This document shows, one piece after another, positions 1 through 64,000 of a stretch of 64,000 nucleotides of DNA. Every line of letters begins with the position of its first letter. Within the stretch, counting starts at the first letter, position 1. The notes beneath the pieces are model-generated. The model ran no database searches. It saw only the letters and a list, made by a program, of their open reading frames with translations, and was not told where the DNA came from. Both the position numbers and the translations under genes were made by a program. This DNA comes from Eledone cirrhosa. Its lineage: Eukaryota. The stretch is from positions 371,938,001 through 372,002,000 of the forward strand of contig OZ024741.1 in NCBI GenBank assembly GCA_964016885.1, read 5' to 3'.

Positions 1-20
1 ATATATATATGTATATGTAT

Positions 21-72
<52 letters not shown>

Positions 73-110
73 GTATATATATATATATGTATATGTATAT
101 ATATATATAT

Positions 111-2145
111 CCTGTTAAGAATCATCCTGTTCAGGGTCTTTGCCACAAGTGACGTCAGTGAGATCCCCCCGGTAGTTGTTGGTGTTAGAGAGATCTCCCT
201 TCTTTGGCACTGGGACGATGTTACTGATCCTCCACTGATTCGGGGCAACTCCTTTTTCCAGTGCCCCGTTACAGAACCCCAGGATGATATCATCAAAATC
301 ACACCTCTTCATCACCTCTGATGCCACTCCATCTTCTCCATGATCCTTGCCCTCCTTGATCCTCTTCTTGGCTCTCTGAAGCTCCTCTCAGGTGAAGGGC
401 TCTGTCTCAACATCCAGTTCCTCAAACAGCCGCCTGTAGGGTCCTAAAATGGTCTAGTCATTTCCTCTTCCTATCCTCGGGCCCCGTTCCCTGGATCTGA
501 CTCGAACACCTTCTCTTCCTCCCTGTGATCTCGTTGATGATCATCCAGCTCTCCTTACATCCAGATCTGTCAACCGCTCTCTCCAGACTTCTGATCTTCT
601 CTATCAGTGCCTCCTCTCTGACCTCAGTGTAAGCGGTACAGAGCTCTTCCCTCATCACCTCCATAGTCTCCATCCTCTCCTCCGTAGGATCAGCATAGAA
701 TTGGTCCCTGGCAGCTTTCAGGTGTTCTCTGGCTGCACACACTTTTGGGTTTGCAGAGCTGACGTGCTTCCCTTTATTCTTTTTCCTCGGCACCAGGGCT
801 TCACTTGCTTCCGCCACTGCATTGGTGAAGTGCCCGTACCTCCTCGTCACACTCTCCTCAGTCCATCCAATCTCTCTCTCCTCTGACTCTCCACACAGAG
901 CACTAAAACTGTTTCTCACTTCCACTGTGAACCTCTCCTGTAGCTTATCATCTTCCTTGAAAGCTCCCCAGTCATAGATTGTTCTCCGGGGCTGAGCCTT
1001 GCTCTTTCTTAAGCTCACGCGGACCTCACTCATAACAAGCCGGTGGTCACTACCCAGTGTACTGAAATAGCTGTATGGTTCCGTGTTCAGAACACTATTC
1101 CGCCACTTTTTCCTCACCAGAATGAAATCAATCTGGGACTTGGATAGGTGCATATCTGAGATGTAGGTCCACATCTTCCCCAGATTCTTCCTAAACCTTA
1201 GGTTGGTCGCCATCAAGTTCGCCTCCAGCAGGGTGTCTCTCAGTAGTCTTCCATTTCGGTTGGTGTTGTTATGGAAGTACCAGCAAGGATCTTCACTGCC
1301 CTCCTTACTCAGGTGTGCATTGAAGTCCCCCAAAACAAGCAGGATATTGTGTGCCTGAGTGGTGTTGACAGCTCTACACACCTCCTCATGGAACTCTTCT
1401 GCATTCACATCGCTGTCCCCCTCGGTTGGACTATAGGCTGAGATGACTGTCAGTCTTGGGTTTCCATTGAAGGTCACCCTCAACACTCGCGGGCAGATAG
1501 GCATTATTTCCCTCACCAACAGATTAGTTTTTGCACTGAACACAAAACTCACTCCTCCTACTGCAGCATTTGTTGTGTTCTTCACTGCCGATGTAGTGAT
1601 GAGCTGGCTCTTCTTCCCAATCATGACACTCCTCACGGGTTCATCGTGTAGAATCCTGTGTTCTTGGATCGCAAGTATCTGTATACCACTCTCCTCGAAC
1701 AGATGTCCCAACTCCTCTCTCTTCTCCAGCGTCCGAATAGTCCTCACATTCAAAGTGCCCATATTGATGGCTCTTCTGCAGGACAAAACTGCATTCTTTA
1801 TATTTGTCTCAGAGACAGCTGATCCATCATCCACTGGCCCTCTCTGTGGCTCTAAGCCAGCATAGTCATAACGACCAGGCTGCTCCTTGACAGTGTAATT
1901 AGGGGCTCTAACCCTAGTGCTGTTAGATCGACTCTCCATATTTCTTTTCAATGGTTGACAATACCTTACCGCGCCACTCGAATAAGGTAGTTATTTAACC
2001 CATAAATGGAGCCCTAACAGGTACTACCACCCTGGGCCAGGGTAGACCTGGGAGTCATGACAACTAAGGGGTAACTCCACATTCCCCACATCTCCTGAAC
2101 TCCCGTACTGGAGCCTTGACACTGGATGTAGTTTAATGTCATACC
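111..2145 (-). mobile_element. RTE-clade LINE, inverted 5' half (5' UTR, APE endonuclease, start of RT), disrupted
   Basis: ORF 458-1951 has APE motifs (GTLNVRT, AIQEHR, SAYSPT, LGDFNAH, SQIDFIL, SDHRLV). Frame-disrupted continuation at 111-450 has PVPKKGDLS..NYRG and ends at ILNR against (TA)n. Confidence 0.9.
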
Positions 2146-3375
2146 CAGGATCCAGCCTGAGATGGAGAAGAAGCTCAGGGACAACCAGAACGGCTTCAGA
2201 GAGGGTAGATCAACCACCAGTCACATCCTGATGCTGGGGAGGATATTAGAGGGAGCTAGAGCAAAGTGCCTTCCTGCGGTCATGGTTTTCATTGACTTTA
2301 GGAAGGCCTTTGATTCTGTGGACCGTTACTGCCTGATGAAGATCTTACAGGCTTATGGAATCCCCAAGAAGATAGTGGACCTGATATCACTGCTCTACAC
2401 CAACACCAAAGCCCAAGTCATTACACCTGATGGGATGACAGAGTTCTTTGAGATACTGGCTGGAGTGCTCCAGGGAGATACATTGGCTCCCTATCTTTTT
2501 ATCATCGTAGTGGACTATTGTATGCGCCTTGCACTGGAGAAACACCAGGACTCTGGCTTTACTGTAGCACCGGCTCAGAGCAGGAGAGTTAGGGCGAAAA
2601 AGGTATCGGATGCTGAATTTGCCGACGACATAGTTTTGGTGACAAATAGAGTGAAGGAGGCAGAGGATTTGATGCGGGAGGTTGAGACTGTGTCGATGAG
2701 TGTGGGGCTGAGAATGAATGGGACTAAAACAAAATATCTGGTAGAGAATGTTGAGAAGCCAGAGGGGATCACTAATGTAGGCGGGAAGCCGCTGGAATTG
2801 GTTGAGGACTTCCTGTATTTGGGAGCAAGGATTGGGAATACGGAAGATGATGTGGTTGAGAGGAAGAGCAAGGCCTGGGCGGCGTGCCACAGCTTGAGAT
2901 CGGTGTGGAAGTCGGACCTTCGTAGAGACCTGAAAATCCGCCTCTTCATTGCTGTAGTGGAGTCTGTGCTGCTGTATGGGTCTGAGACTTGGACACTGAC
3001 CAAGAAACTCACTCAGATGGTGGATGGGTGCTACACGAGAATGCTGAGGATGGCTCTGAACATTAATCAGTATACACTGAGGATGAAAAACTCAGAGCTG
3101 TATGGGAGCATCCCAAAAGTCAGCTCAAAAGTGACACAGAGGAGACTGAGGTTGGCTGGACATGCTCACCGACATCCAGAGTTGACATTGCACTCAGTGC
3201 TGCTTTGGGAGCCCCTACATGGACACACTAGACCAAGGTTAACGTATATTGATGCCCTAAGGACAGACACTGGTCTGTTGGAGATGCAGGACATGGCAGC
3301 GATAATCAGGGACAGAGACCGCTGGAGAGAACTCGTCCATGGATCTCGGGAATTTTACCCACCTTAGATAGATAT
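2145..3375 (+). mobile_element. RTE-clade LINE, 3' half (reverse transcriptase) with short (TAGA)n tail
   Basis: ORF 2162-3367 has QNGFREGRST, FIDFRKAFDSV, GVLQGDTLAPYLF, FADD, FLYLG, LLYGSETW and an RTE-type C-terminus. It resumes at (R)IQPEM, where the inverted half stops. Confidence 0.93.
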
Positions 3376-3401
3376 ATATATATATGTGTATATGTATATA
3401 T

Positions 3402-3451
<50 letters not shown>

Positions 3452-3502
3452 GTATATATATGTATATATTTATATGTATATATATATATGTATATATATA
3501 TA

Positions 3503-4270
3503 TGAGAGTATTGTCACAATTCTAGCGACTGAAAGAAACGTCGGCACGTTACGTATCAAGGAAGCGCTTTTTATCAAATGACTGCAACCGCAAATAAACA
3601 ACCGATCAGAGAGAATCGAAATGAAATGGCTGGTTTAAGTTAACAAGCGATGCAACAACACCAACACACGCACACACACACACACACGCAAACGAGACAA
3701 CTACACACACATAGTAGCATTCCACCATACGAACATACTACACTGCCAATACAGATGAACAAGGCAACAACACACACACACACACACATACTCAAGCGAT
3801 ACAACAACACACACACACACACAGTAACATTTAACAAACAGACAGAGAATGGACTGACAGCTAGCGCCTTCCCACTCCCTCATTCGGCCGCTGACCTCTG
3901 TACGACCGACCCCATTTCACGCGCACGCGCGCTCGGCCGAATACCTCAGATATTCAAATCAACAAACAGCGAAAGACGCGTTCCGAGTTGTCCGACAGAC
4001 AACCTTTTCCCCCACCCCGGAAAAAAACCCCAGTTGATGGATGTGAATCCAAAATATATAGGGACTATTAAATCTCTCCCAAGGTAACTCTCTCTTGTGT
4101 CGTTATTTTTATTTTTATCCTTTATACTCTTCCTTCATTCTACACATCTCACACATGTTATATACACCACGCATCTCAACGTACACCCACTTACATATCT
4201 CTCTCCACCACCGGACCTTGTTACCCGGAGATTTACCCATTTGCATTGTCGAGGCTTCCAAACGACTTAT
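3503..4270 (+). mobile_element. Penelope-like element 3' fragment (end of GIY-YIG domain plus 3' UTR)
   Basis: Reads [26 protein letters not shown], similar to the C-terminus of the PLE near 44330-44450. A decayed HHR-like motif lies near 4028-4063. Confidence 0.55.
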
Positions 4271-4305
4271 ATATATATATATGTATATATATATATGTGT
4301 ATATA

Positions 4306-4344
<39 letters not shown>

Positions 4345-4542
4345 GTATATATATATATATGTATATATATAGCGAGATAGATAAATATACACGGGTGTGT
4401 ATGATTGTGTATAGAAGATTATATTAATAAAAGGAATTCCAACCTTGTCTGATTTGCTCGTTTTATTTACAATCCTTTAAAATTTATAATGGTATTAGCA
4501 TGAAATAGTATGGTAGAATATTAAAAATGTTAAGTGTTAATT

Positions 4543-4579
4543 GAACAAATACTTTCATGCTTAAGAAATCTTCAGGTTC
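4543..4579 (-). ncRNA. Minimal type I hammerhead ribozyme motif
   Basis: Minus strand gaac CTGAAGA tttcttaagcat GAAA gtat TT gttc; stem I gaac/gttc, stem II imperfect. Confidence 0.55.
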
Positions 4580-4619
4580 ATAATGTGTGGTGACAGTCAA
4601 GTTTGCAATTTTCAACAAA

Positions 4620-4628
4620 TATATATAC

Positions 4629-4726
<98 letters not shown>

Positions 4727-4863
4727 GTATATATATATGTATATATATATATGTATATGTATATATATGTATATATATATGTATGTATATGTATATATGT
4801 ATATATATGTATGTATATATATATATGTATATATGTATATATATGTATGTATATATATATATG

Positions 4864-4910
<47 letters not shown>

Positions 4911-4925
4911 GTATATATATATATG

Positions 4926-4989
<64 letters not shown>

Positions 4990-5035
4990 TATGTGTATAT
5001 ATATATGTATATATATAAGCGCATATGTATATATA
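4620..5035. repeat. (TA)n / (TATG)n microsatellite; similar tracts at 1-110, 8705-8860, 16300-16510, 16705-17325, 23020-23370, 28550-28875, 37877-38350, 40075-40390, 45365-45685, 46735-47010 and elsewhere
   Basis: Directly visible; source of the YIYIYI pseudo-ORFs. Confidence 0.99.
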
Positions 5036-5064
5036 TAAGCGCACACACACAGTACCACCAGACA

Positions 5065-5330
5065 TACTAATAATAGAAAATCACCACCAAATAAATCACG
5101 TTGTAGAAAGTATATCTGGTACAATCCTATTTTTAATGCCTCGATTAGTACAAAACTATCTCTTTCATTCTTTAAGTTAATCAACAAGCATTTCCCTAGT
5201 TCCCATAAATACAGTAAAATTCTGAACTCTAAAACTATTAGACTATCATACTCCACGGCACCAAACCTTGAAGCATACATAAAAAAAACTTAACTTAAAG
5301 CAACTAAACAACACTACAAAACAAAATATT
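5065..5330 (+). mobile_element. Neptune-like PLE fragment (region between RT and endonuclease)
   Basis: Translates as [55 protein letters not shown], matching the ILWFAPTFS..HKYHSIFNRHTIKLTYS segment of the 19709 element. Confidence 0.7.
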
Positions 5331-5749
5331 TTGGTAACAGATGGGCAGAACGTAATATCTGCGTGTAGGAACACATATCCTATTATTACTATTCTCCTCT
5401 ATGTTGAGAAAAATTTGGTCGTTCTGACTGCTGCTAGTTATAGCAGTAGCCATCTGACCTCTCTGCCTCTGCCTTTATCTTTACACTCGGCCCTTGAAAA
5501 AATTGATTCCACTTCATTTACTCTCGTCTCGGGAACAATTTTGAATAGCGCCAGTTCGTAATTTGAATTCGAGAATTTTATATTCTCTGAATGAAAAGAT
5601 CCTTCTGACGAGATTCTTTCTTTGCAACGAAGGCCGTATGGACTCCGTTTATTTTTGAGAATCGAAACCGACTCGGTAAAGGTAACCATAGTAAGTACAG
5701 TTAATTTTTAAAATTTATTTTGAAATTTTATCTTATTTGCTAAACCTTG

Positions 5750-5782
<33 letters not shown>

Positions 5783-5951
5783 TTATACCTCTTACACCTT
5801 CAACCAGTGCTACCTGTAATTATGTTCTCTCAAGCATAACATCGTTTTAACTCCTGACTCTCCACATGATGCCTATGACACTAACAACAATTATGTACCC
5901 TAAATGTTCTGAATGACTAGGATTTTAGTCACATGTTTCGACATTCCCTAA

Positions 5952-5996
5952 GCTCCGATGAGGCCAGACTTCCCTCTGGAAGAAACAATTGTCAGC
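5952..5996 (+). ncRNA. Type I hammerhead motif (U4C core variant or decay)
   Basis: gct CCGATGA ggccaga-cttccc-tctggaa GAAA caattg TC agc, followed by AATAAA; palindromic ACAATTGT stem III. Confidence 0.6.
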
Positions 5997-6593
5997 AAAT
6001 AAATGTTCTAAACTAAAATTTGATCGTTTTAACACTTTGTATCTCGGCTCTGTAAAAAAAAATTGAAAATTTGTATCGAGCCTTTTGTCATACGGATAAC
6101 CGGCTAGTACTTAGTACTACCCTCCATATTTACAGTTTTATTAAACATATATAAATATATATATTCTTATTACATATACTCTTTTACTCTTTTACCTGTT
6201 TCAGCCATCCGGCTGAGGCCATGCTGGGACACATATATATATATATATTTTACACTCTAAAAAAAATTATCCCCCCCCCCCCTTTTTTTTAATGTCTTTC
6301 CACCACTCCCCCACACACCATCGGAACTCTCTTCTTACTCACTTTTCTCCTGATTAAGGGCTTATGCCCGAAACGGCCCCTCCCCCGCACCCCTCACTCT
6401 CAACCGTGAAACTAATAATAATATCATTTGTACTGCCTCTTCGTTTTTCTGTTTTTTGTTCTGTTTACTTTTTAAAAAACAAACTATATATATATTGTTA
6501 TACTTTGGGAGGGTCATGTTGCCAATAAAAACAAAAACAAGATGGCGTAGGACAGAACAAAGGAGAGGCACAAAAACAAAGAAAAGAATCCCA

Positions 6594-6636
6594 GTCACTG
6601 AAGAGGCCACAGAATGTGTGACGAAAGAACTTTGAC
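6594..6636 (+). ncRNA. Type I hammerhead motif
   Basis: gtca CTGAAGA ggccacagaatgtgtgac GAAA gaac TT tgac; flanking repeat is shared with 46040-46735. Confidence 0.55.
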
Positions 6637-6845
6637 AATATATGAACAATCATCTGGTTGTGGAACCAACCAACCAACCGGATATTTATAAATTTAATTT
6701 ATAATAAATTGAAGTGAAAGCAACTGGTGCGTGTGTTTCTTATTGGCAACATCATCCTCCCAAAGTATAACAATATCGGTTTCAACACACGTTTTCAGAT
6801 AAAGAATCTTGCTAAACAAATTCAGAAACGAAATATATATATATA

Positions 6846-8525
6846 CTAGCAGTTTAGCCCGGCGTTGCTCGGGTTTGTTCATTTGCTATGAAAAGTTACA
6901 TACAGGTAAACGTGGTTTGAAAGCGAATAAGCTTATCAATTAAGTACATAAAGCAGTTGAACCGGTTATTAAAAGTTACGAACCAATTCGCATTTTGGAC
7001 AATCAATGATGGGCTAATAATCTTCCAATAGCGAATTTAGCAGACCAAAGTTGCAAGATGGTGATCCTGATGCCGCTGGGTGTCAGATCTGTCCGCCATG
7101 GGTAACCCTACCAGGAAATAGTTTTCCAGACGGCATAGCTCTTTGTAGACGATATTGCGTGTCATCCCTTGAGGAATGTAAGCAAAAAGTCCATTCTTGC
7201 TCCCTTCGCGGGAACAGGCAACATAAAGTTGGCCATGGGAGAAGCATGGCTCCCCCAAATGGATGCCCGCCACCGACAATGTTTGCCCTTGTGACTTGTT
7301 AATGGACATGGCAAAACATGGTCTCACCGAGAATTGGGATCGCCGGAAATGGAACGGGATATCTGACGCCGAGGGGAAAAGGTTCATCCTTGGCAGTATA
7401 TTCGGCAGAATTGCCAGAAGTACAACACTATGGGTGTTGTCATATTAATATTTAGCCAATTAAAATCGTAAAAAATAAATAATTTAAACATTTCCTATTC
7501 ATATGTCTATAGCATTAATCTGTTATATGAAGTGTTATTTTGCGGGTTGTTATTTGCAATAAGCCGATTTAAAATGCCCCAGAAAAGGCGTATGTCAATA
7601 CGGAACTCCAATGACTCCCCCAGCAGTTAAATTTTAGAGAGGGGGAATAATCTATTATAGAGAGAGGGAAAAGCGACGGAGAGAGTAAAGCTAAGAAACT
7701 ATAGGGAGGTGTGTTAAACCTCAAAGCATGAAGCATAAAGCAGTTAAATTATAGAGAGGGGGAATGATCTATTATAGAGAGAGGGAAGAGCGACGGAGAG
7801 AGTAAAGCTAAGAAACTATAGGGAGGTGTGTTAAACCTCAAAGCATGAAGCATAAAGCAGTTAAATTATAGAGAGGGGAATGATCTATTATAGAGAGAGG
7901 GAAGAGCGACGGAGAGAGTAAAGGTAAGAAACTATAGGGAGGTGTGTTAAACCTCAAAGCATGAAGAGAGTAAAGCAGTTAAATTATAGAGAGGGGGAAT
8001 AGTCTATTATAGAGAGAGTAAAGCTATGTTTGTAGATGTGTTGCTTAGTTTTCAAAGTTTATGACGCGTTCCTGAATGAAGTTTTGTCACTGTTCTAAAC
8101 TGTAATGGTGATAGGGTAGTAGAAGGAGGCATTAACCTTTTAAAGAGAGTTGCAGAGGAGATTGAGAGGGGAGTAGAGGGGGGATGAACCTTTTAAAGAG
8201 AGTTACAGAGGAGATTGAGAGGGAAGTAGAGGGAGGGATTACCTTTTAAAGAGAGTTGCAACATGTATGTAGTTTCATAGATTGTTGAGGGTAGTAGAGA
8301 GATGCATTAAGCGTGTAAGAGAGAGGGTTACAGCATGTATTTAGTTTTATTGATTTTTTTTTCATAGAAGCAGGACATTTTGGGCAAAGTTTATTACGCG
8401 TTGACCATCGTTGGTAAATTTGGAGCACATTGGAAAAAAAATCATCAAAATCTGTTGAGAAATGTGGAAATGCATAAAAACCATACACACAGGGACAGAC
8501 ATCTTCCATTTTATATATAGAGAGA
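6846..8525 (-). mobile_element. Non-autonomous Helitron (Pif1 helicase C-terminal remnant, internal tandem repeats)
   Basis: 3' hairpin cccgagcaacgccggg plus CTAG at 6846 and TC 5' end near 8525. ORF has RRSQF..CFAMSINKSQGQTL..FSHGQLYVACSR. 3' part nearly identical to 12570-13145. Confidence 0.85.
7622..8025. repeat. About 117-bp tandem repeat inside the Helitron
   Basis: About 3.5 copies of gcagttaaattatagagagggggaa...gtgtgttaaacctcaaagcatgaag. Confidence 0.9.
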
Positions 8526-8710
8526 TATATGTAAAAGATAAACAGAAATAACAACACAATTGGTACAGTATATGGAAGGGATATATTAGGTTAACGCTTG
8601 ATATAGCAAGAAGAGGGTCTTGACGTTTCGGTATATGTATATATATTTCAAGGGCGTTGTACCAGCATGGCCTCAGCCGAATGGCTTGAACAGGTGAAAG
8701 AGTATATATG

Positions 8711-8843
<133 letters not shown>

Positions 8844-8939
8844 GTATATATATATATGTATTTATGTGTATGTATGTTTTCTCTTTCTCTTAATTTCGAG
8901 TATATTTTTTTGACCGGCCACCTTCCTGGTGGCAAGGTT

Positions 8940-10925
8940 GTAAAAGAAAAGAAATTGTCATCCCTTGAATCGCAAGAATATTTTGCAAATTTTGAAGGTG
9001 CCAGCTATCGCAGCCATTTGTAGACTATGAATTAGAGAGCTGCGCTTTTTGTCCGCAAATCCAAGTTCAGTCATACTTTGGTCCAAGCGGGTTGGTATAT
9101 AACCCGTAGCACCAATAATGATGGGTATGAAGCTAAAGGTGTAGCTTGGATACTGGATTTGTAAACTCCTCATCAATAGTCCGTAGATGTCCTCCTTCTC
9201 CTGTATTTTTCTGACAACGTTTACATCAAGTGGGCAGCTGATCTCCACAACAGAACACGTTTTCAATGTGTGGTCCCAAACTACAATATCAGGCCGGTTG
9301 TGCTTTAATTTGGTGGCAGTTTTTATTTTCAGGTTCCACCAGTATTCCTTAGTGCCATCTGTCTCAATATATTCTTCCTCGTTTGTTGTTAATTTTGTTT
9401 TCCGAAGTGCGTTCCAGATGGTTCTAGCTATCCCATCGTGTCTCATGGGGAGGTAGTAGCGAGATGACATTCTTTCGCAGCTGGCAACAATGTGGCTTAC
9501 ATCCTCGATCTTTGTTTTACATAGCCTACATTTATTGTCAGCTACTGGCCCTCCTCTTTTGTGCAGCAGATATTTGTTAGGGAGTTCTTGTTCCTGTATT
9601 GCATAGAGATATCCCTCAAGGTGTGATGTCATAAACTTGTCGGAACTCCATGCCAGGCTTTTTGAGTGGTTTATCCCCTCTATGGTCTGTGTTTTACGCC
9701 TCAAGTATCCATGCACAACTTTTTCTGTAAATTGGTCAATTTTTTTATCTTGTTTGAACATTGAATAGGATCTTCCGATTTCTCTGGGTGAGAGATTTAT
9801 ATCAGGCTTTATTCCATATCTCTCCTCCAGATCAGTCGCTATTCTAATGATATTTCTTTTTTCATGCTCATAAACCTGGGCAAGATGGTTGCCAACCTTT
9901 TTCCTCTGTTGAAGGTGTTGCTTCAGTGTTACTATCTGGGTCTCATATGTTGTTAATATTGATTTTAGGTTAACTTTGCCTTTCATCCTTACGGGGTCGA
10001 TAAAATAAAGTACCAGTAATGCACTGGGTAATTTGCTGGCCTTGTGCCTAAAAGTAGAAACAAATATTGATTTTAGACCCCGGCCACCTTCCTTGCGTGA
10101 GAAGTATAGCCTATCCACATCACCATTGATGTTAAAGTTCCCAGTAACACTGAGAAGTTTGCGAGTTCTAACATCCATCTCACTTAGTTCTTGCAATGAC
10201 CAGTTCAGTAGGCCAAATGTTGGCGTTAGAATTGGCACAGCATAAGTATTGTGGGCAATGTATTTGTTGTATGCTGACAGTTCTGATGACCATATTTTCT
10301 TTACTCTTCTGAGGTATTCAGTTCTGGTTCTCTCCTTATTTATGGGTCCATCATATCTGACATTCTCATCCTGTCCAAGATATCTGTAGTTGTCACCTGA
10401 CTGCAGAGGTTGTATTGTCAGGCTGTTCATCTCTAGATTTCTAGAGGAGGGCACAGCTCTTCCACGTTTTACTGCCAAATATGCACACTTGGACTCACCA
10501 AATTTCATTTTGATGTCGGTTGAAAATTGTGTAATGAGGTTCCATTGTTTCTTGATGTCATTGATATTTGGCCCATACAACTTCAGGTCATCAACAAAGA
10601 AAAGATGGGAGATACTTCTGGGCCCACTTCTTTGTCCACCTTGTTTCCTGAGTAGGTAAGATAGTGGATTCAGTGAGAGAACGAAGAGTAGCACTGACAA
10701 GCTATTACCCTGAAAGATGCCCTTCTGGTAATGTATCTTATCAGTCTTAACCTGCTCCTTCTCACCTCTAAGGATCAAATTGGTGTACCAGTTCTTGGTC
10801 AGGCGTTCAACAGCAGCTACCAATGGTTGTGGGACTTTAGCTAACTGTAAAGCCTTAATAATCCACCCATGAGGTACACTATCGAATGCTTTTTGATAGT
10901 CCAGCCACACGACAGTCATGTTTCT
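8940..10925 (-). mobile_element. 5'-truncated non-LTR retrotransposon with RT and restriction-like endonuclease (R4/Dong-like)
   Basis: WLDYQKAFDSVPH, GIFQGNSLS, HLFFVDDLKLY, YRYLG; C-terminal CCHC knuckle (CRLC..HIVASC), RHD, RPDIVV..VEISCP; flanked by (TA)n. Confidence 0.9.
9969..10062 (+). mobile_element. 5'-truncated Nin/Deu-type SINE inserted in the LINE ORF
   Basis: gcctttcatccttacggggtcgataaaataaagtaccag core; TSD aatattgattttag at 9955-9968 and 10063-10076. Confidence 0.88.
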
Positions 10926-11189
10926 GCGATTCTTTGTTGTTTTTTGCCTGAGTATGTATGTAAATGTATATATATATGTATATATGTATGTATATATATA
11001 TATAAAGGTTTACATATATATATATATATAAAGTCATAAATATATATGTTTTGCAACGGGTCACTTTGTGGCTCAATGAAGAATTAATAAATTAAATAAT
11101 CAGAGCTATATATCATAAAACATTTATCTGGCGATTCTATAGACATGTTTTATGATATGTATATATATATATGTATATATATATATAAA

Positions 11190-12470
11190 TACAATATATT
11201 AATAAATACAATATATTAATAAATGGAAACTATATTTATAAAACCATAATTATTTTATTATATATATTTCAAGGGCAACCAAGGTAAATTATAGTGCGCT
11301 TTCTTCAGATAAAACACAGATTTGTTTTATAAATAAATATTGATATACCCGGAAAAAAGACATTAATACATCTTAATAAATTTTTTAAATACTTATTTTT
11401 GTAATATATCTTATTGTAATTAATTAAATTTTAATTAAATTTTTAATTAAATTATAACAATATTCTTTTGTAAACATTTTTTATCATTAATTTAATTTTT
11501 TAACTTTACCTTTATAAATAATATAAACATAGCATAATGAACGATATATTTACATTGTGACTACTCATCCATGTAAAATTTATTTCTTCGCTCACTTCGC
11601 CCCTCTTTCTCTTTCTCTTTCTTCTCTCTCCCTCTTTTTTTTCAATTTTTTTTTCAATATTCTTTTCTTTCTCCCTCTCAATTCTTTTTCCTTTCTCTCT
11701 CCATCTCAATATTTGTTCTTTCCTTCACTCTCTCTCAATATTATGTCTTTTCTCGGCGGTGGATTGGCAGTATCGGTAGAGGGTCGGACGCCATGCTTTC
11801 CAGCGTAGTTACGTCCCTTTACCATCTGAGTTCAAATCCCGCCGAGGTTGACTTTGCCTTTCATCCTTACGGGGTCGATAAAATAAAGTACCAGTAATGC
11901 ACTGGTAATTGCTGGCCTTGTGCCTAAAGTAGAAACAATATTATGTCTTTTCTCTTTTTTCTTCTATCTCTTTTTCTTTCTCTTTCTATTCTCTTCTCTC
12001 TCCCATTTCATAATTCTCTCTCCCTCCCTTTCAATATATTGTTTCTCTCTATCTCTCTTCCTCTCAATTTTTTCTCTTTATTTCTCTCCCTCTCAATTTT
12101 TTGTCTCTCTCCCTTTTACATCTATTTTTGTCTCTCTCCCTTTTACATCTATTTTGTCTCTCTCCCTTTTACATCTATTTTCTTCCAATAGTTTAATTTA
12201 AATAAACCGTTGTTTTTTTCAATTTTTCCGACACTCATTTGCATACTCACTCACTAATTTGTATCACCCTCAATTATCTCCACTATCCAGCGAATTTCAA
12301 CCGTTGAGCTTGTCTTTTTTCCGGGTATGTCAATATTTATTTATAAAACAAATCTGTATTTTATCTGAAGAAAGCGCACCATAATTTACCTTGGTTGCCC
12401 TTGAAATATATATAAAATAATTATGGTTTTATAAATATAGTTTCCATTTATTAATATATTGTATATTTAC
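11190..12470. mobile_element. PLE 3' UTR/pseudo-LTR with inverted duplicate; HHRs at 11253-11314 (-) and 12359-12420 (+)
   Basis: 11190-11355 is the reverse complement of about 12320-12470. HHR reads ttttat CTGAAGA..GAAA tatata TA ataaaa. Downstream tail matches 22390-22430. Confidence 0.75.
11755..11942 (+). mobile_element. tRNA-derived SINE with Nin/Deu-like core
   Basis: A-box-like tggcagtatcgg, B-box gagttcaaatcc, conserved core; six related copies in the window. Confidence 0.88.
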
Positions 12471-12569
12471 TCCACTAACCTGTTGAGTGCTTTATATCAG
12501 TTATAAAAAATGTTTAAGCTTGTTGAATCCCAACAAATTAAATATAACCTCTGCATATATATATATATA

Positions 12570-15283
12570 CTAGCAGTTTAGCCCGGCGTTGCTCGGGTTT
12601 GTTCATTTGCTATGAAAAGTTACATACAGGTAAACGTGGTTTGAAAGCGAATAAGCTTATCAATTAAGTGCATAAAGCAGTTGAACCGGTTATTAAAAGT
12701 TACGAACCAATTAGCATTTTGGTCAATCAATGATGGGTTAATAATCCTCCAATAGCGAATTTAGTAGACCAAAGTTGCAAGATGGTGGCCCTGATGCCGC
12801 TGGGTGTCAGATCTGTCCGCCATGGGATACCCTACCAGGAAATGGTGTTCCAGACGGCATAGCTCCAACACCTGCACCAACATCTATAGCACCTCTTTGT
12901 AGACGATATTGCGTGTCATCCCTTGAGGAATGTAAGCAAAAAGTCCATTCCTGCTCCCTGCGCGGGAACAGGCAACATAAAGTTGGCCATGGGAGAAGCA
13001 TGGTTCCTCCAAATGGATGCCCGCCACCGACAATGTTTGCCCTTTTGACTTGTTAATGGACATGGCAAAACATGGTCTCACCGGGAATTGGGATCGTCGG
13101 AAATAGAACGGGATATCTGACGCCGAAGGGAAAAGGTTCATCCTTAGAATGAAAACATTCTCCCCTCTTCCGCACCCCGTTACAATGGTGGCCTCAATCA
13201 AGTGGGTGTCAGTGACTTGACGACCATGCGAGTACCGTTGCACTGCTTTTTGTGGACGCAAGTTCCTTATTAGCATAATGGGACAGCCAACCCTAAGCTT
13301 AATAATGTGAGGTGGGAGCCCTGGGGGCTCAAGGAGATTTAATAACTCAACCGGATAATTAACGATATCGTCGGGGTCTGATTTGAAGATGTGCTCTTTA
13401 CCGGGAATTCTTCTCAATCAGCTGCTCGTTAATAAAATTAACCATGGTATTTTTCGGAGCAAGGATGACTCTTTCGCTGAGCCAATCGAGGTTTTTAAAG
13501 TTAGATGAGACATTAGGAAAAACTGCTTCCCAAAGGTCAGAAGGGCTGCTCACAATGTTGCACAGAGTGTCGATTGCTATGCCGCCCTTGTCATCCGCAG
13601 GGATCTTGCCCTCACCAAGTGCTAAAATGTTCTGTGCTGCAGACATGTTGTCACCATGCAAATTAGCACGCATATTTGTGCTCAGGTACAAATTATTCAC
13701 CTGGAGCCACAACATGGACGACTTAAGACAGGCACACACTTCATCAGCTCTTGTCCATTTGGGGATGACAGGCAGCGTTTTCCGAAAATCAAATGATAGC
13801 AGAAGGGTTACGCCACCCATAGGAGCCGTAGAATCCCTAATGTCTTTCCGGGCCCTGTCCAATGCCTCAAGGGCACCCTTGTGTGCCATTGTGCACTCAT
13901 CCCAAACAATGAGGCAACATCTTTTGAGAACCAGAGCTTTGTGTGAACTCTTGCTGATATTGCATGTTGGTGTCTCAGTTTTTACTAAATCCAAAGGGAG
14001 TTTAAAGGTTGAATGTGCTGTCCTGCCTCCCGGCAGCAAAGTAGCAGCGATCCCAGACGATGCAACGGACAACGCAACTTTTTTCTCCTGACGAATCTTA
14101 GCGAGAATCAAATTCGATACAAAAGTTTTTCCGGTACCCCAGGGGCGTTTTTTATTGGGGGGATCCGGGGGTTTTTTTTACCTTGAGGTATAACCAGTCA
14201 GTAGTTCCTTCAAAGGCTCTGGCGGTTCCGGAAGAGGGGGCAAGGTGACGTTACCGTTTAAGCAGCACATTGCAGGTGGCTCCCCAGCCCACTTTGTAGC
14301 ATTGCAGAATTGGCAATTGAAGCGCATCTCGCCTATATTTATGTCAGAGCGCATCGAGTAATTAACGTTTTGCTCATACTTGAAAGCCCGTAGGTGCCAG
14401 TATGGGCTGTTCGGGCTCGTCACACCGCGTGCAGCTTCTCGCCGTCGACTGTTACGCTTGAACGTAGAACATTGGTCGTGTGGTTGGTGGGAAGGTCTGA
14501 CAGCAATAGCAGAAGCAACATTTGCAATGCTAATGGACCACCCGTCTGCATCTTCAGAAGCCATGGAAGTAGTCATAGCCGCAACGTCCGTAGGAAGGCG
14601 AGCCGTCCGTTGTTTTAAACGTTCCAAAGACCTGGAAGCAGCATTAGTCGCAGCGTTTCTAGCCAGGCGCTTCGACCTTTGTTCACGGCTCTCTGAAGCC
14701 CTGGAAGAAGCCTGGTATGAAACCATTTTGGCTAGGCGTGCGGTGCGCTGTTGGAAACTTTCAGCGGCTCGACATTCTGCTGAATATAAGGCTGTCTGTG
14801 AAAGTCTTGAAGCATTTTCCTGAGAGGACTCGTTTGCTATAGTAGCCTTTTGCGCCACTGCTGACGCGGTATGTCGACTGAGGCGACTTCTCTTTTTAGG
14901 TGGCATTTTATGTCCAAAGGAAAGGGTGAAAGTTACTTCTACAGAAAAATTGACTTTGAAAGTCTATTGTCTGTTTATGAATATTGTTATTGTTGTTGTG
15001 ATACAAATGTTAGTAAGTAAATGGGTATCGAAAAATAAAGGGTGAAAGTTACTTCAACATAAAAATTGACTTTGAAAGTATAAGGCTGATAATTGAATGT
15101 AAAAAGATTGATAAGAAAGCCCCCCCCCCCCCCCCCAAAAAAAATGTACAGGTATTTGTATGTATGTGTGTATTTTTATGTCGAAAAAAAAGGGTTAAAG
15201 TTACTTCTACAGAAAAATATAGTTTGAAAGTGTAAGGCCGATGTTTGTGTAAATTAAGTGACAGGTATTTGTATGTATGTGTG

Positions 15284-15315
<32 letters not shown>

Positions 15316-15994
15316 TGTATGTATGTATGTATGTATGTATGTATTAAAGGTTGAAAGTTACTTCAACATAAAAATTGACTTTGAAAGTATAAGGCTGATA
15401 ATTGAATGTAAAAAGATTTATAAGAAAGGCCTCAAACAAAATTTACAGGTATTTGTATGTATGTGTGTATTTTTATATCGAAAATAAAGGGTTAAAGTTA
15501 CTTATACAGAAAAATTTAATTTGAAAGTGTAAGGCCGATCTCTTTATCATTATATGCTATTGTTATTTCTAAAACAAACTGTGTATGCGTTGATTGATTG
15601 AAATTCCCGCGTTCCTGTTTCTATGACGTCAATCGTAACCATACCAACATATATGTGTGTGTATGCACCCACATATATGTGTGTATATGTTTTTTTTCAA
15701 TGTTTCTCTTTTTCACAAACACTTATAAGAGAAGGTAGCAATTTTAAGGGGAGGTGATGAATGGGAGTAGATATAGGAAACGTATATCATATGAGAGAGG
15801 AGAAATCATCGATTGTTGAAATAAATCGATTTATCCGTAATTGTGGCATTTTTTACCCAATAAGATCGCCCATGACCAAAGTTAGAATATTTGTAAACAT
15901 TCTGCTTAATTATTCATTCAATATTTTTGGAATTGTGTAAATGTATAAAATTGAAACATACATACAGACACAAAAATCTGCTTTTTATAGATAA

Positions 15995-15998
<4 letters not shown>
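12570..15998 (-). mobile_element. Helitron, internally deleted RepHel (N-terminus fused to Pif1 helicase, frameshifted)
   Basis: 3' hairpin plus CTAG at 12570; 5' TC end near 15998. ORF 14178-14906 ends in CxxC..CCxxG. ORFs 13398-14111 and 12884-13417 have VASSGIAATLLPGGRTAHS, IVWDE, AMSINKS; Walker A remnant near 14125-14150. Confidence 0.92.
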
Positions 15999-16059
<61 letters not shown>

Positions 16060-16084
16060 ATCATATATATATATATATATTTGA

Positions 16085-16185
16085 AATAATGTGTCTTGCT
16101 CAAGGACAAAACGCATCACACGGTCTGAGTTCGATCACTGGGCGGGGTAATGTATTGATTCCTTGGGCAAGACACATTATTCCAT
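16085..16185. mobile_element. CORE-type SINE fragment with short inversion
   Basis: gagttcgatc B-box-like motif and tccttgggcaagacac, mirrored by gtgtcttgctcaagga. Confidence 0.4.
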
Positions 16186-16406
16186 GTTGCTCTTTCTACC
16201 TGGATTTGCAACCGGTAAATAGTATTAGCAATTGGAAAGACCAATGGAAACATAGTTTCCTCGGTCCAATTTGACGAAGGTCGATCGACTGTCGATATAT
16301 ATGTACATATATAAATATATATATATGTATATATACATATATATATGTATATATATATGTATATATATACATATATATATATATGTATATTTACATATAT
16401 ATATAT

Positions 16407-16510
<104 letters not shown>

Positions 16511-16583
16511 GTAGGTCCCGGGTTGAGTCGGGGATAACCACAGTAAGTAAGGTACTCAATACATGGCAGAGTAAATTTTTTTT

Positions 16584-16702
16584 ATTTTATAGAAGGAACT
16601 TCTACAGGACTAGTACTGTTTCATTCAGATGAAATCTTCAGGAAGCTTCCTAAAGATTTCATCTGAATGAAACAGTACTAGTCCTGTAGAAGATCCTTCT
16701 AT

Positions 16703-16707
<5 letters not shown>
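16584..16707. ncRNA. Palindrome made of two back-to-back hammerhead motifs
   Basis: Centre aagctt at 16643-16648. Left arm (-) cttc CTGAAGA tttcatctgaat GAAA cagtactagtcctg TA gaag; right arm has a mutated core CTAAAGA. Same family at 40965-41012 (-). Confidence 0.75.
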
Positions 16708-16775
<68 letters not shown>

Positions 16776-16846
16776 AGGAGGGGATATATACATATATATA
16801 TGTATATATATATATGTAGGAGGTGATATATACATATATATATATG

Positions 16847-16918
<72 letters not shown>

Positions 16919-16985
16919 AATATATATATGTATATATATATATATGTGTATATATATATATATATGTACATATATATATATGTAC

Positions 16986-17121
<136 letters not shown>

Positions 17122-17170
17122 GTATATATGTATATATATATGTATATATGTATATATGTATATATATATG

Positions 17171-17294
<124 letters not shown>

Positions 17295-17326
17295 AATATA
17301 TATATATATGTATATATATATATATG

Positions 17327-18889
17327 CAGTGGCGTAGCTAGGGTGTGGCAAGCAGGGCACATACCACGGGCGCCATATTTACGGGGGCGCAATTTCGACC
17401 TAGATCGATTTAAACCCATGTCGTTTTTATCATTTTTTAAAATATAAGCCAAAAATGAAGCATGTGATTTCTTGATAGCCGACTTCTACGCCATGTCTAG
17501 TGCACTAAACAGAGCAGATGTCTGATTTGACCTCACAACCCCCCCCCCCCCTCACACACACACTGACTGAAGGGACGTAGTTTTAGACGTGCAACTGGTG
17601 GACACGCAGGCGCTATTTTTAGCAATGCATTGCAATGACCAATACAAGATAATTATAATTATGAAGCTGGTTTACAAAACAGAGTAGTTTGTCTTTTACA
17701 ACTGGTACATAAGACGTATAGAAAAGGTATCATAAGCCAAATGGCCAGATAGGATTGGATAGCTTCTATTAGGAATTCAATTTGACTCCAGTTTAGATGG
17801 TTCAATGTTTTCTTCTATAATACAGTTCGTCAGAATTTACTAAATCGTATCCAAAAAGCAAGATACTGTGGTCTGCTGATTGATTCGACCCCTGACCAGG
17901 TGCACCGAGAACAACTGTCAAAAGTTGTGCGATATGTCGATGTTGATTTCAATATGAAGACGGTCATTGTGAAGGAATCTTTTCTTGGATTCATTCAAGT
18001 AATCAAAAAAGATGCCGCAAGCCTTGTTGAAACAATCGTGAAAGAGTTAGAAAAAGATGACCTACCACTGCAGAACTGTCGGTTGCAGTGCTACGACAAT
18101 GGCTGGGCACCGCAGTGGGGTTCAGCAGAGAATGAGAGAGAAGAATAATTTGATTCACTTCGATAATTGCGATAACCATTCACTTAATCTGGCTGGTCTT
18201 CGTGCAGCCAAAAACGATTCTGCTATGATGAACTTTTTCAGTTGCATTGACTCGTTATACAACTTTTTTTCTCGTTCAACACGACGATGGGAATCCCTTA
18301 AAGAAGTTGCTCCAGTGGTTGTTAAATATCCTTCCGACACGCGATGGAGTGCTAGATGTACCGCAGTCAGACCGGTGACGAATTATTTGACGCTGATTGT
18401 TCAAGTTCTCGAAAAAATTAGTGATGATGAAACAGAGACATGCAAGAGTAGAAGTGATGTCAGTAATCTCCATAATCGGATACTGAGTTATGAATTCCTG
18501 AACTTGATTGGATTCTGGAACATGGTTCTCTCACGAATTGACCAGGTTCAAAAGAGACTTCAAGATCCAAGAATGATTTTTCACGATGCTGCAGCTGATA
18601 TAGGAGCCCTTCAACTTTATTTTAAAGAAGAAGGAACATCCTTAATCCACGAGTCTCTTGAAGTGGGCTTCGACCTCTGCCAGAAATTGAATGTCGATTT
18701 TCCGACGAGGCGAGGAAGACGACAAATGAATACCGAAACTACTGAGGACGTCGAGGTGGCTGCCAGAAAAGTGATAGAGAGAGCAATGCAAAGTTCACTC
18801 AATCGTCTTCAAATAGAAATGGAAGAACGGTTTATTCTACTCAAGTTTTGGCTTTCTTCTTAATGTCAGCTATCTGTTTTATTTGGCTA

Positions 18890-18890
<1 letters not shown>
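17327..18890 (+). mobile_element. hAT DNA transposon remnant (ZMYM1/52-kDa-repressor-like transposase)
   Basis: TIR-like cagtggcgtagctagg; DSTPD..HREQLSKVVRYV..ESFLGF, QCYDN, CDNHSLNL, TRWSAR motifs with a frameshift. Confidence 0.85.
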
Positions 18891-22440
<3,550 letters not shown>

Positions 22441-22467
22441 TTATATATATTTTATATATATGTATAT

Positions 22468-22800
22468 GTAAATGTGCAATTATGCAAACAAGCCTAATTT
22501 TTAAAGCCATATCAGTAGAATGAACCCTTCATACTTGCTCTTATGTTGGCATGTAAACAGAACTGCAGACACTAATGTTTCTAGGTATCAACCTTCATCA
22601 GTTCAGTTCACTGATCACTTGCCAACTGTCAGAGCTAGTGAAAATATATGCTATTTTCTAAAATACTGTGCTGTACCGATGAATGATGATACCCAGAAAC
22701 ATTAGTGCCCGCATTTCTGTTTACATGCCAACACAAGAGCAAGAATAAAGGGTTCGTTCTACTGGCATGGGTTTAAAAATGAGGCTTGTTTGCATAATTA
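22468..22800. repeat. Fold-back element with HHR at 22560-22609 (-) and a decayed copy at about 22670-22713 (+)
   Basis: Arms of about 140 bp; minus strand gaactgaa CTGATGA aggt-tgat-acct a GAAA cattagtg TC tgcagttc. Confidence 0.72.
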
Positions 22801-23016
22801 CAAACGAATCGAATGTTATTATTAATATTCGAAAAACTCAAAAATTTGTTTATATTATATATATATATATATATATATAACGGAGGAAATGTGGTAAGAA
22901 ACCAGGTGGACCATAACGCACCAAAGTACTCAATACTTAGGGTAGTAGAGTGGGTAATAGGAACGAGTAGGTCCCCGACGGCTGAGCTCAATCCGTTTCG
23001 ACGGCTAATTCTGGAC

Positions 23017-23078
<62 letters not shown>

Positions 23079-23324
23079 CATACATGTATATATATGTGTA
23101 TATATATATGTATACATATATATATGTATATATATATGTATATATATATGTGTGTATATATATATATGTGTGTGTGTATATATATATGTATATGTATATA
23201 TATGTATATGTATATATGTATATGTATATATATATATGTATGTACATATATGTATATGTATATATGTATATGTATATATGTATATATATACATATATATA
23301 CATATATATACATATATGTATATT

Positions 23325-23374
<50 letters not shown>

Positions 23375-23589
23375 AATAAAAACAATGAATAAAAACAAAG
23401 AACAAGTTCCTTATACTAAAAAATTCATCATTTTACGATCGTTTCTAGGATATATATGTGTGTTGGTATGTACATCATATAGATCTATGTAAAAATATTA
23501 CAAACTATCAGAGGAAATATACATACCTTCACATATATATGCTGTCTTCAGAAATGATGAGATTTGTTTATTGAAAAAAACCAACAAAG

Positions 23590-24700
23590 ATTTAATATAA
23601 TAGGTCTGTTTGGGAACAGGTTTTGAATTGACTAATAGAAAAGTAGTAAGAGGTCAAGTTGATAGAATAGTAGTAGTAGAAATTTAATTTAGGCGTAGAG
23701 GAATGCAGACTTATGTTTTGAATGGAAAGAATACTTTGAATGAAAAGAATACTTTGGGGATGAAAAGAGGTCAAGCCGGTGAAGGGTACACGAAAATTTG
23801 ATGTTATTAAAGAATAATGTTAAAAACGAAGGAGAGTAAAATTTATTTAAACCACAAGGAATTTAGATCTATAACAAGAAATTAAATTAATTGATAGGTA
23901 TACTGATAGGGATAAATTTATATTAATTCATATGGATGTGATAAATAAGAATTAGATGTTATTAAAGAATGTTATTAAAAACGAAGGAAAATGAAATTTT
24001 GGGATAAGGGTAGTAGTGAGAAATACCAATCTTATATAAACTAGTGGAATCTAGATTCATAACAGGAAATTAAATTAATTTATATTTATACTTTTAGGTA
24101 TTAATTTTAGGAAAAGAGAGCTGTAAGAGGGAAATAAAATTATGAAGTTCTCTGTAGTAAAGTACTAATTATAGGTTAACTAAATAAAAAAAACTAATTA
24201 TAATAATATGTAAAATATAAGTGTAAGGTGTTTATTAATTAGGTTTATAATATTTGAAGGTTCTTCTTATTCTATGATTGCAAGATATAATTAATTCTTG
24301 TCACTTATTTAATAGGATATCCTTAGATTTCATTATTTCAAAAAGTTCCTGGGAGCATAATCTACACTCATATCTGTTATTTTGATAAGGGGTGGCTTTT
24401 TTGAGGACATTCAAGGTCAGGTTATAATCGATATTCTTTTTTCTATAATTATTAATTGTTTCAGCCAAGGATGTTTTATTAGCTAATGCGGCATTTTTAA
24501 AACTATGTTTGTGGGTATTAAATCTTACTTTAAATTGGTTAGACGTAGCTCCCATATATGAATAAGTGGAGTCCTTAGTGCTAACTTTACATTTATAGAC
24601 TATGTTATTAATAAGACAATTTCCCTTTAATGGGCAATTTCTTTTGTTTCTACAGTTACAATCATTCGTGAATATTATATCAGGGAAGTTAGTCAAATTT
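23590..24700 (-). mobile_element. Neptune-like PLE GIY-YIG fragment plus AT-rich 3' UTR
   Basis: CNCRNKRNCPLKGNCLINNIVYKC..YMGAT..FKVRFNTH..CRLC (ORF 24301-24696); left boundary approximate. Confidence 0.8.
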
Positions 24701-24804
24701 GGTGTCGAAAATTTTTGAATGCATCTTCTCTTTTCATGATATTTGGATTACATTGAGTTCTTCATACGGATTGGACACTACCGTATATTTTAGTAGATTT
24801 ATCT

Positions 24805-24859
<55 letters not shown>

Positions 24860-24867
24860 TATATATA

Positions 24868-25772
24868 TAATTGAAAAAGTAGAGAATAACATGGTCAACA
24901 GTACAAAAAAGGTGATTTATTTACGGTCTAACAATTGTTTCTCTGATAAAGTTGTCTAAAGATTGCTGAACACTAGAAGCAGTGCCACTCAATTTCAAAT
25001 ACAATGCTAGCTCGATCAGATCTTCAGAAACTGTTATAAAAAATATATATGACCGGAAAATTTACAAATTCGAATTACATCATCAATAATAATATTAATA
25101 ATAAAGATATAGGGAGAGAAGGGGAAAGAAAGGGAGATAGCTACAGAAGAGAAAGAAAAGAAAAGGAAAAGAAAAAAGAGAAAAAGAAAGAGAAAAAGAG
25201 AAAGAAGAGGAAAAAGGAGAAATGAATACAGAGAAAAATATAGAGAGAAGAAAATATATGGAAATATGATGATAGGAAGAGGAGAGAAAAACATAAGGAG
25301 AAATAACATAGGACAGAAATAATGTGTCTTTATTATTAATATTATTATTGATGATGTAGGGCGGTGGATGGGCAGTATCGGTAGAAGGTCGGACACCATG
25401 CATTGAAGCATAGAGTTACGTCCCTTTATGATCTGAGTTCAAATCCCACCGAGGTTAACTTTGCCTTTCATCCTTACGAGGTCGATAAAATAAAGTACCA
25501 GTAATGTACTGGGTAATTGCTGGCCTTGTGCCCAAAATAGAAACAATTATTATTGATGATGTAATTCGAATTTGCAAATTTGCCGGTTATATATATTTTT
25601 TATAACTGTTTCTGAAGATCTGATCGAGCTAGGATTGTATTTGAAATTGAGTGGCACTGCTTCTAGTGTTCAGCAATTTTTAAAGAACTTTACCAGAGAA
25701 ACAATTGTTAGACTGTAAATAAATCCCTTTTTTTTGTACTGTTCACCATGTTATTCTCTACTTTTTCAATTT
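24868..25772. repeat. Fold-back pseudo-LTR pair, each arm with an extended-stem-II HHR (24923-25034 -, 25608-25713 +)
   Basis: Arms of about 220 bp; gttt CTGAAGA tctgat..atcaga GAAA caattg TT agac. Confidence 0.75.
25360..25545 (+). mobile_element. Nin/Deu-type SINE
   Basis: Same family as 11755; TSD attattattgatgatgta at 25341-25358 and 25546-25563. Confidence 0.9.
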
Positions 25773-25935
25773 TATTACTCTAAGATTAACTTACATAGGA
25801 ATACATGTAAAATCATAAACTCGTCATCTACGTAAACATCTTGTTTAGTCAAACAACGCCGTACGCTAAAACTATCCATAATAAGAAGTATTCACAACCT
25901 CTAACTGGATTACCTATAACGATATTCTGTTATCC

Positions 25936-26037
<102 letters not shown>

Positions 26038-26101
26038 TGTATATATATATATATAAAGCAGAAGAACTGTCGTTGTTTTTTCATTTTGTAAATAACCTCA
26101 C

Positions 26102-26133
<32 letters not shown>

Positions 26134-26138
26134 GCATG

Positions 26139-26250
<112 letters not shown>

Positions 26251-26437
26251 AATAAATAAATAAATACAATATCGGAGAAAGCTTTTTAGCGATACTCCGG
26301 CCAAATTCCAACTCACTCAACAAACATTAGGAGATAAGTGATTATATTCCCAATTATGCGTTCGGGGTGCTAACTAAAAGTATTGCGTGGAAAATTGGCT
26401 GTATTATTTCATATGAGACATATCTAATATATCTCTT

Positions 26438-26564
26438 CCCAGACGGACGTCTCGTTTCATTATAGGATTCCTACAAATTGGGTGAAATTATACCAATTTA
26501 TGTAGGAGCTTGTATATCATCAATAGATATATATTCAAGTGGGCTCCTATAATTCATCAGTGGG
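26438..26564 (-). ncRNA. Type I hammerhead with branched stem II
   Basis: ccca CTGATGA attatagga..(about 75 nt)..tcctataat GAAA cgagacgtccg TC tggg. Confidence 0.75.
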
Positions 26565-26912
26565 TGCCCCAATAATACTAATATTGATAATCTAACCAAC
26601 ATCAGTATTTAGCGATAATCACCATCCTCTGTGCCTGAGGTATCTGTCAGGTTGCCAGTCCAGCAGTTTTAAAGAAGTGCTCAAACTGATTCAAAAAATG
26701 AGGAAGTAAATAACCGCCAAAAAAACAATACATGCGCATGACAATGAATTCTGAAAGGAATTCAGGACACGTGCTAAGAACTCAATTGGAAATTGAAAAA
26801 ATATCTATGTGTGTACAACATTTGATGACACACACAGATATTTTCTCGGGCAAAATAACAGAATATATATGTATATATATATATATATACATGTATATAT
26901 ATATATACATGC

Positions 26913-26944
<32 letters not shown>

Positions 26945-26993
26945 GTATATATATATTTATATATATACATATATATATGTATATATATATGTA

Positions 26994-27078
<85 letters not shown>

Positions 27079-27215
27079 GTATATATATATATACATATAT
27101 AACCAAAGATTAATATGGTTCATTGATTAATATTAATATTATTCAAAATATTATTCATTATTAATATTATTCAAAATATTAATAAATGAAGACGTTCACA
27201 TAATCAAAATATATG

Positions 27216-27276
27216 TTCTATTATATATATTTCGAAGGTACTGTGCTGTTTTTCAGTACATCCTCATCAGATAAAA
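27216..27276 (-). ncRNA. Type I hammerhead
   Basis: ttttat CTGATGA ggatgtactg..cagtaccttc GAAA tatata TA atagaa. Confidence 0.72.
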
Positions 27277-28009
27277 TACATAAATTGATGTATGACATAC
27301 CTCAACTGTCTTGATGGTTCAATTCCACTCTTGGCTGCCAAGACTGGAATTGAACCATCAGCGGGAGTTGAGGAAGGCAAGAGGTGAAGGAGGGAGAAAA
27401 GGTGATAGCAGTAAAGTGACAGAAAAAATACGAACCACAGCGAAGGGAAAACATATGTGAATGAAGAATGGCGTGCTGCGTTGTTGCGAACATGAACATA
27501 TGAATAAAAATAGACCAGGAGATAAAATGTCCTCATCAGTAGTCTGCTGATTATCGTTGGTATTTCGGCGCATTAAAGACTAGATACCTAAAATCAGTGC
27601 GATCGATAACTCAATTAAGTTATCGGGACAGTGGGAAAACAGAGGGAAGGAAACAAACACATGGTGGTATGCAACGTAAAGAGAGGAAAATAGAGACAAG
27701 TCAATGAATCCTGTGGGCTTAAGTCTGACAAATCAAATCGACGAGAAGAAAATAGACACGTCCGAGCCGCGAGAAGATTGAGAGAGGAAAGAAATTCAAG
27801 CAGGTCAGACGGGAGGAAGTGAGAGACGGGGAGAAGCAGAGAGGGAGTGAGTGAAAGTGTGAGGAAGGGGCCAGCCGAGAGTGAGTGACCAGCAGCGAGA
27901 GTTGACTTTCTGTCACTTTACTGCTATCACCTTTTCTCTCTCCTTCACCTTTTGCCTTCCTCAACTCCCGCTGCTGGTCACTCACTCTCGGCTGGCCCCT
28001 TCCTCACAT

Positions 28010-28546
28010 TTCTATAATTTTCGGTGGAAGCAGGGAGTGCGTGGCTCTGATGATCGCTAAACAGCGTGAAATAGACTGTTAGCTTCTCTCCCTTCTTTCG
28101 CCGAAAAGAAGTAAGTGACATAGTCACTACTTTAAAACTGATAGCGTATGGACTTCAAAATGTTTTTAAATAAACATACGGTATATTGCCAAATATACTA
28201 CACATACATTCATGTATACATCGCTATTTCAGAGCACCAATCCTAATACCTAATTTTTGCTGGACCGGCAATCGTTCTGTATAATCAGCTCCTGATTATT
28301 ACTGGAATTCTGTAATAATCCAGCTTCTATAATGTTCGGCGGAAGCAGGGAGTGCGAGGCTCAAATGATCGTCAAACAGCGTGAAACAGACTGTTAGCTT
28401 CGCTTGCCGAAAAGAAGTAAGTGACATAGTCACTACTTTAAAACCGATAGCATAAGGTCTTCAAAATGTTTTTAATTAAACATACGGTATATTGCCAAAT
28501 ATACTATACATACATTCATATATACATCGCAATTTCAGAGCACCAA

Positions 28547-28552
<6 letters not shown>
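28010..28552 (+). repeat. 315-bp tandem non-coding unit with HHR (family D)
   Basis: ggct CTGATGA tcgct-aaac-agcgt GAAA (c/t)agactg TT agct at 28043-28084; second copy GAAA at 28383 with decayed core. Confidence 0.75.
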
Positions 28553-28645
<93 letters not shown>

Positions 28646-28709
28646 ATATATATATATATACATGTATATATATATATATATATACATGTATATATATATA
28701 TATGAACGA

Positions 28710-28779
<70 letters not shown>

Positions 28780-28780
28780 G

Positions 28781-28872
<92 letters not shown>

Positions 28873-29341
28873 TATAGAAAAGATGAATATAAAATGAAAA
28901 TGCTTTAATAAAGGAATTTATTAGGTATTGACATATGTTTCTGTAACAGACGGAATACCTAGGTATCGCTGCTTGCGTAATCATATGAAATTAGCACGTA
29001 ATCGATAGCAAATGTATAATCAGTTGTCACTTCTTCAGAGATATTGGATAAATTGGAAAAAATCAGAAAATCAAAGTATTTATATGAGTTGTAAGAAAGG
29101 AAGAGAAGAGGGGAAAGTATATGACAGATGGCAATTCAATTTGCTGGTAAATATATAATTTGCTCGTAAATATGTAAATATATATATATATATAATGTAT
29201 AAAAATCAATACAATATAATTACCTCATTACCAGAGGTTTCCCGAATGAGGCGAATACGAAATAAACGACTTCATTCTAGCACTCTTCATTAGCACTCTT
29301 CATTTCTATGACCTTTTCTGTTTCCAACGGAAATTTCAATA

Positions 29342-29485
<144 letters not shown>

Positions 29486-29499
29486 TATATATATACATT

Positions 29500-31004
29500 A
29501 TGAAGAGAGAAGAAACATATAATTAGAAGAAAGATATAATTAGTAATAAAATGTATCATACCTAAACTGCTCCTAGATTCCTCGACTACGAGCAGTTTAG
29601 GTATGATACATTTTATTACTAATTATATCTAAATGTTTCTTCTCTCTTCATAATGTATTTTTAACTCTGATACCGGTTCAGTCTGATTCAACCGGATTGG
29701 TCTGTCCCAGTCATTCATTGAGCAACATCGGTAAGGTTGGCACCATTAACTCACGGTTGGGTGTGGATGCATTCATGTATATGTGTGTGTCCGCATGTAT
29801 CTGTGTGTTTCTAAATATATTGTTCATAACTCCCTCTGGTCGAGTAATCTTTGAAGTGTGGTGACTGCTGGAAAGCTGCCATTACTCATACTTCTCGCCC
29901 CCTTCACCACCTCTTCTACGGCTTCGATATAAATACCCCCTCCGCCTCCGTGGTATTTTCTTCGGGGTTATAAGAGGCTTAGCTCTGTTTCTCGACCGTT
30001 ATATCGCGTGACTATCTCCCCCTCCGCCTTTTGGGATTCTTTCTCATGTCGTGTAGACGCGTTCTTGAGGCTAGTAAAATGAGGTATCCTCTTGATAAGT
30101 CGGCAGACCTCGCAAAGACTCTATATCTTTATGATGTATTGTTTTTGTTTATGCCACGAAACTACATAGTCGAGGAATCTAGGAGCAGTTTAGGTATGAT
30201 ATATTTTATTACTAATTATATCTAAATGTTTCTTCTCTCTTCATAATGTATTTTTAACTCTGATACTGGTTCAGTCTGATTCAACCGGATTGGTCTGTCC
30301 CAGTCATTCATTGAGCAACATCGGTAAGGTTGGCACCATTAACTCACGGTTGGGTGTGGATGCATTCATGTATATGTGTGTGTCCGCATGTATCTGTGTG
30401 TTTCTAAATATATTGTTCATAACTCCCCCTGGTCGAGTAATCTTTGAAGTGTGGTGACTGCTGGAAAGCTGCCATTACTCATACTTCTCGCCTCCTTCAC
30501 CACCTCTTCTACGGCTTCGATATAAATACCCCCTCCGCCTCCGTGGTATTTTCTTCGGGGTTATAAGAAGCTTAGCTCTGTTTCTCGACCGTTATATCGC
30601 GTGACTATCTCCCCCTTCGCCTTTTGGGATTCTTTCTCACGTCGTGTAGACGCGTTCTTGAGGCTAGTAAAATGAGGTATCCTCTTGATAAGTCGGCAGA
30701 CCTCGCAAAGACTCTATATCTTTATGATGTATTGTTTTTGTTTATGCCACGAAACTACGTAGTCGAGGAATCTAGGAGCAGTTTAGGTATGATACATTTT
30801 ATTACTAATTATATCTAAATGTTTTTTCTCTCTTCATAATGTATTTTTAACTCTGATACTGGTTCAGTCTGATTCAACCGGATTGGTCTGTCCCAGTCAT
30901 TCATTGAGCAACATCGGTAAGGTTGGCACCATTAACTCACGGTTGGGTGTGGATGCATTCATGTATATGTGTGTGTCCGCATGTATCTGTGTGTTTCTAA
31001 ATAT

Positions 31005-31008
<4 letters not shown>
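29500..31008 (+). repeat. 593-bp tandem non-coding unit (about 2.4 copies plus inverted 5' piece) with U3:A8 HHR (family A)
   Basis: Near-identical copies; HHRs at 30087-30176 and 30680-30769; third copy at 34021-34640 (-). Confidence 0.85.
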
Positions 31009-31075
<67 letters not shown>

Positions 31076-31119
31076 ATATATATATACATGTATATATATA
31101 TATATATATAATATATATA

Positions 31120-31230
31120 TAGGAACGAGTAGGACCCCGACGGCTGAGCTCAAGCCGTTTCGACGGCTAATTCTGGACCAGAATTAGCCGTCGAAACGGC
31201 TTGAACTCAGCCGTCGGGGTCCTACTCGTT

Positions 31231-31235
<5 letters not shown>
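31120..31235. repeat. Near-perfect palindrome made from the 3' half of an HHR-bearing repeat
   Basis: Arms contain GAAA cggcttga(g/a)ctcagccg TC; single copy of the same sequence at 22957-23015. Confidence 0.75.
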
Positions 31236-31274
<39 letters not shown>

Positions 31275-31276
<2 letters not shown>

Positions 31277-31480
31277 GGAAAAATTTGAACAGGGACAAAA
31301 CAGAGTGGCAGTACAACGAATGTTTATTAAGTTCCCGCTCTGGAGAGTGGGATGTTGGTGGGGGACGACGTTTCGGGCACAAGTCCTTCCTCAGGTGAGA
31401 AGTGTGTGGGAACAGAAGTCAAAGGGTGCGTAGGGGAGTGGTGGAGAGACATGGAAGGAAAGACCAAGTGTGGGAAGGTA
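31275..31480 (-). mobile_element. PLE pseudo-LTR-like fragment with HHR-like core
   Basis: CTGAGGA aggac-ttgt-gccc GAAACGTC then AATAAA; related to 6290-6450; stem I poorly paired. Confidence 0.45.
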
Positions 31481-31492
31481 TATATATATATA

Positions 31493-31549
<57 letters not shown>

Positions 31550-31555
<6 letters not shown>

Positions 31556-32144
31556 GACGTAAATAAGAAAGTTATGAAAATTGACTTACTTACTAAAATT
31601 TCACTCCAACTAATTAGTTTCTGTAAGGGGATAAATATGGTTACGGAGCGTATCCATAGAGAAACCTTACGTCATCAGGGAGTCTATTCTCAGCTAAGCT
31701 TCCAGGCAATGCGAGGACACTGGGAACTTATATAAAAATAATTCAGTGGATGGAAAAAAGCGAGCGGGGACTAGATTCCAAGACATTGAAAAATTCACTG
31801 CCTACTTGGTCAAGTGGCAAATTCAAAAGAATCAATCACGTGACACTGAGGTTAATCAGTGAGGAGTGGGGTGCTATTAAGACAGGACCTAGCCACTACT
31901 ATTAATCATAGTAGTAATTTCGGCAAGTTTTGCTCAACAAATAATTTGGAGATAATTATAAAGAATTAGTATATCTACCAACATATGTATACAGAGGCAT
32001 ACCTATGCTAGCAAATATATATGTTTTGTCTTAGTAACTTTGTGGTTCTATGCAAGGGGATGCAGAACAATTATATGAAAGACGTAAATAAGAAAGTTAT
32101 GAAAATTGACTTACTAAAATTTCACTCCAACTAATTAGTTTCTG
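31550..32144 (-). repeat. About 525-bp tandem non-coding unit with HHR (family B)
   Basis: HHR 31603-31683: actcc CTGATGA cgtaagg..ccttaca GAAA ctaattag TT ggagt; the repeat restarts at 32077; second locus 38782-39306. Confidence 0.85.
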
Positions 32145-32691
32145 TGTATATGTGTGTCGAGCTTTTTTAATGAGGGCTCATATATTCTAAACCATTCATG
32201 CGATTTCTTTGAAATTTTTTACAGAGCTTCTCCTTTCACAATACCTGTACATGATCTACAAAGGCTTTCAAAAATCGATATTGGGGCCATTGAAGACATT
32301 AAAAAAGTTTCGGTTATTTATGTGAATTTTCGTGATTAAGTAACACAAGAGTTATGTTTCCTAATCAAGAGTTATCTTTCGTAATTAGCCTCAGTCGGGT
32401 TTTAATTTACTCTTTCTACTTGAAACAAAGATGATAACAATATCATTTCGTATATTTCACAACCAGCAATCTATAACCTTCTACTTGAAACAAAGATAAT
32501 AACTTCACAACCAGCAATTTATACTGCTTGAAACAAAGATAATAACAATATCATTTCGCTGGAATAGTGCCTAAGGTTTTCATGTTTGCATAAAGTACGT
32601 TTTTCTTCTATGTATTCAAATTTACTTTGTTTAGTTTAATGAGCTACATCGAAAGCTACTTGAACCGTCCAAAGGACGGGTAGTTTAGCTA

Positions 32692-32693
<2 letters not shown>
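32145..32693 (+). mobile_element. Helitron-like non-autonomous element
   Basis: 3' hairpin ccgtccaaaggacgg plus CTAGT; related copy at 60272-60870 (-). Confidence 0.75.
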
Positions 32694-32770
<77 letters not shown>

Positions 32771-33087
32771 AAAAACATGGGGAGAAGAATACTGCATGGT
32801 TGCACATGGATTACATATTATAAAATTAGTCCCTCATCAGTGATTTGCCAACAATCATTGGTATTTCATCGCATTAAAAATCCTATACCTCAGGTTGGTG
32901 CGAGCAATAACTAAAATAAGCTATTGGGACAAGTGAAACACGTAAAGCGAGTGAGACAAATATATATATATATATATATATTCTCTTTTTTACTCTTTTA
33001 CCTGTTCCAGCCATATGTATATATATAAATATATACATATATATATATATGTGTGTATGTATATATGTATGTATGTATATATGTATA

Positions 33088-33958
33088 TAAGAAAATTTGC
33101 AATGCAAGCGTTTTCGAAATCAGTTTATGCGTCAAGCATCCAGGAAGTCGCAGACATAATACAGGAACTTGAACTAAATCAACCTCTGGCAGAAGTAACA
33201 AAATTATTATGCCTGATTCTGACCATACCTGCCACATCTGGTTCATGTGAGAGATTGTTTTCTTCATTAAAGCGAGTAAATAATTATATGTGTTCTCGAA
33301 TTGAAGAGAGATTGAGCAATTTCGTCTTCATTTCCATGACTAAATATCTTTTGAAGAAGATGAAGGTAGAGCGTGGTGCTAATACATTTTGTAGCAAAGT
33401 GATCGATGAATTTAACAAAAAACAACCAAGAATTGAATTTATAAATGAATTTTAAATATTTCATTATTTGAAGGTCTTATTATTTACTCATATTTCTCAC
33501 GTAATCAATATCACGATAGGTTTGTCACCAGGCTGTTACTAATGGGAAGAAATAATTGTTTCTACTTTTGGCACAAGACCAGCAATTACCCAGTGTATTA
33601 CTGGTACTTTATTTTATCGACTCCATAAGGATGAAAGGCATAATTAACCTCGGCCGGATTTGAACTCAGAATGGCAAGGACCGTAACTCTATGTGTCAAA
33701 GCATGGCGTCCGACCCTCTACCGATACTGCCAATCCACTGGAAGAAATAATGTTGAGTGGAGAGGGGTATCAAGCCTGAAGTGTGGTCTGTTGGTGGATG
33801 TGTATTTTCTCACATTAAAATTACCTCATATAATATTTACAAATGAGGAGAGGACGAAGAATAATTTTACGAGGGGGGGGGTTAAGGGTCCACAGCCCTA
33901 CTCTCTGCCATGGCGATTGGACTGCATGCCCTGCTTTCCAAGTTACCCTTCGCCACTG
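33088..33958 (+). mobile_element. hAT transposon 3' remnant (dimerisation domain and terminus)
   Basis: LILTIPATSGSCERLFSSLKRV..EERLS; end reads cagtggcg on the minus strand at 33958. Confidence 0.8.
33557..33739 (-). mobile_element. Nin/Deu-type SINE nested in the hAT remnant
   Basis: TSD ggaagaaataat at 33545-33556 and 33740-33751. Confidence 0.88.
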
Positions 33959-34020
<62 letters not shown>

Positions 34021-34022
<2 letters not shown>

Positions 34023-34640
34023 TATGAAGCGAGAAGAAAGATTTAGATATAATTAGTAATAAGATGTATCATACCTAAACTGCTTCTAGATTCCTCGACT
34101 ACGTAGTTTCGTGGCATAAACAAAAACAATACATTATAGAGATATTGCTTTGCGAGGTCTGCCGACTTATCAAGAGGATACCTCGTTTTACTAGCCTCAA
34201 GAACACGTCTATATGATGTGAGAAAGAATCCCAAAAGGCGGAGGGGGAGACAGTCACGTGATACAACGGTCAAGAAACAGAGCTAAGCTCCTTATAACCC
34301 CGAAAAAAATACCACGGAGGCGGAGGGGGTATTAATATCGAAGCCGTAGAAGAGGTGGTTAAGGGGGCGAGAAGTATGAGTAATGGCAGCTTTCCAGCAG
34401 TCACTACACTTCAAAGATTACTCGACCAGAGGGAGTTATGAACAATATATTGAGAAACACACAGATACATGCGGACACATACATATACATGCATATATCC
34501 ACATCCATCCTTGAGTTAATGGTGCCAACCTTAACCGATGTTGCTCTATGAATAACTGGGACAAACCAATCCGAATGGATTAGACTGAACGAGTATCAGA
34601 GCTAAATGTACATTATGAAGAGAGAAGAAACATTTAGATA
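34021..34640 (-). repeat. Family A unit (one monomer plus short terminal redundancy), HHR 34092-34178
   Basis: Reverse complement of the 593-bp unit, more diverged, with the same TTGATAA core and ACTACGTAGT stem III. Confidence 0.85.
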
Positions 34641-34662
34641 TAATGTGTTTCTCAATATATTG

Positions 34663-34729
<67 letters not shown>

Positions 34730-34796
34730 TATTATATATATATATGTATGTATATTACATATATATATTGTATGTATGCATATTATATATATATAT

Positions 34797-34857
<61 letters not shown>

Positions 34858-36039
34858 ATTATATATATATATATATATATATCATATATATATATGTATG
34901 TGTGCGTGTGTGTATTAGACAATGAAGTACACTTTTATATGGTAGTTCTACAACGCTGGCAAATGTGTCGTTTTTCCAGGACATACAAAGCCAGAACGGA
35001 TACTGGAAGTTGTCTTGTCTAGTGCTCTAACAATTTCACCAGTTCCTATGATCAAATGATCGGGCAAAAACGATCTCTTTGAATATTTGCTTGTCGTTCA
35101 AATTTTTATTTTTTTATTTTTTATTATTTAGTAGGAGGAGGAGGATGTACAACTTCTACGTCATTTAGAAGCTCTTCTATTCAAGCGAGAGAAAGGTTTG
35201 CCTAGGAGATGTCGAGGAAGTTGAAACTTCTGATCAGAGCTGATGTATTTTCTAACCTTAAATATGAAACCTAGTCTTTAGGATATATTTTTGTGCGAGA
35301 TTTAATGAGAAATCATCAGAGATTAAGAGAATTAGCTGTTGCAACTGCTCTAAGGGATTATATCTGTGTTATTTATCGAAAACTCGAAATTTATTACGAT
35401 TCACACTTATCAATCAATCAAGTTCCCTTATTTGGACTGCTACTCTAAACGTTTGACTGTATGTCTATAATGGCATTTTAATAGGTCTTACAGACGCTTG
35501 GCGCTGCCCATCTCCTCTCCAAGCCTCCAGTCGCTCATCAGGTTTAACTTGCCAACAGAAGTAGTTATCGGTGTGTGGCTGAAAAATGTCCCGAAGACTA
35601 AAGTGAAAGTCAGGTGAGAACCACTTACACATCCATTTCTAATAATGTCGCTGCCAGACATCAAAGTATTCTCTCTATTTGTGTAATTGTTATAATATGT
35701 ATACTTTACCATCTTTTAATTTTAGATCATGTTTTTTTTTTATTTATTTTTATATAACAAGTCTCTAGCTCTCGTCTATTGCATTTTTTATGTATTAGTA
35801 TCGGTATTGTAACGTCACAATGGATAACATTCACATCCGGATTTCAAATAATTCGATAAATGTTCCGTTCTTGCAGAAGTTATATTCTAAGAATGGAACA
35901 GTAAATCCTTTTTTACGCAAATAGAAATGTTACCTTTATGTTCACCTGGGAATATCATATTCTAGCTATAATATGCAACACATATTAATCACATCATTGA
36001 AAATACCTATGCATGTTTTCATTTCACAACAATTATATA

Positions 36040-36060
36040 GGCTTTTTTTTCTGTTTTAGG
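36040..36060 (+). promoter_or_regulatory. Probable splice acceptor for the GPCR coding exon
   Basis: Polypyrimidine tract ctttttttttctgttttag|g about 200 bp upstream of the ATG. Confidence 0.45.
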
Positions 36061-36262
36061 ACATATATTATATATACCATCTATCTTTGCCAGTTTAATC
36101 CATTACATTCAAGCGGAATATTCTAAAGTTTTTACAAATATTTATATATTCCAGAAAATACTAAATAGATTTTATAACAACTTAAAAGCTATCTCCAGGA
36201 AGAGGAAAACGCAGGGGGAAAAGGAAGAAGAGGATATTGGCATATTCCTTTAGCGCCGATAC

Positions 36263-37345
36263 ATGGAAAATAAAACGATAAAGGATATTCTAGAAAAAAT
36301 AAACGATGAAACCCTAATTTTTAATGCACCTATATTTATCTACATTGTACTATGTATGGTACTTGGCACACTTGGAAACTGCGCGGTAACTTATATATAT
36401 TATCGAAAATTGAAGAAAACAGCGATAAATATGTTTGTGGCATATCTTGGTCTATGTGATTTATTAACCTGTGTAGTTTATATGCCTTTTGATATTGTTT
36501 CCCTAAGATTCACGTTTACCTTTAGCAATGAAGTCACTTGTCATACGAAACACTTTCTGTTAAATGTAGGGACTATTTGTTCAGGACAGATTATCTTCTT
36601 TATAGCAATAGAAAGATATATTCGCGTGTGTCATCCTTTTCGCAATCATTTATCTCGCAGCAAAGCAATAATGGCGGTACCAATGATATTTCTTTTCACC
36701 ATATTAATAAGCATACCAACACTTTGGGTTTATGGCAGCATATCCATGAAGAGTCCTAGAGAAGAAGTTGAAACTGAGACTTGTTCCTTTTATGAGAACG
36801 AAGTTCTTTTAATGTTCGCTTTGCTTTATTATAGTATATTGTTAATTATTAATTGTTTAGTTTTTATCGTTCTCATGATACTGTATTACCGTATTGCACT
36901 CTGTATTTTGAAATATAAGAAAAATATGATGAAAGATTTAATGGATATCATATCACCTTCGAATCAATCTCCAGCTATTAGAGGATCAATTGATGTTGAT
37001 GAAAACGTACATACCAGTAAATGCCAAATGAAACCACAAATGCTTGAGCAGGTAACTGAAGCGTTTAAAGAAAAAGAAAAAGTAATTAAAAAAACAAACA
37101 TAATATTTTTTATAGTCACCGTGATCTGGATGATTAGCTATCTGCCTCATTACATTTCAAGTATATGGGTAATTCTTCACAACCACCTACATCCTGAGAA
37201 CAACATTAAATATATTTTCTACGGATTAACAAGTCGTTCGTTCTTTGTGAGCTGCGTTGCTAATCCCTGTATTTATGGACTTTTCAATAATCAGTTTCGA
37301 CAGGAACTCTATACGTTACTTTTTAATATGTTTTGCCGTAATTAA
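36263..37345 (+). CDS. Rhodopsin-family (class A) GPCR, neuropeptide-receptor-like orphan, intronless CDS, 360 aa
   Basis: Seven hydrophobic segments; GTLGN (TM1), LGLCDL..P (TM2), IAIERY..VCHP (TM3), WMISYLP (TM6), NPCIYG..N..FR (TM7/H8); extracellular Cys pair; uninterrupted frame. Confidence 0.93.
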   Translation: MENKTIKDILEKINDETLIFNAPIFIYIVLCMVLGTLGNCAVTYIYYRKLKKTAINMFVAYLGLCDLLTCVVYMPFDIVSLRFTFTFSNEVTCHTKHFLLNVGTICSGQIIFFIAIERYIRVCHPFRNHLSRSKAIMAVPMIFLFTILISIPTLWVYGSISMKSPREEVETETCSFYENEVLLMFALLYYSILLIINCLVFIVLMILYYRIALCILKYKKNMMKDLMDIISPSNQSPAIRGSIDVDENVHTSKCQMKPQMLEQVTEAFKEKEKVIKKTNIIFFIVTVIWMISYLPHYISSIWVILHNHLHPENNIKYIFYGLTSRSFFVSCVANPCIYGLFNNQFRQELYTLLFNMFCRN

Positions 37346-37872
37346 TATAAAATGGCATAGAATAGTTGGAAATGTAATTAAATATCGCCGCGAAGATTTT
37401 TTTTTTCTTCATATAAAATAACTACGTATCATATAAAGTAAAGAAAAACATATATTTCTTGCTTCTTGGTGATTATTACTAACACATCTACGGCTATATA
37501 TTTACATAGTTTTTGTACAATATTTCTGTTGAAACCAAGCAAGGAAATGAACTTCTATGTGGTCGCTTTACTTGCTAGAAATAGCGACCTAATCTTAAAA
37601 AAGACGTCGAATTATGCAAACCTGGGTCCCCCGCAGAAAGAAAAAAACAGGGTGGTCACGACAGGAATACCTTTAATTATGGGTATGCGCGATCACTAGC
37701 TAACCAATGACTAATGAGCAATTAAACTGCTGACATAATTTACTGTTTTAGGCGGAAAGTCCTCTGCTGTCGGTGGTATCTATGGACACGCATTTGTCCA
37801 GAGAAATGTAATAAATATCGAGTTTTGGAAATTCATAATTCTTTCGTTTTCTTTCGGTTTCTCCCTTCTAAA

Positions 37873-37976
<104 letters not shown>

Positions 37977-37990
37977 CATATGTATATATG

Positions 37991-38022
<32 letters not shown>

Positions 38023-38024
38023 AA

Positions 38025-38055
<31 letters not shown>

Positions 38056-38134
38056 ATATGTATATATATATACACATATATATATATGTATATGTGTATA
38101 TATATATATGTATGTATATATGTATGTACGTATG

Positions 38135-38189
<55 letters not shown>

Positions 38190-38238
38190 GTATATATATA
38201 CATAATATATATATATGTATACATATGTACGTATGCAC

Positions 38239-38339
<101 letters not shown>

Positions 38340-38731
38340 CATATATATATAAAGTATTAGATATATATGTGTTTTGCAACCGGTCACATTGTGGCTCAAT
38401 GAGAAATTAATAAATGTTATCGGATGTCTTAAAATACGGATGAAACCATGGTAGAGGTAATTAGGTATGTACGCAATTCTTCTACAATTTTACACCTAAT
38501 CGTGTTTAGTTGACTGTATATCTGGTCGATTTTTACATGCTGTCGAAATGTTAGATAAATAATCTATTGTAGCCACCGCGAAGGGGCTGCTTTCGGTTGT
38601 TTGTCGGAGATTTCATCAGAGCAGCCTTTATTCTTATAGCTTGGTCTAATTGGTTTTTTATATGGTTAATTATACTAATTGGGAGAGGAATTGGTATATA
38701 TTATATCTAGTGATTCTAAAGACATATTTTA

Positions 38732-38781
<50 letters not shown>

Positions 38782-38787
<6 letters not shown>

Positions 38788-39300
38788 AATTAGTATATCT
38801 ACCAACATATATATACAGATGCATACCTATGCTAGCAAATATATAGGTTTTGTGTTAGTAACTTTGTGGTTCAATGCAAGGGGATGCAGAACAATTATAT
38901 GAAAGACATAAAATAAGAAAATTATAAAAATTAACTTACTTACTAAAATTTGACTCCAACTAATTAGTTTCTGAAAGGGAATAAACATGGTTTCCGAACG
39001 GAACAACATGGAGAAAATCCTTTCGTCATCAGGAAGTCTATTCTCAGCTAAGTTCCCAGGCAATGCGTGGACACAGGGAACTTATACAAAAATAATTCAG
39101 TGGCTGGAAAAAAGCAAGCGAGGACTAAATTCCAGGATATTGAAAAAATCACTGCCTACTTGGTCGGTGGCAAATTCAAAAGTATCAATCACGTGACATC
39201 GAGGTTAATCAGTGAGGAGTGGGGTGCTAATAAGACAGTAATTAGTTGGAGTGAAATTTTAGTAAGTAAGTTAATTTTTATAATTTTCTTATTTTACGTC

Positions 39301-39306
<6 letters not shown>
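38782..39306 (-). repeat. Family B unit, HHR 38952-39038, with short inverted piece 39239-39306
   Basis: gacttc CTGATGA cgaaagg..cctttca GAAA ctaattag TT ggagtc. Confidence 0.85.
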
Positions 39307-39339
<33 letters not shown>

Positions 39340-39343
<4 letters not shown>

Positions 39344-40071
39344 TATGTATACGTACATTCATATATGTGTACAGAGGTACAGTAGTATGTATGTATATAT
39401 ATACATACATGCACACATATATATATGTACGTATGGGTTTACCGAACATTTATTATAATGTTCGGTTTGTTTGTACAAACAAACCGAACATTATAATAAA
39501 TGTTCGGTAAACCCATAGGTAGATATATATATGTGGTGCATGTATGTATATATATATACATACATACTACTGTACGTCTGTACACATATATGTATGTACG
39601 TATACATACTTATATTTAGGTATCAGCCGTACTAAGCGTGAGAAATGAAATTTCGTTTCATTTTTTTTCCATTTATCGTTTTCGGTCCGCCCGGCCGACT
39701 AACTCACTCGATATGCAAATTAGGCTGCTCAGCCGTTAATATGCATAAGGAAAGTATATACTTTCAAAGGTTCATTCATCTGACAGAAAGGTATACGATA
39801 CTGACGATAGCTAATAAGCTTGAAACTAGTACATCGTTCCTGTGTCAGTGTTGAACAAAAGGGCGACGATGGTTGCCGTGCACTGTACGGCGTAATTCGG
39901 GCTGTTTGTTTATAATAAATGTTCGGTAAACCCATACCTACATATATATATATATATATATATGTGCATGTATGTATATATATACATACATACTACTGTA
40001 CGTCTGTACACATATATGTATCAGCCGTACTAAGAGTGCGAAATGAAATTGAAATTTCGTTTCATTTTTTT

Positions 40072-40075
<4 letters not shown>
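39340..40075 (+). repeat. Family C unit with inverted 5' piece; HHR 39795-39837
   Basis: acgata CTGACGA tagct-aata-agctt GAAA ctag TA catcgt; 39340-39475 is inverted relative to about 39475-39610. Confidence 0.82.
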
Positions 40076-40153
<78 letters not shown>

Positions 40154-40302
40154 ATATGTATGTATGTATATATATATATACACATATATATATATGTATA
40201 TGTGTATATATATATATATGTATATATGTATGTATATATATATATATGTGTATATATATATATATGCATATATGTACGTATGTATGTATATATATATATA
40301 TA

Positions 40303-40371
<69 letters not shown>

Positions 40372-41439
40372 CTATATATATATATATATAGATAGATAGA
40401 TAGATATATTTCTTTATTAGCCACAGGGGCACAAAAGAAGGGGACAAATACAAAGGGGGAAGTTTACATACAATAAAAACGTGTAAAATGTTATCACAGA
40501 TGGAATTTAAAAGTTAGTCGATTTTCCCCAATAGAGGGAGACAGTTTATATGGGTAACACATACCCCCGAAAAAAAATGTGCAACCCTCATCTCCAGGAG
40601 TACGAAGAGCTTGTACTCCCTTCCTCTCCTCCTCCTTTTCCTCAACCTACAGGCTGATATAGAGAGAAGGCCCATTCACTCGGGCCATTCTCGCCACTTT
40701 CACCCACCTTTCATAAAACTTGCTGGGGTACAGCACCTCTCTCTCCATCCTGATTCTTCTTCCAAGATAGATAGATATTATATATATATATATATAATTA
40801 TATATATATATACGTACATATATATATACATATATATATATGTATATATGTATGTATATATATGTATATATGTATATATGTATATATATATGCATATATA
40901 CATGTATGTATATATGTATATATATATATGTGTGTGCGTGTGTATGTGTATCTAATATAGAAAAGCTTCTACATGACTAGAACTGTTTCATTCGTGAGAA
41001 ATCAGCAGGAAGTTTACTGTCCAAGTAATATGGTGGTATTTATATTTTTTCTGGTGGTAGGAGATGGTGGTGATTAGGATGGATGGAGGTCATTGGTTGA
41101 TGGGTTTAAAGAAAAGGGAATTCTTTAAAAGCTATATTTAGAGTAACAAAGGCAAAAAGAATTCCATAAACAAGTTCAAACTGGGCGTGCCAATCCTTAT
41201 TTTTAAGGTTCTCTTAAGCTAACAATCCCTATAGTCAGGTGCCTACAACTACAACTATATTCACACACATACATATATATATATAAAACCCTTACTCCTA
41301 CACATTCGCAAAAACACACACTCTTATACCCATATATATATATATATATATCATCATCGTTTAACGTCCATCTTCCACGCTTGCATATGTATATATATAT
41401 GTATATATGTATATATATATGTGTATATATACATGTGCT

Positions 41440-42583
41440 GGGGCTTAAGAGTCATGCAATTTCAGAGACCCATCACTATGCCCCCTTAGTAATGAATGCA
41501 TGACGAAAAACGTAGTCTACAGGTGCAAGGTCACAACCCCTAACTCGGAGCACCACTACATAGGGTCCACGGCGACGAGCTTCAAAGATAGGTGGTATAA
41601 CCATCGCCATTCTTTTAACAGAATAGAAAATAGGAAATGTAAGGCCCTTTCTGAATTGATCTGGAAGCTCAAACTTGAAAAAACCCCGCACTCTCTGGTC
41701 TGGTCCGTGGTTAGAAAGGTTCCCCCAGACAGAGGTGGGTCTGGTATTTGCAACATCTGTCTTAGTGAGACACTTGAGATACTTCATGGCGGAACCAAGC
41801 TATTAAACAGAAAGGCCGACTTATTCGGCGCCTGCAGACACCTCAGGACGGGAACTTTCCTCAAGCTATATGGATAAACCCCGGTTCTGGCCTCCCACAA
41901 CGCCCCCCTCCTCCCTGTAGGTCCACTACACCCCCGTACCAATGACCAATGGACTACAACCACCCATAGTTTGTGGTCCCTACGGTGGATTGTCCACCGG
42001 ATCCTCTTCTGGTTAGGAGGCAACAAAACCTCGTTTATTGAACCTGAGGAAACCCCCCCCCCCCCGGGAGTGGCCCACACAGGAAGAACAATCATACCAA
42101 GGAACTAACCCTATAGACATGAATGAGTGTCCGCAACCGTACATAGTGTGTGTATACTGGGATTACGTGAGTGTACACACCCATGTGAACGCAACGAAAT
42201 ACTAATACCCCAGGTTGCATTTGAAAAATCTTACAGTGTATGCTTATGAGTATGTTTGTATATGCTCTCTTATATGAGTGCACATGTGTATATAGACATA
42301 CACGCGCATCCAGAGGTATAAAAGTGTGGCAGGGTATGTGTATCTGTACTAAGGGATTTGCCTAAGCTCCAAAGCCCCCAAGCTATTGCTGTGAAGATAT
42401 ATATCACACTCTACTTTGTCTAGTCTAAACAATAACTTTTCCAAACACCCACTTTACTTTTCTTTAAAAATAACACCCACCTAGTTTTATGTCCGCTTTA
42501 TACTTGGATTTGGGGGCCTCTGTCGTATATATATATGCACTTGTGCGTACATATATATATATACACACCTGTATGGATTTGTG

Positions 42584-42652
<69 letters not shown>

Positions 42653-43312
42653 TGAGGGGTAAGGTGTGAGTGTATGTACAAGTCAACCAACATAGGTCTT
42701 TTTATTTCTAAACTCTCTAAGTATTTGACTCTTACCATAATTTTCAGTTTTATCACCCCACATAAATTCCTCAATTTGTATGTGTGGATGTGTGTGTGTG
42801 TCTGTGGGAGTGGGTGTGAATGTATGTGCAAGTCAACCAACATAAGTCTTTTTATATGTAAATTTTCTAGTATTCTGCTCTAACCATATTTTTCAGTAGT
42901 ACCACCCTACATAAATTCCTCAATTTAAGAATGACCTGTAGTATCGAATTTCATTCTATAAACCCCAATTTAATATATATCTGACCAGGAATGCTTTTTG
43001 TGAAAATCAGTCATATGGAACTATTGTCATCTTGCCTGGTGGTTTGAACTTTACAACACCACCTGCCAACCCTACTAGCATCTACAAACTGACCAATGAG
43101 AATTAAGATTATTCCTGCTGACAACATTAAATTATTCCTAACAAGCTCATATGTCCCAAGGCTCTGATACAATCAACACCATAAACACAGAGCTGGCATA
43201 TCTAAGAACTGACTAACTGCCTGATGAGGTTATAACCACTCAATGGCTATCATCGAAATATATATAGCAGTAAATAAAGGATTATGAGTTCATGCAATTG
43301 ACTTATGTTTCG
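41440..43312 (+). mobile_element. Neptune-like PLE 3' fragment: GIY-YIG ORF, long 3' UTR, terminal HHR
   Basis: SCNFRDPSLCPL..CMTKNVVYRC..YIGST..DRWYNH..CNICLSE..CRH; HHR at 43216-43271. Confidence 0.85.
43216..43271 (+). ncRNA. Type I hammerhead at PLE 3' end
   Basis: actgc CTGATGA ggttata..tatcatc GAAA tatata TA gcagt, then AATAAA. Confidence 0.8.
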
Positions 43313-43354
<42 letters not shown>

Positions 43355-43734
43355 CATGTACACACATCCACATACATACACACACATCCACATACATACA
43401 CACGCATACATACATATATATGCACATATGCATACATATATACATATATCATCATCATCATCTTCGTTCGCTTTTCACTGCTTGCAAGGGTGGGACGGGT
43501 CCTATTCAGTACAGCATCTCTCCACTCACGAACCAAAGCTGCAACGTTTTTCGAAATATTTACTTCTGCGTTCACAGATTGACTTTTTTAGTTTCAGAAG
43601 ATCCCGTTAAGAGTGAAAGCAGCGATTCTTTGCTTAAACTTTAATCTTATTTTAATAAATTTTTACTCTACGGTTCTTATATATTTGATATATATTTATC
43701 CTCTTTGGATTTTAGTCTTCAAATTTATTATTAT

Positions 43735-43770
<36 letters not shown>

Positions 43771-43779
43771 ATTTGCATA

Positions 43780-44970
43780 TGTATAATAAAGCCAAAACAA
43801 TGCAGGTATGGACATAGAATAAAGAATGCAAATGCAAAAGATATTGTTGACAATTAGTCTTTTACCTTAGGTTTATTTAAATGTCCTTAATTTTCGAGAT
43901 AATATCTCTTCTTCGGAGGGAAGTAAAGCGGTTAAACCAGTGTTCTAAATAGTTTGCCAAGTCATGCTGACAGGAAATGGTATAGAGTATCTGTTCTATC
44001 TCTAATGTCAAAGAGTTAAGGTTAGGTGGATAAAGAGTAGTCTCCCTTTAAAAGGGTTTTTTGTTTGTACATGCCTGTTTAAGTGTGTGGGAGAATGCGT
44101 GAAGGTGTAAGTATGTGAGTGTGTGTGTGTGAGTGTGAGAAGATATGGCTATACGTAAATGTGGGGGATAGATGTTATCTCGTGTTAGAACTGGTCTTTG
44201 TGTGTATGTGTGTGTGTGAGAGAGAATAAGTGGAGGTGTAAGCGTGTGTGTGTGTCTGTGTGTGCGTGCGTGTGTGCGTGTGTGTGGGGGGTGTAAATAT
44301 GGGGCTAGATGCTCTATCAAGTTATAAATTGGGTGTTGAGTTCTAGTCTATTATTGATTGGTGGTTGTGTTTTGTCTATAATTAGTGCTTCCTTAATTCT
44401 AAGATTGCCGCGGTATCTTTCCTTAGATTCTATCCTAACTGTTATGGTTTTGTCGGTGTTTTTGCATTTCACTAGGTGTTTCTTAAATGAGGAAGCGTTA
44501 GTATTGAGGTATTCTTTTATTCTTATGTGGAGTGGTCTGGTGGTGCTACCTACGTAGAAGTTGCTGCATTTGTCACACTCTAGTCTGTATACGACGTAAA
44601 CCTGGTGGCATAGGTCTGTGTCGTTGATGGGGCAGTTGGCTAGCCTGCAGCAGTTGTCATGTCTGGTGGATTGTCTTTTGGTTAGCTGTCCGCGTAGAGA
44701 AGTACCTGAGTGGGCCAGTTGGATATCTAGTCCTTCTCGTCTGATAGCTCTGCGGATGGCTCTTGTTGTTTCGTCACTGAAGTGTGGGAGCTTCAGGAAG
44801 CAAGTGTTAGTGCCTCGGGTGTGGTGTCCTCTGTTCTTTCGGGCACGGTTGTGGTGGATGTCGTGTATCCGTTCAGTTTGAGTACTTCCAGGAAATGTGT
44901 GGTGTGTGTGTCTTGGTCTCTAGCGTCGGTGCATTTGTTCTGGATACGTGCTAATTCGTTCGGAACGAAC
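43780..44970 (-). mobile_element. Penelope-like element 3' fragment of a second clade, with HHR-like motif at about 43885-43919
   Basis: Minus strand reads CPINDTDLCHQVYVVYRLECDKCSNFYVGSTTRPLHIRIKE..LRIKEALII; cct CCGAAGA agagata-t-tatctc GAAA at TA agg. Confidence 0.8.
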
Positions 44971-45365
44971 TAATCCATATTGTAAAGTCCGCAGTGAGAC
45001 ATTCCATTACTGTAGGCTTTTTCTCCCGATAATTTCGACCAGCTAATCCTGTATTCTTGGTTTGTATCCTTAAGCTGCCAGGTTTTATTGGCCAGCATTG
45101 TTGTGTTCACTAGTCTACGGTTCTTTATAGAATGTCTGTGAACGTACCATCTTTTTTCGAACTCCCCAGCCGTAGAACCTGTGTAGTGCCATGCTAAGTT
45201 GCCCGAATTTATAGTACACAGGTACACTATATTTGACTCCAGCCATCTATTTTGTAGTGGGCATTTATCCGGTAAGTGACAGTTACATTTGGAGGCCTTC
45301 CTGTGTGCGGGTTCTCCGATGCGGTTTTGTATGTTTTTATGTATGGGCTGTGATTTGGGTTTATA
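44970..45365 (-). mobile_element. Neptune-like PLE GIY-YIG fragment
   Basis: [27 protein letters not shown]; pseudo-LTR remnant (GAAA tatata TA gtagt AATAAA) at about 45700-45750. Confidence 0.8.
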
Positions 45366-45433
45366 TATGTATATATATATATATGTATATATATGTATAT
45401 ATATATGTATATATATGTATATATATATGTATA

Positions 45434-45687
<254 letters not shown>

Positions 45688-45871
45688 AAATAAAATAAAT
45701 AAGTCAAATATTTAAAATTTGGCTTCCTTTATTACTACTATATATATTTCGGTGACAGTAATGTAAAATAAAATAATTTTACATTACTCCGGTGTAATCA
45801 AACCAACCTGCGCACTTCTTTGAGTGCTTCAATCTGCATACTGAGGTGTTGGTATACAACCAACATATACT

Positions 45872-46003
<132 letters not shown>

Positions 46004-46039
46004 ATATATATATGTATATATATATGACGGCGATGAATT

Positions 46040-46840
<801 letters not shown>

Positions 46841-46899
46841 CATATATATATATACACATATATACATAGATATATACATATATACATATATATATTTAC

Positions 46900-47012
<113 letters not shown>

Positions 47013-47239
47013 ATAAGAAACGGAGAATCAGTGGTGTGACGAATAAGATTTATTAGATATATTACAATCGTTTCTCTGGCGACCAGCTCGAGGCATAATC
47101 GATGCAGTATCAAACCTGACTCTGAAATCGCAAGATCCTCGGATGTCTCGATTCTACGAAACAGATTTATACTCTGCTCTGTAAGAGCATCGAGTACTCA
47201 AAGGCATACCGCTTGGGGATGCTTTAAGCATCCCACACC

Positions 47240-47277
<38 letters not shown>

Positions 47278-47430
47278 AAAATGGAGAACTGCGTGGTTTT
47301 TTAATCACAACTGACTAATTCTATGCAGTCAAATACGGCATAAACACATGTTACTACCTAATTTTCAAATTCGCTAACCGTTTCTAAACAGAGCCTGGTT
47401 TATGTCTCCCTATTTATATGCACATATATA

Positions 47431-47461
<31 letters not shown>

Positions 47462-47474
47462 GTAAGTATGCATA

Positions 47475-47558
<84 letters not shown>

Positions 47559-48163
47559 TGGTACCTTGACTTACAAGTTTAATTCGTTCTGTGACGGAGC
47601 TCGTAACTCAAATTACTCGTATGTCAAATCAATTTTCGCCATTGAAATGAATTGAAATGCCATTAATCCGTCCCGGGGCCCCAAAAAACACCGCAACTTT
47701 TGTTTTGTTTTTATTTGTTTTTTTTTTGTTACGTGTTTTTAAATAAGAAAAATGTACTTATAAATAACGAATATTGCATAAAAAAAATAATACCATAGAA
47801 TGTGCTGCAATAAACTGATTTTATTAAGTACTAGCAGAATGGCCCGGCGTTGCTAGGGATTCTAAACATAGATTGGCATGTTTATGCCTCCTTTCTGAAA
47901 CAGTACAGAGAGGTACGGAATACCTCGGCCTCGGGATGGTGTCTACATTTTGTGCTTATAAAAGAAATTCCACGTAGATTTCCAGGGGTTTAACTTAATT
48001 GGGTGCCTGAGAGTAAAATGTTCAACCCATATTTTAATATATATACTAAAATAACAGATTAAAGTTTAAGCAAAGAATCGCTGCTTTCACCCTTAACAGG
48101 ATCTTCTGAAACTAAAAAAATCAATCTGTGAACGCAGAAGTAAATATTTCGAAAAACGTTACA

Positions 48164-48231
<68 letters not shown>

Positions 48232-48239
48232 GCACACAC

Positions 48240-48343
<104 letters not shown>

Positions 48344-48377
48344 GTAGTTTCAGATATTCAAGTCCTTTAATAATAAT

Positions 48378-48536
48378 TGTTTCTACGTTAGGCACAAGGC
48401 CACCAATTACCCAGTGTATTACTGGTACTTTATTTTATCGACCCTGTAAGGATGAAAGGCAAAGTTAACCTCGGCGGGATTTGAACTCAGACCATAAAGG
48501 GCCGTAACTCTTTGCTGCAAAGCATAGCGTCAGACC
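48378..48536 (-). mobile_element. Nin/Deu-type SINE
   Basis: TSD caagtcctttaataataat at 48359-48377 and 48537-48555. Confidence 0.88.
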
Positions 48537-48555
48537 CAAGTCCTTTAATAATAAT

Positions 48556-48629
48556 GCTGTGATATATATTTCAGTGACGACACTGGCCACACTGTTCTGT
48601 GTGCGAGTGGCGTGTCATCATCAGACAGC
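48556..48629 (-). ncRNA. Type I hammerhead with extended stem II
   Basis: gctgt CTGATGA tgacacgccac..gtggccagtgtcgtcact GAAA tatata TC acagc. Confidence 0.75.
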
Positions 48630-50543
48630 TTGTTACATAATAAGGTTATGTTTCCGAGGTAATCCAAATTGGATCGACATGGGAACGGATGAATTGCGTG
48701 TTTTGGGGTTTTTCATCCGCTCCCTTGTGAGTACCAATTCACCCCCACCGGCCTGCGCAAGTGCATGTCCGAAGGAAGTTGACCATTAGCCACCGCAGAT
48801 TTCAACGAAATTTGCTTAGTCAGTTCACCCTGTCAGCCAAAACAATGGCCCACCAATGCCTGTACCATATTTTACTGCTACCCATCACGGCTGTGGCAGT
48901 CAGCCGAGAGCCAGAGGGGATGGGAGAGTGTTAGTTCTTACAGGTCATAATACTACCCCTCACTAAGCGTTGACGGTACGACTGACCATCACCTTATAAG
49001 GGAAAATAAACGTATTCTAGGTATCATAGTTTTACGTTGGAAGTTAAGGGTGAGAGTTGGAAATAAAAATTAAAATCCTAAATCAAATATCAGAAATTAT
49101 AAATTAAACAATTAAGAAATTAACAATTAGAAATTAAAGAATTAAAAAAAGAATTAAAAAAATTCTTTTCAGGTGATAATTCGGATTGAGGTGAGTAAAT
49201 ATATAGACTGAAGTGAGTAAATAATATGGAGAGAGATGTTTAAGTAATATGTTCTGAGAGGGATTCTAGTGTCGCAGTTACTCTATCCACATATTGAACG
49301 ACAGTGCCGTACATTATAACTACAGGGCTCCAGGCATTAGTGAATCTGGTACACAGTCCTAATTTCCATCACATGGAACAAAATCAAAGAAAGACAGACA
49401 TAAAGTACACAAAAGAAAAGAACAGAACCAATAGTGAATAAATGCAAAAACACAGAGTACATATATGCAAAATGATCCATATGATTGTCCATCTGTCCAT
49501 GTATAGATTGAATTGAAGGGGCCTCTGTTCAAATGCGATTTGGTGCAGGAAAATAGGGGTTTATCCTATTATTTGTTTCCGCGTATTTATCCTGCCGAAA
49601 GTTACTATTATGTCCGTCCAGTGTAAGGGGTTTCCATCCCCATGGTAGAGGGAATTTCCGGGGTAGCTTATGGTTGGTTCCTCTCTTCTCCACCATATCG
49701 GTTACATTGTAAAGCGCTCAACTAATTGGAGCTAAATTATTATATATGTGTATATATATATATATACACATACACACACTATATATATATACATATGTAC
49801 ACACACAGACACAGATAGCGAAGTCAATGTTTTCATAATGTCGTAATGCAGACAGCCAGGCATACAGACATATATTATAAGGGCGAGACGTTATAGCTAT
49901 GTATCTATCTAAAAAGACAGACTAAAAAAGAGAGAGAGATCGCTAACCGGCGCTCGATGCGGTCCCTAGGGCATTGAAAATTTGAAATATATTTTACTCA
50001 AAGCACTCACACGACCATAAGTATTACATGTGTGAAGTTTGAAAAAAATCGGTTGGGTGGTTCTCGAGTTTTAGGGAGACAGACAGACAGACATTCTCTG
50101 TTTTAGATATACTAGCAGAATTGCCCGGTGTTGCTCGGGATTCTAAACATAGATTGGCATGTTTATCCCTCCTTTCTGAAACAGTTTCGTCCTATGTTCA
50201 CCAATTGACGCAGAAGTCCTAATAAAAAGTGAAGTCGCGTTGGGTGAATAGGCAAATAATTTTACATTAAGATTTTTCAAAAACATGTAATTGCGTTCCC
50301 TCTCTTTTTTGTTGTTGTTTTTGCTGCTGTCAAGCCTCGTGAAATAAATACGTTTGTTTATATTTTGTTTTTGTGTGTACAAAAACATCTGTACACGAAT
50401 ATATAATTATATATATATATATATTAAAATAACAGATTAAAGTTTAAGCGAAGAATCGGTGCTTTCACCCTTAACGGGTTCTTCTGAAACTAAAAAAATC
50501 AATCTGTGAACGCAGAAGTAAATATTTCGAAAAACGTTACACA

Positions 50544-50613
<70 letters not shown>

Positions 50614-51576
50614 TATATACACATATATACACACACACACACAGATAGTGTCATAATGTTGTAATGCAGACAGTCAGACATACAGACAGATATTATAAGC
50701 GCGCGACGTTGTAGCTATGTATCTATCTAAAAAGACAGACTAAGAAGTATAGAGAGATCGCTAAACGGCGCCTAATATTGTCCCTAGGGCATTGAAAGTT
50801 TGAAATATCTCTTGCTCAAAACACTCACACGACCATAAATATTACATGTGTAAAGTTTGAAAAAAATTGGTTGGGTGGTTCTCGAGTTTTAGGGAGTCAG
50901 ACAGACAGATAGACAGACATACATTCTCTGTTTTAGATATATAGACTAGCAGAATGGCCCGGCATTGCTCGAGATTTGCTCTAGGGTTCTTATATATTTG
51001 ATATATATTTATCCTTATCGAGCCTCGTGAAATAAATACGTTTGTTTATATTTTGTTATTGTGTATGGAAAATTATCTGTACATTAATATATAATTTTAT
51101 ATATATATATATGTATATTAAAATAACAGATTAAAGTTTAAGCAAAGAATCGCTGCTTTCATCCTTAAAGGGATATTCTGAAACTAAAAAAATCAATCTG
51201 TGAACACAGAAGTAAATATTTCAAAAGCGTTACACACTATATATATATATATATATATACATCTATACACAAACACACATACACGCACACGCACGCACCG
51301 CGTCATAATGTCGTAATGCAGACATACAGACAGATATTATAAGGGCGCAACGTTATATCTATGTATCTATCTAAAAAGAGAAAGACTAAGAATTATAGAA
51401 AGAGATCGCTTAATCGCCTAATGCGGTCCCTAGAGCATTGACAATTTGAAATTGCTTAAAACACTCACAGGACCATAAGTATTACATGTGTAAAGTTTGA
51501 AAACAATCGGTTGGATGGTTCTCGAGTTTTAGTGATCGGACAGACAGACAGACATTCTCGGTTTTAAATATATAGA

Positions 51577-52600
51577 CTAGCAGAAAACCACCCGGTGGGC
51601 GGTTTTCTGCTAGCAAATCTAGTGTATATACTGATATTGTTGAGATTTGGATGAGAAATGTTTTCGGCACCACATGTTCACCGTCTCTCGGTGTGTCTTT
51701 TATGCATGTATAAATATATATGTTATCTATACGGTGAAATCTTTAAAATAAATATATGTTAAAACGAAAAAGGAGAAAATAAATAACTGGCGGTTAGAAA
51801 AAAATATTCCTATGAAATTTTAATCATACCATTAGGTGTGAATAAGGAAATTTTTTTTTATTGTCAAAACAAATGTTCAAAAGTTAAACTTCAATTTTTT
51901 TAATTATTTCCAATTTTTTCATGAAATCGAACACTGGACATTGGCTGCTGGAAATGGAAATGAAATCGTATTTAATTGTATTTAAATTTCTAACCTTATT
52001 TTATTATTTATATTTTTTCAATAAGAAATGAAAAAAAAAAAAAAAAAAATTGAAGAAAAAAATTGAACAAATCAAACGTAGGTTATGGAACTGCGCAATC
52101 TGATTAATAAATTACCTCATCAGCAGCAACCTTCTTCAAATGGTCCTTATTATCAGCAGCAACAACCACAAATTCAATGGCAACCTTCTTCAAACCACAA
52201 ATTCAATGGCAACCTTCTTCAAATGGTTCTTATTATCAGCAGCAACAACCACAAATTCAATGGCAACCTTCTTCAAACCACAAATTCAATGGCAACCTTC
52301 TTCGCATGGTGTCAAGTCAGAACCGCCTCGAACTGGTTACTTCTGGCTTGTGCAAGGTGTCTCTATAGCAACCAGCGATTCCCTCGGCCTCAGTGACCAA
52401 AGTCAGTGGAGAGGGGAAGGTAATGTTTCTATAGCACGTGTTGTAGCGTCTATTCACTCTCTCTCTCTCTCCCTCTCTCCCTCCCGCTATCCCCCTCTCG
52501 TAGTCTGTCTCTTTCTTTCACTCTCACTCTCTCTCTACGCACGTGTTTCCACTGTCGGACAGACAGACAGAGAAATTGCTGGTTATATATATAAGTAGAT
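51577..52600 (-). mobile_element. Further Helitron-like element with internal minisatellite (52120-52302)
   Basis: Hairpin/CTAG end at 51577-51625; gacagacagagaaattgctggttatatatataagtaga 5'-type end; caaattcaatggcaaccttcttcaaa repeats. Confidence 0.55.
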
Positions 52601-52806
52601 AATGTACAGCATTTACTTTGGAGATCAGACGACTTGAGGATGTTGATGGAGGTGGAGGAGAAAAGCTTAACTGAATAATTGAATCTTATTCGCTGATTTT
52701 TGCCCTTTTCGCCACGCTTTCCTCACTTTTATCTGCAGGAGTTTTCGATAAAACCTGTCTAATGAGGTTTGTTTTATCCTCGACCTCAGAATGTTTCTGA
52801 AATGAG

Positions 52807-52848
52807 TTAGGGTTAGGGTTAGCGTTACGGTTAGGGTTAGAGTTAGGG
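52807..52848 (+). repeat. Interstitial telomeric repeat (TTAGGG)7, partly degenerate
   Basis: ttaggg ttaggg ttagcg ttacgg ttaggg ttagag ttaggg inside the Tigger ORF. Confidence 0.85.
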
Positions 52849-54559
52849 TCTTTAAATAGCGCCGTAGCACACCCAGTTGCAATTTTTTCTGGGTGATTCG
52901 TTTAATAAAGTCCGAAAGTTTCTCCCACATTCCCAATATTTCCTTCATCTCACTTGTAGAGATAACATCCTCCGTGTCACCTACTTCCTGCAAAACCTCC
53001 ATGTGCTGCTGCGTCTGTAGCTCATTTAGATCCTCCGTTGTCAGTTCCTCGGAGTGCTCCTCGATGAGCTCGTTGATGTCACCTTCATCCATGTCCAGAC
53101 CCATGGACTTGCCGAGGGATACAATCTCCTCCACCACTGCCGCTTCGGGTTCGAGCCTTTCAAAGACCGTGTCAGACACAACCTCAGGCCACTGCTTCTT
53201 CCACGCAGAGGTCAAGGTCCTCTTTGTAACACCCTGCCAGGCCATATCGATAATTCTGAGGCATATCACGATGTTATAGTGGCCCTTCCAGAACTCTCGA
53301 AGGGTGAGGTTTGTGCTCTCCGTCACCTCAAAGCAGCGGCGGAACAAGTGCTTGGTGAAATGGTTCTTGAAATTAGAAATCACCTACTGTTCCGTGGGTT
53401 GCAGGATAGGGGTGGTGTTGGGTGGAAGGTAGATAACCTTTATAAACTTGAACTCTTAGAGGTTAGGTGGGTGAGCAGGTGCATTGTCCAGGATGAGAAG
53501 GGTTTGCAGGGGCAGGTTATTTTCCTTAACATCAAAACCAGAGACCAAATTCACCCACACCACAAAGATTGCCTGGCGACCCACCCCCTCGGTTTGCCCT
53601 CCACACATCCTGCAGTTTTTTTCTTTCAGAATCTTATGTGACTTAAAGGCTCTGGCGTTTTCCGAATGATAAACGAGCAGCGGCTTAATCTTACAGTCGC
53701 CGCTCGCATTGGCACACAGTGTGAGGGTTAACCTATCTTTCGTGGTTTGTGGCCTGGCATCCTCTTCTCTGCCGTTATATAAGCCCTCCTTGGCATCTTC
53801 TTCCAAAAAAGTCCTGTCTCATCAAAGTTGAAGACATGCTGAGGGATGTCTGCTTTGGCTGCTATAATTCCGGCAAAGATTTTGAGGTAATCCTCAGCTG
53901 CCTCCATATCCGCAGTCATTGCCTCACCATGCCTGACAACAGAGTGAATGCCGGTCCTCCTTTTAAAATTCTCGAACGAGCCCCGACTGGCTTTAAACGG
54001 TTTGCCCGATGCCTCGTCCGTCGAAGTACCTGGGGTCTGCTGCAGCAAATCAGCGTAAATAGCTTGTGCCTTCACGCAGATTATAGTCTCTGTCACGGTA
54101 TCCCCTGCGAGCTGCTTCTCCGTCAACCACGCTATAGATAGATGTCCGCTGTTTAGAAATTATTTTAACTCCCTTGGCTGGCGTTATAGCCTTTATCGAT
54201 TCCCTCTGCTTCAGTATGGTGCAGATCGTAAAAGTGCTACACTCGTACTGCTTCGCCAAGTCGACTACACGCATGCTATGGTCGTTTTTCGATAATGTCT
54301 TTCTTTAATTTAATGCACATCATCCGCTTCTTCTCACCACTGTCCTTCGCGCTCATTTTCTTCGGACCTATGGGATGCTGGGCGGATGTTACGGCGTTCA
54401 CTGTGGCGATCGCTACGCCAACTAGCGGAGGGATATCTAAAGCTGGCTCGTAACCCGAATTTTAGCTCGCAACTGAAAGAAAAATATCGGCCGAGAGACG
54501 GCTCGTATCTCGAAACACTGGTTAGTTGCGACACTCGTAAGTCAAGGAACCACTGTATA

Positions 54560-55996
54560 TCATAATCTATAAAGCTCAGTGTATGGACATGCTCCTTTGT
54601 TATAGAAATCTACGATATAGAATTTCTTCAATTGAAATTTACAATTCAGTATTCAAAATAGCTTCGATTGCGTCTTGGCACATCTAATTTTTTCAATTTC
54701 ACCCACAATTACGCAAAAAATAGATAAAACTCAATATTTTACGATTTTTCTCTCTCATTTAAAGTGCTAAACTCTATCCACTACCATTCAAAATCTATAC
54801 AACTTCATACTTTCTGCTACTTTCTCTTTCCAAGCTTGATGGTGATACTGTCCGTTTTACTCTCTCATATCATCTGCCTACCTCTATCTACAACCCACAC
54901 ATTTTGCTATTTTCTCTTTTATACTTCAAAATTACTGATTTATTTACAAACGCATACAAACACACACTCACTTCAAATGATAAAAAAACATTTAAAGCAA
55001 TTAAACAACGTGCGTGATTTATAACCACACTAACTTTTAGTTGCTCAACGAAACGACAATTATTCAAAAGCAACAGATACATTTATTCAACAACAAGCGA
55101 TAAATCTTTTTTCAAACCTCTCAACGAACGTGGATTCTTACAGACTTTGAGTCGAATCGGTTTGAAATTGTGCAAATGTATAAACATGGAACATGTGCAC
55201 ACACACAACAACAACAACAATCTGCCTTTTATAGATAATGATAAACAATAATATCCTCTATGAGGTCACTAAACCTGCTAGAAACAGCAGCTAACTCTCC
55301 CCCATACCACACCCCTCCCTACTGTCTTAAATTTAAAAAATATCTTCTATGAGGTCACTAAACCTGCTAGAAACAGCAGCTAACTCTCCCCCATATCACA
55401 CCACTCCCTACTGTCTTAAATTTAGAAAACACATATCCTCTATGAGGTTACTAAACCTGCTAGAAACAGCAGCTAACTCTCCCCCATATCACACCCCTCC
55501 CTACTGTCTTAAATTTAGAAAACATATCTTCTATGAGGTCACTAAACCTGCTAGAAACAGCAGCTAACTCTCCCCCATATCACACCACTCCCTACTGTCT
55601 TAAATTTAGAAAACACATATCCTCTATGAGGTCACTAAACCTGCTAGAAACAACAGCTAACTCTCCCTCATATCACAACCCTCCCTACTGTCTTAAATTT
55701 AGAAAACACACAGACAACCATGCAGAACAACTCCAGCGCAGCTCTGTTGTTCGGCTGGCATCGTCTACGCGCGTGTTGCGCAAGTACTGTGAAACAATAA
55801 ATTTCAACACTTTTTTGCACAGACATAATATCCATAGGCGAAACTACAATTGTCACTGCTGGCGCAGCTCTAGCTTCCAGGTCTGCAATTCATTCACCCA
55901 GTGCCTGGCAGACAAAAAAGTGCTGCCATAAAATGGGTGGTGCAACCTAACTTTGGTGACTTAATGACGCCGAGCAACGCCGGGCTTTAATGCTAG
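54560..55996 (+). mobile_element. Helitron-like non-autonomous element(s)
   Basis: 5' tcataatctataaag; 3' ccgagcaacgccggg..CTAGT; an opposite-strand Helitron 5' end lies at 55145-55240. Confidence 0.65.
55252..55710. repeat. About 91-bp minisatellite, 5 copies
   Basis: ctatgaggtcactaaacctgctagaaacagcagctaactctcccccat..ctactgtcttaaatttagaaaa. Confidence 0.95.
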
Positions 55997-56128
55997 TATA
56001 TATATATTACGTATGGGTAATATCGAATATTAATAATAATATTCGTTTCGTTTGCAAGCAAACGGCTGTGCTGTGGTTTGATGACCAACGTCATACGTTT
56101 GTTCAACAGCGTGACGTGTATATATATA

Positions 56129-56256
<128 letters not shown>

Positions 56257-56339
56257 TGTACGTATGCATACTTTTATTTATGTATCAGCTGTGCTAGAGC
56301 GAGAAATACAATTCTAATTTTATAACAATATTTCTAATT

Positions 56340-56860
56340 TTATAACAAAGCATATCATAACAATATTACGCACAATTATTTCACCTCAAATGGCCCCGCT
56401 CTCTTTAACATTACACCAAAACATTAAGACAGAAACAGATCCCATAAAATTCAAAAAGTCTTTGTACAAATTCCTTCAAGAAATCCCGGATAAACCTCCT
56501 ACACCCGAATATGTCTCCGTAAACAATAACTCTCTACTTGAGTGGGCCATGGTGTCCAAATCCTGATTTGAAAGACTTCGCCAGGTTGTGCTTTTAAGTT
56601 AGACATGGCCTGGACCAATACTGGCCGAAACCTATCAAAGTTAACAAAGTTATATATATATATATAACGAAGGAGTTGTGGTAAGGAACCAGGTGGACCA
56701 TAACGCACCAGAGTACTCAATACATAGGGTAGTAGAGTGGGTCATACATTGTACAAAGACTTTTTGAATTTTATGGGATCTGTTTATGTTTTAATGTGTT
56801 TGGTGTAATGTTAAAGAGAGCGGGGCCATTTGAGGTGAAATAATTGTGCGTAATATTACG
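56340..56860. mobile_element. CR1/L2-like LINE 3' end with inverted duplicate
   Basis: Reads ..FLQEIPDKPPTPEYVSVNNNSLLEWA; 56367-56468 is inverted at 56749-56856. Confidence 0.55.
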
Positions 56861-57149
56861 TCGTTATGTCGACCGAGAAGAACAATTTCATGCAAAGACA
56901 AGACCAAGTTTACGGTATAAATGGAGTCGTTAGACTAAAATTCTATTTAAAATAATAGAATGATTTCCAGCCCCGGAGTTTAAGAATGATGTAAATAAAA
57001 TTGAAAACGAAAATGACAGAGGTTATTAAAATAGTAAAAGTAAATAATGAAGATTTAGGCCAGTACATACGTATGTACCGACGGACATACACTTACATAT
57101 ACATACGCACACACAAATACATACACACACACAAACACACACACACACA

Positions 57150-57593
57150 CGCGCGCGTGTGTGTGTCTAAACCTTATGCATTTCTACAGTATTTTCACCA
57201 AACTTAAGACATAGGTTACTTATGTACTCCGGATGGTCATGGGCACTTTCATTTTTCCAGATATTGATTATAGGGCCTCCCGGCAGATAACTCCCTTTAA
57301 CCACTTCTTTGGAGTCGACTGAAGCATTGCAGTGCAATGCAACAAAACGTCATAACTTCTGGAGTTCGCAACCGATTTTCTCAAAACTTGACACATGGGC
57401 TACGTTTGTTCTACAGATGAATGTGAATTTGGCACATATTGAGTAGGGGACCCCTGGGGGCAGGAACCCCCTTTGGGAAAAAGCCGATGATTTTGTAAAA
57501 GTATAGTTTTCGAAGAAGCACTGAAGTATTGACATAAATAGTATACATAACTGCTATTTAATACCCCGAGCAACGCCGGGTACCTCTGCTAGT
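57150..57593 (+). mobile_element. Helitron-like non-autonomous element
   Basis: 3' cccgagcaacgccgggtacctctgCTAGT; left boundary approximate. Confidence 0.65.
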
Positions 57594-57694
57594 ATATATA
57601 TATAATCAGATTATGCGTTAGTTTAACACAAACATTTCAGTATGCAGGGTAGAGCACTCAACGAAGGCCACAAGAGGGTATGTTAACTCTGGAG

Positions 57695-59702
57695 TAAATT
57701 TATAAACAAGAGGTATAAGTCAACATCTCATAATTTACTTCTTTCATTACTGTTATATATACTGCAGTGATACCCACAATTCAACAGCTATGACCTCTTC
57801 AGACAGTTAGAAGCAACGCATAGAAAAGATTTTAAAAAAACAAAGTTTTTCTGGGAGAAAATTAAAGTTTTTAACGATTATTTTTACTTTCTGATATTGT
57901 CAATTGTTGATGTTGTTATGTCAACGTCATGGTAACATATCATCACACTGCTTTCATCTATGGTGTTAATATAGTGCATTCCCATTGGTCAGTTTTGTAG
58001 AGTAACAATTTTGATACAATAACTACCATTAGAGGGAGAATTTTATGACAGAATTTAGCGAGTATTATATATTTACATTCACATTACTGGTACTTTATTT
58101 TATCGACCCCGTAAGGATAAAAGGCAAAGTTAACTTCGGCGGGATTTAAACTCAGACTGTAGAGTTACGTCCCCTTACAGTCTGAGTTCAAAACCCGCCG
58201 AGGTTAACTTTGCCTTTCATCCTTACGGGGTCGATAAAATAAAGAACCAGTAATGCACTGGGATAATTGCTGGTCTTGTGCCAAAAGTAGAAACATTTAT
58301 ATATTTACAATCACAAGGAGAGACTATCAATGTGGGGTGTGCAGCATGTCCTAAGATCAAGCTCTGCCAACGCTTTATTTATTATAATATTCATAGTAGT
58401 ACATATATATAACTACCCAAATAAATTATCTCAGTATGTGGAAATGTTGGGATGGGTCCTACCAAAAGGTAAGTATGTCTCTAAGGCACACTATAAAAGA
58501 TTATGCGGGTGTAGTCCGTTAAGGGCCCTACTTGGCATGGTTGCTGACCATATAGCTTGCAGAAAGTACCCTTGCTTTGGTGTCGACAAGCACAAAAGAA
58601 GTCAGCCCTACGATTAATTATCTGCCAGCCACCGCTGAGTATTTCAAGAGTCTCACTCAGACAGAGCCTACAAATGTCAGACCCACACCCGTCAGGGTGT
58701 ACCTCCCTAACCTTTGACCATACCAAAGAATATAGGATATTATCCGACTTGAGCTTCCAAATCAGTTCTGAAAGGGCATTGCTCTTTCGTTTATCTACCC
58801 TATTAAAGGAGTGGCGGTGGTTATACCACCTGTCAACAAAGCTCGTAGATGTTGCACCTACGTACGCAGATATCGCATTATGGGTCTTAACTTTGCACTG
58901 GTATACTATATTTTTCACCAGGAATTCCCTGTTAAGAGGGCACGAAACAGGGTTTTTGCAGTTACAGGATGCGGTTGACACCTTTGTATTCACTGCGTGA
59001 TGTCCCGTGAGTAGGCTGGATCGGTCCGTCTCTGCGACTTGTATCGGGTCCTGGAGAGAATTAGCATTATCCAGGTCTGTCACTAGCCTAATATTCTCCT
59101 CTCCGAGGCTCTGCCGGGTGTCTCTAGAGTTGGTTGGTGCCTGTCTAAAGGTCCTAAGTCTGTTCCTATTACTACTATCTATGTGCAGGGCTAACTGTGC
59201 GTGGTTGAGTATGAGAGCTTCACCGTGTGTCTGTTAAATATATTATGGTACCTGTGGATTCTCGGGAAGCATTTGTCCAGCGCTCTAAAGAACAGGTGGG
59301 CCAGCCTGGTCTACAGACCCACCGAATATGGTGGGTTATACCAGGTTATTCTTCTATGCCTGGTGATGGGTGTGTGGAATGAAGAAGCACTTGGCCGCTG
59401 TAGAATTAGTGTAGCTCTGCAGTCCATATCACAGTCGTAGCCCCTTAGCACGGGTCTTCTACTACATGTTGCTCTTTCTCCTTTTTTAGGGTGATGTAAA
59501 CATTCACCCGTGAGCTCCCTCTGGATTACTCGGCCGTCTACTACAGTCTGTGTACTATATCTGGAGGCACTCTGATTTTTTATGTTTTCTGTGTTGCATC
59601 TAATTGCCTGAAGATGTCATAACTGTTGAATTGTGGCTATCACCGAAATATATATAACGGCAATAAAAACAGCAAATTTTGAAATGTTGACTTACACCTC
59701 TT

Positions 59703-59710
<8 letters not shown>
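57695..59710 (-). mobile_element. Neptune-like PLE fragment with 3' pseudo-LTR (57695-57830) and inverted pseudo-LTR (59575-59710)
   Basis: ORF 58481-59083 CNCKNPVSCPL..IVYQC..YVGAT..DRWYNH..CRLCLSE; TWYNPPYS segment upstream; HHR-like CTGAAGA..GAAA at about 59604-59663 and a decayed copy near 57757-57805. Confidence 0.85.
58082..58297. mobile_element. Nin/Deu-type SINE with 5' inversion (fold-back)
   Basis: 58082-58161 is the reverse complement of 58176-58256. Confidence 0.85.
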
Positions 59711-59744
<34 letters not shown>

Positions 59745-59872
59745 GTGAGGTTTTTTTTACAAAAGGAAAAATAACCGAGGTGTCCTACACAAGTGAAAGT
59801 ATAAGGAAAAAAGATGAAATCGAAAATGCAACTAGAGTCTTTTTTTTTTTAATATATATATTTATTTGGTTC

Positions 59873-59908
59873 CTTTACCGGTTTCGCAGTTCTTCTGCTT
59901 TTCAAAAG
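59873..59908 (-). ncRNA. Minimal type I hammerhead, U3:A8 variant
   Basis: ctt TTGAAAA gcag-aagaa-ctgc GAAA ccgg TA aag. Confidence 0.6.
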
Positions 59909-59938
59909 TAGAGTTGAGATGAAGGGTCTGTGGTTTTT

Positions 59939-60050
<112 letters not shown>

Positions 60051-60129
60051 CTCGTACCTCCAACATGCCCAATACACTTTTTCCAATTACACCCACCCGT
60101 CCCTTCAATCTATCTAATTTCTCATTCTT

Positions 60130-60165
60130 TCTTCTGATGAAGGACTAGCGTCCGAAAAGTTAAGA
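60130..60165 (+). ncRNA. Minimal type I hammerhead in a PLE pseudo-LTR-like repeat
   Basis: tctt CTGATGA aggac-tagc-gtcc GAAA ag TT aaga; the related copy at 8530-8635 (-) has GAAA cg TC aaga. Confidence 0.7.
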
Positions 60166-60271
60166 CCCCCTCCTTGCTATTTCAAGCGTTAACCTAATAT
60201 ATTCCTTCCATATACTGTACCGATTATGTTGTTATTTCTGTTTGCCTTTTAAATATATATATATATATATA

Positions 60272-60870
60272 CTAGCTAAAGTACCCGTCCTTTGGTCGGT
60301 TCAAGTAGCTTTCGATGTAGCTCATTAAACTAAACAAAGTAAATTTGAATACATAGAAGAAAAACGTACTTTATGTAAATATAAAAACCTTAGGCACTAT
60401 TCCAGCGAAGTAATTAATGTGTGAGCTCGGTGTCATCCGTTATCCCATGTAACAACAGAAATCCAGTCTAGGTATAAATTTGTTTGACAACAGTAAAACC
60501 TTTTGTTTCAAGTACAAAGAGTAAAGTAAAATCCGAATGAGCCGAATTGTAATAATCAAAATCCCAAAACAAAATGTTTGACAACATCAAAAATGAGTTC
60601 CTATTGTATTGACGAAAGATAACTCTTATCTTACTTAATCACGAAAATTGACACAAATAACCGAAATTTTTTTAATGTCTCAAAGGCCCCAATATCGATT
60701 TTTGAAAGCCTTTATAGATCATGTACATGTTTTGTGCAAGGAGAAGCTCTGTAAAAAATTTCAAAGAAATCGCATGAATGGTTTAGAATATATGAACCCT
60801 CATTAAAAATTGTCCACACACACACACACATACACACACAGAAAACTTCAGCTTTATATATATATAGATA
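60272..60870 (-). mobile_element. Helitron-like non-autonomous element, same family as 32145-32693
   Basis: ctagctaaagtacccgtcctttgg end and shared internal sequence. Confidence 0.75.
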
Positions 60871-60924
60871 TATATACACACACAGCCACAGATAAAAAAA
60901 TAAAAATAAATATATATATATGAA

Positions 60925-61622
60925 TAGTATTTTTCTTCAAGCATAGCTTTATACAAATATGTATAGAAATTTCGTATTTCTAAAGAAACACGGTTTTAGG
61001 AAGCCATAGCTATGCAAACACCGGGGATAACACCCTCTCGTGGTGTCCAGCAGAAGCATGGGGGACAACCGTCTATGCATTTCAGGCTTGACTGGCCTTC
61101 GTCAGGACGGTCCCTTCCACTGCTTGCTACTGATGGACTTGAAAACAGTCGTGAATATATAGTTTTCTTGTCTGTATAAATGAGATGATTAATCTCATTT
61201 GCATATGAAGCTGCATAAGTTGGCTCAACTTATAATAAAAAAGAAATAGGATTTCGCGTCAAGCATAGCGTTATACAAATATGTATAGGAATTTCCTATT
61301 TCTAAAGAAGCATGGTTTTAGTAAGCCATAGCTATGCAAACACCGAGGCTAACGCCCTCTGGTCATTATTCTATTATAAGTTGAGCCAACTTATGCAGCT
61401 TCATATGCAAATGAGATTAATCACCTCATTTACACAGACGAGAAAACTATATATTCTCGACTGTTTTCAAGTCCAGCAGTAGAAAGTGGTGGGAGGGACC
61501 ATTCTGACGAAAGCCAGTCAAGCTTGAAATGCATAGACGGTTGTCCCCCTTGCTTCTGCTGGACACCACCAGAGGGCGTTAGCTCAGGTGTTTGCATAGC
61601 TACGGCTTCCTAAAACCGTGAT
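60925..61622. repeat. 322-bp tandem HHR unit plus inverted copy (family F); HHRs 61068-61111 (-) and 61498-61541 (+)
   Basis: accgtc CTGACGA aggc-cagtcaa-gcct GAAA tgca TA gacggt; aagcatagc at 60939 and 61261. Confidence 0.85.
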
Positions 61623-62021
61623 TCTTTAGAAATACGAAATTTATATATATATATATACAGATGAAAGTTCAGATTATCGAATCTCTGGCTGCAGCTAAGC
61701 TAACGAATGCAATCGAAATGTGTAGCTAAGCACTCAATAAGGTATTTTACCTTAGAGTAATAACATTACGTTTAAGCAGCTTTTCAAATTGAAGATTGTG
61801 TCCAGCAAGCCAGTCGCAGGGACTATATATATATATATATATAATTCAAGAAAGAAGATTGACACGGTTCGCTATACAATAAGGGCTTTATTCACATTGC
61901 TGACAATTGTTTCTTTGATCTGGCAGGTCTAGAGTTCGCTATACGCCTGATTTTACGCCAACCAATATATATATGGGAGATGGGACTTTCCGTCTTTCCG
62001 TTGTTAATTATATATATATAT

Positions 62022-62292
62022 TAAAGTCAGCTCGAAAGTAGCACAGAGGAGACTGAGGTTAGCTGGACATGCTCTCCGACATCCAGAGTTGACACTGCAC
62101 TCAGTGCTCCTGTGGGAGTCTCTGCATGGACACACTAGAAGATGGAGACCGAGGTTGACATATGTTGATGCCCTAAGGACAGACACGGATCTCTTGGAGA
62201 CGTAGAACATGGCAGCGATGATGAGGGACAGAGACTACTGGAGAGAACTCGTCCATGGATCTCGGGAATTTTACCCGCCCTAGATAGATAGG
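62022..62292 (+). mobile_element. RTE LINE 3' fragment with (TAGA)n tail
   Basis: High identity to 3115-3372. Confidence 0.9.
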
Positions 62293-62634
62293 TATATAGT
62301 AAAGCAACGAAATAACGTACCTCCAGAAATCGACTGATGAGTAGGGACTATTTGTTTTTCTGTTTCGCCCATATTTTAAATATACATATATATTTATAAA
62401 AATGTACACCCTCGAACATATACACATACAATGCGTTTTTTATATCACCCATGTTGTTATCGGAGCCGCTTAATCAATATTACCTATCTCTATACTCATT
62501 CAATATTTCCCCATGCATTGAGTACTCCCATGATTAGTAGTCTCCTCGGTCTCAATATATATATTATAAAGAAGAAAGGCGATTCTTTATAATATTGACA
62601 TTCCATCTGATACCTTATAGCTAATACCTTAAGG

Positions 62635-64000
62635 CAGTGGTCGCCAACCTTTCTAAAACCGAGGAACCCTCTAAATATTTTGAATTCTTCACGGAACCTA
62701 TACAAAACTTTTCAAAAAAAAATAATAAAGTATTTATTTATTTTAGTGTTTCATGCGTGTGTATGTAATCGAACACAATTAACTAGTGGCTTTTCTGCTG
62801 CTGCGCCTCATCAGTGAGTTTAGAAAATCGAGGTTCAACACTAGTTAATGCCAGTCTCATACACTCGTCAATTGCTGACAATTTTTTCATCTTCTTTGTG
62901 CTGATTTCTACCAACTGCGAAAACCCTTTTTCGCACAAGTAGCTAGATGGGAATAAAGTCAAATATTTCAATGCAAGTTGGCTGATTTCATTAAACTACC
63001 CAATCAAGAATAAGTCGATCCATAGTTCTTTCTTTCTGCTTTCGAATATCACTTTCAGGTCTTCGTTTGAATTCAAATCCATCAACTGATGTAAGCACTG
63101 TGCAGGTAGTACATTTTTACAATTTCCAGCGTCATTTTCTGACACTAACTGCTCGATCTCGGTGAACGGGTTTTTTATCCATAAATTTCCGCTAACAATA
63201 TCTTTTTCCATCAAGTCAAAATAATCTGAAAAACTTGTGGAAAGCACATTTAAATGAGAAAGAATAATCTTCTTTAGATTGCTGGAGTCAAAATCTTCTC
63301 TCTTTTTAAGCTCTATTTCAAGGTTTGAAAGTAATGAGTAATTGTCCGATTCAATTCTTTTTATAAAGATGTTTAATTTTGATTGAAAATACGTAATAAA
63401 ATTGATGGAAGTAAAAATATCTGCATTGTTACCCTGAAGACACTTATTTAGTTTGTTCAGTTCACCAAAAATGTCTACTAAATAAGCGAGTTGCACATTC
63501 CATTCATTGGTTTCTAATACACTTGCTCTTTCATCATTCTGTTTTTTTAGAAAAACTATTATTTCTTCTCTCAGTTCAAAATCTCTCTTCATAGCATCCC
63601 CAAAAGACAGCCAACACACATCATTGTTCAATAACAATCTATTATAATTACTTCCAGAAGATTCACAAATAGATTCAAACATTCTAGAATTTTTTGCTCT
63701 TGCATGGATCAAATTGATAATTTTGACAATGTCTTTCAGCTGGTCATTTAATATTTGAGCATCTCTGTCTTTGAATTCTTTTGAACACAAAACCTCTCGA
63801 TGAATCATACAATGATTTGAAATACAATTTGGGGTCTGTTCTTTAATTTTGCAATCAAACCAGAATTTTTACCAGTCATTGCAGCTGCTCCATCTGTTGT
63901 TATTGAAGTCAACTTGCTCCAAGATACACCATTTTTTTAAAAATACTCTTCAATTTTATTGAATATGTCTTGACCTTTAGTTGTGAATATAGAGTTGTGA
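62635..64000 (-). mobile_element. hAT (Buster/Charlie, ZBED5/SCAND3-like) transposon 3' part, degraded; runs off the window
   Basis: TTDGAAAMTG, HCMIHRE.L, V.WLS.G, LAYLVDIF..LN.LN..LQG, FPSSYLCEKGFS; TIR cagtggtcgccaacc preceded by the 8-mer ccttaagg. Confidence 0.9.

What the first reader, a model, noticed from the sequence alone, without database searches (positions are those of the whole stretch)
31550..32144. About 525-nt HHR-bounded unit (family B) with covariation between copies
Seen: stem II is gtaagg/ccttac at 31603-31683 and gaaagg/cctttc at 38952-39038, a compensatory double change. Stem I changes from a C-G to a U-G pair, while the core and AACTAATTAGTT palindrome are invariant and the stem II loop diverges. 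The unit has terminal redundancy and no credible ORF. Inference: the RNA structure was under selection.
Basis: partly seen in the sequence, partly recalled or inferred. Interest (0 to 1): 0.8.

Follow-up and report, generated by a model that had tools for sequence, protein, structure and literature searches.

The report
Hammerhead-bearing parasite of Penelope retrotransposons
This is a 525-base non-coding repeat with thousands of copies in this animal genome, whose hammerhead-ribozyme fold has been kept through compensating mutations, and whose insertions carry the marks of Penelope-like jumping genes, which likely copy it from a predicted self-cut RNA.

Summary
The unit is a 525-nt non-coding monomer; the hammerhead pattern matches 8,604 places genome-wide (control 0). 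Across subfamilies, 11 of 11 same-branch double changes in helix II and its distal hairpin keep pairing (null 0.24), and helix I is conserved on internal branches, so the RNA fold was selected. An all-pairs covariation test found nothing significant.

The unit is not hammerhead-bounded. Its 3' ends fall at two fixed sites, 56 and 177 nt past the cut site, mostly in (TA)n. The 5' ends are scattered, and the 'terminal redundancy' is a Penelope-type partial tandem. Inverted insertions have one 'main' and one 'tail' end in 72 of 72 resolved pairs, and both arms share source variants. An autonomous Neptune-type element in this genome shows the same layout, but no partner with shared sequence was found. 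An internal strand is predicted to block the cut site in a circular monomer.

Verdict: a new variant of the non-LTR retrozyme / non-autonomous Penelope-like element. Cleavage, expression and circles are untested.

The parts
31552..32076 (-). Full 525-nt monomer; its 3' 'main' end abuts (TA)n at 31551
32077..32145 (-). 5'-truncated upstream partial copy (pseudo-LTR), holding only the 3' half of the hammerhead
31603..31683 (-). Type I hammerhead: helix I 31679-31683/31603-31607, core 31672-31678, extra C 31671, helix II 31665-31670/31623-31628, extra A 31622, GAA 31621-31619, palindromic helix III 31609-31618, predicted cut 31608|31607
31635..31659 (-). Distal hairpin inside 'loop II', covarying between subfamilies
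31854..31868 (-). Internal strand complementary to the cut site, helix III 3' strand and helix I 3' strand (predicted anti-hammerhead)
31837..31844 (.). Conserved GTCACGTG box; promoter role inferred
   Evidence: similar box in Neptune-type 3' UTRs
31727..31734 (-). TATA-like sequence about 50 nt before the core; varies between subfamilies; role inferred
31957..32076 (-). First ~120 nt of the monomer = the 'tail'; 31957 is the second fixed 3' end site used in other copies
31480..31551 (.). (TA)n target microsatellite
38781..39238 (-). Second locus, arm ending in the tail; hammerhead 38953-39037; anti strand 39207-39221
39233..39309 (+). Second locus, inverted arm ending at the main end in (TA)n

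Best explanation
It is a 525-nt non-coding repeat with a conserved type I hammerhead fold and Penelope-type insertion ends, most likely a non-autonomous Penelope-like element (non-LTR retrozyme) copied in trans by a Penelope-like reverse transcriptase-endonuclease. Steps: (1, inferred) a tandem copy is transcribed from an internal promoter just upstream of the hammerhead. (2, predicted) Two hammerheads pair through the ACUAAUUAGU palindrome, cut, and release a monomer that would be ligated to a circle, in which an internal strand covers the cut site. (3, inferred) The borrowed enzyme nicks both strands of a (TA)n tract. (4, shown as a pattern, inferred as a mechanism) The two target ends prime at two fixed UA-rich sites about 120 nt apart on the same RNA variant, one each. 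(5, shown) Each arm runs back through the cut site for a variable length, up to 3.9 units, and the two 5' ends are joined, giving partial tandems and head-to-head inversions.
For: Copy number: 8,604 full-pattern matches, 13,814 palindrome matches (control 106) and 10,470 tail-motif matches. Ends: in 142 of 144 loci with arms, 114 tail, 106 main and 18 unresolved ends; 72 of 72 resolved divergent pairs are main+tail, and 12 more pairs have an unresolved end. Target: 86 of 95 main ends and 41 of 65 tail ends run into TA. This layout is the one described for Penelope-like elements (PMC8557442; PMC3846280). An autonomous RT + C-terminal GIY-YIG family in this genome has a 3' hammerhead, TA targets and main+tail ends in 3 of 3 two-ended loci. 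The hammerhead shows the PLE traits of PMC4209133: an extra base between 9 and 10.1, long helix II, short helix I, palindromic helix III. Same template: segregating variants agree within a locus in 73 of 95 (arms) and 62 of 83 (tandems) cases against 1,746 of 11,500 between loci. Selection on the fold. Fold switch: the cut site pairs with the internal strand at P>0.5 in 14 of 16 circular monomers; the double hammerhead costs 2.9-7.9 kcal/mol against 7.1-16.9 for two single folds in 8 of 8 tested.
Against: No autonomous partner sharing sequence was found: none of 13 PLE 3' regions scored above shuffles, none of 30 Hydra-type or 70 GIY-YIG loci matched beyond neighbouring insertions and weak low-complexity hits, and no unit arm ran into its own ORF. 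The all-pairs covariation test was not significant. About 5 one-sided changes on internal branches break helix II; GAAATG/CCTTTC subfamilies carry a U.C mismatch. The C.A pair at the helix II base and a GUU site should slow cleavage (own knowledge), and only 1 of 9 Xenopus retrozyme dimers cut in vitro (bioRxiv 10.64898/2026.07.22.740005). 5' ends do not pile up at the cut site (8 of 220 within q466-476, about 8 expected), so nothing in the DNA shows that cutting happens. A 4-nt indel differs within 20 of 61 multi-copy loci, more than a single template easily explains unless the copying slips there.
Confidence: 0.82

Rival explanations
1. Same non-autonomous Penelope-like element, but the template is a linear, largely uncut multimeric transcript (or two transcripts of one source locus) with template jumps. 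The hammerhead fold is then kept mainly as a dimerisation or protein-binding structure, and no circle exists.
For: Arms cross the cut site freely: 42 of 176 arms from motif-selected loci span two or more sites and 5 span three or more. There is no 5' pile-up at the cut. An internal strand is predicted to block cutting. Same-source arms fit equally well.
Against: The catalytic positions stay fixed while position 7 varies as in working hammerheads (partly biased by the search patterns). Helix I, which was not in any pattern, has 0.2 against 1.65 changes per site on internal branches. Sources of three or more units look rare, so long arms need regeneration.
Confidence: 0.4
2. The copies are 5'-truncated remnants (pLTR/3' UTR stumps) of an autonomous Penelope-like element, not a family that spreads by itself.
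For: Such stumps are common (PMC4209133). Length and layout resemble the 3' UTRs of Neptune-type elements here. My sample is under 2% of copies.
Against: The monomer joins head to tail to itself (171 internal junctions), in up to 3.9 units, across subfamilies 71-94% identical. No ORF continued from a unit in 142 loci, including 55 chosen to find exceptions. One unit end abuts the middle of another PLE's ORF (L279), which looks like a later insertion or a template switch.
Confidence: 0.08
3. A satellite or DNA-level repeat in which the apparent covariation is a by-product of a few subfamily expansions.
For: The all-pairs test was not significant; double changes are few independent events.
Against: Copies are dispersed with fixed 3' and ragged 5' ends. 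11 of 11 double changes keep pairing (null 0.24, no draw reached it). One pair occurs as UA, AU, CG and GC. Folding is stronger on the ribozyme strand in 8 of 8.
Confidence: 0.03

Closest known systems
Metazoan non-LTR retrozymes (Cervera & de la Pena 2020, PMC7229834; Li et al. bioRxiv 10.64898/2026.07.22.740005)
   Same: Non-coding, AT-rich, type I hammerhead once per repeat, thousands of copies, coexists with PLEs, highly folded monomer; axolotl HHR_Amex2 also has a mismatch (U.U) at the base of helix II.
   Different: 525 nt against the usual 150-450 (the preprint reports 51-972). Mostly 1-2 unit dispersed insertions with inversions and a tail. PLE-type rather than canonical hammerhead. 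Cut site predicted to be blocked by an internal strand, which that paper says is unusual in metazoan retrozymes. Expression and circles are untested here.
EN+ Penelope-like elements, Neptune clade in particular (PMC8557442; PMC3846280)
   Same: Partial tandems (pLTR), head-to-head inverted copy, tail on one end only, (TA)n targets, hammerhead near the 3' end.
   Different: No ORF; tail about 120 nt against 30-40 bp; no sequence similarity to the autonomous families sampled here.
PLE hammerheads (Cervera & de la Pena 2014, PMC4209133)
   Same: Extra base between 9 and 10.1, long helix II, 5-bp helix I, palindromic helix III fit for dimers, conserved G10.1-C11.1 in that register.
   Different: A further A before G12, a 10-nt palindrome, and a 40-nt structured helix II extension.
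Non-autonomous Chlamys elements such as MRC1 (PMC8557442)
   Same: Non-coding, pLTR-forming, multicopy head-to-tail insertions.
   Different: Those share 3' ends with known autonomous families and most Chlamys lack hammerheads; here the partner is unknown.

Membership tests
Type I hammerhead ribozyme | Core CUGANGA...GAAA...UH around three helices, helix I open | tested here: met
   with one extra base on each side of helix II; no Rfam hit
Type I hammerhead ribozyme | R10.1-Y11.1 pair directly flanked by A9 and G12 | tested here: not met
   C and A lie between the core and the G-C pair in 133 of 136 segments; a natural U.U precedent exists (PMC7229834)
Type I hammerhead ribozyme | Self-cleavage | not testable with these tools
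   needs an in vitro assay
Non-LTR retrozyme | Non-coding repeat with one type I hammerhead per unit, in tandem | tested here: met
Non-LTR retrozyme | No LTR, PBS or PPT | tested here: inconclusive
   the redundancy is a variable partial tandem, not a fixed LTR; PBS and PPT were not searched
Non-LTR retrozyme | Expressed as linear and circular monomer RNA | not testable with these tools
   no RNA holder listed
Penelope-like element insertion | Partial tandem, inverted 5'-truncated copy, tail on one end | tested here: met
   72 of 72 resolved pairs
Penelope-like element insertion | Microsatellite (TA)n targeting | tested here: met
   86 of 95 main and 41 of 65 tail ends
Autonomous PLE | RT plus GIY-YIG ORF | tested here: not met
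Non-autonomous PLE | Shared end with an identified autonomous partner | tested here: inconclusive
   none among the families sampled; the genome holds many more (60,017 and 10,597 first-look candidates)

The most novel reading that the evidence does not exclude
A viroid-like switch in an animal retroelement: the tandem RNA cuts only as a palindrome-linked double hammerhead, the released 525-nt circle locks its own cut site with an internal antisense strand, and two reverse transcriptases prime on that one circle at sites about 120 nt apart, one per target end. This would explain the long-unexplained Penelope tail, inversion and pseudo-LTR in one step, and give a short natural substrate for testing it.
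Probability: 0.3. Interest if true: 0.75.

Novelty: new variant of a known kind. Interest (0 to 1): 0.5.

Why it matters
How Penelope-like elements build pseudo-LTRs, inversions and tails is described as open in PMC8557442, and the link between animal retrozymes and PLEs rests on co-occurrence and end homology (bioRxiv 2026). This family carries the PLE insertion signature itself and has thousands of young copies. That allows the rule to be counted: one main and one tail end per inverted insertion, both arms from one RNA variant. It also offers a small RNA with a predicted on/off ribozyme switch for direct assay. The class of element is already known, which caps the surprise.

Tried and rejected
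Rfam scans: no hammerhead family matched. The repeat finder was swamped by microsatellites. Sequencing runs: no RNA holder listed; the three contig runs are one sample and may be the window's source, so they are not independent. R-scape-like all-pairs test on 57 monomers: best pair E 0.5, a true distal-hairpin pair. Partner hunts that failed: Hydra-type endonuclease query; short-helix II pattern, which gave 35 hits that read as deletion copies bar one or two and whose 30 loci were not analysed further; negative-filter pattern; Pfam GIY-YIG search; palindrome-only and tail-only patterns. Metagenome contigs: 0 matches. A position-specific 4-nt indel between terminal and other copies was rejected (Fisher p=1). 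GUAAGU after the cut site as a splice donor was considered, but it can pair with ACUUA before helix I and could not be tested without RNA. A pile-up of 5' ends at the cut site was rejected. Literature searches for a description of this family or of the strict one-main/one-tail rule found none. The library lacks most subscription papers, I read no supplements, and Repbase/Dfam could not be searched, so it may already be catalogued.

Full report
Observation. The motif reads on the minus strand. At 31603-31683: helix I ACUCC/GGAGU, core CUGAUGA, an extra C, helix II GUAAGG/CCUUAC, an extra A, GAAA, the palindrome ACUAAUUAGU and U17, so the predicted cut follows GUU between 31608 and 31607. The period is 525 nt and no reading frame is credible. 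Rfam does not recognise this variant. The window lies in a 3.0-Gb animal genome. The only named relative of a neighbouring GPCR is from Octopus sinensis at 47% identity, so the host is likely a cephalopod; this rests on one gene.

Abundance. The hammerhead pattern has 8,604 exact matches (control 0), the palindrome 13,814 (control 106) and an independent tail motif 10,470 (control 0). I analysed 144 distinct loci (12 overlapping or duplicate ones dropped): the best DNA matches, the first pattern matches on contig C1, and 55 picked as possible exceptions. This is not a random sample. Full monomers fall into 16 clusters, 71-94% identical.

The unit is not bounded by the ribozyme. With q counting from the start of the monomer, the cut is after q470. 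3' ends fall at q526 ('main', 106 ends) or at q121 of the next unit ('tail', 114 ends), with 18 unresolved. 86 of 95 main and 41 of 65 tail ends run into TA, and several other tails into (CT)n. Both sites hold a short UAUA-like sequence that could anneal to a nicked (TA)n end (inference). 5' ends are scattered: 8 of 220 lie within q466-476, about what the neighbouring density predicts. The window's 'terminal redundancy' is one such truncated upstream copy starting at q454, with half a hammerhead. Many insertions have two head-to-head arms; 72 of 72 with both ends resolved have one main and one tail end, where independent choice would give about half (12 further pairs have an unresolved end). 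The second window locus is an example. This is the pseudo-LTR / inverted copy / one-sided tail layout of Penelope-like elements (PMC8557442, passages and section 11 read; PMC3846280, passages read), with a longer tail.

One RNA variant makes both arms. In 31 loci of the window's young subfamily, 26 variants segregate. They agree between arms in 73 of 95 cases and between tandem copies in 62 of 83, against 1,746 of 11,500 between loci, while private differences are alike (0.023-0.027 per site). In several loci neither arm is contained in the other (L020, L035, L129, L140, L145), so one arm is not simply a fold-back copy of the other. Arms pass through the cut site: 42 of 176 arms from motif-selected loci span at least two sites, the longest 2,046 nt. 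The template was therefore a circle or an uncut multimer; the DNA cannot tell which. Against a clean single template, a 4-nt indel is mixed within 20 of 61 multi-copy loci.

Selection on structure. Six fully paired helix II sequence types recur. On 16 representatives, helix II plus the distal hairpin is 96% paired, with 31 double-change cells and covariation score 0.53 against at most 0.09 when slid; two of the five measures did not exceed the shuffles. On a tree of 123 copies (4 of 127 dropped because a junction replaced part of the segment), internal branches carry 5 double changes in helix II and 6 in the distal hairpin, all keeping the pair, against 0.24 in rate-matched random column pairs. 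Helix I, absent from every search pattern, has 0.2 internal changes per site against 1.65 elsewhere, but a normal tip rate (2.5 against 2.25). Core and palindrome figures are biased by the patterns. Independent of that bias, the palindrome bin has the highest summed depth in three contig sets from one sample. Against: about 5 one-sided breaks in helix II on internal branches, and no significant pair in my all-pairs test. Whole monomers fold better than shuffles, more so on the ribozyme strand in 8 of 8 (z -2 to -9; 12 shuffles each).

A predicted switch. The consensus fold pairs 31854-31868 with the cut site, the helix III 3' strand and the helix I 3' strand. In circular monomers this pairing has P>0.5 in 14 of 16, and the active fold costs 2.5-9.2 kcal/mol, tertiary contacts ignored. 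Where the helix I 3' strand gains a base (GGAAGUG), the internal strand reads CACUUUCC or CGCUUUCC in 5 of 6 clusters, probably one or two evolutionary events, so this is weak support. In a tandem transcript the double hammerhead is cheaper than two single ones in 8 of 8 tested. PMC7229834 (parts 2-4 of 6 read) says most metazoan retrozyme circles leave the ribozyme free, unlike plant retrozymes and viroids. PMC4209133 (parts 1-2 of 4 read) lists the extra base at 9/10.1, long helix II and palindromic helix III as PLE traits and proposes circular templates.

Partner. Hydra-type, Neptune-type and other GIY-YIG elements abound (clade labels from the motifs in PMC8557442). One Neptune-type family (RT + C-terminal GIY-YIG) has CCAAT- and TATA-like boxes, then a hammerhead with a U.U pair at the helix II base, TA targets, and main+tail ends in 3 of 3 two-ended loci. 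None of 13 sampled 3' regions aligns to the unit above shuffles. The mobiliser is thus inferred by layout only.

Verdict. A real, selected RNA element, best filed as a non-autonomous Penelope-like element of the non-LTR retrozyme kind (bioRxiv 10.64898/2026.07.22.740005, parts 1-3 of 5 read, argues this origin for vertebrates). New here are the variant hammerhead, the predicted internal block, and the counted one-main/one-tail, same-template rule. Shown: sequence, copy number, ends, covariation, shared variants. Predicted or inferred: promoter, cleavage, dimer, circle, identity of the enzyme.

Noticed in passing
window 22280-22440, 11206-11362, 12311-12464, 27222-27270: A second hammerhead family with a TATATA-type palindromic helix III. 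The 22280-22440 stretch matches 39 of 285 fetched loci, including loci of the Hydra-type PLE whose endonuclease lies at 20348-20746, so it is likely that element's 3' end.
   Followed up: partly
window 24870-25093 and 25546-25770: Inverted pair with a third hammerhead type (CAATTG palindrome, long helix II), 94% identical arms.
   Followed up: no
window 43221-43266, 28047-28080, 16585-16706: Further hammerhead-like motifs; the last sits inside a 122-nt palindrome that looks like a fold-back element end.
   Followed up: no
window 29586-31006 and 34022-34644: 593-nt tandem repeat (2.4 units, with an inverted start) and an opposite-strand copy; 423 nt of it match the region downstream of a Neptune-type ORF in L186 at 93%. 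No hammerhead found by my quick scan.
   Followed up: partly
window 31122-31232: 111-nt near-perfect palindrome in (TA)n; its arm is a common repeat (43 of 285 fetched loci; also 22960-23016).
   Followed up: partly
window 36254-37342: Intronless 363-codon rhodopsin-family GPCR frame (PF00001); nearest named protein is an Octopus sinensis cholecystokinin-receptor-like at 47%.
   Followed up: partly
window 461-3364, 8961-11009, 13401-14963, 41449-41874, 44320-44919, 58484-59233: Decayed mobile elements: an APE-RT LINE, a second RT element, a PIF1-helicase (Helitron-like) fragment and several PLE endonuclease fragments.
   Followed up: no
L279:3915-4558: A unit tail end is joined without (TA)n to the middle of another PLE's ORF: a later insertion or a template switch between the two RNAs.
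   Followed up: partly
L213, L223, L228-L232, L235: Autonomous Neptune-type families here carry the U3-A8 hammerhead core variant with an ACCGGT palindrome.
   Followed up: no

What the first reader, a model, noticed from the sequence alone, without database searches (positions are those of the whole stretch)
60925..61622. 322-nt unit (family F) with the cleanest minimal hammerhead, in tandem plus inverted layout
Seen: 6-bp stem I accgtc/gacggt, intact CTGACGA, stem II aggc/gcct (aagc/gctt in the inverted copy, a compensatory change), ATGCAT stem III and AUA cleavage triplet. The size fits known animal non-LTR retrozymes. This is the best single candidate for an activity test.
Basis: partly seen in the sequence, partly recalled or inferred. 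Interest (0 to 1): 0.72.

Follow-up and report, generated by a model that had tools for sequence, protein, structure and literature searches.

The report
Hammerhead retrozyme inserted by Penelope machinery
This is one old, two-armed insertion of a 322-base non-coding jumping repeat found thousands of times in this animal genome; it carries a predicted self-cutting hammerhead RNA motif and was likely copied in by a Penelope-type retrotransposon enzyme, so it is a new family of a known kind, not a new mechanism.

Summary
A 322-nt unit lies as 1.37 direct copies (60922-61363, minus sense) abutting an inverted copy (61369-61657). Each arm has one hammerhead motif with the CUGANGA and GAAA boxes, helices I and II, a palindromic AUGCAU helix III and an AUA site.

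The layout is not a satellite. The unit is a dispersed family: at least 3114 first-look candidates and 1734 exact hits of a 16-nt 3' word.

In an unbiased sample of 63 insertions:
- 33 are head-to-head two-armed.
- The 3' ends fall in two fixed classes 31 nt apart, and 21 of 33 two-armed insertions have one of each.
- 5' ends vary, and 70 of 83 ends abut (TA)n.

These are the published hallmarks of Penelope-like element (PLE) insertion. The family is therefore an animal non-LTR retrozyme, that is a non-autonomous PLE derivative.

- The "compensatory" AAGC/GCTT pair is a singleton (1 of 100 listed copies).
- Covariation among copies is weak.
- Rfam models do not score the motif.
- No arm ends at the predicted cut site (0 of 83).
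- This locus has one hammerhead per strand, so it cannot release a unit RNA.

Cleavage is untested, no RNA run was available, and no autonomous partner was found. Earlier notes of this scan describe the same kind of element in this genome for other families, not this one.

The parts
60922..61363 (-). Tail-bearing arm: 1.37 units of the 322-nt repeat. In element coordinates (E1 = unit position 21; the unit is window 61260..60939 read on the minus strand) it runs from E200 of the upstream unit to E319. Its 3' end is at 60922.
   Evidence: Direct repeat D1, spacing 322. The layout reappears in 30 genome loci. Coordinates mapped.
61067..61112 (-). Hammerhead motif identical to the commonest family form. 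CUGACGA is at 61105-61099, helix II plus its loop at 61098-61084, GAA at 61083-61081 and AUGCAU at 61080-61075. The predicted cut is 3' of A61074.
   Evidence: 94 of 100 listed genome copies carry this same 32-mer; shuffle control.
60922..60949 (-). 'Tail': the stretch between the two alternative 3' ends of the family (E292-E319 here). It is present on this arm only.
   Evidence: The 3' ends of sampled arms fall at E319-322 or E281-292; 21 of 33 two-armed insertions carry one of each.
60950..60965 (-). Hairpin B (UAUACA-UAUU-UGUAUA, E276-291). The tail-less class of 3' ends (mode E291) stops at its last base.
   Evidence: MFE fold of the unit; end classes; coordinates.
60973..60992 (-). Hairpin A (E249-268), an 8-bp predicted stem. 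Subfamilies change the loop, and one pair goes from U-A to U.G.
   Evidence: fold; variant copies seen; coordinates.
61364..61368 (.). Head-to-head junction where the 5' ends of the two arms meet.
   Evidence: D1 ends at 61363, I1 starts at 61369. In 33 sampled two-armed insertions the gap between arms is mostly -4 to +5 nt.
61369..61657 (+). Inverted, tail-less arm, about E1 to E289. Recognisable unit sequence fades into TA repeat after 61642.
   Evidence: Inverted repeat I1, 289 nt, 91%.
61497..61542 (+). Second hammerhead motif, decayed. Helix I has an A:C mismatch, helix II is AAGC/GCUU, and the predicted cut is 3' of A61535.
60905..60921 (.). Left (TA)n-rich target flank.
   Evidence: 49 of 55 tail ends in the sample abut (TA)>=4 within 40 nt.
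61643..61660 (.). Right (TA)n target flank.
   Evidence: 21 of 28 tail-less ends in the sample abut (TA)>=4.

Best explanation
The region 60922-61657 is a single head-to-head insertion of a dispersed 322-nt non-coding repeat that carries an intact minimal type I hammerhead motif. It was likely written into a (TA)n microsatellite by the reverse transcriptase-endonuclease of a Penelope-like element (PLE), which would have primed cDNA synthesis on both ends of the break.

Shown here:
- The family has thousands of copies.
- Every copy has one of two fixed 3' ends, 31 nt apart. Each end lies at the 3' edge of a predicted small hairpin.
- 5' ends are variable and often lie more than one unit away.
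- About half of the insertions are two-armed, usually with one 'tail' end and one 'short' end.
- The flanks are (TA)n.

Inferred from published PLE biochemistry (PMC11167929):
- The two 3' ends are two internal start sites of reverse transcription on the element's RNA.
- Both DNA strands are cut and extended.
- The two cDNAs meet head to head.

Inferred about the template and the ribozyme:
- Arms run through the hammerhead site and past one unit length, so the template was uncleaved multimeric RNA or a religated unit circle, not a hammerhead-cut linear monomer.
- The hammerhead is predicted to cut only when two motifs pair through the AUGCAU palindrome, or with protein help.
- Its likely role is to process rare multi-unit transcripts into unit RNA that a host ligase could circularise.

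This particular locus is an old, dead copy. Its arms differ by 9%, and it has one hammerhead per strand.
For: Family size and spread:
- At least 3114 first-look candidates; the 40 scored are 91-94% identical over the full unit and lie on many contigs.
- 1734 exact hits of a 16-nt 3' word against 0 for the control.
- 133 exact hits of the 32-nt hammerhead core against 0 for the control.

Anatomy, in an unbiased sample of 60 loci taken from the first listed 16-mer places:
- 63 insertions: 33 two-armed head-to-head and 30 one-armed.
- Of 96 arms, 83 have a defined 3' end, at E319-322 or E281-292.
- 21 of 33 two-armed insertions are tail plus short, 1 is tail plus tail, and 11 have one unclear end.
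- Arm lengths run from 38 to 738 nt.

Target: (TA)>=4 lies within 40 nt of 49 of 55 tail ends and 21 of 28 short ends.

Published match:
- Partial tandems, an adjacent inverted 5'-truncated copy, a 30-40 bp tail at one end only, microsatellite/(TA)n bias and hammerheads in pLTRs are described for PLEs (PMC8557442, passages).
- Two adjacent internal RT start sites define the tail, both strands are cleaved and extended, and hammerhead mutants do not change insertion (PMC11167929, main text read).
- Retrozymes are reported as PLE derivatives (10.64898/2026.07.22.740005; abstract, Introduction and first part of Results read).

RNA features:
- The unit RNA folds well below shuffles (-96.9 against -69.4 +/- 4.7 kcal/mol, z -5.9). 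Helix I is extended by flanking pairing, and three hairpins lie at the 3' module.
- Variants shared by at least 8 of 87 hammerhead rows lie only at a CpG, at N7, at position 10.1 and in loop 2, which are positions that hammerheads tolerate. The 87 rows include 4 duplicates of the same places.
- Arms of one insertion share rare variants more often than random arms: 42 of 550 against 936 of 41437.
Against: - No autonomous partner was found. 30 loci with the best GIY-YIG matches (of 10595 first-look candidates, 150 scored) show no real similarity to the unit and no hammerhead by my descriptor. 18 fetched of 20 places with a variant 3' module were all copies of this same family.
- Rfam hammerhead models give no hit.
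- Dispersed copies show no purifying selection on the core. Mutated fraction is 6.8% in the core and 4.4% in the flanks, and the core is intact in 55 of 87 rows.
- Covariation is weak.
- 0 of 83 arms end at the predicted cut site and 65 of 83 read through it. The genome therefore gives no trace that the ribozyme ever cut a template.
- Only 4 of 83 arms hold two whole hammerheads, so few loci could release a unit RNA.
- In this window's own insertion the two arms share 0 rare variants out of 28.
- Sampling was anchored on a word that starts at E291, so insertions with no tail-bearing arm were not sampled.
Confidence: 0.8

Rival explanations
1. The copies are 5'-truncated ends (solo pseudo-LTRs) of a longer autonomous Penelope-like element, not a separate non-coding family.
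For: Hammerheads sit in the pLTRs of PLEs, and most genomic motifs are truncated PLE remnants (PMC4209133, text read). The genome has 10595 GIY-YIG first-look candidates.
Against: Arms longer than one unit wrap directly from E1 into the tail of the previous unit, with no ORF between. This is seen in this window, in many of the 30 loci, and in arms up to 738 nt. No coding sequence adjoins the unit in 90 loci. The best GIY-YIG loci have no similarity to the unit.
Confidence: 0.07
2. It is a SINE-like element mobilised by a LINE, and the inverted arm arises by twin priming.
For: LINE reverse transcriptase ORFs are common, including in this window. 5' truncation is also a LINE feature.
Against: Both arms carry the element's 3' end facing outward, whereas twin priming inverts the 5' part only. 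There is no poly(A). The two fixed 3' ends 31 nt apart, with one of each in 21 of 33 two-armed insertions, and the (TA)n target match the PLE footprint (PMC8557442, PMC11167929).
Confidence: 0.06
3. It is a plain tandem or foldback DNA repeat, and the hammerhead-like motif is there by chance or is a dead relic with no catalytic role in this family.
For: There is no Rfam hit, covariation is weak, and no cDNA ends at the cut site. Published work questions whether hammerheads help PLEs at all (PMC8557442 passage; PMC11167929: mutants insert normally).
Against: On the 'chance' part: 0 hits in 100 shuffles; the motif is the commonest form of a family with thousands of copies; and subfamily-level variants avoid core and pairing positions. 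On the 'plain DNA repeat' part: the copies are dispersed, have fixed 3' ends and are 5'-truncated. The 'relic' part is not excluded.
Confidence: 0.07

Closest known systems
Animal non-LTR retrozymes (Cervera and de la Pena 2020, PMC7229834; Li, Clavereau and Pollet 2026 preprint 10.64898/2026.07.22.740005)
   Same: A non-coding unit of a few hundred nt with low GC (40%). It has one type I hammerhead per unit, with a 6-bp helix I, a 4-bp helix II and a 1-2 bp helix III with a palindromic loop. It shows more-than-unit copies and is proposed to depend on PLEs.
   Different: The published examples are defined as tandem arrays, from dimers to large multimers, that are expressed as circular RNA. Here nearly all copies are dispersed and shorter than 2.3 units, and only 4 of 83 arms hold two hammerheads. 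Expression could not be examined.
Penelope-like element insertions and their minimal hammerheads (Cervera and de la Pena 2014, PMC4209133; Craig et al. 2021, PMC8557442; Frangieh et al. 2024, PMC11167929)
   Same: Partial tandem, an adjacent inverted 5'-truncated copy, a 30-40 nt tail on one side, an AT-rich/(TA)n target, and a hammerhead with palindromic helix III positions expected to act as a dimer. The two 3' ends match the two internal RT start sites reported.
   Different: There is no RT/GIY-YIG ORF and the unit is only 322 nt. Helix II is short (4 bp), unlike the 7-8 bp typical of the Schistosoma min-HHRs. The base of helix II is A-U, or U.U in one subfamily, rather than the conserved G10.1-C11.1. 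The start sites here sit at AU-rich hairpins rather than the AC-rich stem loop of the anole element.
Amphibian satellite hammerheads (newt satellite 2; axolotl HHR_Amex1/2, PMC7229834 passages)
   Same: A unit of about 330 nt. Helix III is a single or double pair capped by a palindromic loop. A U.U at the base of helix II is described for HHR_Amex2. These cleave efficiently only as dimers.
   Different: The amphibian ones form very large tandem arrays with conserved loop 1-loop 2 contacts. No such array was seen in the places I examined, and tertiary contacts could not be assessed.

Membership tests
Hammerhead ribozyme, type I with minimal palindromic helix III | Core boxes CUGANGA and GAA, then A15.1...U16.1 and H17 (not G), in this order, with helix I open | tested here: met
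   CUGACGA, GAA, AUGCAU, A17 on the minus strand at 61112..61067. The plus-strand copy has the same boxes.
Hammerhead ribozyme, type I with minimal palindromic helix III | Helices I and II formed by Watson-Crick or wobble pairs | tested here: met
   Helix I has 7 pairs and helix II has 4. 93.4% of 1071 cells are paired over 83 distinct copies, against 12-50% when partners are slid.
Hammerhead ribozyme, type I with minimal palindromic helix III | Covariation that supports the helices | tested here: inconclusive
   5 double-changed cells against 2.0 +/- 1.4 in shuffles, reached by 23 of 500. The helix II double change is one copy of 100 listed. The copies are neutrally decaying repeats, so little signal is expected.
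Hammerhead ribozyme, type I with minimal palindromic helix III | Score against curated covariance models (Rfam hammerhead families) | tested here: not met
   No hammerhead family appears at gathering score in the window, at E<=10 in 1 kb, or at E<=10 in 81 nt. A near-absent helix III is a likely reason, but that is my inference.
Hammerhead ribozyme, type I with minimal palindromic helix III | Site-specific self-cleavage | not testable with these tools
   This needs transcription assays. Genomic cDNA ends give no trace of it (0 of 83 arms end at E165-171).
Animal non-LTR retrozyme | Non-coding unit of about 170-400 nt with low GC | tested here: met
   322 nt, GC 40.4%, longest open frame 77 codons in a three-unit concatenate.
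Animal non-LTR retrozyme | Tandem repeats with a hammerhead in every unit | tested here: inconclusive
   Copies are partial tandems. 4 of 83 arms hold two whole hammerheads. No long array occurs among the 100 listed places or the 100.
Animal non-LTR retrozyme | Expression as linear and circular unit-length RNA | not testable with these tools
   No RNA run was listed. The three runs laid are contigs of unknown library kind.
Penelope-like-element-type insertion (non-autonomous derivative) | Fixed 3' end, variable 5' truncation, more-than-unit partial tandems | tested here: met
Penelope-like-element-type insertion (non-autonomous derivative) | Adjacent inverted 5'-truncated copy, head to head | tested here: met
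   33 of 63 sampled insertions, 8 of 30 in the first set, and this window.
Penelope-like-element-type insertion (non-autonomous derivative) | 30-40 nt tail present at one end only | tested here: met
   The ends fall at E319-322 and E281-292, 31 nt apart. 21 of 33 two-armed insertions have one of each and 1 has two tails.
Penelope-like-element-type insertion (non-autonomous derivative) | AT-rich or (TA)n target | tested here: met
   70 of 83 ends abut (TA)>=4 within 40 nt.
Penelope-like-element-type insertion (non-autonomous derivative) | Sequence shared with the end of an autonomous PLE of the same genome | tested here: inconclusive
   None was found in 30 GIY-YIG loci out of 10595 candidates, nor in 18 variant-module places. 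The search is far from exhaustive.

The most novel reading that the evidence does not exclude
The thousands of insertions of this family are a fossil record showing that a Penelope-type enzyme copies a covalently closed 322-nt RNA circle. The circle is made by hammerhead cutting and host ligation. Copying starts at two hairpin-marked sites and proceeds from both ends of a (TA)n break. The ribozyme's job would then be to make the circle, never to define a cDNA end. This would explain why arms run past one unit, why none stops at the cut site, and why so few genomic loci can themselves give a unit RNA.
Probability: 0.3. Interest if true: 0.6.

Novelty: new member of a known kind. Interest (0 to 1): 0.35.

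Why it matters
This family adds a clean, high-copy example to the recent claim that animal retrozymes are passengers of Penelope-like elements. Its copies give countable evidence from a genome, not from a test tube:
- two start sites 31 nt apart, each at the edge of a small hairpin;
- two-sided priming;
- read-through of the ribozyme site.

These counts parallel the one in vitro study of a PLE (PMC11167929). The family also gives a compact natural substrate (322 nt, with a 38-nt 3' module shared with a second non-coding family) for asking what a PLE enzyme recognises, and whether the minimal hammerhead needs a partner motif or protein to cut.

It does not reveal a new kind of element.

Tried and rejected
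- RNA evidence: the look-up of sequencing runs listed no RNA holder. The three runs laid (one sample, one study, library kind unknown, contigs only) gave thousands of short repeat contigs and chance joints, and nothing usable on expression, RNA ends or circles.
- Rfam: no hammerhead hit at any setting.
- Autonomous partner, three tries. (b) 30 best GIY-YIG loci: the 13-nt matches downstream of the endonuclease domain turned out to be CA/TA-rich coincidence. (c) 20 genome places with a variant 3' module, 18 fetched: all were copies of this same family with a changed hairpin B loop.
- Test for hammerhead-cut templates: 0 of 83 arm 5' ends fall at E165-171, against about 1.8 expected if ends were uniform. 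The idea that a cut linear monomer is the template was dropped.
- First single-HSP mapping: it broke at poly-C expansions and at the cut of my segments, and was replaced by chained mapping.
- Search by sequence in the scan's earlier findings: nothing for this unit.
- Paper searches for this family or for retrozymes in the animal group suggested by earlier notes found no specific description. Supplements were not opened, and preprint supplements are closed, so a listing of this family there cannot be excluded.
- I did not test the identity of the organism.

Full report
**What is in the window**

- Bases 60923-61041 and 61245-61363 are direct repeats spaced 322 nt apart (88% identical).
- Bases 60952-61240 pair with 61369-61657 as a 289-nt inverted repeat, 91% complementary.
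- Read on the minus strand, 61112..61067 spells gaccgtc-CUGACGA-aggc-cagucaa-gccu-GAA-augcau-A-gacgguu. This is a type I hammerhead layout with a 6-bp helix I plus one G.U pair, a 4-bp helix II, a helix III reduced to the palindrome AUGCAU, and an AUA site. The predicted cut is between 61074 and 61073.
- The inverted copy carries the same boxes on the plus strand (core at 61504-61535). Its helix II is AAGC/GCUU, and its helix I has an A:C mismatch.
- The family-specific pattern has 2 matches in the window and none in 100 shuffles. A strict descriptor finds 1 hit in the window and none in 100 block shuffles; a relaxed one finds 4 against 0.
The true extent is 60922-61657.

**What speaks against a simple 'clean ribozyme' reading**

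- No Rfam family reaches its gathering score in the window.
- No hammerhead model appears at E<=10 in 1 kb or in 81 nt around the motif.
- The 'compensatory' helix II pair is a single case. Of the 100 listed of 133 exact genome matches, 94 are AGGC/GCCT, 4 are AAGC/GCCT, 1 is AGGC/GCTT, and 1, this window's inverted copy, is AAGC/GCTT.
- Over 83 distinct copies, 93.4% of cells pair. Only 5 cells changed on both sides, against 2.0 +/- 1.4 in shuffles, a value reached by 23 of 500 shuffles.
- The dispersed copies decay without sparing the core. The mutated fraction is 6.8% in the core and 4.4% in the flanks. The core is intact in 55 of 87 rows, and the core plus all helices in 28. The 87 rows include 4 duplicates of the same places.
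- This is what dead copies of a repeat should look like. It says nothing either way about the source copies.
- One modest point in favour: the only variants shared by at least 8 rows lie at a CpG in helix I, at N7 (C to A, 11 rows), at position 10.1 (A to U, 12 rows) and in loop 2 (C to U, 40 rows). Hammerheads tolerate change at these positions. A U.U at the base of helix II is described for an axolotl retrozyme hammerhead (PMC7229834, passage).

**The unit is a dispersed family**

- A search of the 3.0-Gb genome gave 3114 first-look candidates. The 40 scored are 91-94% identical over the full unit and lie on many contigs.
- A 16-nt word from the 3' part has 1734 exact hits against 0 for the reversed control.
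- In the 30 best loci every copy ends at the same 3' sequence, followed by (CT)n and/or (TA)n, while the 5' end varies. 8 of the 30 have a head-to-head inverted arm.

**An unbiased sample**

I fetched the first 60 clusters of places listed for the 16-mer and mapped them to the unit with chained BLAST hits. In element coordinates E1 is unit position 21, and the unit is window 61260..60939 read on the minus strand.

- The 60 loci hold 63 insertions: 33 two-armed head-to-head and 30 one-armed.
- 83 of 96 arms have a clear 3' end, at either E319-322 ('tail') or E281-292 ('short', mode E291).
- 21 of the 33 two-armed insertions have one end of each kind, 1 has two tails, and 11 have one unclear end.
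- The two arms usually abut within -4 to +5 nt.
- (TA)>=4 lies within 40 nt of 49 of 55 tail ends and 21 of 28 short ends.
- The window's insertion is a typical case. Its minus-sense arm runs from E200 of the upstream unit to E319 (442 nt, with tail). Its plus-sense arm runs from E1 to about E289 (no tail). Both lie between TA repeats.
- A caveat on sampling: the anchor word starts at E291, so insertions with no tail-bearing arm were not sampled.

**Comparison with print**

- Partial tandems, an adjacent inverted 5'-truncated copy, a 30-40 bp tail often at one end only, a microsatellite/(TA)n bias and hammerheads in the pseudo-LTRs are the described structure of Penelope-like elements (PMC8557442, passages).
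- The in vitro study of an anole element (PMC11167929, main text) found that:
  - the protein cuts and extends both DNA strands;
  - reverse transcription starts at two adjacent internal sites in a stem loop;
  - the tail is the sequence between those two sites;
  - hammerhead mutants insert normally;
  - the hammerhead cut only when protein was present.
- Minimal hammerheads with palindromic helix III positions are reported in PLE repeats, are expected to work as dimers, and have low activity in vitro (PMC4209133, text parts 1-2).
- Animal non-LTR retrozymes are 170-400 nt units with type I hammerheads, expressed as circular RNA (PMC7229834, abstract and passages).
- A 2026 preprint argues that retrozymes derive from PLE pseudo-LTRs (10.64898/2026.07.22.740005; abstract, Introduction and first part of Results).
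- Family F fits this picture: 322 nt, 40% GC, and a longest open frame of 77 codons in a three-unit concatenate.

**How it most likely works**

- Shown: there are two fixed 3' ends. E291 is the last base of a predicted hairpin (UAUACA-UAUU-UGUAUA, E276-291). E319-322 follows a second small hairpin (E308-320). A third hairpin, 8 bp, lies just upstream.
- Shown: the unit RNA as a whole folds well below shuffles (z -5.9), and helix I is lengthened by flanking pairing.
- Inferred: these two ends are the two start sites of a PLE reverse transcriptase, used on the two sides of a break in a (TA)n tract.
- Shown: 65 of 83 arms read through the predicted cut site, 6 cross it twice, and none has its 5' end at E165-171. 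Arms reach 738 nt, or 2.3 units.
- Inferred: the template was not a hammerhead-cut linear monomer. It was either uncut multimeric RNA or a religated unit circle. Only 4 of 83 arms hold two whole hammerheads and could yield a unit RNA by double cleavage, so a circle copied round and round is attractive, but it is not shown.
- Shown: arms of the same insertion share rare variants more often than random arms do (42 of 550 positions with a rare variant, against 936 of 41437). This fits one template or one subfamily per event. In this window's insertion the arms share none of 28.

**What I could not settle**

- Expression: no RNA run was listed, and the three runs laid are contigs of unknown kind that show only repeat fragments.
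- A second non-coding family of about 550 nt shares only the last 38 nt or so (E285-322) with this one. This suggests that the 38-nt module is what the enzyme recognises. That is an inference.

**Verdict**

- The finding is a real member of a known kind: a hammerhead-bearing, PLE-dependent non-coding retroelement. It is seen here as one old, dead, two-armed insertion.
Its covariation argument fails, the layout is an insertion footprint and not an array, and a monomer transcript is predicted to cut poorly.
- Earlier notes of this scan describe the same kind of element and footprint for other families of this genome (units of about 310, 460-470 and 615 nt).

Noticed in passing
window 22327-22391 (+), 43216-43271 (+), 27216-27276 (-), 11251-11316 (-), 38952-39038 (-): There are further hammerhead-like motifs of other, unrelated sequence. 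Four have an AUAUAUAU or AUAUGUAU palindromic helix III and a longer helix II. They probably belong to other ribozyme-bearing repeat families.
   Followed up: no
L031 1349-1950 (minus strand); also L009, L023, L088: A second non-coding repeat of about 550 nt, with no CUGANGA box, ends in the same last ~38 nt as this family (hairpin B 3' half plus tail). In L009 and L023 it directly precedes a copy of the 322-nt unit.
   Followed up: partly
window 61660-62020: Three short unrelated segments are each separated by (TA)n runs. They look like further small insertions into the same microsatellite. From about 62020 there is a LINE-like C-terminal coding remnant.
   Followed up: no
G000 C1:143348607-143966192: Copies of the unit recur at about 59-kb spacing, at 7 or more places on the same strand. 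This suggests a large tandem segmental duplication that carries one copy each.
   Followed up: no
several loci, e.g. L050, L064, L070, L076, L087 near E213-215: The CCCC run of the unit has expanded to poly-C tracts of 12 or more bases in several independent copies.
   Followed up: no
L006, L014, L019, L025, L027, L030, L059, L073 (3' ends): A (CT)n run sits between the element's ...AUUUCU end and the (TA)n flank in some copies: 6 of the 30 loci, and 2 of 55 tail ends by the strict test. It could be slippage at the start of copying or later microsatellite growth.
   Followed up: partly
window 458-1990 (-), 2132-3367 (+), 8958-11009 (-), 13398-14177 (-), 36254-37345 (+), 52804-52849: LINE endonuclease and reverse transcriptase remnants, a PIF1-helicase (Helitron-like) ORF, an intron-less rhodopsin-family receptor ORF of 363 codons, and a short (GTTAGG)n telomere-like run.
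   Followed up: no
whole genome G000: 10595 first-look candidates for the GIY-YIG domain; all 150 scored pass the Pfam cut-off. Penelope-like elements are therefore very abundant here.
   Followed up: partly
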